DNA of 64,000 nucleotides from Setoptus koraiensis (Eukaryota; Animalia; Arthropoda): positions 19,840,001 to 19,904,000 of the forward strand of contig CM106586.1 of the NCBI GenBank assembly GCA_048013815.1. The letters run 5' to 3'. The notes beneath the pieces were generated by a model. That model did not search any database. It had not been told where the DNA came from and saw only the letters and a list, made by a program, of their open reading frames with translations. Positions 1 to 64,000 of the stretch are shown one piece after another (within the stretch, counting starts at the first letter, position 1; the number at the start of each line of letters is the position of its first letter). Made by a program: the position numbers and the translations under genes.

Positions 1-273
1 CTACACTAGTAGTGTTGTTACTGCATTTATGAAACAAAAACACAGAATGATATTTGAAAGAAGAAAAGCTGCCGAGGAGGCAGCAAAAAAAGAAGCCGAG
101 AAGGACGCGTCTGCGATTTAATGAGATGCCCATCTAGTGATAGACGTTCAAATTGAAATATAATGTGTATAGCGTTTAGTTTAATGCAATATTGGTCAGT
201 ACTGAACTGATGATTAAATAATTAATTACAACAACAATGAATATACCAGGCGTATTATGCTACGCTAGTTGAT

Positions 274-1248
274 TCATTTATTGTCATTGAGCGCGCTTTT
301 AACAGATTCTATCTCGATATAGTTGGCCGGTACCAAGCCGATAGTTTTACCATCCATTCTTGATGCCAGGAGCCAGCCTTGGACTTTTGGTTGAGCGTGG
401 GCGGGTGCCACTATAATCTTTTCATTTGCACTTAATGTCAGCTCATTTGCCATGTTGGTTTGGAATGGAAATTTGGCCACCGCTAGATAGTGAAAGCCGT
501 CTTGTTGGGCCCACCTTGTGGTATCCTGACCGGATGGTTGATCTTGCGTTTTGCCTTCATCTGACATCATGAGTTTATAAATGAGCCACGGTGTGCCCGT
601 AATAACGCTTAAAAACATGAATATTGGCCAAAGTCCACGCAAGGATTGATGCATCGCCGCACCGTTAGTAATGGAATGATCCAATGATTCTGACCAGGCC
701 AATTCGTTAGTGTCATTAACGTCTATCAGACGAAACATTTGAAGGACTCGTTGCAAAAATCTCTTAATTGTTTTCATAATTGTCAGCGATGCTAAAATAC
801 TGGTCATTAGATGTTTCAGACGAGCCATATGCTCAGCAACGCCTAATACGGCTCGAAATGATGAATGGACCGCAAAATATGTGGACTCCATGAGCATTGA
901 TACAGATGAGAATGCGTGTACTATGGATTCAATAGATTGGAATGCCCTACGTGAACTCTCCTCGGCCGCTCTAACAAAATCCACCTCCTGGGGCATACCG
1001 AAGCCAACTCCTCCGGGTGCTAGACCACTAAATCCGCCCGCCATTCCGTAACCCGACCCATAGGCGCCATAAGCTGATCCATAGGGTTGATAAGGTGACA
1101 TTCCATAGGGTGATCCCATGCCCATGCCTAAACCCATTCCCATTCCCATACCTAAACCAAACCGTTGATTGTAGGGCGACAAGGCACTGTACTGTTGTGT
1201 GGCTGACACCTCACCTGGCCTGGGTGGTACCGGCGGAGGTGCTGCCAT
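274..1248 (-). CDS. PEX13: Peroxisomal membrane protein PEX13 (intronless)
   Basis: Gly/Tyr/Met-rich N-terminus, Peroxin-13_N-like core (ESSRRAFQSIESIVHAFSSVSMLMESTYFAVHSSFRAVLGVAEH), TM segment (LWPIFMFLSVITGTPWLIYKL) and C-terminal SH3 (AVAKFPF...ELTL...GWLLAS...GLVPANYIEI). The likely start is the ATG at 1248 (MAAPPP); the ORF is open to 1281. Confidence 0.93.
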   Translation of the reverse strand: MAAPPPVPPRPGEVSATQQYSALSPYNQRFGLGMGMGMGLGMGMGSPYGMSPYQPYGSAYGAYGSGYGMAGGFSGLAPGGVGFGMPQEVDFVRAAEESSRRAFQSIESIVHAFSSVSMLMESTYFAVHSSFRAVLGVAEHMARLKHLMTSILASLTIMKTIKRFLQRVLQMFRLIDVNDTNELAWSESLDHSITNGAAMHQSLRGLWPIFMFLSVITGTPWLIYKLMMSDEGKTQDQPSGQDTTRWAQQDGFHYLAVAKFPFQTNMANELTLSANEKIIVAPAHAQPKVQGWLLASRMDGKTIGLVPANYIEIESVKSALNDNK

Positions 1249-4200
1249 TTTTGTGTCGATGTGTAAAAATAGATTTGACAATTATAAATAATAATATTTC
1301 CTAATATGAGTTGTGTATTAACGAGTCTAGCAACGAAATCAGAAAACCAGACTAGATGTAACGGTTGGCAAATCAGTGGTGAATGAGAAGAAAATGTAAA
1401 TATTGCGACGTCCTCGATACTGTTATAAAATTGCCAAGGCGCTAAATTTGAAACAAAGTAGCCGTTCTCAGGTTGGTTTGGTCGAGATGGATTCATCGGA
1501 TTTGGAATTGAAATTTTCCACACTGAGACAGCCAGCAACAGGTAACACAAGGTAATGAGCACTTTCTTACAGGCAAACCTGAACTGTTACGTAAGCTGTG
1601 AGTCGCCGCTCCCATTCCGAACGAGGGAGAGTGATTGGATGGCAGTTCTGACGCTTCTCGCAGAGAAAGGGGAGCTGTCTTGCAAGCTCCCATAGTCGCT
1701 CGGGGAGGCTGAAGTTGTTGTTGTCATGTAATGTTTATTTATCCTTTGGCTTGCCATTGCGACTGTACATGTCCCTCTGTCTGTATCGCGCTTCCTATGC
1801 TCGTATCCCTGTGCTACGTTGTTAGAGAGCCGGCGGCATTTGTGGCCAGGAGGTTATTGCGAATGTGTAAGCATACGATTAAGATATAAGATTTCGTTGC
1901 CGCCTTAGTGGCTCCGATACACTTGTGCTGTTGCTTTCGGCTGTAAGTGGGTTACATAACAAGTTTTCGCACATGACTATTGTGAGATGATTTGTGACTA
2001 TGATATCCGTCCGTATGTATCGTCATCGTCATGTCATAGTGAGAAAGAAACCTTTACTCCAACAATTAGTCGTGCCACCACTCAAGCAACGACCACCGGC
2101 TGACCGTTGGGTCTAGCCACCGGTGATGGTCAGTGCCAGTGATTAAGTAAATCACTGGCTCCTTTGTGGTGGGATTGCAGCGGCTTCGATTACCTGTTGC
2201 TGGTACTGGTGCTGGTGCTGCCGCTGTCGATCTGATTAAATGGAAGCGACACAATGCAGTGTGTGCACTTGGATTATTGTGCAAACAATAACAATGGCAC
2301 CATCGGTCCGACTATCAAACACGGACAATAACCATAATAACCATTGTGATAACGGTGCGATAGCGAAAATAATTATAATTCAAACACAAAGTATCAGCGC
2401 ATTAGTTGCACTTGTCCGCCACCAGTAGTACTAGGCCGAGACTGAAACTGCCGCTCGTTGTTATCCTCTACTAACAACTTGTAAGATACGACGATGCGCT
2501 GACGACGACGACGCCGACGCCGACGCCGACAATGTTGCCACTGCCGCCACTGCCGCTGCTGTCGACGATGATGATGTAATAATGAATTTGTATAATTCAA
2601 TTGCAAACCTGCTTGCCCGTTTGCTGCTGATGATGATGTAATATCATCGCAATCAACGACAGGTAAGAGCTGTTATTTGTTGGTCCTTCCTTGTTGTTGT
2701 TGTTGTTGTTGTTGCTTTCGTTGGTGTTGTTGGTGTTGCTGTCGTCGTTGTCGTCGTTGTCGTTGGCGAAAGATCGTGCCTCATGCTATCATCTGATCGG
2801 CCAGAGTGGCGCATCGTCATCAGGCTGTCTCGAGAATCAACTTGGCTACTTACGGACACTCAGGCTCATTACACACACCGGACACACAAACAACGGCAAC
2901 AACAACAACGGTCTGTATACTGACCGGAAAGAGAGCTTGTTGGTGGCAGTTTAGAGAAGTTTAGATTAACTGCATTGCGACAGCAACTGGCCAGACTGGA
3001 CACAATACTCGTTGTTGTTGTTGTTGCTGTTGTTGTTGCACACAAACTGACCAAAGCTGGCAAGACGAGGCGATCATTTAGGGCAACAAACGGTTTTCCG
3101 ACAATTCAGTAGGCACAATCGCACAAAGATCACCACTGTTCGAGCCTGTTGGCTAAAAATTAAAACATCTTGACTTTGAAGATACACATACAAGCGGCGG
3201 CGGCGCCAGTCTCCCTGTGGGCATCTTTTTCGAGTTGTAGTCACATCATGAGCTTGAGTGAGGATACAGGGAGAGTTAATCTCGCTCGTTTGATCGATCC
3301 AGGTCGTATTTTGAATGTATGCTAGTCGTATGTATGACAACTTCGTTTAAAAGTGGTTATATTATCCTGATATCGTCAAGTGAGAGCCACAGCCGAGCAT
3401 CAGGCATTAAAAAAGGAAAGTGAGCCCCTGTCCCTAGATAGATAAGTATTTTTTGCGCCAAAAGAATCGCATTAATCTACATCACAGAGTTGTAATAGTT
3501 GTCGACGCAACTTCCACATTCAACCATCATCATCGTGACAGTGGACACAACACAATGATACTTGTAATAATAGCAACAACGAGTGTCGCTAATTACTAAT
3601 GGCCACACACAATTAGTAGTAATCGTTTTGTTTCTATTCATGTCATTGCTGACCATTGTCTGTCTGCTGGCTCGGTCGCATTCACATCACGACAAAACCA
3701 AAACTGGACAACTAATTAGCTGGCAGCAGCTAATCAGTTTCTCTGTTATTATCAAATATGTAATTATAGCCAAGACCAGGAAATTAGATGAGCATGATCG
3801 ACCAAGCGCTCTACATCTATTCATCATCAACATGTGAATACATGTGAGCATGCTGATGTAGAGCAGCCTGATGCCATGATGCAACAACAACAAAAAATAG
3901 CCGGATAAACAAAAGTTGTGCATATATGAATATTAGTTGATACTGAGTCATGTGGAGTCATGTGGCATCAATCAACTGGCATTCTCATTTGCATGACTAG
4001 TGGCCAGTTGCGGCCGCAAAGGTTTCCCGATCATATTCATACATGAATCCCGAATTTAAGTAAATTTGTCCATATTTTAACCAGATTACCATTGCCCAAA
4101 TTCGTTCACGATCCATGTTGTTGTTGTTGGACCTCATAAATTTTCAATTTTGTATTCCTTTTAGAGGCACAAAGGAAGCCACAACCGTTATGATGGATCG

Positions 4201-7200
4201 TTAATGGGTCAATAGATTACAACTAAGCATGCAAATAAAGAAAGTGTCGAGATTTACATGGTTCGCCACTTGGTGATTGTTGTCGCCGTTACGCGACCAT
4301 AGCACAAGAGTCACCTCAACTAGCTTCCATGAGATGATTAATTAATGCAATCTAGCCATAGCAATTGGTTACCGGTTACAGGTGGTGAACGAGTTACAGG
4401 TAGTGAACGAGTTACAGTGTTAGTGTTAGTGTAATCAACGACATGACGACGACGACTACGGTGTCTCATTAATATATCTTCTCTCATTAGCATGCATCGG
4501 CTGAACACTTGAGTCACTTGTTGCTGTTGTCGTCGTCTAATTTCACTACAAGTGTGGCAATTGTGTAGCTAATGGCGGTGGCTTAATGGTGCCAACGTCA
4601 TGCTATGCAAACAGTAATTAAACAAATAAACAAAGGCTACTTGTTGAATGGGCTGTTGTTGGCAGTTAATTACGATGATAGCAAATGATGATATAGTGAA
4701 TTGTTTTCATCATTAAACACTTTCTATTAATCACGAATAAAGCCCCTATAACAGGATCTGTTGCTTGCACTGCTTGCATTGAATCGACTGGGGCAAGATT
4801 GTAGAAAACAATTTAATAATTGTGCAAACTTGATCCCTGTCCGTCAATGGCGGCAGCACAATACACTGTCTATTCTACAATCTATAATCAAATATTTGCT
4901 TGCTTCATGAATATTCGAATAGGTCAATAGTTGCAATTAATTGAAATATAAAAAGCCGCCTAGCGAAAAAAACTCACATCTAACGTGTTCTGAGACTATT
5001 CAGGCGAGCCTAAAACTAACTGAAACCAGTTGACAAAACTAGCAAAACTAACAAACAAGAATACGGATTAAAAAACACAGATGCAAATATGGTTCTTATG
5101 GCGGGATTATAATGAACAGAGATATATAAAACAAGTGGCCAGATACACTGTATATCCTCAGTGCGATAATATTTACCTTGCTCGTAGTTGGCGTTGTTGT
5201 TGTTGTTGTTGCTGTTGGCCGAAATCACGAAGCGATCAAGCTGGCCTATCTAGCAACCTAGTAAATATCCAATTAGTTTTGAAACAAGAAAGATATCTGA
5301 ACCGTTAAATCGTGTTAAAACAGCGCTGCTGACGTCATGACACAGTATCATTAGCTGTTGATGTTGTTGTTCCACTATTAGTCCCAGAGAAGGTCGTGAC
5401 TTGTTGATTAATTGATTTCTTTTCAATTCTTTTCTGTTTTTCTTGCTTTCGAATCTGCTTTCTCTGTTGTCCCTCTGCAAACTTCATTCATCAGTGCATT
5501 ATATTGAGCAGTATATATTTGAGATGAGCCGCAAACAACAAGCGATGGAGTGGCGCAAGTTTTTCTCCTCTCGACAACACTAGACACAGCCACACAAGTA
5601 TCTAATTATGCTAATGAGTGCCAGAGAAGAAATGCGGTGACTTGGGTTGTCGGTGAAGAAAGACGAAAGTTTTGATTTTACACCTAAGCACATTTGGGGC
5701 AACAAATAGCTGACCCAAATGTATAGCTTGTATATAGTCGTGTATGTTTGGTGTGTTAACGTGTTTTGTCGGGGCTTGTAGCCGGCAATTACATCATAAT
5801 TATTGACCACTTTCATTATGACAATGAACTATAACTCCCACTATTCCGGCTACTTTATAGCATTGGTATAATAGAAACAAAAAGAATGTGTCCACCTCTT
5901 AATTTAAACTCTACTCTCGCCTAATGATGGCAGCCATTTACAAACAACAACAACAATAATAATGTTGTTATAATTTAATTGAATTCAGCGCGACTCGCCA
6001 ACCGGACATGCCACTCGAATCGAATTGATCGAGACCGAAAATCGTGCCTCGGTCCGGTGTGTCCGGTTATATTGTGTCCGGTTATATTGTGTCCGGTAGA
6101 TTTGTTAGAGAACCGTTAGATTCCGCATATATTTCGGCGTGTATTCGCGCGTATATTTGATAGACCAATTGATCTAACACAGTATCACTAATGATCATTG
6201 CAGATGAGATGTAAAATCAGTTGAACTAATCGATGTGCTTCTGGCTAATAATAATAATAATAATAAACTCGTCTCTTTGGTTGCAGTGCAAATAAATTAG
6301 CCAATATCACTACTGGCCACTATTAATGATGGTCCTAAATATTATTATATACATTGTTTTGTCTAGCAATCAGTGTGTGTACCCGATTATTTTAATCAAT
6401 TCGACAGTCGTACATGGGCCCAATCAATATAAATAATGAATCTGTTGTTTATTCGTGTCGCTTTGTCAAATTGATTAGATTGGCATAACGGCCCGGATGA
6501 CGTCATTACGGTCATTACAACGGGTCTCCAGAATTCAGTTTGAACTGTCGCACACTGACAGTTGTACCTGCAACTGTCAATTTAGCACATGATGTGCATT
6601 TGCTGTTGCATAATAATAAGAGGACAAGTGGGCCGAGCTGCATTCATGGCTCGTTGTCACGCCAATTGTCTCAGTGAATTCAGGGAGCAACAGGAAATTG
6701 TTATTATATCATGTTATTTATTCTTGCCGGACAATTGGCATTTTGTTGTTTGTTTATTATGGTCTATTGAACGATGATTGTCTCACACCCGCATGCCATG
6801 AGACATTCATCGGCGCATGCAAATTTATGCAAATTTCAATTAAAGAGATTAGCAGCCACAACACACACACACACACACCTCGACTTTACAACCTGTAGCT
6901 ACCTGTTGTTTGATAATGATCTGGCTCAATCGAACGCACGCCATTGTTATTTAATTGTTTCGATTGTTAAACCAATGAATTTGCTGGGCATTATTTTCAT
7001 ATTTAGCCCAGGCAGAAGCTCGGCGATTTTATTTGCTGTTGTTGTTGTTGCTGCATGATGGGCTTGCGGTTGTTGCCCGACAAAACCATTGAAAAACCAT
7101 CCAACTGATACCTGTTGCTTCCCAATGGGCAGCTCACGCCTCATTAGAACACACAGATAATTTTGCCCGAGCCGAGAGATGAATGCCAATGATTATCGTT

Positions 7201-10200
7201 TACATGCCAAACGAATGGTAATCAGGCGATTGTTACTTTGAGACGAGTCAAAACAAGCGATAGTGAGAGTGGGGCGCTCGCCCAATTGCTCTGACTCGCC
7301 CCTTTGATCCTCTATATTGTTCATCAAATATTCAGTCTTCTCTGCGATCATCAACTCACCTGTTGATTTCGATACAGAGATTTCGGCTGGCTGGCGGAGC
7401 TGGCGACAAGCCCAGGCATTGTTGTCCATGTTGTTGTTTGTGGTGGTCATCACATTGTGATGACCAGCGACGATACACATCCCCCGCTTGCATTAACTGA
7501 CGGCCAGCAGCGCAAGCTCATCAACAACAACCATGTAATTGTAATACCAAATAACAAATCGAGCCAAACACTGGAAATAACTCGTCGTCGAGCTGCACAA
7601 GGCTCCGCTATCAGCACTAAACTTAGCCACACAAGCGAGCTTGCCAGAGAGCTGCCAAAATGGCTCGAGTGCGGCTCGCCGAGGGGCATTTGTCATTTGA
7701 GATAATCTGAAATTGTTGAGATAATCTGAAATTGTTGAGATTGCCTGAAAGTGCACACAATGGGTTGTTTGTGAGACAATTAAACTGAACAATTGATTGC
7801 GTGTTGCCACAACGACCACGACATTTCAGCAATATTATCATCATTTTATCGTGTTGGCCATTTTATTTTATTCTATTTTATTTTATTTTATTCTATTTTA
7901 TTTTATTTGTTGTGCATTGTTGGGCTTGGCGCCATTGTCGTATGGTGGCGCCCAAACGATCGATGGCCCCATGATGACTGACAAATTGTGTTGGCCCGAA
8001 CAAATTGGCCCATGTATTCAGCCGATATTCATGCGTGAATATTGAGCAAATTCCAGCATAATTGAGAAACATTCAAGCATGTATTTAGGCTGAATAGAGT
8101 ACGGAATAGCGGCGATATTTTAGTTGTAAGACATTGAAAATACTTTGTTAATTAGCTGTACTTTCACTCGAAAACAGTCTGGCCAACACAAGCTCGACAC
8201 AAGCTCGACACAAGCTCGACACGAGCGCACTAATCGGGTGAGGCGGCTAATCGCTGATTGATAGGCTCTCTCTCGTGAGCAACAGAACAGAGGATAATAA
8301 ATGTCGACATTGAATGGATTGGCGCCGATTAGCGAATACTAATATCCATTTGAGCCCTTTATCGCGAGAATGGTCTGTCGACAATCGCTCAGCTCGAGTG
8401 GTTGGCCAGCTCATTGCCGACATGGTGTAGATAACGGTAATGATGAGCCGCTCTTTTCTTGCCCACTGATTGGGCTCGTTGTTTCGCCAAACAAAGTAGC
8501 GCTTCTTCTTTGGACGGAGCACGCGTCCAGATGACGCCCCCATTTGTTTGATTGCCGAAGACAAGTTTGCGCGGCGCCTTGCCGACACCGACAAAAGACG
8601 GATTGGGCAGAATTGGCTCGAAGATGAAAGAGAAATTGGATTGAAAGATTCGAACAGGATTGCAAGAATCGAGAGAATCGAAATCCGACGACAAATGGCC
8701 GGGCCAGCGAGCGAAAAAGCGGGCCAAGGCCAGCACAACGCGACCGGTGTGTGCCTTATTTGCATACCAGGACTATTTTTATCAATTAGATCGTTGTCTC
8801 TCTATTATATCTATCATATCTGTTATATCTGTCGCTGCAACTGGCTGGCACACACACACAGCGACGACGAAAGAAACAAAAAGAGAAACAAACCGACTAC
8901 TCACGTTACTAATTAATGGGCGCCTCTGCAGCCGGCACAGCTAATGAGTTGAGTGTTGCTTTCGCTCTCAACTGGTTGCGCTCATCAATCTTATCAATAT
9001 TGTTGAATGAACGAAATGATAATAATAATAATAATAACGATAATGGTGCCAGCTAGAAGGCGAATATACGAGTGAATTGAGCCGCCATTTACAGGTATTA
9101 TTATTATTCGACATTGCATTCATTTACTATTAGTATTCAAATATGCTCAAAGTATTCACGACTCTCGCCATTAGCGTCAGCAGCAGCAGCAACAACAACA
9201 ACAACGAGCGCACGAACGAAACTCGCATGCCGACACAATCACAACCGATTGAGACATCTCGTCAGTCTGGCGAGATCTCGCTCGCCCGATATGTCTTTGT
9301 GACAGCAGCAATAACTAATTGGCCAGCCGGCCGGCGGCCGCTTGTCTATGTTTGTCTCTCGATTGGGCATTACATAACAACAGGCTATCTCTTTCTCGAT
9401 ACAACTCGCTCTATCTCTCTCTTGATACAACTCTGTGTGTGCTCTCGTTACAACAGCGTGATCTTAATTTGATTGATGGTGGCCAACTTTGTTTGTCAGT
9501 CGTGCCGTATGATGCTCACTTTGCACGGCCACCACAACGACGTCGCCGTTGTTGTTGTTGTTGCTCGACAGTGTGTGCGACTTAATTGTAATTCGGACAA
9601 GTTGCCTTAGATTATCTCTCGGCCGAGAGATCAATTTAAGATGAGATAGCATTTGTTGAGAAATTGAGCCATCTTGCCTCTTTCACCTGTCTCTCTCAAT
9701 CGGACTCTCGCTTGATGGTACACACATTTCTACCTGTTGGCACACACAGGTGGAAATGGCCTTAATTAAATGCCACCATCGCTCTGGCTAATCGACACTA
9801 ACTAAGATAATACTAATGAAATAAGACTAAACTAGTAGTGCTAGTAGTAATGATGTTGATGATGACGCTGATGATGATGATGATGATGATATTAATAACG
9901 GCAGTCGTGCAGTGGTCGTGGATCAACTCATGCCAGACGATTGTTATATAATATATATGCTTGTAGATAATATATTTTTATATATAAAACACACAACATA
10001 TAAGATATAACAAGATATAAGCAAACAAACTGACAAGCAACACACACAAACTAATTGACATTCTTATTATTATTAAAAATAAAATAAAATAAAATAAAAT
10101 AATAATACTAATGATAACGTGCCTCACAACACAACCATTAGTGTTATGTAATAGATGGTGATATCATGGCACTATTATTACTATTTCGTGCAATATCGGC

Positions 10201-13139
10201 ATCCTGTTATTCTTCGTCGTCTTGTTACCTGTTGTTGGGTCGGCCAAGTGACCCGTGCGAGCCAACTACACTTACTGCTAACAGTTGCAGTTGTTAACGA
10301 CGTAACGGTAACTGTTCGTTTATTTGGTCGTGATATAGCAACGACACTTGATGAGTGATCAGTTCATTCAATTGTGTTGCACTGCTCAACTAAATAAACC
10401 AACTATAAACACAACCAACTAACTATCTGACCCATCAATCCATCAGTCCCTTTCATCGCTCACCTGTGTACTGTCCTGTTTCGGCTCGTTTGTTTCAACA
10501 GATCAACCAATCTAGCCAATTAAGTCGAAAGAGAGCTAATCAAACTCGAGGAGCTTGTTTTTCGCGTGCCGAGCCAGATTCGCGAGCTAAATTGAGCCGA
10601 CAGCCGACTTTTCACTCCAAATAAACAAATATTTGTCGCAATTAAACCGGTAAGAGTGATCCCTCGAGTCGTTACTTTGTTCATTTCTGACTAGCGAGTC
10701 AGTCGAATTCTTTTTTCAGAAATCTTCTAAATCAGTCGACAGACAGTTGGAAAGAAGATTTAGAAAAAAAAATATTGTAAAATTTATTTGATCGGTTTGA
10801 AATAGCTTGTGACGGCGACAAATAATCGTGCCAGCGAACGGCGGTATCGGCGTCTCATGCGCGACAAACGGCGTGAAAAGAAATCACCAATTCCACGCTG
10901 GGGTCCATCCGAAAATCTTGAAAATCTCGAAAATCTCGAAAATGCCAAGTTCGAGATTGGGTGCGTTCGAAAATTCGATCTTCGGAAATGTGGCGTTCGA
11001 TGTTCGCATTTTCGTTATTATGACCCGATGCTCCCAGAATCAATAATTAGCTCGGCGAACAATGTTTGTGTGAAGCGTTGACCCGGGCACATTTGACACA
11101 AGTATCGTGTCTCGGAACGGCCGACGGAACGGGCTAGAGAGGCAGAGAAAGTCGCCCGATGGAATGGCGAGTCGCATCACTTTTTATTTGTATTTGTATT
11201 TTTATTTTCATGCCATGACAAGTCAGCATGAGAATGAGCACCCGTATTGCTGACAGGGAATTGATATGGCGAGTTGATGGGGCGAGTTGATAGGGCGAGT
11301 TGATAGGGCGAGCTGACAGAGAAAACGGATAGAGGAAATTGAAAGTAGGGTTGCGGCAGGTGATAAAAATAACAGCATGTGGTGCCGGTGCGCAAGCATG
11401 GGCTAGTTTGTTTTTTGCGGAAATTGCACTGTCGCAACATATGGATTTGGCGGCCGGCTCTGACAGTTGCGAGTTTTGAGTTTGGAGCCGGCCGAGACAG
11501 TTAATTGACGGCTCCAGTTATCGGCCGGTTGGCTTGAGGTTAGTGGGCTTTTGAGTTAGTGTGACACGACAATAACTCAAAATATGTAACAGTGGTCGAT
11601 CGCACAGATCGACACAGATATCGTGCAAATGTCAAACTGGCGAACGGGCCAACGGGCCAACTGGCTGCCCGATCACTCACCGAGCCACCAACTAATTTGT
11701 TTATCCGCCGCATGCCGCATGCGCTGACAGTTGTCAAGCTCGCCATGATGGATCAGACGGATATCGTAAGCCGTCATGCCAGTGGGTCGGACGCATAGCG
11801 CATAGACCAATGACAGCGAACGAGCGCATAACAAGCGCATTCTGTCAATGAATCGCTGGCATGAATAAAGATTGAAAACAAAATTAAAATACCTGCATCT
11901 CAACGCGAATTGTTTCTGTGGGCCACACAACACAGACCATTAATCAAACTAACTAAGCTCTTTGCCACCACACCGATCTGATCCGTCGCGGCTTGCCGTC
12001 GATGTTGTGCCCCCATTTGCTTGTGTTCCGGCCGCCGATCTAAACACATTCAAACCGATCACTCAACTGGCGCCAATCGCGCTGCCCATAGACAAATGGG
12101 CAAGCCACAGATAACTGATCGTTGCCAATGACAGATCGTTGGGCTACTTGTGTCTCAATCGCCGGTTGTCGGCCGCTGTCGGTGCTCCGATGTTGTCAGT
12201 GTGGCTTATCGGTCGCCGGCCGACAGCGCGCCAGAAAATGAATGAACAAAGTAGACGAAATTCGCGCAAAATTCGCGCATCTTTGTCGCCCGTTTCGTCG
12301 GTCCTGTTGCGCCACACACCAACACCGCTGCTGTTGTTGTCGCTGTCTCTAATGTCGCTGTTGTCGTTGTTGCTAGTGTCGTTGCTTGTTGCTTGTATGC
12401 GATCAAGTTGACAGTCACAATGTTATTTCTGGTGGACAGTTGCGTCATGCGCGCATGCGTTGGCCAGTTCAACTTAAAGAGTCTTGCCAAACTTGTATCA
12501 CGGCGCGAGAGGGGGACGGCGAGGGGAAAGAGCGTTGTGGGGAAAGAGGGGTAGAGCGTGCGGACAGAATGACGGACGGACGGACAGTCGGACGAACGAA
12601 CAGACGGACGGACAGTCAACGGGCAACGAAATCATCACCAGAGCGAGTTCTTTTGGCGAACTCTCACCTGACAAGTTACTCACCTGTGCTGCTCGCCTGT
12701 GCTGCTCGCATGTGCTGCTCACCTGTGCGCACCCATTTGGAGTTGTGTGCTAGAGTACGCCCACGCCGCGCGCCTTATCATAAAGCCTTTATGTGTGTGA
12801 GTGTGTTGAGCCGCGTCGCTTTCAGGGCTTCGCTACTACTGACACTAGCGAATCAGTAGTGGTGTCAGCTGACCAGCAGAGAGTGCACAAACGATTTGTC
12901 TCGAATCTGTCAACAACGTCACCAGCAACAGCAACAACAACAACAACAACAACAACAGTAGCAGCAGCAACAACAACAGCGACGACAACAACAACTACAA
13001 CGGCCAGCATTGCGTCAGCGACAAATAAAGCAGCGGCCATTGTTTAATTGTAGATGGGAATTGGGCAGTCAGCAGTGCATTCAATGTATCAATAGTATCA
13101 ATGAACATGACACACAATACAAACTGTTTGTTGACAAGT

Positions 13140-13140
<1 letters not shown>

Positions 13141-13177
<37 letters not shown>

Positions 13178-13186
13178 GCACGCACA
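13141..13186 (+). repeat. (CA)n microsatellite with a (GCAC)n tail
   Basis: Read directly: about 16 CA units followed by gcac repeats. Confidence 0.95.
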
Positions 13187-13441
13187 AGCGAGTGGTCAAG
13201 TTATTGAAGAGGAACAACAACGACAAAGTTAATAGAGACAACAATACACAGGTGAACGGTTGCATCAGTAATTAGTCGTACGAGGTGGACACACACACAC
13301 AAAAGACACGAACGACTTGATTGTGAGCAGCTGATTGTGCTCACCGGAGTGGACAATCGCACACACACACACAAACAGCAACTATCAATCAGTGCAATCA
13401 CCATAGCAATGCAGCTAGCCAATTACGTAAGCATTGTTGCG

Positions 13442-13474
<33 letters not shown>

Positions 13475-16400
13475 GCAACATCAGCGCCATCAGTGATTAG
13501 TGAATAGCCAATAGGAACTGTCCCATTAGCTGCTGACCATTTAGTGAGTGCAATAGGAACTGCAGCATCGCGAAATCAACTTGGCGCTCACACTTGGCGC
13601 AACAGTGAGCCGGGCCTGTGTGAACACAATCTCAACAGTGTTTGTCTAGACAGGGTCACCTGAGAGAATCGGCGTCAGAGGGCCAACGAACTGTTGTCGT
13701 TACGGCCAGCGTATCGGTTGTGGCCAGCGACTTGGCATCCGGCGAGCCAGCGAGTATTTGCATCGACGGCCAGCGACACACCGAGCGAAAAACCAAGAGC
13801 CAGAAATCGGGCCGAAAAAACTCAAAAATTCAAATTTCAGTGATATTACATATTTCGTCTTAGCAGCTCGAAAATATGAGCCGCCATAAATTATTATTAT
13901 AAAAGTTACTAAAAATAAGCTATTTGCAAAAGAGTCAACTATCAAATGTCGCTGCATTGCGTCACTTAATTCACGAATAAATCATGAAATCAAATATTCA
14001 GACAGTGCAAACAGATCATATCATAACAGCAACAAGTGAAACTGATCGCCGCCGTCAACACTAACGATACGTCGTCGGCCAACAATTGTTGGCGAAAACA
14101 TCATTATCTGCTCATTAGCTGTTAGCTGCAACGGAACAGCAACAAGTGCCCAACTGCAACTTGATTATTTTTGGCGCCACCGCCACACATTTGATTCGTC
14201 TGGCGAGCCAACAATAATTCGCGATTGTCAGGTGAGTAGTAAGTCGATAAAACGAGCAACGAACCCTGAGTGCGCCATTCATGAGGCAATTCATTTCGGC
14301 GGCCGAAATCGGCGCTCAATTTCGGATGCCAACTTTTGGATGTTTTCGGCTGCGCCAAGTTTTTCGGCTTGTTTTGGCCGATCATTTGAGCCGCGTTTCG
14401 CCTTTGTCTCGTTGAGCAATTCGCAATTCTACAATGGGGACACTTTCGTCGCTGTCAGCACCATTAGCAGTTGTTGCAGCGATTGTTGTTGCGCAACAGC
14501 AAGCGCAGCAAACGAGAGGAAAAAATAAACTTTTCAATTGTGTCGCATTGTGTTGTGCGTATGACGGCGCTGGCCAGTCAGTTGGCCAGATTTGCGCCGG
14601 ACAGCTCATAATTGTGTCAACACTTGGCCGCATGGCCGCTAGCAAACAACAAGTGCAGCGATATGACTATGAACTCTAATTAGTCTTGCCGTTATCGTTG
14701 TTGTCGTCGTCGTCGTCGTTGTCGTCGTCGTCGCTGTTGTCGCTGTCATCGTCGTCGTTGTTGTTGTTGCGCCGATTCTCGGCCATCGCAGCCGTTAATT
14801 CACACACATACCAAGGCATATTCTCGCCGCGTCTCACTTTGTCGCAACAGTCGCCACCATGATAGATGATATTTGTATTAAATAATTCAAATTGACACCG
14901 CCGCCGTCCAGTCGTTTAGCCGGCCACTTGCCGGCCACTCGTCGGCCAGTGCCAGCCCGGCCGAGACTCCTCGGCTGACACTGTTAGGGGCAACATGCCA
15001 TTATGTAATAATGCCCGCTCGGCCACTTTGCGCAACGCACAGCCAGCTCGCTGCAAACAGCGCCCGTATGCTGGCGCCGAGCGCCGACACAACCTGTTGC
15101 CGGCCGCTGATTGACTTTGGCCGCTGTGCTCGCATGCTCATGCTATTATATTGTTGCATATCCATGTCTGCAGCAAATTTATTGTTGCTGTTGTAAAGTT
15201 GCTGGCTGTCAGCGAAAGCGTCGTATTTTCTCGGCAAAAGCGTCGGATTTTATGGTATCCCCGCGAAGCCGTTCTCTGTCCCTCTGTCGTTTCCTTGGCC
15301 GTTTTCGCTGGCCGCCGAACGATACGCAACCACTGCGACGACAGCAACAAATTGCGACGCTCAAATTTGAGCCGCACAGTCTCTCTTTGGCGAGCCGTAT
15401 CACTTGTGCCGATGCAACGGGCACAAGTATTCAGATTTAGCATTTATTGTGCTGGCTCGCCGCAATTCAGAAACTGATTTCGCCGGCAGAGAGTTTCTGT
15501 TCCTAGTTTGTTGCGTTGTGTTTATGTCGTTTTAAAAACATTGTTTCGTTTGTGGCTTGCCTGGCCACTGGTTGCTGGCGGCCGTTGTTAGGATTGTTAG
15601 GGGCGCCCGTCCAGCCAGAGCGCTGCCGAGGAGATCGTTGCAAAGTTGTTCGTGTAACACTCTCTCGCTCGCCGCAGACAGTCGTAGAAATTAAGATCGG
15701 CGCCATTCATTAGTTGGCCGGCCGCAGCAACAACAGCGACGACAGCAACAACGCCAACAACAGCGACAACAGCAACAACGCCAACAGAAGCGACAACAAC
15801 GGCAGCGAAATAACAAAAAGCAGCGACCACTTGAACCGGCTCGCATCTCATCAATCATCGCCACAGCGGCGGCTCGAGAATTCCGTTGGCAACGAGTTCG
15901 AGCGGCGGCCCGAGTGGCCAGCTCGAAAAAAGAGTTTGAAAAAAGGGACACAGGCGAAAATTCGCAGCAGCGTCTAATGAGCTGCGGCCGGTCGCTGGCG
16001 CCCGAACAGTCTATTTACGACAACAGACGCGGCAATTGGAGCCCATAAAACTGAACGCCAGCCGACTGGCCGACCATTGCCGAATGAATAGAATAGAGTT
16101 TTCTCGCCGAATGCACCGATGAAGTTGTTCGCCGGTACAACATGCCGGCGATACAACAGGCCGGCGATACAACGGGCCGGCGATACAACATGTTGCAGCG
16201 GCGATCGGCGGCAGCAACCGAAAGTGAATCGTTGTGGGCGCATCATCGCGATCACTCGATCGATCAATTATTGCCGCTCAAAATCACTGCCCGTTGCTTT
16301 TTGGCCCGGCCATTGCTCACCTCTGCGCTATCGGCTGGCGTCCGCTGCAACAATGACGCAACAGTGGCCGCAATCCGCTAATTGATGCGTTCGATTTCGG

Positions 16401-17358
16401 TTTGTTCCCTCTTTCGACTGGCCAGCGCATTCTAAAGCGCAAAGCTAGCGCCGCAAAACTCGAGCTCTGTCCAGCGGATTTCGGCAATTTCGGCACTTTC
16501 GATAGTGTCTGGATCGGCCAAGCGAAATGGCTCGTCTCGTGTGTCGAGCGAGCATCGGATTCAATCTGGAAAACTTGCGCAGCGGAATCGCTCGAGCCCA
16601 CAATTGTGGGCTGTCCCGCCATTCGGCCCGCAACTTCGGGCTGCCGAGATGAGCGATTGAGCCGGGCCGCCGGGCCAACTTTGTCGGGCAACGCCGAACA
16701 GCTGACCGGAGCACATAAATAAATACGGCACGGCGAGCGCGAGTTTATGCCGAGCCGTCAAGTTGGCATGCTAAAATGCGTAATTGGCCCGGCCGTCAGT
16801 GGTTATTGTGTGAACGAACCGGCCAAGAATCGCTCGCTGGTTGACCGTCCGTCCACACGGCCGACAAACTGGCCGTGGCTGGCCAAAGTGACACTTGTGC
16901 CGTTGCGGTATCCATGGCCGAAATGAAAATTGAGCGGACTGTCCGAGCGGGCGAGCGGTTGCGCTGGTTGGACCGACCAAAAAGGTCCCACGAAGCGAGT
17001 TGTTTGTTTTGCAAAGCGGCCGCGCAGCGCAAACAAACTTGTCAATCACTGTTGGCGACTGTCGTGTACGGCGCAATTTGCGAGACAGTGTGCGAGAGAG
17101 ACAAATTGCAATTATTTTGGCGCTGCCGTCGCTGGCCGGTAACTGGCACCGACGCGAACCGACCGGCCACTGCGACCGTCGACCGTCCGACTGCGACAGC
17201 CGAGCGGCGGAGCGGCCGCCACAACCGAGCGAGCGGCCGGCCGGCTGACCGATCGAGTGTTACGATACTGGGCCGGCGCGCTGTCAGAGCGGCCGGTGCC
17301 CACAGTGACGGCGGACGACACCTAAGCGATGACCTTCGGGCATTTCGGGCATTCCGCC

Positions 17359-17426
17359 GGGCATTGAATTGCGGCGGGCAGTGAATTACGGCGGGCATTG
17401 GTATACGGCGGGCATTGAATTACGGC
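17359..17426 (+). repeat. 17-bp minisatellite, 4 units (gggcattgaattacggc consensus)
   Basis: Units start at 17359, 17376, 17393 and 17410, with few substitutions. Confidence 0.9.
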
Positions 17427-18110
17427 GAGCTCGGGCGAGCGTCGGCCGAGAAAAGTGGCCAAAGTGGCCAAAGTGGCCAAAGTGGCAGCCGCATTTTCGG
17501 CTCATCACTCAAACGGCGAGTCCGTTGCCAGTGGCCTGGGCCGTCGTTGTTGGGCCAATTTTCGACACGGGCGACGCTTGTCAGCCGTTGTGTTGTCTCG
17601 TCGCGCTGAACTATCGACCCATAAATACCGAGCGTCGCTGGCGCTGCCATGACGCAACTGCCAATCGGCCGGCAGGAATCTTCGAGTCGAGCGATAATGA
17701 CGAGCGACGGCCATTAGACAGCGGCCAGAGCACAAAAAGTATGAAATACAACCACGGCCAACGGCCATTGGCCATCGCCGAGAGAATATGTTAATGCGAG
17801 TGCGCTCGGTGTGATGAGACGTCAATCACTAATTGACACCGAACGGCATTGTTTGTCGTGTACATCGCCAATCGCCAGTCCGACAGCGATCTCGCCAACT
17901 AATAGATATCTGACTGGCTGTCACAGTGTACGAGATCACACTATTTAGACAGTGTGTTTAGCCTGCGTTTCAAGCCATTTCTGGCCGGCAGTTTTCATTT
18001 GAGAAATGCCATTTCACTCAAGCCGTTTGAGTGGCGTACGCTAATCAAATAAACACACAAAGTGTGATATCACGCAACACACATTTAATTTGATACAACA
18101 AATACAACAA

Positions 18111-18195
18111 GCGGCCCGACATTTCAGGCGGCCCGATATTGCGGGCGGCCCGACATTTCAGACGGGCCCGTATCTCAGGCGGGCCGGTATCGCGG
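18111..18195 (+). repeat. 17-bp minisatellite, 5 units (gcggcccgacatttcag consensus)
   Basis: Units start at 18111, 18128, 18145, 18162 and 18179. Confidence 0.88.
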
Positions 18196-19952
18196 GCAGA
18201 CAGATGGATAATAATAACAATTGTTTGCCAGAACGAACGAATCTGAATATTGATTAGGCTCGCGAGTCGCGACAGGGCCTTGGGCGTCGCCATCGCGTAA
18301 CAGTGTTACGTAACAGCGCGCACTTCCTATTTTTCGACGCGGCCATTATTGTCGGCGTCACTGGGAGCGAGCGCGACAACCACCGAGCCAGTGAAAATTT
18401 ATGTGACACGCATGCGAATTGCACGCCACCACCAATATCTGACAAGGCATGTGTGGCCGCATTTGCATAATCAACTGACTGATTCCTTTCGTCGCTGCAA
18501 TCACTGCAATGGGCCCACTGGGCTATATATTACATAATAAATACAAATAACACATGATAGTATTATGATTCGTGTGGTCAGTTTGTGGTCGCGGCGACAC
18601 TTGTTGCTACCGGTGCCCAAAGTGCCAACGATGGCGGCAGCATAGCGTTCGGTTTCCACTGCAGACTGACCAGCGCAAACTGACCAGCGCAAACTGACCA
18701 GCGCAAACTGACCAGCAGGTAGCGCTGTGTTGACGCGTTGATGTGTCAATGTGCAGTGACTGTTGCTGGTCAGTTGGTTTTAGTTGTTATTTTGGTTGTG
18801 TGGCGCGACCAGCGAGTGGCGGACGCACAAACGGAGCGACAAATCGGCCGGTAGCCCAGTTGTGACCAGTGGCACAATACGACAGTCAGATCAATATCAA
18901 TTAAGTTGCAGTCGCCACTTGCAGTTGTTGTCAGTTCCGCCATGGCTGGCCGCGCACTGGCCGAACACTGGCCGAACACTGACGGCCGAACACTGACGGC
19001 CGAACGGGTCAGTTTGAGTCAGCTGATCAGTTTCATTAGATGAAAGATTTTGAATTTCCTGTATTTGCAGCGCTGAACAACCAATCGGCCAAGTGGCCAA
19101 TCGCTAACGGTGCATGCTGTTTTGTGTAATTGTGTGTGTGTGTGTGTGTGTTTGTTTGCACACTGACGCTTGCATAACATCTCACACTTTATTTGTGAGC
19201 TCACTGTTACGCAACTATCAGTTATTCACCTGTTGGCTTGCATCATCAGCGAACGAGCAGTTGCCCGTACAACGGGTCTGTCGCAACACATCGCAATGGC
19301 TGGTTGGTTGCGAGAGACTGTCTGCGAATGCGTTTGCAGGGATGCAAAAATGCGATAATGCGCGAATGCGAAAATGCAAAAATGCAAAAATGCGCCAATC
19401 GGCCCAGTGGCAATCAATCTCGGCCAGCTCGATTGCGTCGAAATGGAGCGAGCGGAGAATGCTGAATGCTGAATGGGAATCGCGCGTTCGGTCGCTCGTC
19501 GGCGGCACTGGCAAGCGGCGCAGAGCGGAGACATTGCAACGAGCGACGACAGCCAGACACGACAATGATCGATATTTATCAATTATCCACCAGTGAGACG
19601 CCAGTGTCAGTTTGATTAATTAGAGTAATTGGAGCGAGCCCGAGCGAGTGTGTGGCGATTGTGTGTCGGCCGGCGTCGCTTCGGGGCTCCATCCATCAAC
19701 ACGCCGGCGAGACGCCCGATGAGCGATTCGCGATCACACCACAGCGATTCGCGATCAAACTGCAGCGATTCGCGAAACTGACAAAACAATCGACCGTGGG
19801 CATTGTTGATCCGAGTTTCAAATTGCGAAACGCTCGTCCGTGCGCGCTTGTGTTTGCGCAAACACTGACACTGATTGCGTTGCAATCAATTAATTGAATT
19901 GAAGATGGCGCACAGGGTCACAGGGTTTTGTCCCGTTCGCCTTTGTTGGCGT

Positions 19953-20028
19953 GCCAAGCGATCTTGCCACAGCCAAGCGATCTTGCCAAAGCCAAGCGAT
20001 CTTGCCAGAGCCGAGCGATCTTGTCAGA
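19953..20028 (+). repeat. 19-bp tandem repeat, 4 units (gccaagcgatcttgccaNa)
   Basis: Units start at 19953, 19972, 19991 and 20010. Confidence 0.9.
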
Positions 20029-21863
20029 GCCAGCGGCCAATCTCATTAGCGTAATTAAAGCCGTAAGTCGTCGGCGTAAAAAAAATGTCGCCAGCGAAAC
20101 GCATGCACGGGCTGCCAATGATACACATTTTCGGTTCGGTTGCCAGTTGCGGCACGGATAAGTTGGCAGACGCGCGCGCCTACAAATAGAAATGTACAAG
20201 TTGATACAATAAATTGTGTGTATAAATATATATATGATAATGAAATAATTTCGCAAACGGATTTTTGTCAGCGCGAGCTGTTGCGCGAGCGTCTACAATC
20301 AAAGTTTACAAGAAGAACAAAAATAAATAATTGCCCGTGCCGGCACAACAGCCAGCGCCAAATGCATGCAGGCGAATATGCAAATAGGTGGGTGGCAAAG
20401 GTTGCCGCGAGCAGGGGCACAAAGTGCGACCGGCGAAACGCGTACGGCGAGGGGAGAGAGCGTTCGAACGGAGAGAGTTTTGTTGTAAAAAGTGTTGCGT
20501 TTTGTTCGAGAAAAACGTTTTGTTGAATCGATGATAATCTTCGCCTAATTGAAAGCGCAAGCGTGCTCTTTCGGCCCGTTCTGTTGGCATTTGGCCGCTC
20601 GGCTCGCCGTTTGCAACTTAATTCAATTGACGATGTCTGCTGGGGCATCGATAACGTCCTTCGTCCATGAGACTGAATGGTAATTATAACATTGTTTCGA
20701 GCGATCATTGAATTGTTTCGTTGACTGTTTCGGCTAATCGACCACTCAAATTCTTTTTCGTGTGTCGTGCCTTGATTTTGCAAACATATCGCTGACACGC
20801 TTGCCAGACAGCCGTAGGTCTTACAGCGATCCGTTTGTTTGCGTTTGCGTTGGTTCTTTCGCGAGCCCTTTGTTGCCATGAATTAACCTTTGCCTGTCGC
20901 CTCTATCGCTCGCATAGTCACTATCAGTTCCATCAATCATCTCGCCAGCCCGAGATAAGCGCTATCTCAGCGGGCGACGGTGCCTTGAGACGCGCTGGCA
21001 ACTGTTGCGCCAGTCTCAGACAGTCGCAAACAGTTTGCCAAACGGAGTTTGGCGCGTCGCGGCGCGAGCCTCGCAAACTCGCGAACTTGTCGAATTTCAG
21101 CAAGTTTGAACCTGTTCAGACTGTGCTGCCCATTGGAAAAAAAAACCCAGGATAAAGGTAACACCTAAGTTGCCTTGTGGGCAGCGCGTCCGAAAAAGCT
21201 TGTTCCATCGGCCATCTCGCCGCGGATATTTCTGGCCGTGCCGGCGCGGATATTTTTGGCTCTCGCGAGCCGGCCGCTCGACCCGTGATGAGGCGAAATT
21301 GAGCGCGAAGCGATCAGCGAACAGCCCAAAACGGCAACATGCTCATTTGTTGTTGCGTCAGAGGTGTGCTCGGTTGCGTGCCAGCGAACGAGTGCCAGTT
21401 GACGTCGATGACCTGTCAGAGCTCTCGTTACACATCGGTGTGTGTCGTCATTTGACAGTGGTCAGTTTAATTGGCATGTTTGGCAAGTCGAGCAGCATCA
21501 ATGGCAAACATGAGCGAATGTGATGACGAGTTGTTGTTGCTGTTGTCGTCGTTTTGTGTGGTGGCCCGATGGTCGCAAACAAAGCATGTGAACGAAAAGT
21601 CAAAAAGCAAGTCAAATTGCACTCATGGCATCGCAAGCCAAATGCAAATGAGGCGACGATGTGTATCAATTGTGTGACACACAAACACACATTCGTTGCT
21701 TGATAACGGTTGTTGTGTCAAGTGCAATGAATCATGATGAGTTTGTCGTGCGATAATAGCCTGATATTTATATCATCAATCAGCTGCTTTCATTTGCTTG
21801 TGTGCCAACAAAACGCTATTTGCTGCCAATTGAGCCACACATTACGTAATGCCACTAACAGCT

Positions 21864-21865
<2 letters not shown>

Positions 21866-21913
<48 letters not shown>
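21866..21913 (+). repeat. (TG)n microsatellite, about 24 units
   Basis: Read directly. Confidence 0.95.
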
Positions 21914-21914
<1 letters not shown>

Positions 21915-22822
21915 ATTGTTCACAGGACAGGTGGTCTGGTGTGTCAGCTGGTGCGGCCGTCGGGGTGGTCAGTTGGGCCAGTTTTGTTGTGCCGGCTGCT
22001 TTGTTTTAGTTGGTTGGCGCCGATGTGAGCTCGCCGCCGCGGCCATCATGATGCTAATGATGTCGCTATTAGTCATGCCGGCCACACAAACAAACAAACG
22101 GACACTCCGTTGTTGCTGTCGGTTGTTGCCTTTGGTTGTTGCTGTCGGTTGTTGCTGTCGGTTGTTGTTTCACGCCGTTGTTTTGGGCTGGTGTTGTGGT
22201 CTGCTGTTGCGCAATGCCATTTTCTACGGCTGTGTGAGCGTCGATGCTGGCTCATAACAAACAAATTCAGAAATCAGATCACACAGGATTGCGCCGTGAT
22301 TCACGACGCAATCTGTGCACACAATTTGTGGTGCTCACGTAAACAAACAACAGCAATTAGAGCCGGACGGCCGGCCGACCGGCCCACATTTTATGCGCTG
22401 TCAGGCTGGCCGAGGCGACACCAAGCGACCAGCGACTGGAACAATAATTGCGCAATAATTTATAAATGATGCCAGCGATGCAGCGGCCGATGCACAATCA
22501 CGACCGGTGAATTATACTCACTGCTGTGCGCACCGCATATCCGTTCACATATCCGTCTGCCTATCTAGACAATTGTGGCTTGTGGCAAGTCACCTGAGCA
22601 GTCACCTGAGCGGTCAGCTGTGCCGGCGGCCGACCAATGGAAAGTGACGGCACCTGTCGTGCGATAGCGCCAACATTGCCATCGAGATATGATGCGAGAG
22701 GCGACACTGGCAGCAATCGATTGGGCTCGCATTCCTGGGGCGCCTCGCCGGCCGCCCACACTGCCCGGCCGGCATGATCATATATCACTGGCGTGTTATG
22801 ACTGCGCGTTAGATTGCGAACA

Positions 22823-23031
22823 GAAAAATGGAGAGAGGTAGAAAGGTGAAACGGAAAACGGGAAAATGGAAAAAGGTGAAACCGAAAAACCGAAAAATGG
22901 AAAAATGGAAAAACGAAAAACGGAAAAATCGACAAAGAAAAAATACAAAAATGGAAAATGGCGAAGGGAAAATGGGAAAAAGAGAAAAATGGAAAAGGGG
23001 GAAAGGTAAAATGGAAAAAGGGAAAATATGA
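22823..23031 (+). repeat. Degenerate purine-rich GGAAAA(A)T-type repeat tract
   Basis: About 200 bp, strongly A/G-biased on the + strand, with repeated ggaaaa / cgaaaaa cores. Confidence 0.8.
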
Positions 23032-23924
23032 TCGGCCCACGACAACGATGAGTCGTGTGTAATGTGTGCCGGAAGTGCGCTAACGGGCGGCTCATGCCGC
23101 GACATATCGTAATGGCATACAGGCAATGTGTTGCCGAGGGCGCGATCTCCTTGGCCGGTCGGGCCCGATTGTGCGATTGTGATTGTGGAAATGCGATTTC
23201 GGATTTGCGATTCGAGAAATTAGAGATTCGCGAATTGTGGAATGGCAACTAGAAACGTAACTCTAGAATGGAATGCAAGCGACGACCATAGCCGACGGAA
23301 TAATGAGAGAAATGATGTCACTCGTGATCGGGTGCGATGCAATTGCTACACCGACCATTTGCTAAACGACGACGACGACGACGACGACGCATCATGATCG
23401 CCGGCTATCGTCAAACTGGCTAGACCGGGCAGAGGATGGATCATGTTGCAAGAACAGGTTGTCGTCGCTGGGTCATGTTGCATCATTTGCTGTCATTTGC
23501 TTGCGATGCCGACTGGACAGCATCTTGTGCATTTGTGAGCCGGTCACTTGTGGCCTGAGCATGGGCACAAGTGCAAACTTATCTCAAGTAATCGATCGAC
23601 CGGTGTGAGAGTGGCGCAAATGCAAGTTGTGCAATAGTTGTGCAAATTGAAAAGAAGGGCCAACACTTTTCGATTTGACTTGGGCAAACTGTTTGCGCAC
23701 ACAAAATCATCACGCCAGCCGATACACACAAAGGATACAACAATAGACACAACGAGGCCTCGAGAGAGTTATCGAGTTTCAATAATCACGACTGGCCAGT
23801 GTCCATGTGTTGCGTAACATATTTTGCAACAGCAACCACTTGTGGCCACTTCGATTGTGGCAACAATGTCGTCATGTTACGTCATTGTGTTTGCAACTTT
23901 TGTAACAGTTAACGTCGCTAACTG

Positions 23925-23925
<1 letters not shown>

Positions 23926-23959
<34 letters not shown>
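23926..23959 (+). repeat. (TG)n microsatellite, about 17 units
   Basis: Read directly. Confidence 0.95.
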
Positions 23960-23960
<1 letters not shown>

Positions 23961-25339
23961 CAAAGAGAAGATCCATGTCAGTCGGTCGGCCAGGTATTCG
24001 TGCCGTTAGCGAGCCACGCCACAATGGTCAGAAATGGCGGCGGCGGCGGCGGCAGCGCTGTGAGCACTCTGGCGAGACATGGCCAGCTCAAAGTTACGCA
24101 ATATCGGCCAATAATGTTACATAAGGCCCGTAGTGGCGCTGTGGCGGTATTGCGCAACACACTAGCGCGGCGATAACAGTTATGTAATGATGATAATGAT
24201 AATAATAATAGATTGCGGCCAGCGGCACCCAGTCGGCCGCTCTATCGGCGCTGGGCGCGCCAAGACACGACAAGACAAAAGCTGCAACCGCAACAAGTGC
24301 AGCAATGCTAGAAAGTGTGCATGTTGCATGAAAGTTGATGTTACGTAACAGCGGTTGATGTGGAGCGCCCGCTGCAGCCGTCGAAATCGCCAATGGAAAC
24401 GAGTTTTGATTTTTTGTTGTATTTTTTTTTTCGTTACGTTACGTTACGTTACGTTACATGTTCAAACGTTCATTCAAAACGCTGTCGTCCGCTACTTAAC
24501 AGGTTGCGGCAACTCGGCCGGCCGCCGCAACCGATTGTCCGCTCTCGAATGGAGCGCTGAGTGTGTTCGATTGATCTAGATATCTATCACACTCAAGATG
24601 ATGATTATTATTATTATTGTTATTTCGGCCAACATGCGCACAGTTTGTCGCGTCTTGTTTGACCATTTTTGGTCAGGCGCGATTTAGGACTGAATTGATA
24701 CCGTTGCGTCGCCTTGCTAACTCATCAGCAAGCGCATGCGATCTCACAAGAGCGTCTCAGATAAAGTGTAAAAACACAATAGGCGATATGTTGTCCTTTA
24801 TGGCGCCATATCGCCATTTAACAAACATTGTCGTCGCAATGAGGAAGCATCACATTCACTCACGTTACGTAAGCTGTACTCATTTTATTAAGCGCCACCT
24901 ATTCACCTGTTGCGCCAAGCGCAACTTGAAGTGAAGTATTACGTCGAGTGGCTCGCCAGTGCTGAGTGACTGGCACTGGCGACTCGCTCAACGTAATAGA
25001 GATAAATGAGAGATAAATATTGTGATGGAGAAAGGAATCACTTTCGAGCTGAAAGTTTGCACTTTAGTTAACCATTAGTCCCATTGAGCATTTGCCGTGT
25101 ATTTGTTCAACATTCATCGCCTGGCCGTGTTTGCTCTGGTTAGTTGTCATTACTGTTGTTCAATTCACTTGGCTAACACACAGTTTGAATGCTGTCATCC
25201 AAATCATCATCGTGGTAATTACTCAATGAACAAATGAAGTTTGCAAAAATCATTTTATTAACGCACACACAATTATGTTTACTGCTCATTCTTGCATGAT
25301 TCTTGGCCCATTCTTGCCAGCCACCCCAACAATAGAAAA

Positions 25340-25432
25340 ATGATTTTTTTCCGAGAGATGATGATTTTTCCGAGAGATGATGATTTTTTTTCAGAAAGAT
25401 GATGATTTTTTTCAGAGAGATGATGATTTTTC
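25340..25432 (+). repeat. About 5 tandem units of gatgatgat(T)nc(c/a)gaga, 19-22 bp
   Basis: Read directly; the unit length varies through the T-run. Confidence 0.85.
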
Positions 25433-26588
25433 AAGTAAAATCAGAAAAAAGAAGGGATAGAAAAACGCCCCGAAAAAAATCCCGAAAAAAGTCACGCACT
25501 CATTTTTCGGGTGATTTTGCTGAGGCTCGCCAATAAAAGTGTGTCGCTATGATTTATTGTGTCCGCTTTGATTTATTGTGTCTGCTATCGAATGCTCTCT
25601 CGGGGGAGATTTCTCTTTTTTCCAGGGAGAAACTTTGTGCCGCGAAAAGGTCAATCGAGACCAATTGTAGTGTGAATTGTATTGCATGTACAACAACGAA
25701 ACACCCCAAATAAATGGCCCAGAACGTGATTGCATCGGCGGCGCAAATTGTGTCACAGTTGCAGTGTCTTGTTCCGTTAGCGCGAACACAATGCGATACA
25801 ATGCGATACGATGCGATACGATGCGATACGATGTGTACGATGGCCAGAAATTGACAAACAGTCAATTTGTGGCAATTGTCAAAAATAGAAAGAAATGAGA
25901 CTCATTTATTGTATTATTGTTATTTTTCTTCCTATCGTTTTCACAACACAGCAGCAGCGACAGCGACAGGCTCACCGGGCTGACAGGCAGAGAAAGTGAG
26001 TTAAACATGATTATATCAATCAAAGTGATGCACGCACCCCAATCGCACCTAGTATCAGCAGCGTTGGCGAGAGCAATTGATTCATTGGCACCGTCAGAGA
26101 GGACGGCAGACAGGCATCGAGGAGGAGCACCGTCACTAATGCGCTCAACAGCAACAACGGCAACAACAATACAACAAAATCATCGGCAACAACAGCACAA
26201 CAAAATCATCAACAGCGCCGTCTAGACAGTGACAGGCAGAGAAAGTGGTTCTTGCGTCACATGGTCATCTCTGACATATGTCGTGTGCAACGACGGCACT
26301 CACCTGAGCCAGCAACAACAACGACAGCAACACCAGCGACAACATCACCGACAACAACAACAGCGACAGCAGCAGCGACGCCGAGACAGTCGTCATAGTG
26401 AGTGATAGCGACGCAGTCGACGGACGGAGCTCGCCGGCGCGGGCACAAATCAGAAACAAAACGAGACAGTTAGACACAGCAACGACAACAAATCAGATGC
26501 GGTCCGATCGCGGCGCAAACAACAAAACAACAGTTACGACAACAAACAACAACGGCGATCAGTTAACGGTGCAGCAGCAGCAGCAAAT

Positions 26589-29500
26589 ATGACAGCCATC
26601 GTCGATATTGATCCAGCAGACAATGACACAAATATGACAGGCGAATTGGGAGTCAAGTCGAAGTCGGCAAGCCGAGCGAGCCGAGACAGTCAAGCCCGAG
26701 ACAGTCGGCCGTCGATGGCGGCGCCGATTTGCGCCGCCAACAACCAAATGACAGTTAACAGGGAAGACAGGCTGCCGACAATGTTGTTGCATCATCAGCA
26801 GCAGCATCGGCCGGCGCAAACCAATTCGGGCAGTTCGAGCAATTCGGGCAATTCGGGCAATTTGAGCAGTTTGAGCCCCAACGACGACGATGATATCGAG
26901 ATTCAGCGCCAGTCGCAGCCAGCCAAAAGCAAGAGCAAAACGCGCGCCACCATAGCCGACCAATTACTGGCCTCAGTCGGCTACGCCAGACACTCTAATC
27001 AGCATCATCAATCAGAGCCAATCACTAATCGTAATTCATTAATAAACAGACACACCGCAGACCATTGCGCAATCACCAGAATAGATAATTTTGTTGATGC
27101 GCCGCAAAGTAGCAGCGCCAAGTCAGCTGTTGGCTTGTTTTCGAAGGCACTAATTAGTAGAAGAAAATTGAGAGTTAACGACGACGCTGGCCGACAGCAC
27201 AAGTCGAGCTCGCAAATTGAACAAGCGCAGCGCCATTGTGACTGCGGTTGCGCAACTAAACAAACTACAAGTATAAACAATAACAGTAATTTATTATTAT
27301 ACAACAACATTCCCAGAAGTTCATCGACCAGCGCCATAGGTGGCGTTGCAAGAGCACACCAAGATCCTAGTGACGACGAAAGCCAACTACAGCAGCAACA
27401 GCAGCAACAACAAATATCGGCCAATCATCAAGAAATATCCGCCAATCAGCAGCAGCGCCAACACAAAATTAAATCACGAATCCGACAGGTGAAAAAGGCG
27501 CGCGATCGGCAACGATCGCTGTGCTCGTTGGAAACCGTTGGCACCCAGTGTCCGCCAAACCCTTTAGACAGTGGCCAATATTGTGCGGTTCCGCCGCCGG
27601 AAACGACCAATAACAAGCCCCATCATCAGTTAAAAAGCTGCCGCCAAAAAGCGCCACCAGTCGGCGGCTGCGATTGTCTAGTTGGGTACGACAACAGCAA
27701 CCGCGACAAGTGCAACTCCTCGAGAGATGTCGCTGTTGAGCACATAGACACGACAGACGACAACAATTACAATCACGACAACAACAATTATGACAACAAC
27801 GGACAAACCGCTTGCCGGCAAGCTGGCAAGCTGACATTGGCCGATGGTTACGCGAACCAGCCGGCGAGGGCAACAGCCACAACAGCGACGCCAAGAGGTC
27901 GCCTGTCGGCCTGTTGTGCAAGCGAGAATTTGCATAAGGATCACAGCAGCAACAGCAGCAACAACAACGGCAACAAAAACGGCAACAACAACGCCAACAA
28001 CAGCAGCAACAACAAACAACAACAGGCCATAGACAGCAAGATCGGGATCATTAATAACTGTTGTTGCTGCTCGGCGGGACGCGATTTAGTGGGCTCGCAA
28101 TCGCAATTGGCGCGCTCTGGCGGCGAGCTCAAGTTGTTCAAAAACAAGATAAATTGCAAGCCGAAAGTGTTCGACCTTGATTGTTGTTCTTATTGTTGTC
28201 GTCATTTCACAGCAACAGCAACAGCAACAACGGCAACAACAACGGCAACAACAACGGCAACGGCCACGACAAGCACGAATGTGGTTTCAATTAAACAACA
28301 ACAACAGCAGTCTATTAGCGGCAGTTGTGGTGTGATAGATGGCGATAGTGGCGTGGCTTGCGAGCATTTATTGTTATTATCAAACTGTAATAAACAAAAC
28401 CGATCATCATCATTAGCTGCAACTGCAGCAGCGCCGCTGGCGGGCGCCGAAAGAAGCAGACACAAATCGAGCCACACAATTGGCAAGCCAGCTTGCCATT
28501 GCGCGCCCATAAGCACCGCCAACACCAACAACAGCAACAGCAACCACAACAGCAGCAACAACAACAACAACAACAATAGCAACAGCGACAGTCATAGATC
28601 AAATTGGTTGTTAACAACGAGACAGCCGGCACAGATTGCGGCGAGCAGGCAGCAAAAGTACGTGAAGCAGCCCGTCATCAGGCTGCCCGGCGAGTGCAAT
28701 CAGTGCCAGCGGCTCGCCAACAATAGTCACCCGGCTAGTCATGCAAATGCAATGAGCGAGACACAAGAAACGAAGAGTCACTACCGACACGACAAGTCAC
28801 AGCCGACATTGAGTTTCAATTTACAGTCGGGCGCAACGGGCGCGTCGGCCAACACCAGCTCGAGCGATAATTTATGCAAATCGTCCAACAACAACAACAG
28901 CAACAACAACAGCAACAACAACAGCTACAACAGCAACACCGTGTGCTGCCCTGTTCATATTGGCGAGCCAGATATGAGCAGGCACGCCGACGACAACGAC
29001 AACAACTCAATCAAGAACTCATTACATCACGATCACACGATCAACAGTCAGCATCAATATAGTTATCATAGGCGTTTGCATCACCGCCAACGAGACCAAA
29101 ATGGCACGCCAACGACAACAGGTGACGCCACCCACGACACCGGCATTGATATTGATACCGATATTGATGGCAATGAGGTCGGCAGCAACACGACAGCAAC
29201 GACAACAGCGACACCAACAACAACAGCAGCAACAACAACCGACAACCACAAACAACAGAGAAGGGCCAAAACGAGCAAAATATTGCGAGAAGATGAAGAC
29301 GAAGAAGAAGAAAATAACAAAATATCTGCCAACAACAATGTGCACCAACAGCAACAAGATGGCGCCCCCTACGACGAATCGTCCAGCTCGCTGTCGTTGT
29401 CGTTGTGCTCGCTGAACAGTGTGGCCAGTAGCGCTGGCTTACAGTATCCGAGCACAATGGCGCCGGGCGCCAATCGGCCAGCGCGTTCTAGGGGCCCGCA

Positions 29501-29648
29501 AGAGGCCGCCGATGTCGCCATGACAACAGCGTCCGCCAGAGAGCGCCAGCAGCAGCAGCAAGCAACCCCAAACAGAGAGCGCAAATCGATTGGCCAGCCG
29601 CTCGTGACAGGTGACATTGATTGCAGTGACAACTGTGCCGGTGCGTGC

Positions 29649-29682
<34 letters not shown>

Positions 29683-32600
29683 GCAACAACAACAACAACA
29701 GCAACACCGACAACAGCAGCAACAGCAACAACAGAAACAACAACAACGACGACGACGAAAATATCAACATCAGACTGCTGGCGACCAAGGCGAACAAGCA
29801 ACAACATCAAGCCAAAAAACAGATCGTCGCGCCAAGTGCAACAGCAGACGCGACAGGTGCTCACCTGTTGGAGCTGTCATCGGCCGGCGGCAACGGGCAA
29901 CAGCGCAGCGGTGACATTCATCAGCTGGAGAACAGATTGCGCCGACTGAAGAATTATTATCCGTCGCCGGTTGGCTCGTCGCCGTTCGTCGTTGCACCCA
30001 TGAAACCCTTCTCGCTCACTAGACGTCGCCAGTCGCAACGGCTGTTGCGCCGACAACCGAGAAAACCGCGACCGCCCGCGCCCGCACCGCCCGTCAACAG
30101 GCCAGCGGCCCTGAACGACGCAACCGCCGGCGCCAAAACAAGCGCCGACAAGTTGTCAGTGAGGGCCGTGGCGCGTTGCAACTGCTGCGAGCATCCGGTC
30201 AGCGGACAATCCGCCCAGGACAAACCGTCCCGAATCAATGCCGAATCAAATAATACCGACATTGCGCCAAATGCGGGCGCCGCCGCGTCGGACAAGCAGC
30301 AACAACAGCGCGACATTGTGTCCGACAACGACAGCGGTCTGACCAGCGACCAGGCCAGCAACGGGTCGTCGACGCCGCCGCAACAACTTCACCACAGCCA
30401 GCAGCTGCCATCTAGGGACGCTGGCGGCGACAACGACACCCGGCAAACCGGCCCGACACCCGAGCCAGTTGCCGAGCCTAACATGCTGAGCGACACGGAG
30501 ATGCTGCAAATTGAACTATTTCTGCGCGGCCACAAATCCACCGTTTACGTGTGCCGCTGCATGGCCAATTTGTATTTTACCCGAACGGATCTGGTGGACG
30601 GCGGGCGCTGCTCGAAGGCCATCAGCGACGAGTGGCAATTGCACAATACGGGCGTGCCCGTGCTCACATTTGACTCGGGTCTGGCGCGCAGCCGCAACAA
30701 GCGCCGGCTCAACATCAGCCTGACGGAACGCGGTTCCGGTTTTGTGCTGTGGTCGGACATTATTGACAATTTGAGCGGGTATCACGCCAGCAACGGCCAG
30801 GCAACCTTTCACACCATGTACGTGAGCAGCAATCACAGACGAATGGCGGGCTTCAGTTTCGACGACGAGCACAGCGCCCGCCAATTCCTGCACCAGGTGG
30901 AGGTGATCACCTCGAACCCGTTGAACATATCGCTGACGGGCCCCAAAATCGGCACGCTGCGCAACGCGCTCGGACACAAGCGACGCTCCGCGGCTTACAC
31001 GTTTGCCAGGCGCTTCCGGTTGCCGTTTACCGGCGGCGGGGGCGGCGGTCAGCGAGCTGCCGGCTACAAACAGCAGCCGGCCAGTGCGCAAGCAGCAGTG
31101 ATTACGCAACAGACTGTGATGATGGGCACCAAGCGCCAGGCACATTTGAATAAATTGGCGCGAAAAAACAACAACAACACTAACGAGGTGGGCGACCAAG
31201 GCGAGCTAGCCGGCGGCTCGCTGGTGGCGTCGTGTGGCGGCCATCACCAGCAATTAGTTGGCGAGGTTAGTCGAGAATCGCGAATCTGTCAGGCGACACA
31301 ACTGTACAACTGCAAGCAAGAGCAACAACAACAACAACAACAAGCAAATGGGCCAGTTCCTCAGTACACAAACAATGGCTCGACCTCGTGGCTCTCGTTC
31401 AAGCGTGCGCTATCCTTTGGCGCGCCCCACTCGCCTGGTGGCGCCACCAGCGGCTCACACTCAATGCACGATCAGGGTGACACACCGACGGACAGAGGTC
31501 TGAGACAGGAAGTGACACTTTGCAACGTGCACAATTTGCACGTTGCAAACGGCGCCGACCAAGTGAGCGCTGTGCCACGAGCGCGAAATTCCATAGCGGC
31601 CGTATCGACCACGGGGCTCAATTTGAGGCCCGTTTCCATGACAGACCAGCTACTGGAGCAGCAGCTGGCCCAGGCCAAGAGTCAGCTCGAGCTGGACAAG
31701 CAACCGGCGACGTCGTCGTCGTCGAGGCTGCTCAAAAGCCGCAACAAGCCAAAATTGCCCAAAAAATGCGACATTTCGGCGCCGTGCCAATTTCAGCACG
31801 TTACACGCGTCGATTTGGACGGCCTGATGCAACTCTACTCCAAGAGCCTAGTCACGCCCGCCGGCCCCGGACCGGGCGGCAGCGCGGGCTTGCAGCAACA
31901 AAGTGATAAAAGTGGCCAGCCTATCAAGAGCCCGTCGCCCGAGCTGTTGCCGTCGCCGCCCAAACTGGCCAACAAATGTTTGGCCAATGCCACTTCCGGT
32001 AACTCTAATCAAAGCACGAGCGACACTTGCGCACCGAGCGGGTCGGACGCGAGCTCAATCAGGGCTCACGAATCGGCGCCTCACAGCGATGCCCGTCACA
32101 GCGATGCCCGTCATGGCATGATCAAATCGTCGAGCCCGCCGAGTGTCAGCTATCAACGGAGCGGCGTGCAACAACAACAACAACAACAACAGTGCTCACA
32201 CAATCTCGTGATACCGCTCTCGTCGTCGTCGGCCTCGTCGTCGCCCTCGTGCTACTCGTCGGCCTCGGCCTCACCTGTCGGCTCGGATCTCGGCATGAGC
32301 GCCACGGTGCAGTCCGCTCAACAGGTGACGGCCAGATCGACCGGCCACAATGTCGGGCTGCCGCAGCCGCAGCAACAGCCAGGCGGCCAGCAAAAACAAA
32401 ACACTCACGTCTCCAAACACAGGGGCGAACCGCCTCAAGTTCCGGTGCGAACAACGCCCCCGTTGGCGCAAAACCAAGGCACCAAGTCCGAGTGTCCGCT
32501 ACCGAACCGGTGCGCGCCGACTGGCGGCGATGCAAACCAGACGGGCGCCAGCAAGCTGGCCCAATTGCCGCTTCCGTCCGAAGTGCCGGCGGACTTGATT

Positions 32601-33557
32601 GAATTGAAGCGCAAACTAATGGCCGACATACCCGGCCAGGCGGCCGCTCGGGCCGCAAGTCGGCTCGATCGCATGGAGCGAGCGGCCAAGCAGGCGGCCA
32701 GAGATTGCCCGAAATTTGAGTTTGCGTCTAGCGGCTCAAACTCAAACTCAAACTTGAGCGGCCAGGTAGCCAGGCGGTCGTCGCTGACGTCTTCGTCGTC
32801 CTCCTCGACCTCGTTGTCGTCCTCGTCCTTCAAACCCGATCTCACTGAAAATGCCGCACTCACTTCATACGACGATTCAAACGATGATCGCGCCGAAACA
32901 ATCACAATATTGCACCAATGCGAAAAGGTGACCAAGCTCAAGAGATCATCGGTTAATTGTTGCGCCAAAGAGCACACCAGAACGAGCAACAATTTAGCGG
33001 CCGTCCAGCAATGGAGAAGAAATCAACAAACAACTAATAATAATAATAATTGCGTCACTACAGCGATTTCAAACTACGCCAAAGCGATAGAAGCAAACGC
33101 AGATAAAAACACTGACGACTCGACGGGTCCGTTTAACGGTGTGACAACACGCCAACGAAACTCAACGGGCCACTCAATGTCGTCCAAGAGTTCGGTCAGT
33201 TCGGGATATCACGAGGAAGAAATAGTGTCAGAGACGAAAAATGGCCCAAACAACCAACAAACAAATGGAAAAACAAACAACCAACAAACTAACACACAGC
33301 AGACCGATCAGCAGCGCGAAGACGCCACTAAAATTCAATTGAAGTCCACATCCGGTCGCCATCCGAACAACCAAAACAAACAGCAGCCCGTTGCGTCAGT
33401 TGTCAAATCGATATTGAAAAGCAACCAAATGACCAAGTATGAACGTAACAATAACGACGACACTCATACAGTGTCCGAAGAGATCACAAGCAATGCATTG
33501 GTTAAACAGAAACAAACAACCTTCGTGGACGACGAAGTCAGTTCATCTTATTTGTAG
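26589..33557 (+). CDS. Giant single-exon EVH1/WH1-domain + CRIB-motif protein, 2322 aa (WASP/Spred-superfamily-like; possibly MESR3-like)
   Basis: 6969-bp uninterrupted ORF. EVH1/WH1-like domain at about 30483-30930 (CRCMANLYF...WQLHNTGVPVLTFD...GFVLWSDII...FHTMYVS...MAGFSFDDEHSARQFLHQV). CRIB-like motif ISAPCQFQHVTRV at about 31773-31811. The remainder is poly-Q/N/T/S low complexity. The MESR3 similarity is from memory and was not searched. Confidence 0.85.
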
Positions 33558-34270
33558 TTATAATTATGTAATTTAGAGCTCAACAGTCAATTAAATGACA
33601 ATTTGTAACGAAACAGCGCACTGGCTGATTCGTCACAAATTGACAGTCATGCAACAAGCTTTTTCTCATTCATTTTTCGGCTCATGATCATCATTTTCAA
33701 CTATCGCGGTTAAAAATAAAAATCGCGGTCGAGAATCCGCGTCGCTCTTTGTGATTTGTTTATGGATACTGTAACTGACATTCAGTTTTGTGCAAATTCG
33801 TTGGGATACATTCCGACAACACGAAGTGGCGACTGTTTGATTTTGGAAGAAAATAGCGCCGGCTCCCTGCACTGCCACGGCCCAAAAAACAGATTCCAAC
33901 CAATTCGGACATAGTTTACCTCTGATTTGTTGTTGTCGACGAGCCGAAATTGAGTTGGGAGCTCGTAAGGGAACGGATACTGAATGGGGATTTTTTTCAG
34001 TCATGATTCAGGGAATATTTTTTAGTTTTTTCAGCTTACCTTGGTCAATTTTTGTCAAGTGGGCCCACGAAAAGTTGATGAAAAGTGGCTGCTTTTGTTT
34101 GGTCATTTGGAATTTGTCCTGCGTGAACAGAAGCCAACCTGTGATGTTGCACCGATATCGTTTGTAGTTGTTGACGTGTGGTTGGGCGATTGCCATGCCA
34201 CAATCATATGGTCGGTTTCCTTAAAACTACAAAATGCATGCTGCCACTAACGACGATAACGATGTGGAAC

Positions 34271-34407
34271 CAACCAAAACCAAACAAGTAGCTCTGGTCA
34301 GTCCTGCGAGGACAGGTGACAGGAGGTTCGGTCCTCCTCTCACCTGTTCTGTTGCTCGTTTTTCAGGAGGGACTAACCTAGGACTACTTAGGTGGTTGAG
34401 ATGGTTG
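34271..34407. other. Rod-like imperfect inverted repeat (~137 nt), candidate structured RNA
   Basis: Nested stems: caacca/tggttg, aagtag/ctactt, ggtcagtcc/ggactaacc, cgag/ctcg, acaggtga/tcacctgt, aggagg/cctcct; loop ttcggt at 34327-34332. Confidence 0.55.
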
Positions 34408-36976
34408 CTGGCAGATGGTTGTGAGATGGTTGTGAGATTGACCACTGATAATAATTATGCGAATGCAGTACAAAACATTTGGTGTGGTCGGCCGCTGATA
34501 TAGATCATCGATTTGTGACTGCATTTGATCATCTTGATTAACTAGTTGTTATTACAGTAAAAATAATCAATTACGGTCACAAACCAATGAATCTTGGAGA
34601 CGCTGTTTGTTGTGCAAATCGTGCTTATCACTCTTTTATCGCATCATGTGTGATACAATAAAGGGATTACGTGTTTGTTGGCAGACTTTGTACGAGAAGA
34701 ATATTTCTCTGTTTTTTCAAGTTATATCCGGTGTGACAGGATGAACGACAAATGAATTTCGAGTTGCATTTTCTGACTGCGATTGTGGCGACTAAATTGA
34801 ACATACCTGTAAATTGCACCGTATACCGTACATTGCGTACATTGGGCCGGACTGCTTTTCGGGGGCGACCGGTGTCGAGCTCGACCGACTCCACATCTAC
34901 TGGCAATGTTTGCCACTGTCTGCAAATTATCAGTTGCATTAGTTATTTTAGTGTTGCTCGCTGTCGCTGTTCCTAATGCGACATACATGCGACGACCGGG
35001 CGATAATTGTCGAAATATCCTCGTTGCTTGCTTGCTTGCTATGGCTGAATTGCTGTTACATTTGACGATCTAGATTCACTCGAAATTGCTTGTGTGAGCA
35101 CACTCGTTCTGGCAAAAATTCTCTCAAACAGATACAATTTTTCGTTGAATTTTTCACAAGCTAAATTTATCTCCGCACCAGAATAGCCTGACACGTGTAT
35201 TCGACATGGATGGTGGAAATTGTCAATTGTGCTCTCGAATGCTCGATGCATTAATATTAACATGAAACAACATGAAACATTTTTTCTTGCACTCGCCGGC
35301 ACGACACACAATACACACTGGTGATATATGGCCGACTTGTTGCTACAGATCTAGCACGATCTAGTAACGTTATGTATCATCGCTTTTCGGTTGATCGACC
35401 GTGCTAAAAATATGACAGTTTATAGGTGTAGTGTGCGCCACTGCATTTATAGACCATTTGCAGACTGCTTTGCAAAACTTTGCACAAATTCAACAAATTC
35501 AATGAGCGACACGAGGCTCCCAAAAAAAGAAAAAGCAATAATTCATTCAATTGTTCAGCCAGCCATAACACACTGCAAATAGATATTGCGCTAATTATCA
35601 TTGGCTGCCAGTTTTGTCTTTCTGGCCGCTGCCTGACGCTGTTCAACAAATAATGCTCAACTGAACATTTCATTTGATAAATTGCAACTCGACAATAACA
35701 CACTCGATCATAATAGCTGGTTCCGTTGTCTATCTATCTGACACAAATAATTATTTTGTTTATATTTGACTAGTTGATGCCGATGATGAATAGATCATCG
35801 TTCCAGCGTGTTTGAAACGTTATTTAGATCACACCATCGGCTCAATTGAGCCAGGTGTATGTTGTAACAACAATGTTGTTGCCTTCTCGTGTTTGTGAGC
35901 CACAAACTAACGAGCAAACAAACAGTTCAAAACTCGTACATGTATACCCCCATAAATGTATCACTTATCACACCCGAGGCACGACAGGTATATAGTATTG
36001 TGATCATTTCTGCTGTCATGCCTCACAACAAAGTGACAACCTTGTTGTTGCGCTAACAAGGTAAGATGGCAAATGATTGTTCAAATGTAATTACTATCAG
36101 TATACGTTCGAAAGCGTATCGTTCATACGATGAGGAAGAGGGCGCGCAAACAACCAACAGCCAACGACAACATATACAGATAGAATCGATAAATTAATAA
36201 ATTTGCTATAATTCCGTTGATTATTTAGTTTGTAGTATCACTGTCACTGTACGCAACAATCATATTCAAATAATTGACTCGTGTCCTTTGTTTGTTCGAC
36301 CTCTGGCATCAAATAATCAATTCAAATCACCTGAAAAGGCCAGCCAGCCAGCCAGCCAGCCTCAGAGCATTGAGTCTATTTTCGTTGCTTTTTGTTTCTG
36401 CGGTCAGCCATGCCGATGCAGCACACTTTCAATTGCATCAGTGTGTGGCGCGTTAATTAAGATTAATTAGGATTACGTTGCAACGTGTATTTGCATAGAA
36501 AAATATTACAATTACCCGGTGGCGAATCTAGGCTAAAATCATTGGCAGATGAAGCTGAGAGAAATAACGGTACATGCTGCGTATAAAGCGAATACTCTCT
36601 GATTTTCGCGCCGATAAAAAGTTCAATCTGCTAAAGTGTGAAAATCTGTCGATAGACGACACCATTTGATCACGAAGGTTGTCAGGTCAAAATGTGAGTG
36701 ACTTAATTTGTGAAATTGTCTCGCACTTTAATGGTGTATTGCATAAATCAGTGTGCTCGCTTGTGGCAAGTTCGTCTGGCACAAATATTCATGGATATGA
36801 GGCTCGGATTCTCGGCCGGATGCTGATTTAACTATCAGAGGCTTGCCGGATCAAGTGTCCGAGTCATTCATTGTTGATGTGTTAGTCGTTGGTGGAGTTG
36901 CTGTTGATGGACCATTTTACTGTGCTATCCACTGACCATTTTGACGCCGATAACTGAGGTGTCCCTATCGCATTAT

Positions 36977-37486
36977 TCAGGGGCTGCTGCAAGATTGGGA
37001 GGCGGACACCGACGCGCCTTTAGAGGCGGACGCAGAGTAGGAGGCGCTGCCCTTGGCGCTTTCGGCATGGCCCCCGGAAGTGGAAGCGGCAGCGGACCCG
37101 TGGCCGCCCGACGCCGAAACGGAAGCGCCATGCTCTGCGGAAGCTCCCGCTTTTCCAGCGCCTGCTTCGGCTCCGGCAGCCGATCCTTGTGCTTTTGCTC
37201 CTCCCGCAGCTCCTGCCTCGGCTCCGGCGGCCCCTCCTCCTGCTTTCACTCCGGCTCCGGCGCTTCCTCCCCCTGCTCCTGCTTCAACTCCCGCGCCTCC
37301 GCCCCCTGCTTTTACGCCGGCTCCGACGGACGCTCCGCCGGCTCCCGCTCCCACTCCGGCGCCAGCTCCTGCCGCGGGCGGTATAAAGCAACAGTCGGAC
37401 GGGCTCAATTGAAGGCTCAGCAAGAGCATAAAAAATGAGGCCAACTGTGTGTTGCATAAGAGACTCTTCGAAGTGCACTGGAACAT
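36977..37486 (-). CDS. Secreted Gly/Ala/Ser-rich repetitive structural protein, 169 aa (fibroin/cuticle/eggshell-like)
   Basis: ATG in aacATG context; hydrophobic signal-like segment (LASFFMLLLSLQLSPSDC); GAG(V/A)(K/E)AG repeats, then alternating A-x-A-S runs; Cys near both ends; upstream TATAAAA at 37737-37743. Confidence 0.8.
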   Translation of the reverse strand: MFQCTSKSLLCNTQLASFFMLLLSLQLSPSDCCFIPPAAGAGAGVGAGAGGASVGAGVKAGGGGAGVEAGAGGGSAGAGVKAGGGAAGAEAGAAGGAKAQGSAAGAEAGAGKAGASAEHGASVSASGGHGSAAASTSGGHAESAKGSASYSASASKGASVSASQSCSSP

Positions 37487-37736
37487 GTTGTTGTGTTGGC
37501 TTGCTTGACTGAACTATCTCAAACAGTGACAGGTGATAATTAAAGATGGCGATTCCGGCGATTTGTGTGATGAATTTGAACTTGTGTTGAACGTTGCTGG
37601 CGAAACGATTTAAGTGAGCGAGAAAATTGAAAAGACGCTTCTTTTCTTTCAAATTGTTCCTTGTCGTAAGATATCGGGCATTTGTGGCGTGCTGCTTCGT
37701 CTGACAAATAAGCCAAACTGGCCCGAGTGGGCCGTT

Positions 37737-37743
37737 TTTTATA
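37737..37743 (-). promoter_or_regulatory. Candidate TATA box (TATAAAA) for the Gly/Ala-rich gene
   Basis: Minus-strand tataaaa about 250 bp upstream of the ATG at 37486; motif match only. Confidence 0.4.
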
Positions 37744-38845
37744 ATTGACTTCGCTCGGCCAGGTTCGTCGTGTCAGTGTTGTCACTCTGCTGTGTTTTCC
37801 AAGTTTTCCGAACCACGTGATATCGTCGTGTTTTTGGCAACTCCCTCGCTCCCCCGTTCTTGTGGCGACCAGCAATTTAGTTTTGCGAGTGCATAGATCA
37901 CTCACTCGTTTTATTTTTACATGCACCTAAAGACTCTCTATTGAGTGCCTAAACAAAGAACCGAAATGGGAGAATGTTGCCAGAAATCGAGCACAATTAA
38001 CTCTGAGCCAAACAATACAGATGACATTGTTGGCCATAAATCTACACTATACAAAGCACAATATGAAATAAAAGATACTTTGGCAAGTGTGTGATTCGCA
38101 AAACAAGCAGCGGTTGCGTGGACGAAGATGACAACTTTGCCCGATAATGCTATTGTTATGACAGCGATGCCACTTTTTAATGAAATCAATTACTGTCAAT
38201 CAATTACCTTTGATATAGTGTATGAATCTCATAGAGATGATCACAGCAAATCATGCAGTGGCATGGAAATTGTCCTTCGGTGATTTAGTCGGATATTGTT
38301 GCCGTTGATGCAGGGGCCGAATCAGGCTCGCTGCACGGGTACAACAAAGATTGGGTATAGCAACAAATGAAACATTTGATCGGGAGTGCTGATCGGGCTA
38401 ATAGGAAACGTCCCCCTCCCCGATTCGCTCCCTATTCCGGGCCGGCGGCGGGCAGCTAGCTGCTCGACCTATATTGGCCATCCTCCCCTGGCTCCCCCGC
38501 TTGCTCCCGCTAGTTCCGCGTGCCCGATTTTGCACACACACAAAATACCGGGTGCACAAAAAAAACAGTCATAGAATCAGATTGAAAGTAAAGGTTTCTT
38601 ACGCAAAAATTAAAGTAGAGACTGTAAATAACGGCGATTGAGTTCATGAGTGGATATGGTTGTGTGTGAATATGAACATGTGAATAGTAGTAGATTTTTT
38701 ATTATTCAGAAGCTGAAGAAACACATGTCATAATATCTGCCAGATATTATCTGGTTTCTCAAATCCAGTGAGGTGCCAACAACAGCGTCCGTTGATGGCC
38801 CAATGTCATAAGTAGTATTATGCTAGGAACTTTTACAATCATTGT

Positions 38846-40892
38846 TTATGGTGACGATTTCCATACTTTTCTTGTACAATAGTCGCTAGCAGCACAAGCT
38901 TTAGCATGAGCCGAAGATTGACACCAGTAGCCAGGTCCGAAGGAACATTTTGCGGCACCTAATAGATGCTTGTTGGAACTTTTGGGGCACAAACCTATGT
39001 CCTGACACAGTTGTTTTGGACTGTTCATGGTGCCTATAGCTCTCAATATCTCGGGTCCGAACGTGTCGATAATGAGACGGCATTCGTTGCGATTGGAGTT
39101 GGGAAAATTGTTACAAATGGTATCAACTAGATGAGAGATGTCCCTGTCCACAGATTGAGTGGCTAGTAATTTGTCTATATAGGCTACTGTTGATTCGCAA
39201 GTATCGCAGTAATTGTCATTTCTGGTCAGACTGTCTAGGTTTGGTTTCGGTTTGCACATTTCTATATCTTCACAAAACTCTTCACCGTTAAGCTTATGCA
39301 CTATGACTTCGAAGATTTTTCCCGAGTATTCTTCGACCATTCTTCTGCAAGTTTTAGCCACGTCCTTATCAGTTATTTGTGCGCATATTTTGTTTTCCAA
39401 TATATTCTTCAACTCGTTCTCTGACTGCACGTTGGATAATTTGCTCTTGACGAAGTGAATAAATAACTTGCATTCTAAACAAGCTTCGCTTGTTGCGTTG
39501 AGGATCTCATCCAATTGAGTGAAGAATGTCTTGAATGAGCCCGTCTGGGTTGATGGTGGCGACTCGCGGTGTTTAGCGGGAACGGGTGACATCCTGTTTG
39601 GCACGTCATAGGTGCACAAGTCAAGCATCATGCAAACCAACTCAGGAGCGCTCTCGTCGATCAAGATTTTAACGATTTCATCGGCGTACCGATCGACAAA
39701 TTCATCACACTGCTTGCGTTTGGGACCAGCTTTGTAAACAATTTGGCAGACCTCTCTCAGAGCTGCTTCAATGCTTTCCTCTGTGCGATTTTGGTTAATT
39801 AGCGGAAGTATTTGTTTGATAACGGTCTTGCACAGCATGCATGGTACCGCGTCTTTGTGTTCTACCGATGAGACATCCTTGTCTTGAGCCGGCTCGATAA
39901 GTTTGACGCTCGTCTGGGGGCCAAGACTAGCAAAATCGTCGAGGGTTGGCAAGAGCATATCCTGAAAGTATGAAGACACGATAGTTGATTTTTTGGGACA
40001 CAGCTGTACTGCGGCACAATATGCCTTGGCGTTCATGTGCTCCACGAATTGTATCAATTGATCGAATTGGTTGTTGAGCAGATCGTCGCATTCTTGGTCC
40101 TGGTGGATTTTGTTGAGATAGCTGCAGAGCTGCTTGATACCGTCTCTGATTTGGTTGACATTCTTTGGATCTGTGAGACTCTCCTTGAATTGGTTGACTG
40201 TGTCGACACAAATGTTGCAAACAACATCCCCGTCGTCTTGATCTGATGTTGCGCGTAATGCCGTCGTGCCGTCAATCTCTGCCGGTCCGCAGGCACCGAT
40301 TTGGTCGCAGTGTGAGGCCGGATTAATGTTGTCCATGGTCTGGAACATCTTGGCGACCATGTATTGGCACTGTTTTGTATAGAATGGTTGTTAGAATCGG
40401 GTGTTAGAATCGGGTGTTAGAATCGGGTGCAAGTGCTGGCTGCATAATGAACGACGACAGACAGTGTGTTGGGTGGCAAAGAACGAATACTTACGGGACC
40501 GTCTCTGTAGTCGGTGGCGGCCGGATATTGTTCGCGACAGAAGCGCATCATAGCGTCTCTGAATGCGCCTCTGGTGGCCGTGCTGTTCAAGCGATGCAAA
40601 TACGACACAGTCGATTTGCACCCCTGACAAAAGTTGGAGCCAGCCGGTTGTTTTGTTACGTCTTGGTGGGCCCGCGCTGCAATTGATCGTGAACACGGGT
40701 TAATTAATCGTTGGTTGAGTTTTGCAATAGACTGTGAGTGAATACTATTCAGCCGTTCCAGCTATTCACCGAACAGCTGACGGAACGGGAAGGTCAGGGG
40801 GAAAATTGATAGGGATACTCACCGATTTGAATGAAGGCGCAAGCAACCATGAGAACGACTGCCAGTTGGGCAGCGTTTCGAATAAAAGCCAT
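38846..40892 (-). CDS. PSAP: Prosaposin-like precursor, 591 aa, 3 exons
   Basis: join(40823-40892, 40495-40676, 38846-40369); both introns are GT-AG and phases are consistent (1, 0). Signal peptide MAFIRNAAQLAVVLMVACAFIQIA, five saposin-B domains (CxxC...C...C...C-x5-C) and a C-terminal saposin-A motif (LLGAAKCSFGPGYWCQSSAHAKACAASDYC). Confidence 0.92.
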
Positions 40893-41513
40893 GTCTGGTG
40901 ATACTGTATATACGTCGTTGTTGATACTGTATATATGTCGCTGTTGTTGTTGTTGTTGTCGTTGATACTGTATATATGTGGTTGTTGTTGTTGACTGGGG
41001 TCTCGTTGTTGTGGTTGGTCGAATATCTGTGAGTGTGTCGGTTGTGGTCCGAGAATACGACTGAACGATGATTCGAACTGAATAAATATATATGTTATCG
41101 GGTCGTGTCCGTGTCACAATGTATTGCGGGGCGGCGGTTTGCTGATGCCAACAGTAACACAGGGAATCGCTAGTGATATCTGCTTGTTGCCAATTTTTCT
41201 CGTCTATTGTTGTTGTTTTTGTTGGTCGATTTGTCGAGATTTATCGTCTGATTGGTATAATTGATATTGGTGTAGCATTTATATGTATGATTCACAATAC
41301 AAATGTTAGTTTAGTGCGTTGCACGGTACGACGACACACAGCAAAAGTCGCTGTTTGTTGTTATTATTTGCCATGGCGAGGGCGAGTTAAATATTTCATC
41401 GTTGTTATCATCGTGGGCTATCTCTCGCACAACTCCAATGAGCTCACAAATCACAACAACAACAACAACAACAACAATGGGGCACGACACGCCCCATTAT
41501 TGTTGCCGGCCAG

Positions 41514-41557
41514 CGGTTTTGTCGGCTGCGGTCCGCGGACCGCAGCCGACAAAACCG
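41514..41557. repeat. Perfect 44-bp palindrome with no spacer
   Basis: cggttttgtcggctgcggtccg|cggaccgcagccgacaaaaccg; the halves are exact reverse complements. Confidence 0.97.
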
Positions 41558-42142
41558 TTGACTCACAACGGTCAGTGTGTGCGCGTCTTTTGGTCCAATA
41601 GGCACAGCGCGTCTTGGCCCACTGTGCACAGCGCGAGTGGGCCAAAAGTCTTGAGCGACGGGGCGTGGCGGCGGTGGTACGCCACAAACCTCGAAAGTCC
41701 CGACTCGGGACTCCCGAGGTCCGCTGGGCACGGGGGCAGGCCGGCGCGCACCGCAAGCTCGCACCCAATGGCCCAATGCTCGTTGTTATCAGCAGTTCAA
41801 CATGGCCAATAATGGCATAATTGACTGGCACGATCTTGCCAGACGACAACTGATAATATCGCTCGAGTTGCGGGCGCCCATCCGCCGCTATTATGCTGAT
41901 TCATACATCACAATGAACATCATGAGACTGTTAATATCAGCAGTCTTGTTTACTGGAGTTTCGCTGTTCCTTGCTCCGATGCCGAGCGCACCAATGCAAC
42001 GCGATCGCTCACAAGCCGGATTCACAAGTCAGAGACATCGTCAATATAAATATGCAGTACACAATGGGATCGTCGTCGTCTAATCAACATATCCTCGCCA
42101 ATCAATCAGGAAATGCGATCTATTTGTGCAATGTCGCGCGCC

Positions 42143-42227
42143 GCTTGATAACTCCACAAGCTTGATAGCTCCACAAGCTTGATAGCTCCACAAGCTTGAT
42201 AGCTCCGCAAGCTTGATAGCTCCACAA
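42143..42227 (+). repeat. 17-bp minisatellite, 5 units (gcttgatagctccacaa)
   Basis: Units start at 42143, 42160, 42177, 42194 and 42211; two single substitutions. Confidence 0.95.
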
Positions 42228-43799
42228 GGTTCACACACGTATCGAGTCGGCATGTTTTGTTGGCGTCTTTATCGACGCAACTCGACAACGTAACGCAATA
42301 TGGCCATTCGAGCATCATAAAGCTACGCTTTACACTTGCGTGAATAGCTGATGAATAGTTTGGATAGTCGGTGCGACATTCCCATTACATTCATATATTG
42401 ATGTAAGCCGCATATTTATATCGACGGCGAAGGCATGCTGCAAAATGGCTCTGTCTGGGGGAGTCGCGCGAGTTGAAAGCCAAGAGTTGAACGGCAACTG
42501 GCTAATCCCACGACAGATTGTTGCGAGAACAGCCTCTTGTGGGGGCCCCTGCTCACTGCACAAGCTTGTGGCTTCTCTAATTACCGGCTGCACGATGGAA
42601 ACAATGGAAACAACAATTATCGCTCGCTTATTAACTTTATAATGATACGCTGGCAAATGATGTTGCCAGTGTGCAGCAATTAGCGCTGTCGTTTAGAGCG
42701 TTGTCTATCACTTGTCTGCAAGTTCATCCAATGGCACAACAAACAGGCAACAAGCCACAATATGAATATCCCATGAATGTGTGGGCAAGCTCAGCCAGCT
42801 CAACAGCAACAACTCGACAACAACGACCCGACAACAGCAACAACCCGACAACTAAACACAAATTAAGCTCAAGAAACACGCACTGACAATATGTTATCAG
42901 CGATAATTTATCAGCGATAAGAGAGCCGATGACGTCAATTTATGAACTGACGGCCTAGCATGGCTTTGGCTTGTCACAGCGAACAGACAATGCAATCGTG
43001 GCGAAGCTTCGGTCAACTGGCTACGCTGGCGATGCTTTGGAACAAGACGGCTTAATGAATGTGCCAATTCTCAACTGTTTGCCAAGCTCGTTCGCCACTG
43101 CCATTGGTGCGGCATCGCAGCGAAACAGCTCAAGCCGACAAATCGATGCGGCTCAGTCATGAACTAAACGATGAATCACACGATGAATCACACGATGATC
43201 TCGTGATGAACATTTGCCGAGCATGTATCGAGCCAGCATCGAATTGATTTCGAAGAATAACTGCAAAACAACGGTGTCAGCAGACACGAATGGCCCCTCA
43301 ACAGTCGATTTGAGAAAATCTTCAGCCGTCGGCCATTGAGTGGCGAGGATAGAGCCAGCTCAATTAAGGCCAGTCGAGCAACTCGACTGAGCACAGACGC
43401 GGGGAGCCAATGGGGCCAAGAGACGAGACGTTTCAGGGTTTGCCGATCATCGTGTGTGATAATCAGGTTGTTTATTGTGTTGATAGTTTCAGTGATAGTT
43501 TGTACAATGAGGAATCGGTTTTGATTGGCGACCGACTCGGCAACGAAACTAAGCGACACAAAGCATGCGATTCGATGTTGTCCACCTAATTATAACTAAT
43601 TATACTATCTACCGTCTGTCGGACACTTGGCTCACCTGGCGGTGAGCTCAATGTCCCGCGGGATGTCCGACAAAGCCCCGAGGGATGGCGATGGGGCGTG
43701 GGGGCAAGGGGGCAAGGGCACGCACAAAGAACTTGCTGGCATGAGATGTTTTGTGTTCTTTGTGATGATGCTGTTTTGGCTGGTGCTCATTTATGACGC

Positions 43800-44118
43800 T
43801 CATTTCTTCAATAGGAGCGCTGCCCCGGGGTAGGCAGCGTATCCGTATGATGCAATTGGGGCGGCAACTGGTGCGGCCACGGTGTGTGCGGGCCAGCCAG
43901 CGTATCCGTAGGCCGGGTAAGCTCCGCCGTAGTAGATTTGGGCCGAGGCGACAGCGACGAAAGCGGCCAAGAGGGCGACGATGATCTATCCATGTCAACA
44001 GCAACAGATAATCAGCAACAGGTAATGAAACGAGAGCGTTGGTTAGGCTTCGTTGGTTTGGGTCGCTTGTGGCATGAGTATTTTATGAATGAATGATACT
44101 TACGATTGCTCGAGACAT
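43800..44118 (-). CDS. Small secreted cuticle peptide, 66 aa, 2 exons (Y/G/A-rich, AAP(V/I) motifs)
   Basis: join(44104-44118, 43800-43985); exon 1 is MSRAI with a gtaagt donor, and the acceptor is gatag. Product: MSRAIIIVALLAAFVAVASAQIYYGGAYPAYGYAGWPAHTVAAPVAAPIASYGYAAYPGAALLLKK. TATA box upstream. Not in the ORF track. Confidence 0.88.
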
Positions 44119-44254
44119 TTTTGATTGTTGGTGTTTGGTTTGTTTGTGAGTGTCGTGCTGACGAAGATATTTGTTTGTTGTTTGGTTGGCGTTTGCTAAC
44201 TTGATCAGTTTGCTTGCTGGAGTTGAATGGTATATGTTGGCTCACCGTGTCGCC

Positions 44255-44262
44255 TATTTATA
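44255..44262 (-). promoter_or_regulatory. TATA box (TATAAATA) of the cuticle peptide gene
   Basis: Minus-strand gagtataaataggcg, about 140 bp upstream of the ATG at 44118. Confidence 0.7.
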
Positions 44263-46016
44263 CTCGCGTCAGTCGGGGCCCCGCTCCAGCCAGTCAGCCA
44301 CTGAGCAGCCGCTCAACAGCCGATCAACAGCCACTCAATAGCTACTCAATAGCTGGCAAGGGCAACAATAGGGCAACACAGCGCAAATAGCAGCCAGCAC
44401 GTGCAACGCGCAACAATAACGGGTGGGACGAGCCGTAACGCGCTCGTGCTGTGCGCTTTGGCCAATTAATTAATCGGCTATTCATTCATAATGGCAACGC
44501 TGATAATCGCGCTGATTTGCATAGTTGCCTCTGCAGCAGCAGCAGCAACAGCAGCAACAGCGGCAGCAGCAGCGACAGCAGCAGCGACAGCAACACTGCA
44601 CACGAACGAGCCCACTCGTGATCGCTTTTGCACGTGCAGCCCCTCGATACGCCTAGGCATTGTAAGAGATTGTCAGAGATCATTGATAATGGTGGCGTCT
44701 GATATGCCAAGGCACGCTCATCGGGATTAGGGCGACAAATGAAATTATAAATAAATATAAAATGAATATCCAGTAATCACCAGCGGAAAAGTGCGCGCAC
44801 GAGACAGGTGCGGCGACGAGTCTCTTTGCCGCTGGCCTCCTTCTTTTGTACATTCTTTGCATTATCTTGCACTGATTGTACGTTGTACGCAACATACAAC
44901 CCGCCAACAGGTAACGGTGACGAAGCCAGCCGAAGCTGTACAATGCACACCGTAAACCTGTTTGCCCGTCTACCTGTCGGGCGCCGGCGAACGTCGCAAG
45001 CAAACGAGGGGCACAGCTTGCAATCGTCGGCGTGATGGCTCACAACGTCTGGCGGCTCGGTGGCTGGCAAACTGGCGGCTTGATCGGTTGGCAAGTTGTT
45101 ATTCAAGTAACTGGCTCACTTACGCGCCGTGGCCTGGCGTGCTTGCGGCAGCGGGCTCGTTACAACAAACGATTGTGTTTGCATCTTGTTAATGGATAAT
45201 GACGCCATTTTGCGTTAAGGCATGTCGGTGGGCATGCAAATGATCTTGTTGCGTCGCTGGCAACTTTGTTTGCGGCCACAATTGCCTGCTGAACTTCACA
45301 GTGCGAACTTGGCACGCTCGAGGAGCGCTAATAATGGAAAATAAAATAAGCATTCAATGAATTATTAATTATTATTGATCGGAGCTCCTTCGTGAGAACG
45401 GCTGACGATGCCCTTGGCGGCTATTGTACTGCTATTATAACGTTATTGTATTATCTGTTTGCCAGTTTTATCCCTGTAACGGACGATAAATAAGCGATAA
45501 ACTGGTTGGCAGCTCGTGTTTATGTGCACAACGCGCGCGCCTTCCTCACAAACTTGATTATTACAATATTTGCTCTTGTCAGTTATTTTGTTGTCAGTTT
45601 ATGGAGACAATGATGCACCAACTAACACGATCTAATAGTGAATAATCATGATAGAGACGCCCGGCGTGTCAGTGATATATTTTACAGTTTGGATTATAGT
45701 TTGGGCGAAAAGTGGCGTCGACGAAACGAGTGACTGGCAAAATGGCATTTGTAGCAACCGTTTGTTTTTTTTGTGTTAGCAACCGTTTATTTTGCCGTAC
45801 GGCAATGCCAGATCATTCAAATCAATCGGGACGCAACGGAACAGGTTGTCGTCGTCGGCGGGCACGTTCTAGCCGACCATCGTTCGCGTTATCAACAGCC
45901 ATCATTGGCAAACTATTAACAAACTAGGCAATTTCGCCGGCTATTCATTCCATCTTTGGCGCCGTCATTGTGGGCGATCGACAGGCGCTCATTGGTCGAT
46001 CCGATCAATCGATCTT

Positions 46017-46142
46017 GAGAGCCGAGAGCCGAGAGCCGAGAATCGAGAATCGAGAATCGAGAATCGAGAATCGAGAATCGAGAATCGAGAATCGAGAATC
46101 GAGAATCGAGAATCGAGAATCGAGAATCGAGAATCGAGAATT
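46017..46142 (+). repeat. Heptamer array: (GAGAGCC)3 followed by (GAGAATC)~15
   Basis: 126 bp = 18 x 7 bp; the last unit is gagaatt. Confidence 0.97.
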
Positions 46143-46330
46143 GAGAAGCTTTTTTGCTGCCATCGCTCGAAACAACAGCCAGCACACATCGCTCGCTATT
46201 CACCGCCACTGCTCGCTTGCTCATATCCGCTCACCCGGAACGCGGCCACCCGGTAACTCGGGTGCCTGCTAATGAATTGCTCGTGTTCAGCCAGGGAGAG
46301 AGAGATTTGGGTCTCGGTCGAGGTCGGCTC

Positions 46331-46336
46331 TTTATT
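46331..46336 (-). terminator. Polyadenylation signal AATAAA after the Yorkie-like stop codon
   Basis: Minus strand reads TGA ttatgta AATAAA. Confidence 0.55.
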
Positions 46337-46343
46337 TACATAA

Positions 46344-47297
46344 TCACAGAAATTCTTCGATTTCCTCCGGTGCCAGATTTGGCAAGATGTCGCCACTGCC
46401 GGCTGCTGCATTGGCGGCCGGATCGAGCGCCGGTGGGGCCGCACAAGCTTGACTGGCCGGCGCATTCGGGCCACCACACCAATAGGCCGGCTGGCGCGGG
46501 CCGGCGAGCCCAACCAACTGCGGTATCACTGCGGTTGCCGGTGGTGAAGTAATTGCTGCTGCTGCAACTGGCTGATGCAACATCGAACAGTGTTTGTGTG
46601 TATTGTTTGCTTGCCATAGCGATGGTAGCCAAGTGTCTTGGCGGTTGCACAAATTGGTTGCTGCCAGCTGATTGTGACACTTGTCAAACATGATGCCAGA
46701 CTCGAGTTGGTGTTGGTGTTGACCATGTTGATGATGCAAGCGTTGTTGCGGCGTGTTGTTGTTGTTGTAATTACCGTCCGGGCTGTTGCTTACTTGATGA
46801 CAACAACGCTCCAGGTGAGCGGGACCAGCGTAACTGGCCGATGCTGTTGCTCGCTTCATGTCATGGTCACTTTTTGTTGTCATTGTTGTTGCTGCGATTA
46901 GACTGTTGTTGTTCTTTGGATAATTATTATAATTGTTGTTGTTTATTTCACTAAATGACTGCTGATTTTTTGACGACATGCAACCACAGCCACTGCCCAT
47001 TGGCAATTTCGGCAGCGTCGTGTTACAGGCCGTGGCACCCGCGCCAATCAACATGAACGCCGGCGTAGTGCTCGTGGGCTGCGGTTCGAAGAACGACCTC
47101 GGCAACTGACGCTGCCGCAGTGGCAAGCTAGCTCGCCGTGACGTCCCGCTTGCTCCGGGCGTCAAAATACAAAAAAGTTCCTCTAGGTCCTTCATGGTGC
47201 CTCTGTTGGCCTTCTGCTGCTGCTGTTGCTGTTGCTGATGTTGTGGCTTGTCGATGTTGTTGATGTTGACACAGTTACTTTGTTGCATTGTATGCAA
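46344..47297 (-). CDS. Yorkie/YAP-like TEAD-binding-domain protein lacking WW domains, 317 aa, intronless
   Basis: KDLEELFCILTPG...LPLRQRQLPRSFFEP matches the Yki/YAP TEAD-binding helix plus omega-loop (recalled Yki: LQALFDSVLNP...LPLRMRKLPNSFFTPP). Acidic/hydrophobic C-terminus (GDILPNLAPEEIEEFL). AATAAA at 46331-46336 just after the stop. Confidence 0.75.
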   Translation of the reverse strand: MHTMQQSNCVNINNIDKPQHQQQQQQQQKANRGTMKDLEELFCILTPGASGTSRRASLPLRQRQLPRSFFEPQPTSTTPAFMLIGAGATACNTTLPKLPMGSGCGCMSSKNQQSFSEINNNNYNNYPKNNNSLIAATTMTTKSDHDMKRATASASYAGPAHLERCCHQVSNSPDGNYNNNNTPQQRLHHQHGQHQHQLESGIMFDKCHNQLAATNLCNRQDTWLPSLWQANNTHKHCSMLHQPVAAAAITSPPATAVIPQLVGLAGPRQPAYWCGGPNAPASQACAAPPALDPAANAAAGSGDILPNLAPEEIEEFL

Positions 47298-48032
47298 ATA
47301 TCACATGCTCAACCTGACACAACTGACAGTTGACAATTGCCGCTACTCAGCAACAACAACAACAACAAACGAGCAACACTGTCTGTCGTGTGTTTATCTC
47401 CAACAACCGGCTGTCATTCCGCCGACAACTACTATACGCTGCTGCTGAACGCTGCTGGTCGTGGTGCCATATGCTCCTGATGTATATATATTTATATATT
47501 TAGCAGTAAGTGGTTGCCAGTAACACAATTGCCACAACACTAGCGAACACGAAATAGTAAAACTAAATACAAAATCCACCTTCACACAGCTACCTTGATG
47601 ACGACTGCCACGGTGCTGGTATTGCGTTTCAGAAAGTGTCAGTCATTGTCATTGCCACTATACCTCTAGCTTGGCAAGTTTAATTCTGCAGTTACTCTTG
47701 GGCACATCTATTTATTTCGCCGTTGTTTCCAACCTAATGATGATACACGCCATGATATACAAACAAAACAAAAACAAAAACTAGCCATCTCTGTATGCCA
47801 TCTACAGTAATTTACAGTCTCCAAATATGGCTACTGTTGCTAATGCCTCGATTGTCTCGAAATCTATGTAATCTATCATTATTATGTATATTGTATGTAT
47901 GCTGGTGCTGCTAAATGCGAAAATTTATTCAATTATAACTTTTTTTAACGCGCAATGTTCAAATGTGCGATAAGAGAGATCGATTTTAATTGGATTATAA
48001 TAAGCGTTTATAATAACGATTATAACACGACT

Positions 48033-51000
48033 TCACATCCAGTCGATTTGATCGACAATACTATCTGATTTGTTGCGACGATTCCTTTCTGCGCCAGGCG
48101 CTGCCTCAAAGGTGGACTGATCAATTCTGTTTAGTCCAATGAGATTCTTAATTTCGGAAATAGCAATAATTAATTTGCGTCTATGAAGAAATGGCAAGCC
48201 TAAATCGGCAAGGTCATTCTCTGTAAGATTAAATAAAGTACCTAGATCAATGTCATGCTGACTGAATAATCCAAAATATTGCACCAGTCCAATGCGGCTC
48301 AGAAATTCGGTCAAATTTAAATAAGAGGACAATTCATCATTGCTTCTACTGTTGCCGCTAGTGCTTGTTTGATTGTTGCTGCTGTTTTGATTATTAGTCG
48401 ACTGGGTAGAATTAATAAGCAGTCTGGCATTAAGCCAGCTAGTATCTGGTTGTGATTCGCGACGCGTAACTTCGTCCAACATGTTGCTCTGAGTGAATAA
48501 CGGACCTCGATAAGACGAAAGGCCACCGCGGCCACCACTTACACTCCCGCCGCTTCCGCTGGCCCCACTTCCGCTTCCGCGTGAGTTGATGGAGGAAGAT
48601 GAGCCCTGATCCCAAATGTTGTGACTAATAGTCGATTCGGACATTGATCGAGAGAAACCCTGACCCGCCCAGAGGGGTGTGGGCAGCCTAGGTTTTTCAG
48701 CGCAAGGTTTTGCCATCATGGCCTTGACTGCCTTAAGTCTGAACTCATCATAGTTCAAATGCTGATTGTCTAATCCAGTCTCAGACAGCGACCTGGAGCC
48801 TCCTAAACCTGGCGGCGCTGGAATTAGTCGCTGCTCTATGTTTCGGTTGGTCAGAGTTTGTTGCTGTTGAGACGATGGCTGTTGCTGGAGTTGTTGCGAA
48901 AGCTGTTGTTGTTGCTGGTGATGCTGTTGCTGGTTATGTTGTTGCTGGTGATGATTGTGATAATGATGTTGATTGTTGCTCTGTTGATGAACAATCTGTT
49001 GCTGCTGTTGTTGTTGCTGGGGCTGAGCATCCTGGGGAACAATTAGCCGCTTTTCTATACTCTTTAACATGGGCAACACTGAATCAGGTGCCAATTGTTT
49101 GAGTTGCTGCGCTATTAAAGCTTGAAACACCTTCGGATTTGGCGACTGACTTGGTGTTAACGGGCCTGTTGGTGGATTGGTGGCGCACTGAGGTAAAAGC
49201 ATAGAGGATAATTTGCTACATAATTTAAAAGCATGTTGATCGCAACATGATGGCACTTCGTTATCATCAAGATCCAGTATCTGCTTGCGGACTTCAAACA
49301 ATAGACGCGAGTCTCTTTCTGGTCCGCGCACCACGATGGATTTTGTGTTCTGTCTTTGCTTTGGTTTTATTAAAATAGTAATTTGCTATTGGGGGAACGC
49401 GATGAAATTAAAGATTGTAAGAATCACAGTGCACGAGAGATAAACTAGACACTGAAAGATTATGGACAAAAGATTGTCAAAGAGTGATTTTTGATTTTTT
49501 CAAATGTTGACTTACTCGCATGTGATCCATCAATTGTGTCACTTGAACTGCGTCCACCTCTTGTCCTTCTTTAAGATCAAATATTAAAATAAGAGGCAGA
49601 TGACCTAACAACTCCTGCCAAGCGCAATACACCGATTCAAAATTTGGACCACGTATACTTATAGACGTCTTCCTGTTTGACTGTTGCTGGTAATTGCCAG
49701 GCGATCCTCCAAGAGACGCATTCAAGGATGAGCTAGTATTAGAGTGGCCATAAATAGTTGGTTGTGTTGGTGTAGATCCAAATTGAGATGAGTGTTGTTG
49801 TTGTTGTTGCTGCTGATGTATAGAAATACCATTGTTGTTGTTCAAATCGGTGGTTGAGATAGTGGTGGTAGTGGTGGTGCTATTAATATTATTATTGTTA
49901 ATGGTGCTGTTGTTGTTATTGTTATTATTATTATTAATTGAGCTTGGCAGGCCGCTAGAAGTACCGGGATCTGGCATTGTTATCACGGCGCCTGTTGATT
50001 GCATGATGGCTCTGATGTTGTTGTTTAAGCGACCCATTATAAAAGAGTGATGCTGAACGGCCACATCAACGGTCATCATTAATGGAACATTGATAGAGTT
50101 GGCACTAAATCCTGTCAAATACTCGATAAGGACCGATAAACCTTGTCGTAGTCCGGTGATATGAGATCGAGTACCTCGCACTGCAACGGTTATAATGCCC
50201 GACGAGGCGAAGTAAGAGTTGTTGTTACATTTGGAATCATCATAACGGAATGCAATAGTGATACCATAGTTTTGTTGTATGGCCTGCAATTGTGGCGATT
50301 GGGGATCTAATGTTGGCGGCGAATGTAAGCCATTGTTTAGTGGCAAATCAAATTGTAACGTAATAGGCAACATGTCTCTGATGCGACAACGCGATTGTTC
50401 AACGCCAATGGCCGTGCCAGCTATTGACACCTGATTGGATTTTTCCGCCATATTAGTGCGATTAGAATCAGGAAAGTGTATGTGGCATCCAGTTTCATCC
50501 ATGACACGCTGTATAGAGCGGCCGCCCTTGCCTATAATGTGCGAATGATCAGTGAATGCAACATCCATTTTCAGCGTGACCCTATTGCGTCTAGTGTCCA
50601 ATTGCTCATATATGATCTCTTTTGCCGCGTTGATTGAGTGCGGACTTCCGGTTATGCGAACATGAGGATCCTTTTTTGACTTGGTGCCTGGCTTTAGTTT
50701 TGGCGGCCACATAATTTGAGTGTTGGTGGATTGCATGACTTTTCTAAAAAACGAATCGGCGTCACTTCCGTAGTCCGTATTATCTGCGGTGTGTATTGAT
50801 GGGTCCGTATAGTGTGGATTGTATAGTGTGGATTGTATAGTGTGGTTGGTATTGTGTGGTGGATGGGGGGATGTGGGACATGTATAATAATTGGTGTTAA
50901 CATTGTTTGGCTGAACATTGGCGAGTGCTGACGAACAACAACAAAGAACTGAGAGCGAGCATGTGGCCGGCACACGGCGAGCACGGCGTGTGTCGCGGTG

Positions 51001-51162
51001 TCTTGTAGCGCGGTGTTTATCGTTAGCTGGGGGGGACTTACCGTTGAGCATTTGTTCAAAACGTTTCCTGTCGACCTTGACTCGCTCCTCAACCATCCCA
51101 TTGAGATCCTCGCTGACCATCATGTTGCCGGTGGTGTTGGTGTTGTTGTTCGGGTCGCCCAT
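48033..51162 (-). CDS. BicC: Bicaudal-C (KH domains + SAM domain), 913 aa, 3 exons
   Basis: join(51042-51162, 49516-50783, 48033-49385); GT-AG introns, phases 1 and 0. Hallmarks: VDRKRFEQML, FFRKVMQSTNTQIMWPPKLKPGTKSKKDPHVRITG, HSHIIGKGGRSIQRVMDETGCHIHFPDSN, WAGQGFSRSM, and a C-terminal SAM (LSRIGLVQYFGLFSQHDIDLGTLFNLTENDLADLGL). Confidence 0.93.
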
Positions 51163-52773
51163 CTTGGTCAACACACTTACCCACAATGCTCTCCGTCGAG
51201 GGTTGTATCTCAATTGGGGTGACTGGGTGTGGGGGGTCTAGTGAGGTTAGTCTGTGTGTGAGTGAGATTGGGTGAGGAAATTGTGTATCAGCCTTGTCGT
51301 CTTCACGGTTGTCACTAAACAGTGTGTTAGGTAATACAGTTACTTTTATATACTTTATCCTCTTTGTGTCTGGCTGTCTGATACCAACACACTCTGTATT
51401 GGACTGTGTTGGTGTCTATTGGAGACTCTCTATATGTATGTATGTGTGTATGTATCGCTCTCACTTGGTGGCGTTAAACTCAATCACACTTTAGATAATC
51501 AGTGGGAGTTTCTCTGAGTCTCTGTCGTGGGCACAGCGATAATTGTGGTCCATTCACCATTCACAAACCAGTATCGTCATTGTTGTCGCTCCTGTAGCTG
51601 CTGCTGCTTGTTAGATGCTCTGTACCTTGGCTAATTGTTTGGATGTGGCTGCAATTAATGTCCCACTCTCATACGCTGTCTCATATGCTGTATTTGTCGC
51701 CTGACGAATTGATAGCCGCCTTGCAATTTGTTTGTCGCCTTTCGATTTGTGTCTGTCGACGGCCTACAATGTCGCTGTTGCGTTGCATTGGTGCTCGGCG
51801 CGTTTTTCGAGTCCTCGCACAACTTGCTGTTGCTGTTGCCGTATCGGTTGTGTGTGTGCACTGGCCAACAATCGATATACGACAATTATTATTGATTATT
51901 GATTATTTCTTACAAGACGGCTTTTATCGGCTAGGCTCGATACCCATTACACGGCCGTTGTATAACAACATATGATCTGATAATAAATAGCAATGCCTAA
52001 CCAGAGCAACATGTGTGTCAACAATGAGCGCTGCACTGGCATATATAATAGGTGCACAGTGCATAAATCTAGTCTAGTTGGCCACTTCTTTCCCCCCCAT
52101 CCCTGTTTAGTGAGTGCACCAAACACTGTGCCTCACTATGCATGGGCCAGCACAAATCCTATTCAAACACTATTCCTCCCCTTTTTCGCCTTTTCGTCTA
52201 CGCGTGGTACGCGTCCGCCTTTGGCCTGACTCGGCAAATTTGCAACAAATTCACTGGCAACTTGTTAGTTGATTTGCCAACGTTTGGCCTATAGGCGTCG
52301 CACTTCGGCTGCTCCAATGTATGTACGATGCACACTGTTTGTGACACACTTCAGCACCCTCTATATGTTGCGCCCAACTACACTTGCTGCAACTTGCTGG
52401 CGTGCGCACAAACGATAGCTCACAAAACACAATTTAATGAATGTTGTGCATAACTGCAATCAATTAGTGCACCCCTATTCGCGCTTCTGACCCATTTAGT
52501 TTGCCCGACTGCTCGCGCACACACTTTTCGCTTCATGCAAAATTCAATATTGTGCAGCACATAAGAAGAGCCTCGATACTGGCAATATTTCACAGTGAAA
52601 TAATATCTCAACAATTATACGTATATATAGTAATAAATTATTATACAGTGCGGCGCTCGTTGCAGTTGCACCTGAACACCTTGAAGTTCAAACTATGCAG
52701 TTCAAGGCCTTAGCAAGGAGACAAAAATATATTAAACAAAAATGTACATTTTGTTTGTATATATTTTTATTAT

Positions 52774-53880
52774 TTACATAACATTAGCAAATAAGGCCGC
52801 TCTATTCTGGAGTTCGCCACGCTTGACCCAATGCTGATACACTCTAAATGCGCACCCGTCTATTGCCTTCCTCAGAATCTTTATGTGGTAGGGATTGGCT
52901 CTTATGGCTTCGGGGTATAAGGTTTCTGGTGTAAAACGAAGTCTTCTCACTCTAATGGAGGCTCTTACAACAAGACCTAGCACTTTGAATGCCTTATGAG
53001 CGTCAAATTTTTTCGTTGTAAGGCTACCAATGAAATAACTGTGCTGCAGACATTCCGTGGCCGTGATACGCTCAGATGGTTCAACAGTTAATTGGCGTCT
53101 TATTAAATCTTTTGGTGGTTCCGTTATGGTGTCCCATTCTGGGGAACAAAACTCATATTTTCCCTCCATGATGCTCCTGAGCATTATAAGCTGTTTGCGG
53201 TGCCAAAATGGAGGAAATCCGGCCAATAGTGTGTACATGATAACCCCGCAGGCCCAAATATCGACTGCTTGCTCGTATCCGGGCGCATCATCATACATGG
53301 CTGCTCTAAGCAACTCGGGTGCCAAATAACCGGGCGTTCCGCATAGGTCATACAATCTTTCGTTTGGTCCTAGTGTTTTTGCAAAACCAAAATCGCTAAC
53401 TTTGATATTATAATTGTCATCTAATAGTATATTCTCTGGTTTAAGATCACGATGAACAACATTCTTTGAATGTACATAGGCCACTGCTTCAAACAATTGT
53501 TTCATAATCATGCGCGTCTTCTTTTCTGACAGGGCAACAACACTGGTGAGGTAGTCAAATAATTCGCCGTTTTTACACAATTCAAACACTAAAAATATAT
53601 ATGTGCTAGACTCAAAGACATCATATAATTCTATAATGTAGGGATGTCCGGATACTTGTCTCAAAACGTTTATCTCGCGCCAGGTGGCTTGCCGTATTGT
53701 GCAACCAGTGGAGTCTTCCATGTCGCCTGATACATCTATTATTTTAGCGGCATATTCTCTACCTGTTGCCTTTTCGACGCATCTCCTCACGGTGCTTGAT
53801 ACTCCGCGCCCGAGCACTTCTTTTGGCTCGAAACGGGCATAAAATTCGTGGGCCACATCCTTCCCTGGCAGTTCGTCCAT
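52774..53880 (-). CDS. PHKG: Phosphorylase b kinase gamma catalytic subunit, 368 aa, intronless
   Basis: Kinase motifs LGRGVSSTVRRC, YAAKIID, HRDLKPENILL, DFG and CGTPGYLAPE; PPFWHRKQLIMLRSIMEG; calmodulin-binding C-tail (LRKAIDGCAFRVYQHWVKRGELQNRAALF). Confidence 0.96.
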   Translation of the reverse strand: MDELPGKDVAHEFYARFEPKEVLGRGVSSTVRRCVEKATGREYAAKIIDVSGDMEDSTGCTIRQATWREINVLRQVSGHPYIIELYDVFESSTYIFLVFELCKNGELFDYLTSVVALSEKKTRMIMKQLFEAVAYVHSKNVVHRDLKPENILLDDNYNIKVSDFGFAKTLGPNERLYDLCGTPGYLAPELLRAAMYDDAPGYEQAVDIWACGVIMYTLLAGFPPFWHRKQLIMLRSIMEGKYEFCSPEWDTITEPPKDLIRRQLTVEPSERITATECLQHSYFIGSLTTKKFDAHKAFKVLGLVVRASIRVRRLRFTPETLYPEAIRANPYHIKILRKAIDGCAFRVYQHWVKRGELQNRAALFANVM

Positions 53881-55506
53881 AATGTAATGTTAATGCTATG
53901 TATGTTATGCTTGAAGAGAATGCGTAGTGTATGATAAAAGATAATGTATAATTTAGGGTGATAGAGATATAATTTATAATTAACAATGGCTGGCTAGTTT
54001 CATCTTATATTTATATTGATGATTCTAATAATATCGTGGCCCGTTTGTTTATATTTATTTTTTACTTGTGAATGTCGTGTGCGACCGTTTATATAGTGGC
54101 GCAGAATAGCCAGCCGTTATAAACGTCAAACGCTGTGCGTGCGCACAGCGAACAGCCAACAGCGAGCGGATTAGCATAAACTGTATTTATAATCTGAAGA
54201 GATTATGAAATGTTTAATTCCATTGGCTGACAATGTCAGCGTCATGGGTTAGTTTTGAATGAACTGCAATCAATAAATACAATTGTAAACAAATTATCAA
54301 AGGAGTGGAATGATTTTGAAGCGAGATCGAAGGCGAGATTGGGTACGAGCCGAGAGATTAAGCAGTATGCAAAGAATGGATGTAGTGACGTTTGTTGTGT
54401 ATGAGCGATTATCATTTTGGAAAACATGACCACGGCGCTAGTGTCGTAGGTCTGGCGGGTTCGTGCCGTCGCTAATGAGTCGTGACCAGCGCCTTTGACG
54501 TGATAGTGACAGCATACACAGCTACAGGCTTAATCTGGTAGATTTCCCAATTTTCGTCAGTTGTTTGTTTGTTTTCCACGCTCGATTGGACGCTTGGTGT
54601 CTCAACTTCATGTACTAGGTTTGCACGTGCAGCGTTCGCGTGAAAAGCTTCCCAGAGGCGACCTATCGATGGGCCGCTGCGTAATTGATCGCCAGCAATT
54701 GATGATTGGCAATAATAGACAACAACGATAGCGATTGATAACAGTGGCAAGCGCTGCAGGCGAAACAATTCACCGCGGCAACAGGTGAACAAGGAAGCGA
54801 ATTATCCCCTTCCATTTGCATCTCGATCGACTCGCACTGGTCACACAACAAGCCATAGACAACGAGAACAAGCGAGCTCCAAAGTGAGCTGCTCCTCGGA
54901 GCGTGCAGCTCTAATGACATACGGCGAGATATCATTTTGCGATCATTTTGTGTGTTTGCCATAATAATTGTGTGTAGACTCAAAAATATCGTTTCGCTTT
55001 GGTGATGTTGATTGTGGTGATGTGATTGTGGTGATGTGATTGCCAATTGTGTTATCACAAATAGTTACGATGACGAGAGAGAGATAATGATACCGGCACA
55101 CTCATATAGCCGAGCGCCACCAAACAGATCACGCCGATATTAGGCCGTCAGCATCCCTCAGCATACAACTTGTACGGTTCAGAAGTGAGCGTTCGATCAA
55201 CAATTGTCAACTTGTTTATACCATCGTTGCACCACCGTATTTTTTTTGTTTTGTTTCAAAGAACTCCTTCGCCGAGAACTTTCCCCATCAACGTCACAGC
55301 CGTATCTCGGCTAGGTGTTCGAGTGTCAACTAATGGTCTTGATGGCAGCAAGCGCGGCGGAGAGAGCGCAAAACAAGACAATAGACACTTTTTGCTGGCT
55401 GGCCGAATTGTTAGCGAACACTTTTTATTACATAAACTCTCCCTGATCTCGAAATACAGCGCTCGCTTCGAGAGTCGCCAGTTTTTTGCACACCTCGCAC
55501 CGACAC

Positions 55507-55642
55507 TCAGATACACAGCACCAACAGATTCACAGCACCGATAGATACACAACACCGATAGATGCAGAACACCAATAGATACACAACACCGATAGATGCA
55601 GAACACCAATAGATACACAACACCGATAGATACACAACACAG
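55507..55642 (+). repeat. 17-bp minisatellite, 8 units, with alternating A/B variants
   Basis: A = atagatacacaacaccg, B = atagatgcagaacacca; order is 2 degenerate units, then A B A B A A'. Confidence 0.92.
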
Positions 55643-55793
55643 ATAGGGGCAGATCGGCATCACATCGGATTACATAGGAAGTTTAAGCAGATCGTATCGG
55701 TTCCAAACTGACGAGTGAAAGTGACAAGCCAGACGAGCCCTGTACACAGATGATGCCAGCAGAGGATCAGCTGAAGATGCAGCTCGATTTATT

Positions 55794-57188
55794 TTGAGTC
55801 TAAGTTTGAATCACCCACGAAATAGACCAATCGAAACCAATCAGCCTCAAAATGACCAATCAGCAGCAGCACATTTGTTCGCACCAACGTTATCATCAGA
55901 CGTGATAATAATGCTGCACAATCCACAACTGTCAGTTTATTTGAGGAAACGATTATCTGACGAGCAACAAGTGCACGGTATCAACAGCAGCAGCTTTGTG
56001 AGAACAACATTGAAGAAGCAAGCAGATAAAATCAAGAGAGCGCGAATAGTCGCCGATAGTGGCCTCAACAAATTGCTTCGTTCCTCTCCGTTCGTTTTGC
56101 TCGCCTTTGTGATAATGTTTCTCGTGCAAGGTGTCCAACAGCAGCAAAATGAGCGCCCACAACAGCCCCAAAATCATCGCTGGCTTACCTCACCTTACAG
56201 TGTCGAAAACAGTTTTAACACAACAGATAATATGCACAATTTGCACAATATGCACAGTAGAGATGCCAATCAGAGAATATCTACCACTCATTTGAGTTTT
56301 ATGAGCGCCTCAGCGCCCAGACAAAACAACCACCAAAGTGATGCAGTGCAAATGAACTTGCGCAGGCAAAATCGCCACAATCACGCCAACAATGTCGCCC
56401 TCAATAGGGACAGCGACAACAATAACCCGTCAGCAGAGGCCCGCAGCGGCAACATTGTGGGCTCCAGTGTGACACGGCCGCAAATTGCAACTAGAGCGCG
56501 CCCTCTGGCCGCATACGAGTACTGGCCCGTCGTGTCCGAGGGCGCGCTTAGCGAGCCCGGCAGACAGGAAGCGGCCACCGGGTACCGGGCCACTTTGGGC
56601 AGCATGCTGCACGGGTCGCCCTCCTCGGCTCGGGACGCCCTGTCGCAGCAACTCAGCGAGCTGCAGCAGCAGCAACCGCCCCAGTATCAGCAACAAGCGC
56701 GGCACCAGCAACCGGAAGCCCAGGTGAACAGACTTAGTGAGAAGAATCAACGATCGTCGTCGCATTACAGCTCGTACAAGATTCGCAATTTGCTGCCGAA
56801 ACCGTTGCCCCTGAAGGCGACAACGCCGTCGTCGGACGAGTACGAAGACGACAGCGCCGCCGCCCCGGCCGAGGACAACGGATCAGAGGAAAATAGCGGG
56901 TCCGATCACGACATGACCGGATCTAACGTGCACGAGAGCGCCGCCAGCGCAACGGATAATAACGCCAACGACGACAATGGCGAGACCGAGGCCGACACGA
57001 CGCCCACAAGTGATTTGTCGGACGAACGAACAACAAACGACAACAACGAAGAAACAGCGGATAGCGCCTCAGAGCTGTCCGCTGCCATGCACGGGCCCCA
57101 GTATCCGCCCGGCGACGCGGACAAATTGTACACCGACGGTTTGTTGGTTTATGTGAAAGATTTCAATCAGTTTATAGGGCAACCATGA
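55794..57188 (+). CDS. Uncharacterised signal-anchored or secreted low-complexity protein (464-aa ORF)
   Basis: 1395-bp open frame; one hydrophobic segment (PFVLLAFVIMFLVQG); Q/N-rich and D/E-rich tracts; ordered-looking C-terminus (GDADKLYTDGLLVYVKDFNQFI). The first true ATG is at 55911; no family recognised. Confidence 0.7.
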   Translation: MSLSLNHPRNRPIETNQPQNDQSAAAHLFAPTLSSDVIIMLHNPQLSVYLRKRLSDEQQVHGINSSSFVRTTLKKQADKIKRARIVADSGLNKLLRSSPFVLLAFVIMFLVQGVQQQQNERPQQPQNHRWLTSPYSVENSFNTTDNMHNLHNMHSRDANQRISTTHLSFMSASAPRQNNHQSDAVQMNLRRQNRHNHANNVALNRDSDNNNPSAEARSGNIVGSSVTRPQIATRARPLAAYEYWPVVSEGALSEPGRQEAATGYRATLGSMLHGSPSSARDALSQQLSELQQQQPPQYQQQARHQQPEAQVNRLSEKNQRSSSHYSSYKIRNLLPKPLPLKATTPSSDEYEDDSAAAPAEDNGSEENSGSDHDMTGSNVHESAASATDNNANDDNGETEADTTPTSDLSDERTTNDNNEETADSASELSAAMHGPQYPPGDADKLYTDGLLVYVKDFNQFIGQP

Positions 57189-57488
57189 TGACCGGCTCGA
57201 TGGTCGTGTCACGCGTTTAATTAGTGTGCTGACAAAACAATGGCCACCATAAACAATATCATTCAATATAATCCGTGTATAAATTGGGGCCCGCTCGCTT
57301 GGTGTTACGTTGCCGTTGGCCCTGTCTTGCTGCTGTAAATTGTACTGTGTCTCTCTTTCTCTCTCGCTGTCCCTCTCTCTCTCTCTCTCTCTCTCTGTCT
57401 CTTTCTCTGTTTTATTTGTTTTGAGTTTTTGAGTAAACGTATTAGTCGATTGCGGTAATTAATTAATTCATCGATGGCTCGTGGCCAA

Positions 57489-59970
57489 TTATTCCTCTTC
57501 TTCCTCGTCCTCCTCTTCCTCGTATTCTTCCTCGTCTTCCTCTTCTTCCTCTTCCTCCTCTTCTTCCTCCTCCTCTTCCTCTTCGCGAGCGGGCGGTTGT
57601 TGCTGCTGCTTGCTAGCAGTGTTTGAATTTGTCGACATTTGGCTGCTTCGACGACGCTGAGAATTACTATTGTCCGTCTGTTGTTTGGTTGGAAGAATTG
57701 TTGAAGTTCGCCGACTTCCCGCTTCGCTGCCTTGTTTGTTCTCCATGAAACCCTTCAATTTATCCACTAGCTCATCAGTTTCATCGTCGTCGCTGTCGTC
57801 GTAAACCGTTTTGGCCTCAATAACGTCCTTGCGCGGCGCCGACGGGTCCCATTTGGGTACGTGCTTGTCGCCGTGCACCTCCTTGAACGAGCTAATCTTG
57901 TTCTGCCACTCGTTGTCCGTGGACTCCTTGATGAGCTCCACGTATTTCTGTCGTAAATTGGGTGCAAACAAATAAATCGTTAATTATACGGTATTACACG
58001 GTATTACACGGTATTATACGGTAACAGGTGAAAATGAGACAATTTTGTGACGATTTTGTGACAATTTTGTGACTTAATTGCAGCAAATTCAATGGCTATA
58101 CTCACCCCGTTGAACAGTTCGGTCTTTTCGCCAAACGTCCGTCTGTCTATCCTGCGCTCGTACTTGCTCGCAAGCCTTACTTTGGGCGGATATTTACCGG
58201 ATAAATCCCTGTTTGCGCACGTTCAATTCAACATTTATTCAAAATATATTTAATTAGTAGGTGCATGTTAATTAGCAGGTTGCACAAGAGTTTCTTTGCC
58301 CACTTGGGCTGCCATTTGAGGCATCACTCACTCTAGTTCCAGGCCCATCTTCAGGGCCTTGTTCTTGTTGATCTGTTTCTGTCTTTCTGTGAGCTCCTTG
58401 AGCTGTTGTCGCGTTTGAGCCAATGAGACGACAAGCAGGATGAGATAAGTTTTAAGTGAGTCATGTGTTGTAAACGAGATTGAAATTGACAATTAATTAT
58501 TAATTAATCAGTCGCTATTATCGAGCCGTTGGCTGGCCGAAGCAGCCTTAAACTCACGTGATATTCCTGGCGCTTCTGTTCCTCCTCTAGGTCGTATTTA
58601 TCACTCTCGAGCTGTATGATCTGATCCCACAAATCGTTGACCGCCTTCTTCAGATCGGCCCCACTGAGGCCCTGTATTTTGAGTGGTTTGACGCGAAACT
58701 TCATTGCAATCTTCTTGTCTTCGGCTAGTTGCTCTTTGGTTTTCATCACTGGGAGTGTTCGAGTTGTTTCAGTGTGCACAATAATAATACGACCATAAGT
58801 AATCATTGTAAAACAATAATTACAATGATCAAAAACGCAACAATTGCGTTTCACGCGAGTTGGGGTGCAAAATTGCGGAAATTGCGGAAATTGTCAAAAT
58901 TGTCAAAATTATCCGTTCAAGCTATTGAGTGCAAAAACAGCACACGTGTCAAAAACAGATAATTCATAGACTCACCATCTTGCATGCCGAATATAACAGG
59001 GCCAGTGTCCATTGGAATGGATCCATTGGTCTTTTTGGGCACAATAAAGTTTCTTCTATTGGCCTCGTCTCGTGCCTTGATGGCCTGTTGCATGGCCAGA
59101 CGCTTCTTCTCGGCCTCCTCTAATCTGAGCCGTTTGGCTTCGGCCTCTTTTTGTTTCTTTTCCTCTTGTTCTCTTTGGCGTTGCTCATCTTGTTTCCTGA
59201 ACATCTCTTGCATCAGTTGCTCTTGCTCGGCGCGCTGGGCCTTTCGCCTGGCCTATGTTTTTTGGTATTTGGTATTCGATGTTCATGTTGATTATTTAAT
59301 GAGTTATTATTTATTCATTAATGAAAGGGGGCGCCAAAAACAACACTGGCCACACGAAGCATAACGATGCACAACTTTTGCAGGATTTCAAGCTAATATT
59401 GAACAAAAATATCGTTGCAATCGCAAACTAAGACAACAACAACAATCAATTTTTTCATCGTGATTTGTTGGTTTAGCCATATTGACGCTAAACAGATTTA
59501 GCGAATTGGTCGAACAAAACATATCACTAATTACAAGAAATAAATGGTCAAAATTCACGCAATTATGTGCAACAACTATCATTCGAACACAACTATCGAA
59601 CGGCCTGATTAGCGTATCGGTTCGAATTTGAATTCGAATTTGATTCGGGCAACATGGTTGCTTGCTACTCGAGAATCTCGAGCCGAGATGCTCCACGAGC
59701 CCATTGAAGTGTGCTTGTCCTGTCTAGTGACTGGCTGTAGTTTAAGTTGTAGCTTGTTGTTGTGTCGCCTGAGTTGTGTCGCCCAATCACTAATTGGCAA
59801 TTAGTTTGTTGTGTTAATTAACTCACCTGTCGCTCTTTCAGCTTCCTCAGATCGTCTTCTTCTTTTGCGCGAGCCTTTGCTCTTTGTTCGAGATATTCTT
59901 GCCATACTTGTTGCTCTTCTTGGCGCTTCTTTTTCAGTTTCTCTTCAATGGCTATCTCGGCCTCACTCAT
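57489..59970 (-). CDS. TnT: Troponin T, about 414 aa, 6 coding exons, poly-Glu tail
   Basis: join(59827-59970, 58976-59252, 58558-58748, 58332-58402, 58106-58208, 57489-57947); all introns are GT-AG and phases are consistent (0,1,0,2,0). Motifs: EEDDLRKLKERQARRK, RLRLEEAEKKRLAMQQA, KTKEQLAEDKKIAMKFRVKPL, LESDKYDLEEEQKRQEY, GKYPPKVRLASKYERRID; C-terminal poly-E as in protostome TnT. Confidence 0.94.
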
Positions 59971-61104
59971 ATTGTCTCTGTCGTTTGTTTGTGCTGATTA
60001 TTGTGTCGTAATGGATTGTCTTATCTGTTTGATGATGAGCCTGGTGATATGATGCAACTCTACACTCAACACTGTGCTGGTCACTTGTGGCGTCCACTAA
60101 TCAGCTGCCAAACAGCGCCTTGTGTGTGCGCAGTGCTATCTAGTCGCTATATCAGACTGACTTGTCACTCTATTTAGATTTTGTTTATTGGCCCAACTGT
60201 GAGCGTTGATTGGGGGCGACCAATAAACAAGCAAGATAATTAATCTCTTGCTATGTGTGAGTGCTGATTGATGCAACTGCTGATGGGTAGCGAGAGAAAA
60301 GGCTGGCCGTAGGTAAATAAACTTGGTAAGTGGCAACGATTAACGACATTGGCACGACATAATAGCGACAGTAATTGAAAGTGACTAACTAGTTTGACTA
60401 AATTAGCAAACGAGCGATGGCAGGCCGCTCAAACGAGAGCGCTCGCAAATCTCAATCGGGCGCCAGGGCGAGGAGCGCAGCGAGCGACAGTTTAGCGCAC
60501 AGCGAGCTCGCGAACGCAGCTAGGCGCTGTCGTCTTGGCGCCTGTCAGCGGCGGAGGCGTTGTCAAGTAATCTGTTGTTGTTTGACGCTTTAGTTGGTTT
60601 CACAACAGCACTCGCTGGATGTGAATAGACGCGCTGGATGTGAATATACGTGAATGCAACGAGACTCGACCGCGAGAGGCCGATATTCACGCTTTGCCTT
60701 GCCACACGCTGCGTGGGCGAGACGCTGCGTGGGCGAGACGCTGCGCGGCCGCGATGTCGCCGGAGAGCGCCGGAAAGCGAGCACCTATGCGCGCTTTGAT
60801 TTGTTGCCATCGTCGCCAGTGAGTTGTTGTTGTTGTTGTCGTGTCGGTTTGATAACGCTTGTTAATTAGAATTGTTTGTTGGCCCGCTCGGCGACACGCA
60901 TACGGCGACACACGGCGACATACGCGACGCATAGCGACACATATATTAATAACAGGCGGCGGATATTCGCGGGTATTAGCAATGCGAAGCTCGAAGCAGA
61001 TTTGCACATCGGGACGCTCGCCCAGGAATGGCAACTTCATTTTATCCGCAGATGGATAAAATAAAATGAATGAAAATAATCAGCATACTTTGCCAATGGC
61101 GCAG

Positions 61105-61124
61105 TTGTGTGCGTGTGTGTGTGC

Positions 61125-61158
<34 letters not shown>
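61105..61158 (+). repeat. Compound (GT)n/(GCGT)n microsatellite
   Basis: Read directly. Confidence 0.9.
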
Positions 61159-61167
<9 letters not shown>

Positions 61168-62632
61168 CGTGTGTGTGTGCCAGTGGCAAAGAGAAAAGAA
61201 TGAATGGTAATTGAGAGTGTCGCTGTTATTATCAAGTCCGACTGTTATTATCGTGCCGTGCGATTTTGCCCGGCCCGCCGCCGTCCAGGGCGCCCCAAAA
61301 GTATGGCGCACATTGCTAGCGCGCGACAACGGTGTGCCGGCGTCGCTTGCGTTCGCTTCTGACGCCTCGTTGTTGCCATCGGCACAGATAGACAAACTGC
61401 GCGCGCCAGTGCCCGAGCGACACGCTGTACGCCCACATGTGTCAGTAGCGGCGCTACTTTGCATACTTGTCTACTTGTTACGCAACACACATTGTTTTAA
61501 TATACAACGACGACGACGACGACGACGACAACGACAACAACAACATACTAGCCGACTAGACAATGCAACACACAGTACACAGTATATGTGCTGCAGCAAT
61601 GGGTGATATATGGGTGATACAAACGGATATACACAGACGCAGTGAGTGTGTCTCGGCCGAGATTTAATTGAACAATGAAATGGTATTTAAAGATGGCGTC
61701 GTCACTGGCTGCGACGAATGTCACCAGCAACGCGGATGTACAAATACACACAAACATACATACATATGAATATGAATATAAATATCCAGCCAGCGACAGT
61801 TTGTGACAACCAGCCAAGAAATGGAGCAACGTTGTAACTCGCTCTAATTCACACGCTGCTTCGCTCGCTTTCGTCTTTTATTTCAATGGCTCTAATATAT
61901 TTGTGTGGGCCACATGCAATTCGCCCCAGTGTGCGAATCGGATAATATTTGTACGGCTCCAGTCGCTTGCGCGTTACACAACAATAGATTGCATTGCCAG
62001 CCAGCTCGAATTGATGCACGCCGACATGCACGCCGACATGCACGCAGAGAGGCGCTAATCACGGCGGCCCGCTCATTGCAAAATTGTGCCACAGCTCGGC
62101 TACAGCGGCCGCGGACTATAGCGCCGTTCGCGACTGCGGCGACTATAGCGACTGCGGCGACTATAGCGACCATGGCGACTGCGGCGGCTGTGCCACGGCG
62201 ACGTTCGCCACTTTTTTCGTTGACATTGTCGCCGTTTGCCAGCACGCCGACACAATGGCGACCGGCGACATGCGTTACATAATCCAGTGCGCTACTGTCA
62301 CCACCACTATTCAATTCGATTCATTCCAGCGAGTCGCATATCATTCACATATTTGGCCCTCATTCATGCCATCGTCGTCTGCTGTTGCTGCCGTTGTTGG
62401 CGCTGTTGTTGTTGCCGCTGTTGCCGTTGTTGCCGCTGTTGCCGCCGCTGTTGTTGTTGCTGCTGTTGTTGCTGTTGTTGGCGCTGTTGTTGTCGCGATC
62501 ATCATGCACAATTTAACAGTTAATTTATGCGCAGGCTCTCGCAGCGACGAGTCTATTAGTTGACTCGTTTAAACCGCTCCTCTGATTGTCCCTCTGTCGC
62601 TGTTGCCAGTGTCGCTGTTGTCGGCATGTCTC

Positions 62633-62648
62633 CAACAACAACAACACC

Positions 62649-62710
<62 letters not shown>
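62633..62710 (+). repeat. (CAA)n trinucleotide tract
   Basis: Read directly; one interruption near 62647. Confidence 0.93.
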
Positions 62711-63048
62711 CTGCACCGCCACTAGCAACAGTCGCAAATAATGAGCGCTAGACACACCTCTCGCGCAATATCCAAACTAGGCTCTGCTCACTTCCGCTCG
62801 CCGCTATAAACACCTTGCGCCGCTTGCGCGGCGCGCTTACGTAACATGACCGTTTATTTGACTGCAGATGCCGTTGAGCGCATGCGCCGCTCACAATATC
62901 ATCATTTTGTCAGCTACCAACTATTGATGTGACCAATGTCGTTTTCAAAATCGTTGTTAGTAACTGTTGCGACCAATCCAACTGTCGCAACAGCAGCGCC
63001 CGTTCGGCCGCAATCGTGCCAGCGGGCCGCGAAAACTGATCGCAGCGA

Positions 63049-63478
63049 TCAGTTGATTTCCGGCACCCACAGGCGACTCGTGACCAGTCCGATGCTGTCG
63101 TGCGGGTGCGGGTGCTGTTGCGCTGACGCGCACGAGCGCGACCACGACAACGAGTGTATTATCTCCAACGTGGCGCCCTCAAGCTCGCCAGTCTGGCTGG
63201 TCGCGTATCCCACCACAGTGACCATTTTTGTGCTTGCGGCGCCTTGCCAACTGCAGTCCATTGCGACTGGCACATTGGGGCGATTCTGATTGGCCGCTGG
63301 CTGCTTTTTTCCCGTGCAATGGCCCGACGACCATTTGTCGGCGCCCCATTGCTGCTTGTGGCCCGTGTTGGTCGCGCGATATTGGCTGGCCAGGTGGCGC
63401 TTGCTGCTGAATGGCGCGCTGCCCGTCAGTGAGCCCGTCAAATCTAGCTGTCCTGGCTGCTGCTTCCGGTTCTGGCTA

Positions 63479-63510
<32 letters not shown>

Positions 63511-64000
63511 AGTTGTTGCGCTGCCCGCTGGCTGCTTGCTGGCGCCCTGCTGCTGGTGCTCCGGGCAACCGCAGCTGACCGGCTGGCTCAATTGTTGCGA
63601 CAGTGTCTGTATGTAATCGATGGCGCAGCGCAACGTGTCCACTTTCGATAGCTTGCGCTCGTGCGGCAGCACGGGAATCCGGTAGCGGAGCGTCTGCGGT
63701 GCACATCATTTCCGGTCGCACAAGATACGCGATAATTGACATGATTTGTTAAGTTGATATGATAAGTTAATATTGTTGATTATATTATTAATTGTTAATG
63801 TTGTATGATTTGCATAATAATTACATAATTACTATGCATGAACTGCTAGCGACGCTGCCGGCGATTACATAATCATATTGTTATACTGACCTCGAAGCCG
63901 CGATTTATGGATTGCATGCGGCGCCGTTCGCGCAAATTTGCCAATTTCCTGTGATAGACCTTTATGCTGTGTATGGAGTCGCAGCTAGCGGCGTATTGTC
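63049..64000 (-). CDS. PTF1A: PTF1a/Fer1 (48-related) bHLH transcription factor, 5'-partial
   Basis: join(63891->64000, 63049-63693), with a phase-0 GT-AG intron at 63694-63890. bHLH: RKLANLRERRRMQSINRGFE|TLRYRIPVLPHERKLSKVDTLRCAIDYIQTL. The C-terminal HSLSW and LWVPE motifs are diagnostic of PTF1a. The frame is open to the window edge. Confidence 0.88.

Follow-up and report, generated by a model that had tools for sequence, protein, structure and literature searches.

Organization of the locus

The window, the 64-kb stretch of Setoptus koraiensis DNA analyzed here, contains on its minus strand an intronless ORF spanning 46344..47297, whose first ATG, at 47288 in the ORF listing, yields a protein of 314 aa. 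The frame is bounded upstream by an in-frame TGA at 47303-47301, five codons 5' of this ATG. The predicted product is rich in A, Q, N and P, and its gene is framed by the following features:

46347..47288, minus strand: coding sequence of 314 codons, stop at 46344-46346, from the ORF list and its translation
47195, minus strand: ATG of an alternative start, M32, giving a 283-aa protein that begins MKDLEELF
46337-46332, minus strand: poly(A) signal AATAAA, starting 7 nt past the stop, with an RNA-derived contig ending at 46311
47321..47326, minus strand: initiator-like TCAGTT, a putative promoter element 33 nt upstream of the ATG, in a conserved 17-nt block shared with the closest relative (L003)
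47483..47520, minus strand: conserved TATA-like block (…CTGCTAAATATATAAATATATATAC…), a putative element found by alignment with L003

A perfect (GAGAATC)n microsatellite of ~15 copies lies at 46037-46141, 200 nt 3' of the poly(A) site. Beyond the 3' end of the ORF, ~6 kb are free of any convincing ORF, followed by a saposin gene. The remaining genes of the window are:

277-1281, minus strand: Pex13 (Peroxin-13_N and SH3)
26589-33557, plus strand: uninterrupted S/N/A/Q-rich ORF of 2322 codons, with a strong A-over-T skew and no Pfam match
38849-40360, minus strand: prosaposin-like protein
47903-51213, minus strand: Bicaudal-C (BicC), KH exons ~49516-51213 and SAM exon 48036-49385
49386-49515, minus strand: BicC intron of 130 nt, GT..AG, confirmed by a spliced contig of run X4
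52777-53880, minus strand: Ser/Thr kinase, in synteny with BicC in every relative
63052-63672, minus strand: bHLH protein

The 2322-codon ORF may encode a large disordered protein; antisense ORFs of ~200 aa overlap it. Within BicC, a poly-Q/H stretch at ~48880-49000 draws thousands of repeat contigs, and the segment 49785-49946 has zero depth in all four sequencing runs described below, though contigs span the right letter count, which may be a filter artefact.

A YAP-type motif near the N-terminus

Two segments in the first quarter of the ORF protein can be aligned with the elements of YAP known as interfaces 2 and 3:

47172..47189, minus strand: interface-2 helix DLEELF (LxxLF), residues 34-39, aligned to YAP1 DLEALF in PDB peptides
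47082..47126, minus strand: interface-3 omega loop LPLRQRQLPRSFFEP, residues 55-69, from Pfam TEADIR3 and PDB alignments

The TEAD-binding pattern conserved across the family reads LxxLF … PxxxRxLPxSFFxxP (PMC9710580). When the 49-aa motif region was compared by phmmer with all PDB chains, the nine best matches were YAP1 TEAD-binding peptides (E 0.004-0.04), with the helix and the loop both aligned, and a FAM181A omega-loop peptide ranked next (E 0.14). The linker between the two elements, F39-L57, is 17 residues long versus 16 in human YAP (F69-M86). The initial annotation had proposed a YAP/Yki-type helix and omega loop at Yki-like spacing, and both the peptide matches (best E 0.004) and the linker length bear this out.

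Hot-spot positions of the YAP-TEAD interface include M86, R89, L91, S94, F95, F96 and P98. In the alignment, their equivalents in the ORF protein are L57, R60, L62, S65, F66, F67 and P69, interspersed with four adjacent residues that are unlike YAP (Q59, Q61, R64 and E68). The Pfam model TEADIR3 (PF15238) gives the whole protein 20.7 bits and the segment 24.1 bits (E 4e-5); the gathering cut-off is 26 bits, which makes the omega loop a divergent match that falls slightly short of the threshold. A human YAP peptide, scored for comparison, reaches 35.3 bits. Apart from this loop, itself below the cut-off, a Pfam scan of the ORF protein at E<=1 returned nothing, and no interface-1 strand is recognizable in the protein.

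DLEELF is the sole match to [DE]L.xLF in a regular-expression search of all six frames of the window. The frequency of the full motif was estimated analytically from the window's six-frame residue frequencies, for a helix and omega core spaced by 10-25 residues in an open frame:

Helix and omega core, 60-Mb genome: ~7e-4 expected by chance
Helix and omega core, 250,000 windows: ~0.18 expected by chance
Fuller pattern, 250,000 windows: ~2e-4 expected by chance

By these estimates, the TEAD-binding motif is not a chance match.

Missing Hippo-control elements and a candidate phosphorylation site

The elements through which Hippo signaling acts on Yki were searched for in the protein and in its surroundings. 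A Pfam scan (E<=1) found no WW domain in the ORF protein, and regular expressions found no credible WW pattern in the six frames of the 64-kb window, where three loose W…W..P matches lack the other features of a WW domain. Nor does H-x-[RK]-x-x-[ST] occur anywhere in the 314 residues. The absence of both WW domains and HxRxxS sites, claimed from the initial reading of the DNA, was thus confirmed by three separate scans: the six-frame regular expression, the Pfam scan and the protein regular expression. The Tondu motif was likewise missing from the six frames of the window and had no Pfam match in the ORF. That the exon might be spliced to WW-encoding exons had been named as a point to check; it is unlikely, because the RNA-derived contig runs colinearly across the stop codon and no WW pattern occurs in the 46 kb downstream.

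The protein carries a site of a different kind just ahead of the omega loop:

47121..47138, minus strand: RRASLP, residues 51-56, a Kemptide-like candidate site for a basophilic (PKA-type) kinase, of RxxSxP shape, from sequence and regular expression

The residue at -5 is Thr, not His. RRASL is the core of Kemptide, and the RxxSxP shape is that of the 14-3-3 site at YAP S127. The position of RRASLP against the omega loop means that another kinase may control binding, a caveat to any description of the protein as uncoupled, and RRASLP may act as a phospho-switch for TEAD binding that is independent of Hippo.

Predicted disorder and the acidic C-terminus

A single-sequence AlphaFold2 model of the ORF protein has a mean pLDDT of 38, and its sole secondary structure is a helix at residues 307-313. 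The highest pLDDT values fall within the acidic motif at the C-terminus:

46347..46397, minus strand: acidic-hydrophobic motif SGDILPNLAPEEIEEFL, the last 17 residues, identical in the second copy and containing the predicted helix

The protein ends in ...DILPNLAPEEIEEFL, and the motif finishes with …PEEIEEFL. What was first described as an acidic, TAD-like end therefore stands as an acidic C-terminus that bears the only predicted helix, and the low-complexity sequence noted after the TEAD-binding motif corresponds to an A/Q/N/P-rich composition with predicted disorder. Overall, the modeled protein looks like a disordered chain with short linear motifs.

Coding signal and transcription

When a codon log-likelihood statistic was trained on five clear genes of the same window, the frame of the ORF alone gave positive values (0.13-0.17 bits per codon), and this holds in each third of its length. 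Four public runs, X1-X4, cover this stretch, and none of them is recorded as RNA. X1-X3 are genomic, because their contigs retain the BicC intron; the kind of X4 is unstated, and it was taken as RNA-derived because its BicC contig skips exactly 49386-49515, a GT..AG intron. One portion of the gene is represented in X4:

46311..46764, minus strand: 454 nt of the gene seen in RNA-derived contigs 46311-46554 and 46549-46764

Both contigs match the window without differences and run colinearly across the stop codon, and the one that ends at 46311 does so 21 nt past AATAAA, so that the stop of the ORF marks the real C-terminus and the 3' half of the gene is transcribed. The depth of X4 over this half is close to its depth over BicC. 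The initial description of an intronless ORF with AATAAA just past its stop agrees with these data, given the signal at 46337-46332 and the contig that crosses the stop. X4 is empty over 46765-47902, so the observed transcription covers the 3' half, and the motif-bearing 5' half lies outside the RNA contigs; the contigs break off in a (CAA)n run, and gaps in contig coverage prove nothing.

The possibility that the ORF lies within the 3' UTR of BicC was rejected. BicC ends at 48033, has its own AATAAA at 47928-47923, and its transcript finishes near 47903, where an X4 contig ends 20 nt past that signal. The TEAD-binder ORF is probably a real gene.

A second, diverged copy

The genomic runs contain additional contigs that differ from the window by 8-14% over ~46399-47445, strongest in X3 and weaker in X1 and X2. 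A second haplotype was considered as their source and rejected, the doubling of the summed depth being confined to ~46300-47450. The divergent contigs were read as a paralogue, and the genome holds two diverged copies. The duplicated unit, ~46300-47445, has roughly the extent of the transcript.

The last 114 codons of the second copy remain open in the ORF's frame despite ~28 substitutions and indels that amount to a net -12 nt, and the other two frames acquire stops. Over these 114 codons, pS is 0.18, pN is 0.078 and dN/dS is ~0.4, all approximate values, since the second copy was rebuilt from an incomplete list, that of the best-supported listed differences only. The last 17 residues are the same in both copies. 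The contigs of both the main and the variant set break at 47082-47109 and rejoin there, which suggests that this stretch is identical in the two copies; it encodes (R)QLPRSFFEP, the core of the omega loop.

Distribution and synteny

In a search with the BicC KH exon, the nearest relative with a name was Aceria tosichella (87% identity), and many eriophyoid contigs matched as well, which places the genome among the plant-feeding eriophyoid mites. In contigs of seven relatives (L001, L002, L004-L009), the kinase and BicC are followed by HSF (on the opposite strand), endosulfine and peptidase M14. HSF, endosulfine and peptidase M14 are all absent from the 64-kb window, which puts the gene exactly at a break in synteny. 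No motif-bearing ORF occurs within 10 kb downstream of BicC in these seven more distant relatives. TRAPPC9 is also found downstream of BicC in other eriophyoid relatives.

The closest relative, L003, with 86% nucleotide identity in BicC, is colinear with the window past BicC. It shares the upstream blocks, namely the TATA-like run and CAACTGTCAGTTGTGT with the initiator-like TCAGTT (window 47326-47321), and an ATG-CAA start followed by ~20 open codons up to the end of the contig in a (CAA)n run; the position of the motif would fall beyond the contig. The colinear locus and its conserved blocks are thus common to at least two species.

Beyond these two species, no homologue was recovered. A phmmer search with the full ORF against 1.84 billion representative proteins, other eriophyoid gene sets included, gave 0 matches at E<=1e-3; a word-index protein search found no relative of the whole ORF or of residues 25-80; a feature search of the ESM Atlas returned no usable match; when JGI metagenome contigs were scanned with the back-translated 49-aa motif region, 600 pattern matches arose, of which 0 were confirmed; and a look-up of the exact ORF product found it not on record. 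Outside its motif, the predicted protein is an orphan in these searches. The apparent conservation is that between the window and one paralogue, rebuilt from the incomplete difference list, together with ~20 codons of one orthologue. The gene is probably young and confined to a narrow lineage of eriophyoid mites.

A candidate Scalloped/TEAD partner, probably outside Warts control

Taken as a whole, the explanation we favor, with confidence somewhat better than even, is that the locus holds a real, expressed, single-exon gene, present in two copies and restricted to one lineage, for a disordered TEAD-docking protein outside Warts/LATS control. The product would be a disordered protein of ~31-34 kDa with a YAP/Yki-type TEAD-binding domain near its N-terminus, in which all YAP hot-spot positions of the omega loop are conserved, and it would most likely dock via interfaces 2 and 3 onto the YAP-binding domain of the mite Scalloped (Sd)/TEAD, where it would compete with the mite's Yki-like protein. 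Lacking WW domains, it could not use PPxY partners; lacking an HxRxxS site, it should not be a substrate of Warts/LATS. Its output would pass through the Q/N-rich regions and the acidic helix that is strictly conserved at its C-terminus (…PEEIEEFL). RRASLP is a candidate binding switch that could operate via a basophilic kinase and 14-3-3, and docking could be gated by a phosphate on S54 or S65. As for the direction of its effect, the invariant C-terminal helix and the Q-rich stretches hint at a role as effector or activator, and judging by these sequence features we lean, slightly, toward a co-activator or adaptor over a pure decoy.

The strongest rival, one we consider possible but clearly less probable, is that the gene arose by DNA- or RNA-mediated duplication of the TEAD-binding first part of the mite's own yki-like gene, has since diverged and may be neutral or decaying. 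Such a duplicate would be expected to look much like this locus in several respects: the motif lies near the N-terminus with the YAP/Yki linker length, unlike FAM181 and PERCC1; the gene is intronless and the duplicated unit (~46300-47445) roughly equals a transcript; and the distribution is narrow, with the locus at a synteny break. However, no similarity to anything is detectable outside the motif, and the dN/dS of ~0.4, the frame-preserving indels and the invariant C-terminal motif argue against decay. Such a derivation, which the initial annotation had also offered as an option, is plausible.

It is very unlikely that the frame is open by chance, in DNA of low complexity and poor in stops, and that a coincidental motif lies in a non-coding RNA. 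The region does hold several overlapping ORFs of ~100 aa on both strands, the protein is of low complexity, predicted to be disordered and free of known homologues, and its motif-bearing half lies outside the X4 RNA contigs; yet the pattern is expected only ~7e-4 times per genome, the codon statistic favors a single frame in every third of the ORF, the frame of the second copy stays open after indels as the other two gain stops, and the omega-loop core and C-terminal motif are conserved between the copies.

Slightly less credible still is a mite orthologue of FAM181 or PERCC1: its sole Pfam match is to TEADIR3, formerly the FAM181 family, the FAM181A omega peptide matches at E 0.14 and PERCC1 is reported to occur in chelicerates and not in hexapods (PMC9710580), but both families have an N-terminal helical region and a central motif versus 33 residues before the helix here, YAP peptides match better than FAM181, and no relative emerged from 1.84e9 proteins though other eriophyoid gene sets were included.

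To return to the favored reading, a gene for a TEAD-docking protein outside Warts/LATS control, its host lineage combines a streamlined genome with a partly dismantled Fat/Hippo input. The eriophyoid A. lycopersici is without fat, dachs and four-jointed (PMC7738191), so that input to the Hippo pathway is already reduced in eriophyoids. A broader proposal, which we regard as improbable, is that the output has been rewired further, with Sd/TEAD served by a few WW-less YAP-type cofactors, free of Warts and under a PKA-type switch by the omega loop. If this rewiring were true, one of the smallest animals would offer a natural experiment in TEAD activation that is independent of Hippo. Even the narrower claim of Sd binding, if true, would show how easily the motif is redeployed into Hippo-insensitive TEAD partners.

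To our knowledge, few WW-less proteins carry a TEAD-binding motif of the YAP type (FAM181A/B, PERCC1), and what they do is poorly understood. The gene would be an independent and very young arthropod example. Its architecture is pared down to the docking motif and a conserved C-terminal helix, and its two copies allow comparison. As such, it may serve as a minimal natural scaffold for asking what a co-activator or a decoy needs besides TEAD docking.

Comparison with known TEAD-binding families

Yki/YAP/TAZ: Members of this family have one or two WW domains and HxRxxS sites for Warts/LATS phosphorylation and 14-3-3 binding. The ORF protein has in common with them the LxxLF helix, the linker (17 versus 16 residues), an omega loop with YAP-equivalent positions, the N-terminal placement of the motif and an acidic C-terminal end, and its best PDB matches are YAP1. 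It differs in having no WW domain, no HxRxxS and no recognizable interface-1 strand, in lacking similarity outside the motif, and in being a chain of ~314 aa that is predicted to be fully disordered. Judged by its sequence, it is not a canonical Yki, as it carries the TEAD-binding motif of the family but neither of the other two characters.

FAM181 and PERCC1: Both families have a conserved N-terminal helical region and a centrally placed motif, which in human PERCC1 covers residues 173-222, and PERCC1 also has a conserved C-terminal region; it is reported from chelicerates and as absent from hexapods (PMC9710580). In the ORF protein, the LxxLF helix has just 33 residues before it, among which AlphaFold2 predicts no helix, and an in-frame stop lies upstream; a motif that starts at residue 34 leaves no room for the conserved N-terminal regions of these families. 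Like FAM181A/B, the ORF protein is WW-less and has a TEAD-binding omega loop, with weak matches to TEADIR3 and the FAM181A peptide; unlike them, it stays below the TEADIR3 cut-off (a near miss) and cannot accommodate the conserved N-terminal region. With PERCC1, it shares a small size, proline and glutamate content, the lack of WW domains, interfaces 2 and 3, and a Ser equivalent to YAP S94, whereas the N-terminal helix, central motif position and conserved C-terminal region of PERCC1 are not detected in it. The FAM181/PERCC1-like membership that the initial annotation had offered as one option is not supported, the motif at 34-69 being a misfit to the architecture in published descriptions of the two families.

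Vestigial/VGLL and Tgi/VGLL4: These are also WW-less cofactors that compete with Yki for Sd/TEAD, as the ORF protein might. Vg also uses an omega loop (PMC7566471). The difference lies in the docking element: theirs is the Tondu motif, of which the window has none, whereas the ORF protein would bind via its LxxLF helix.
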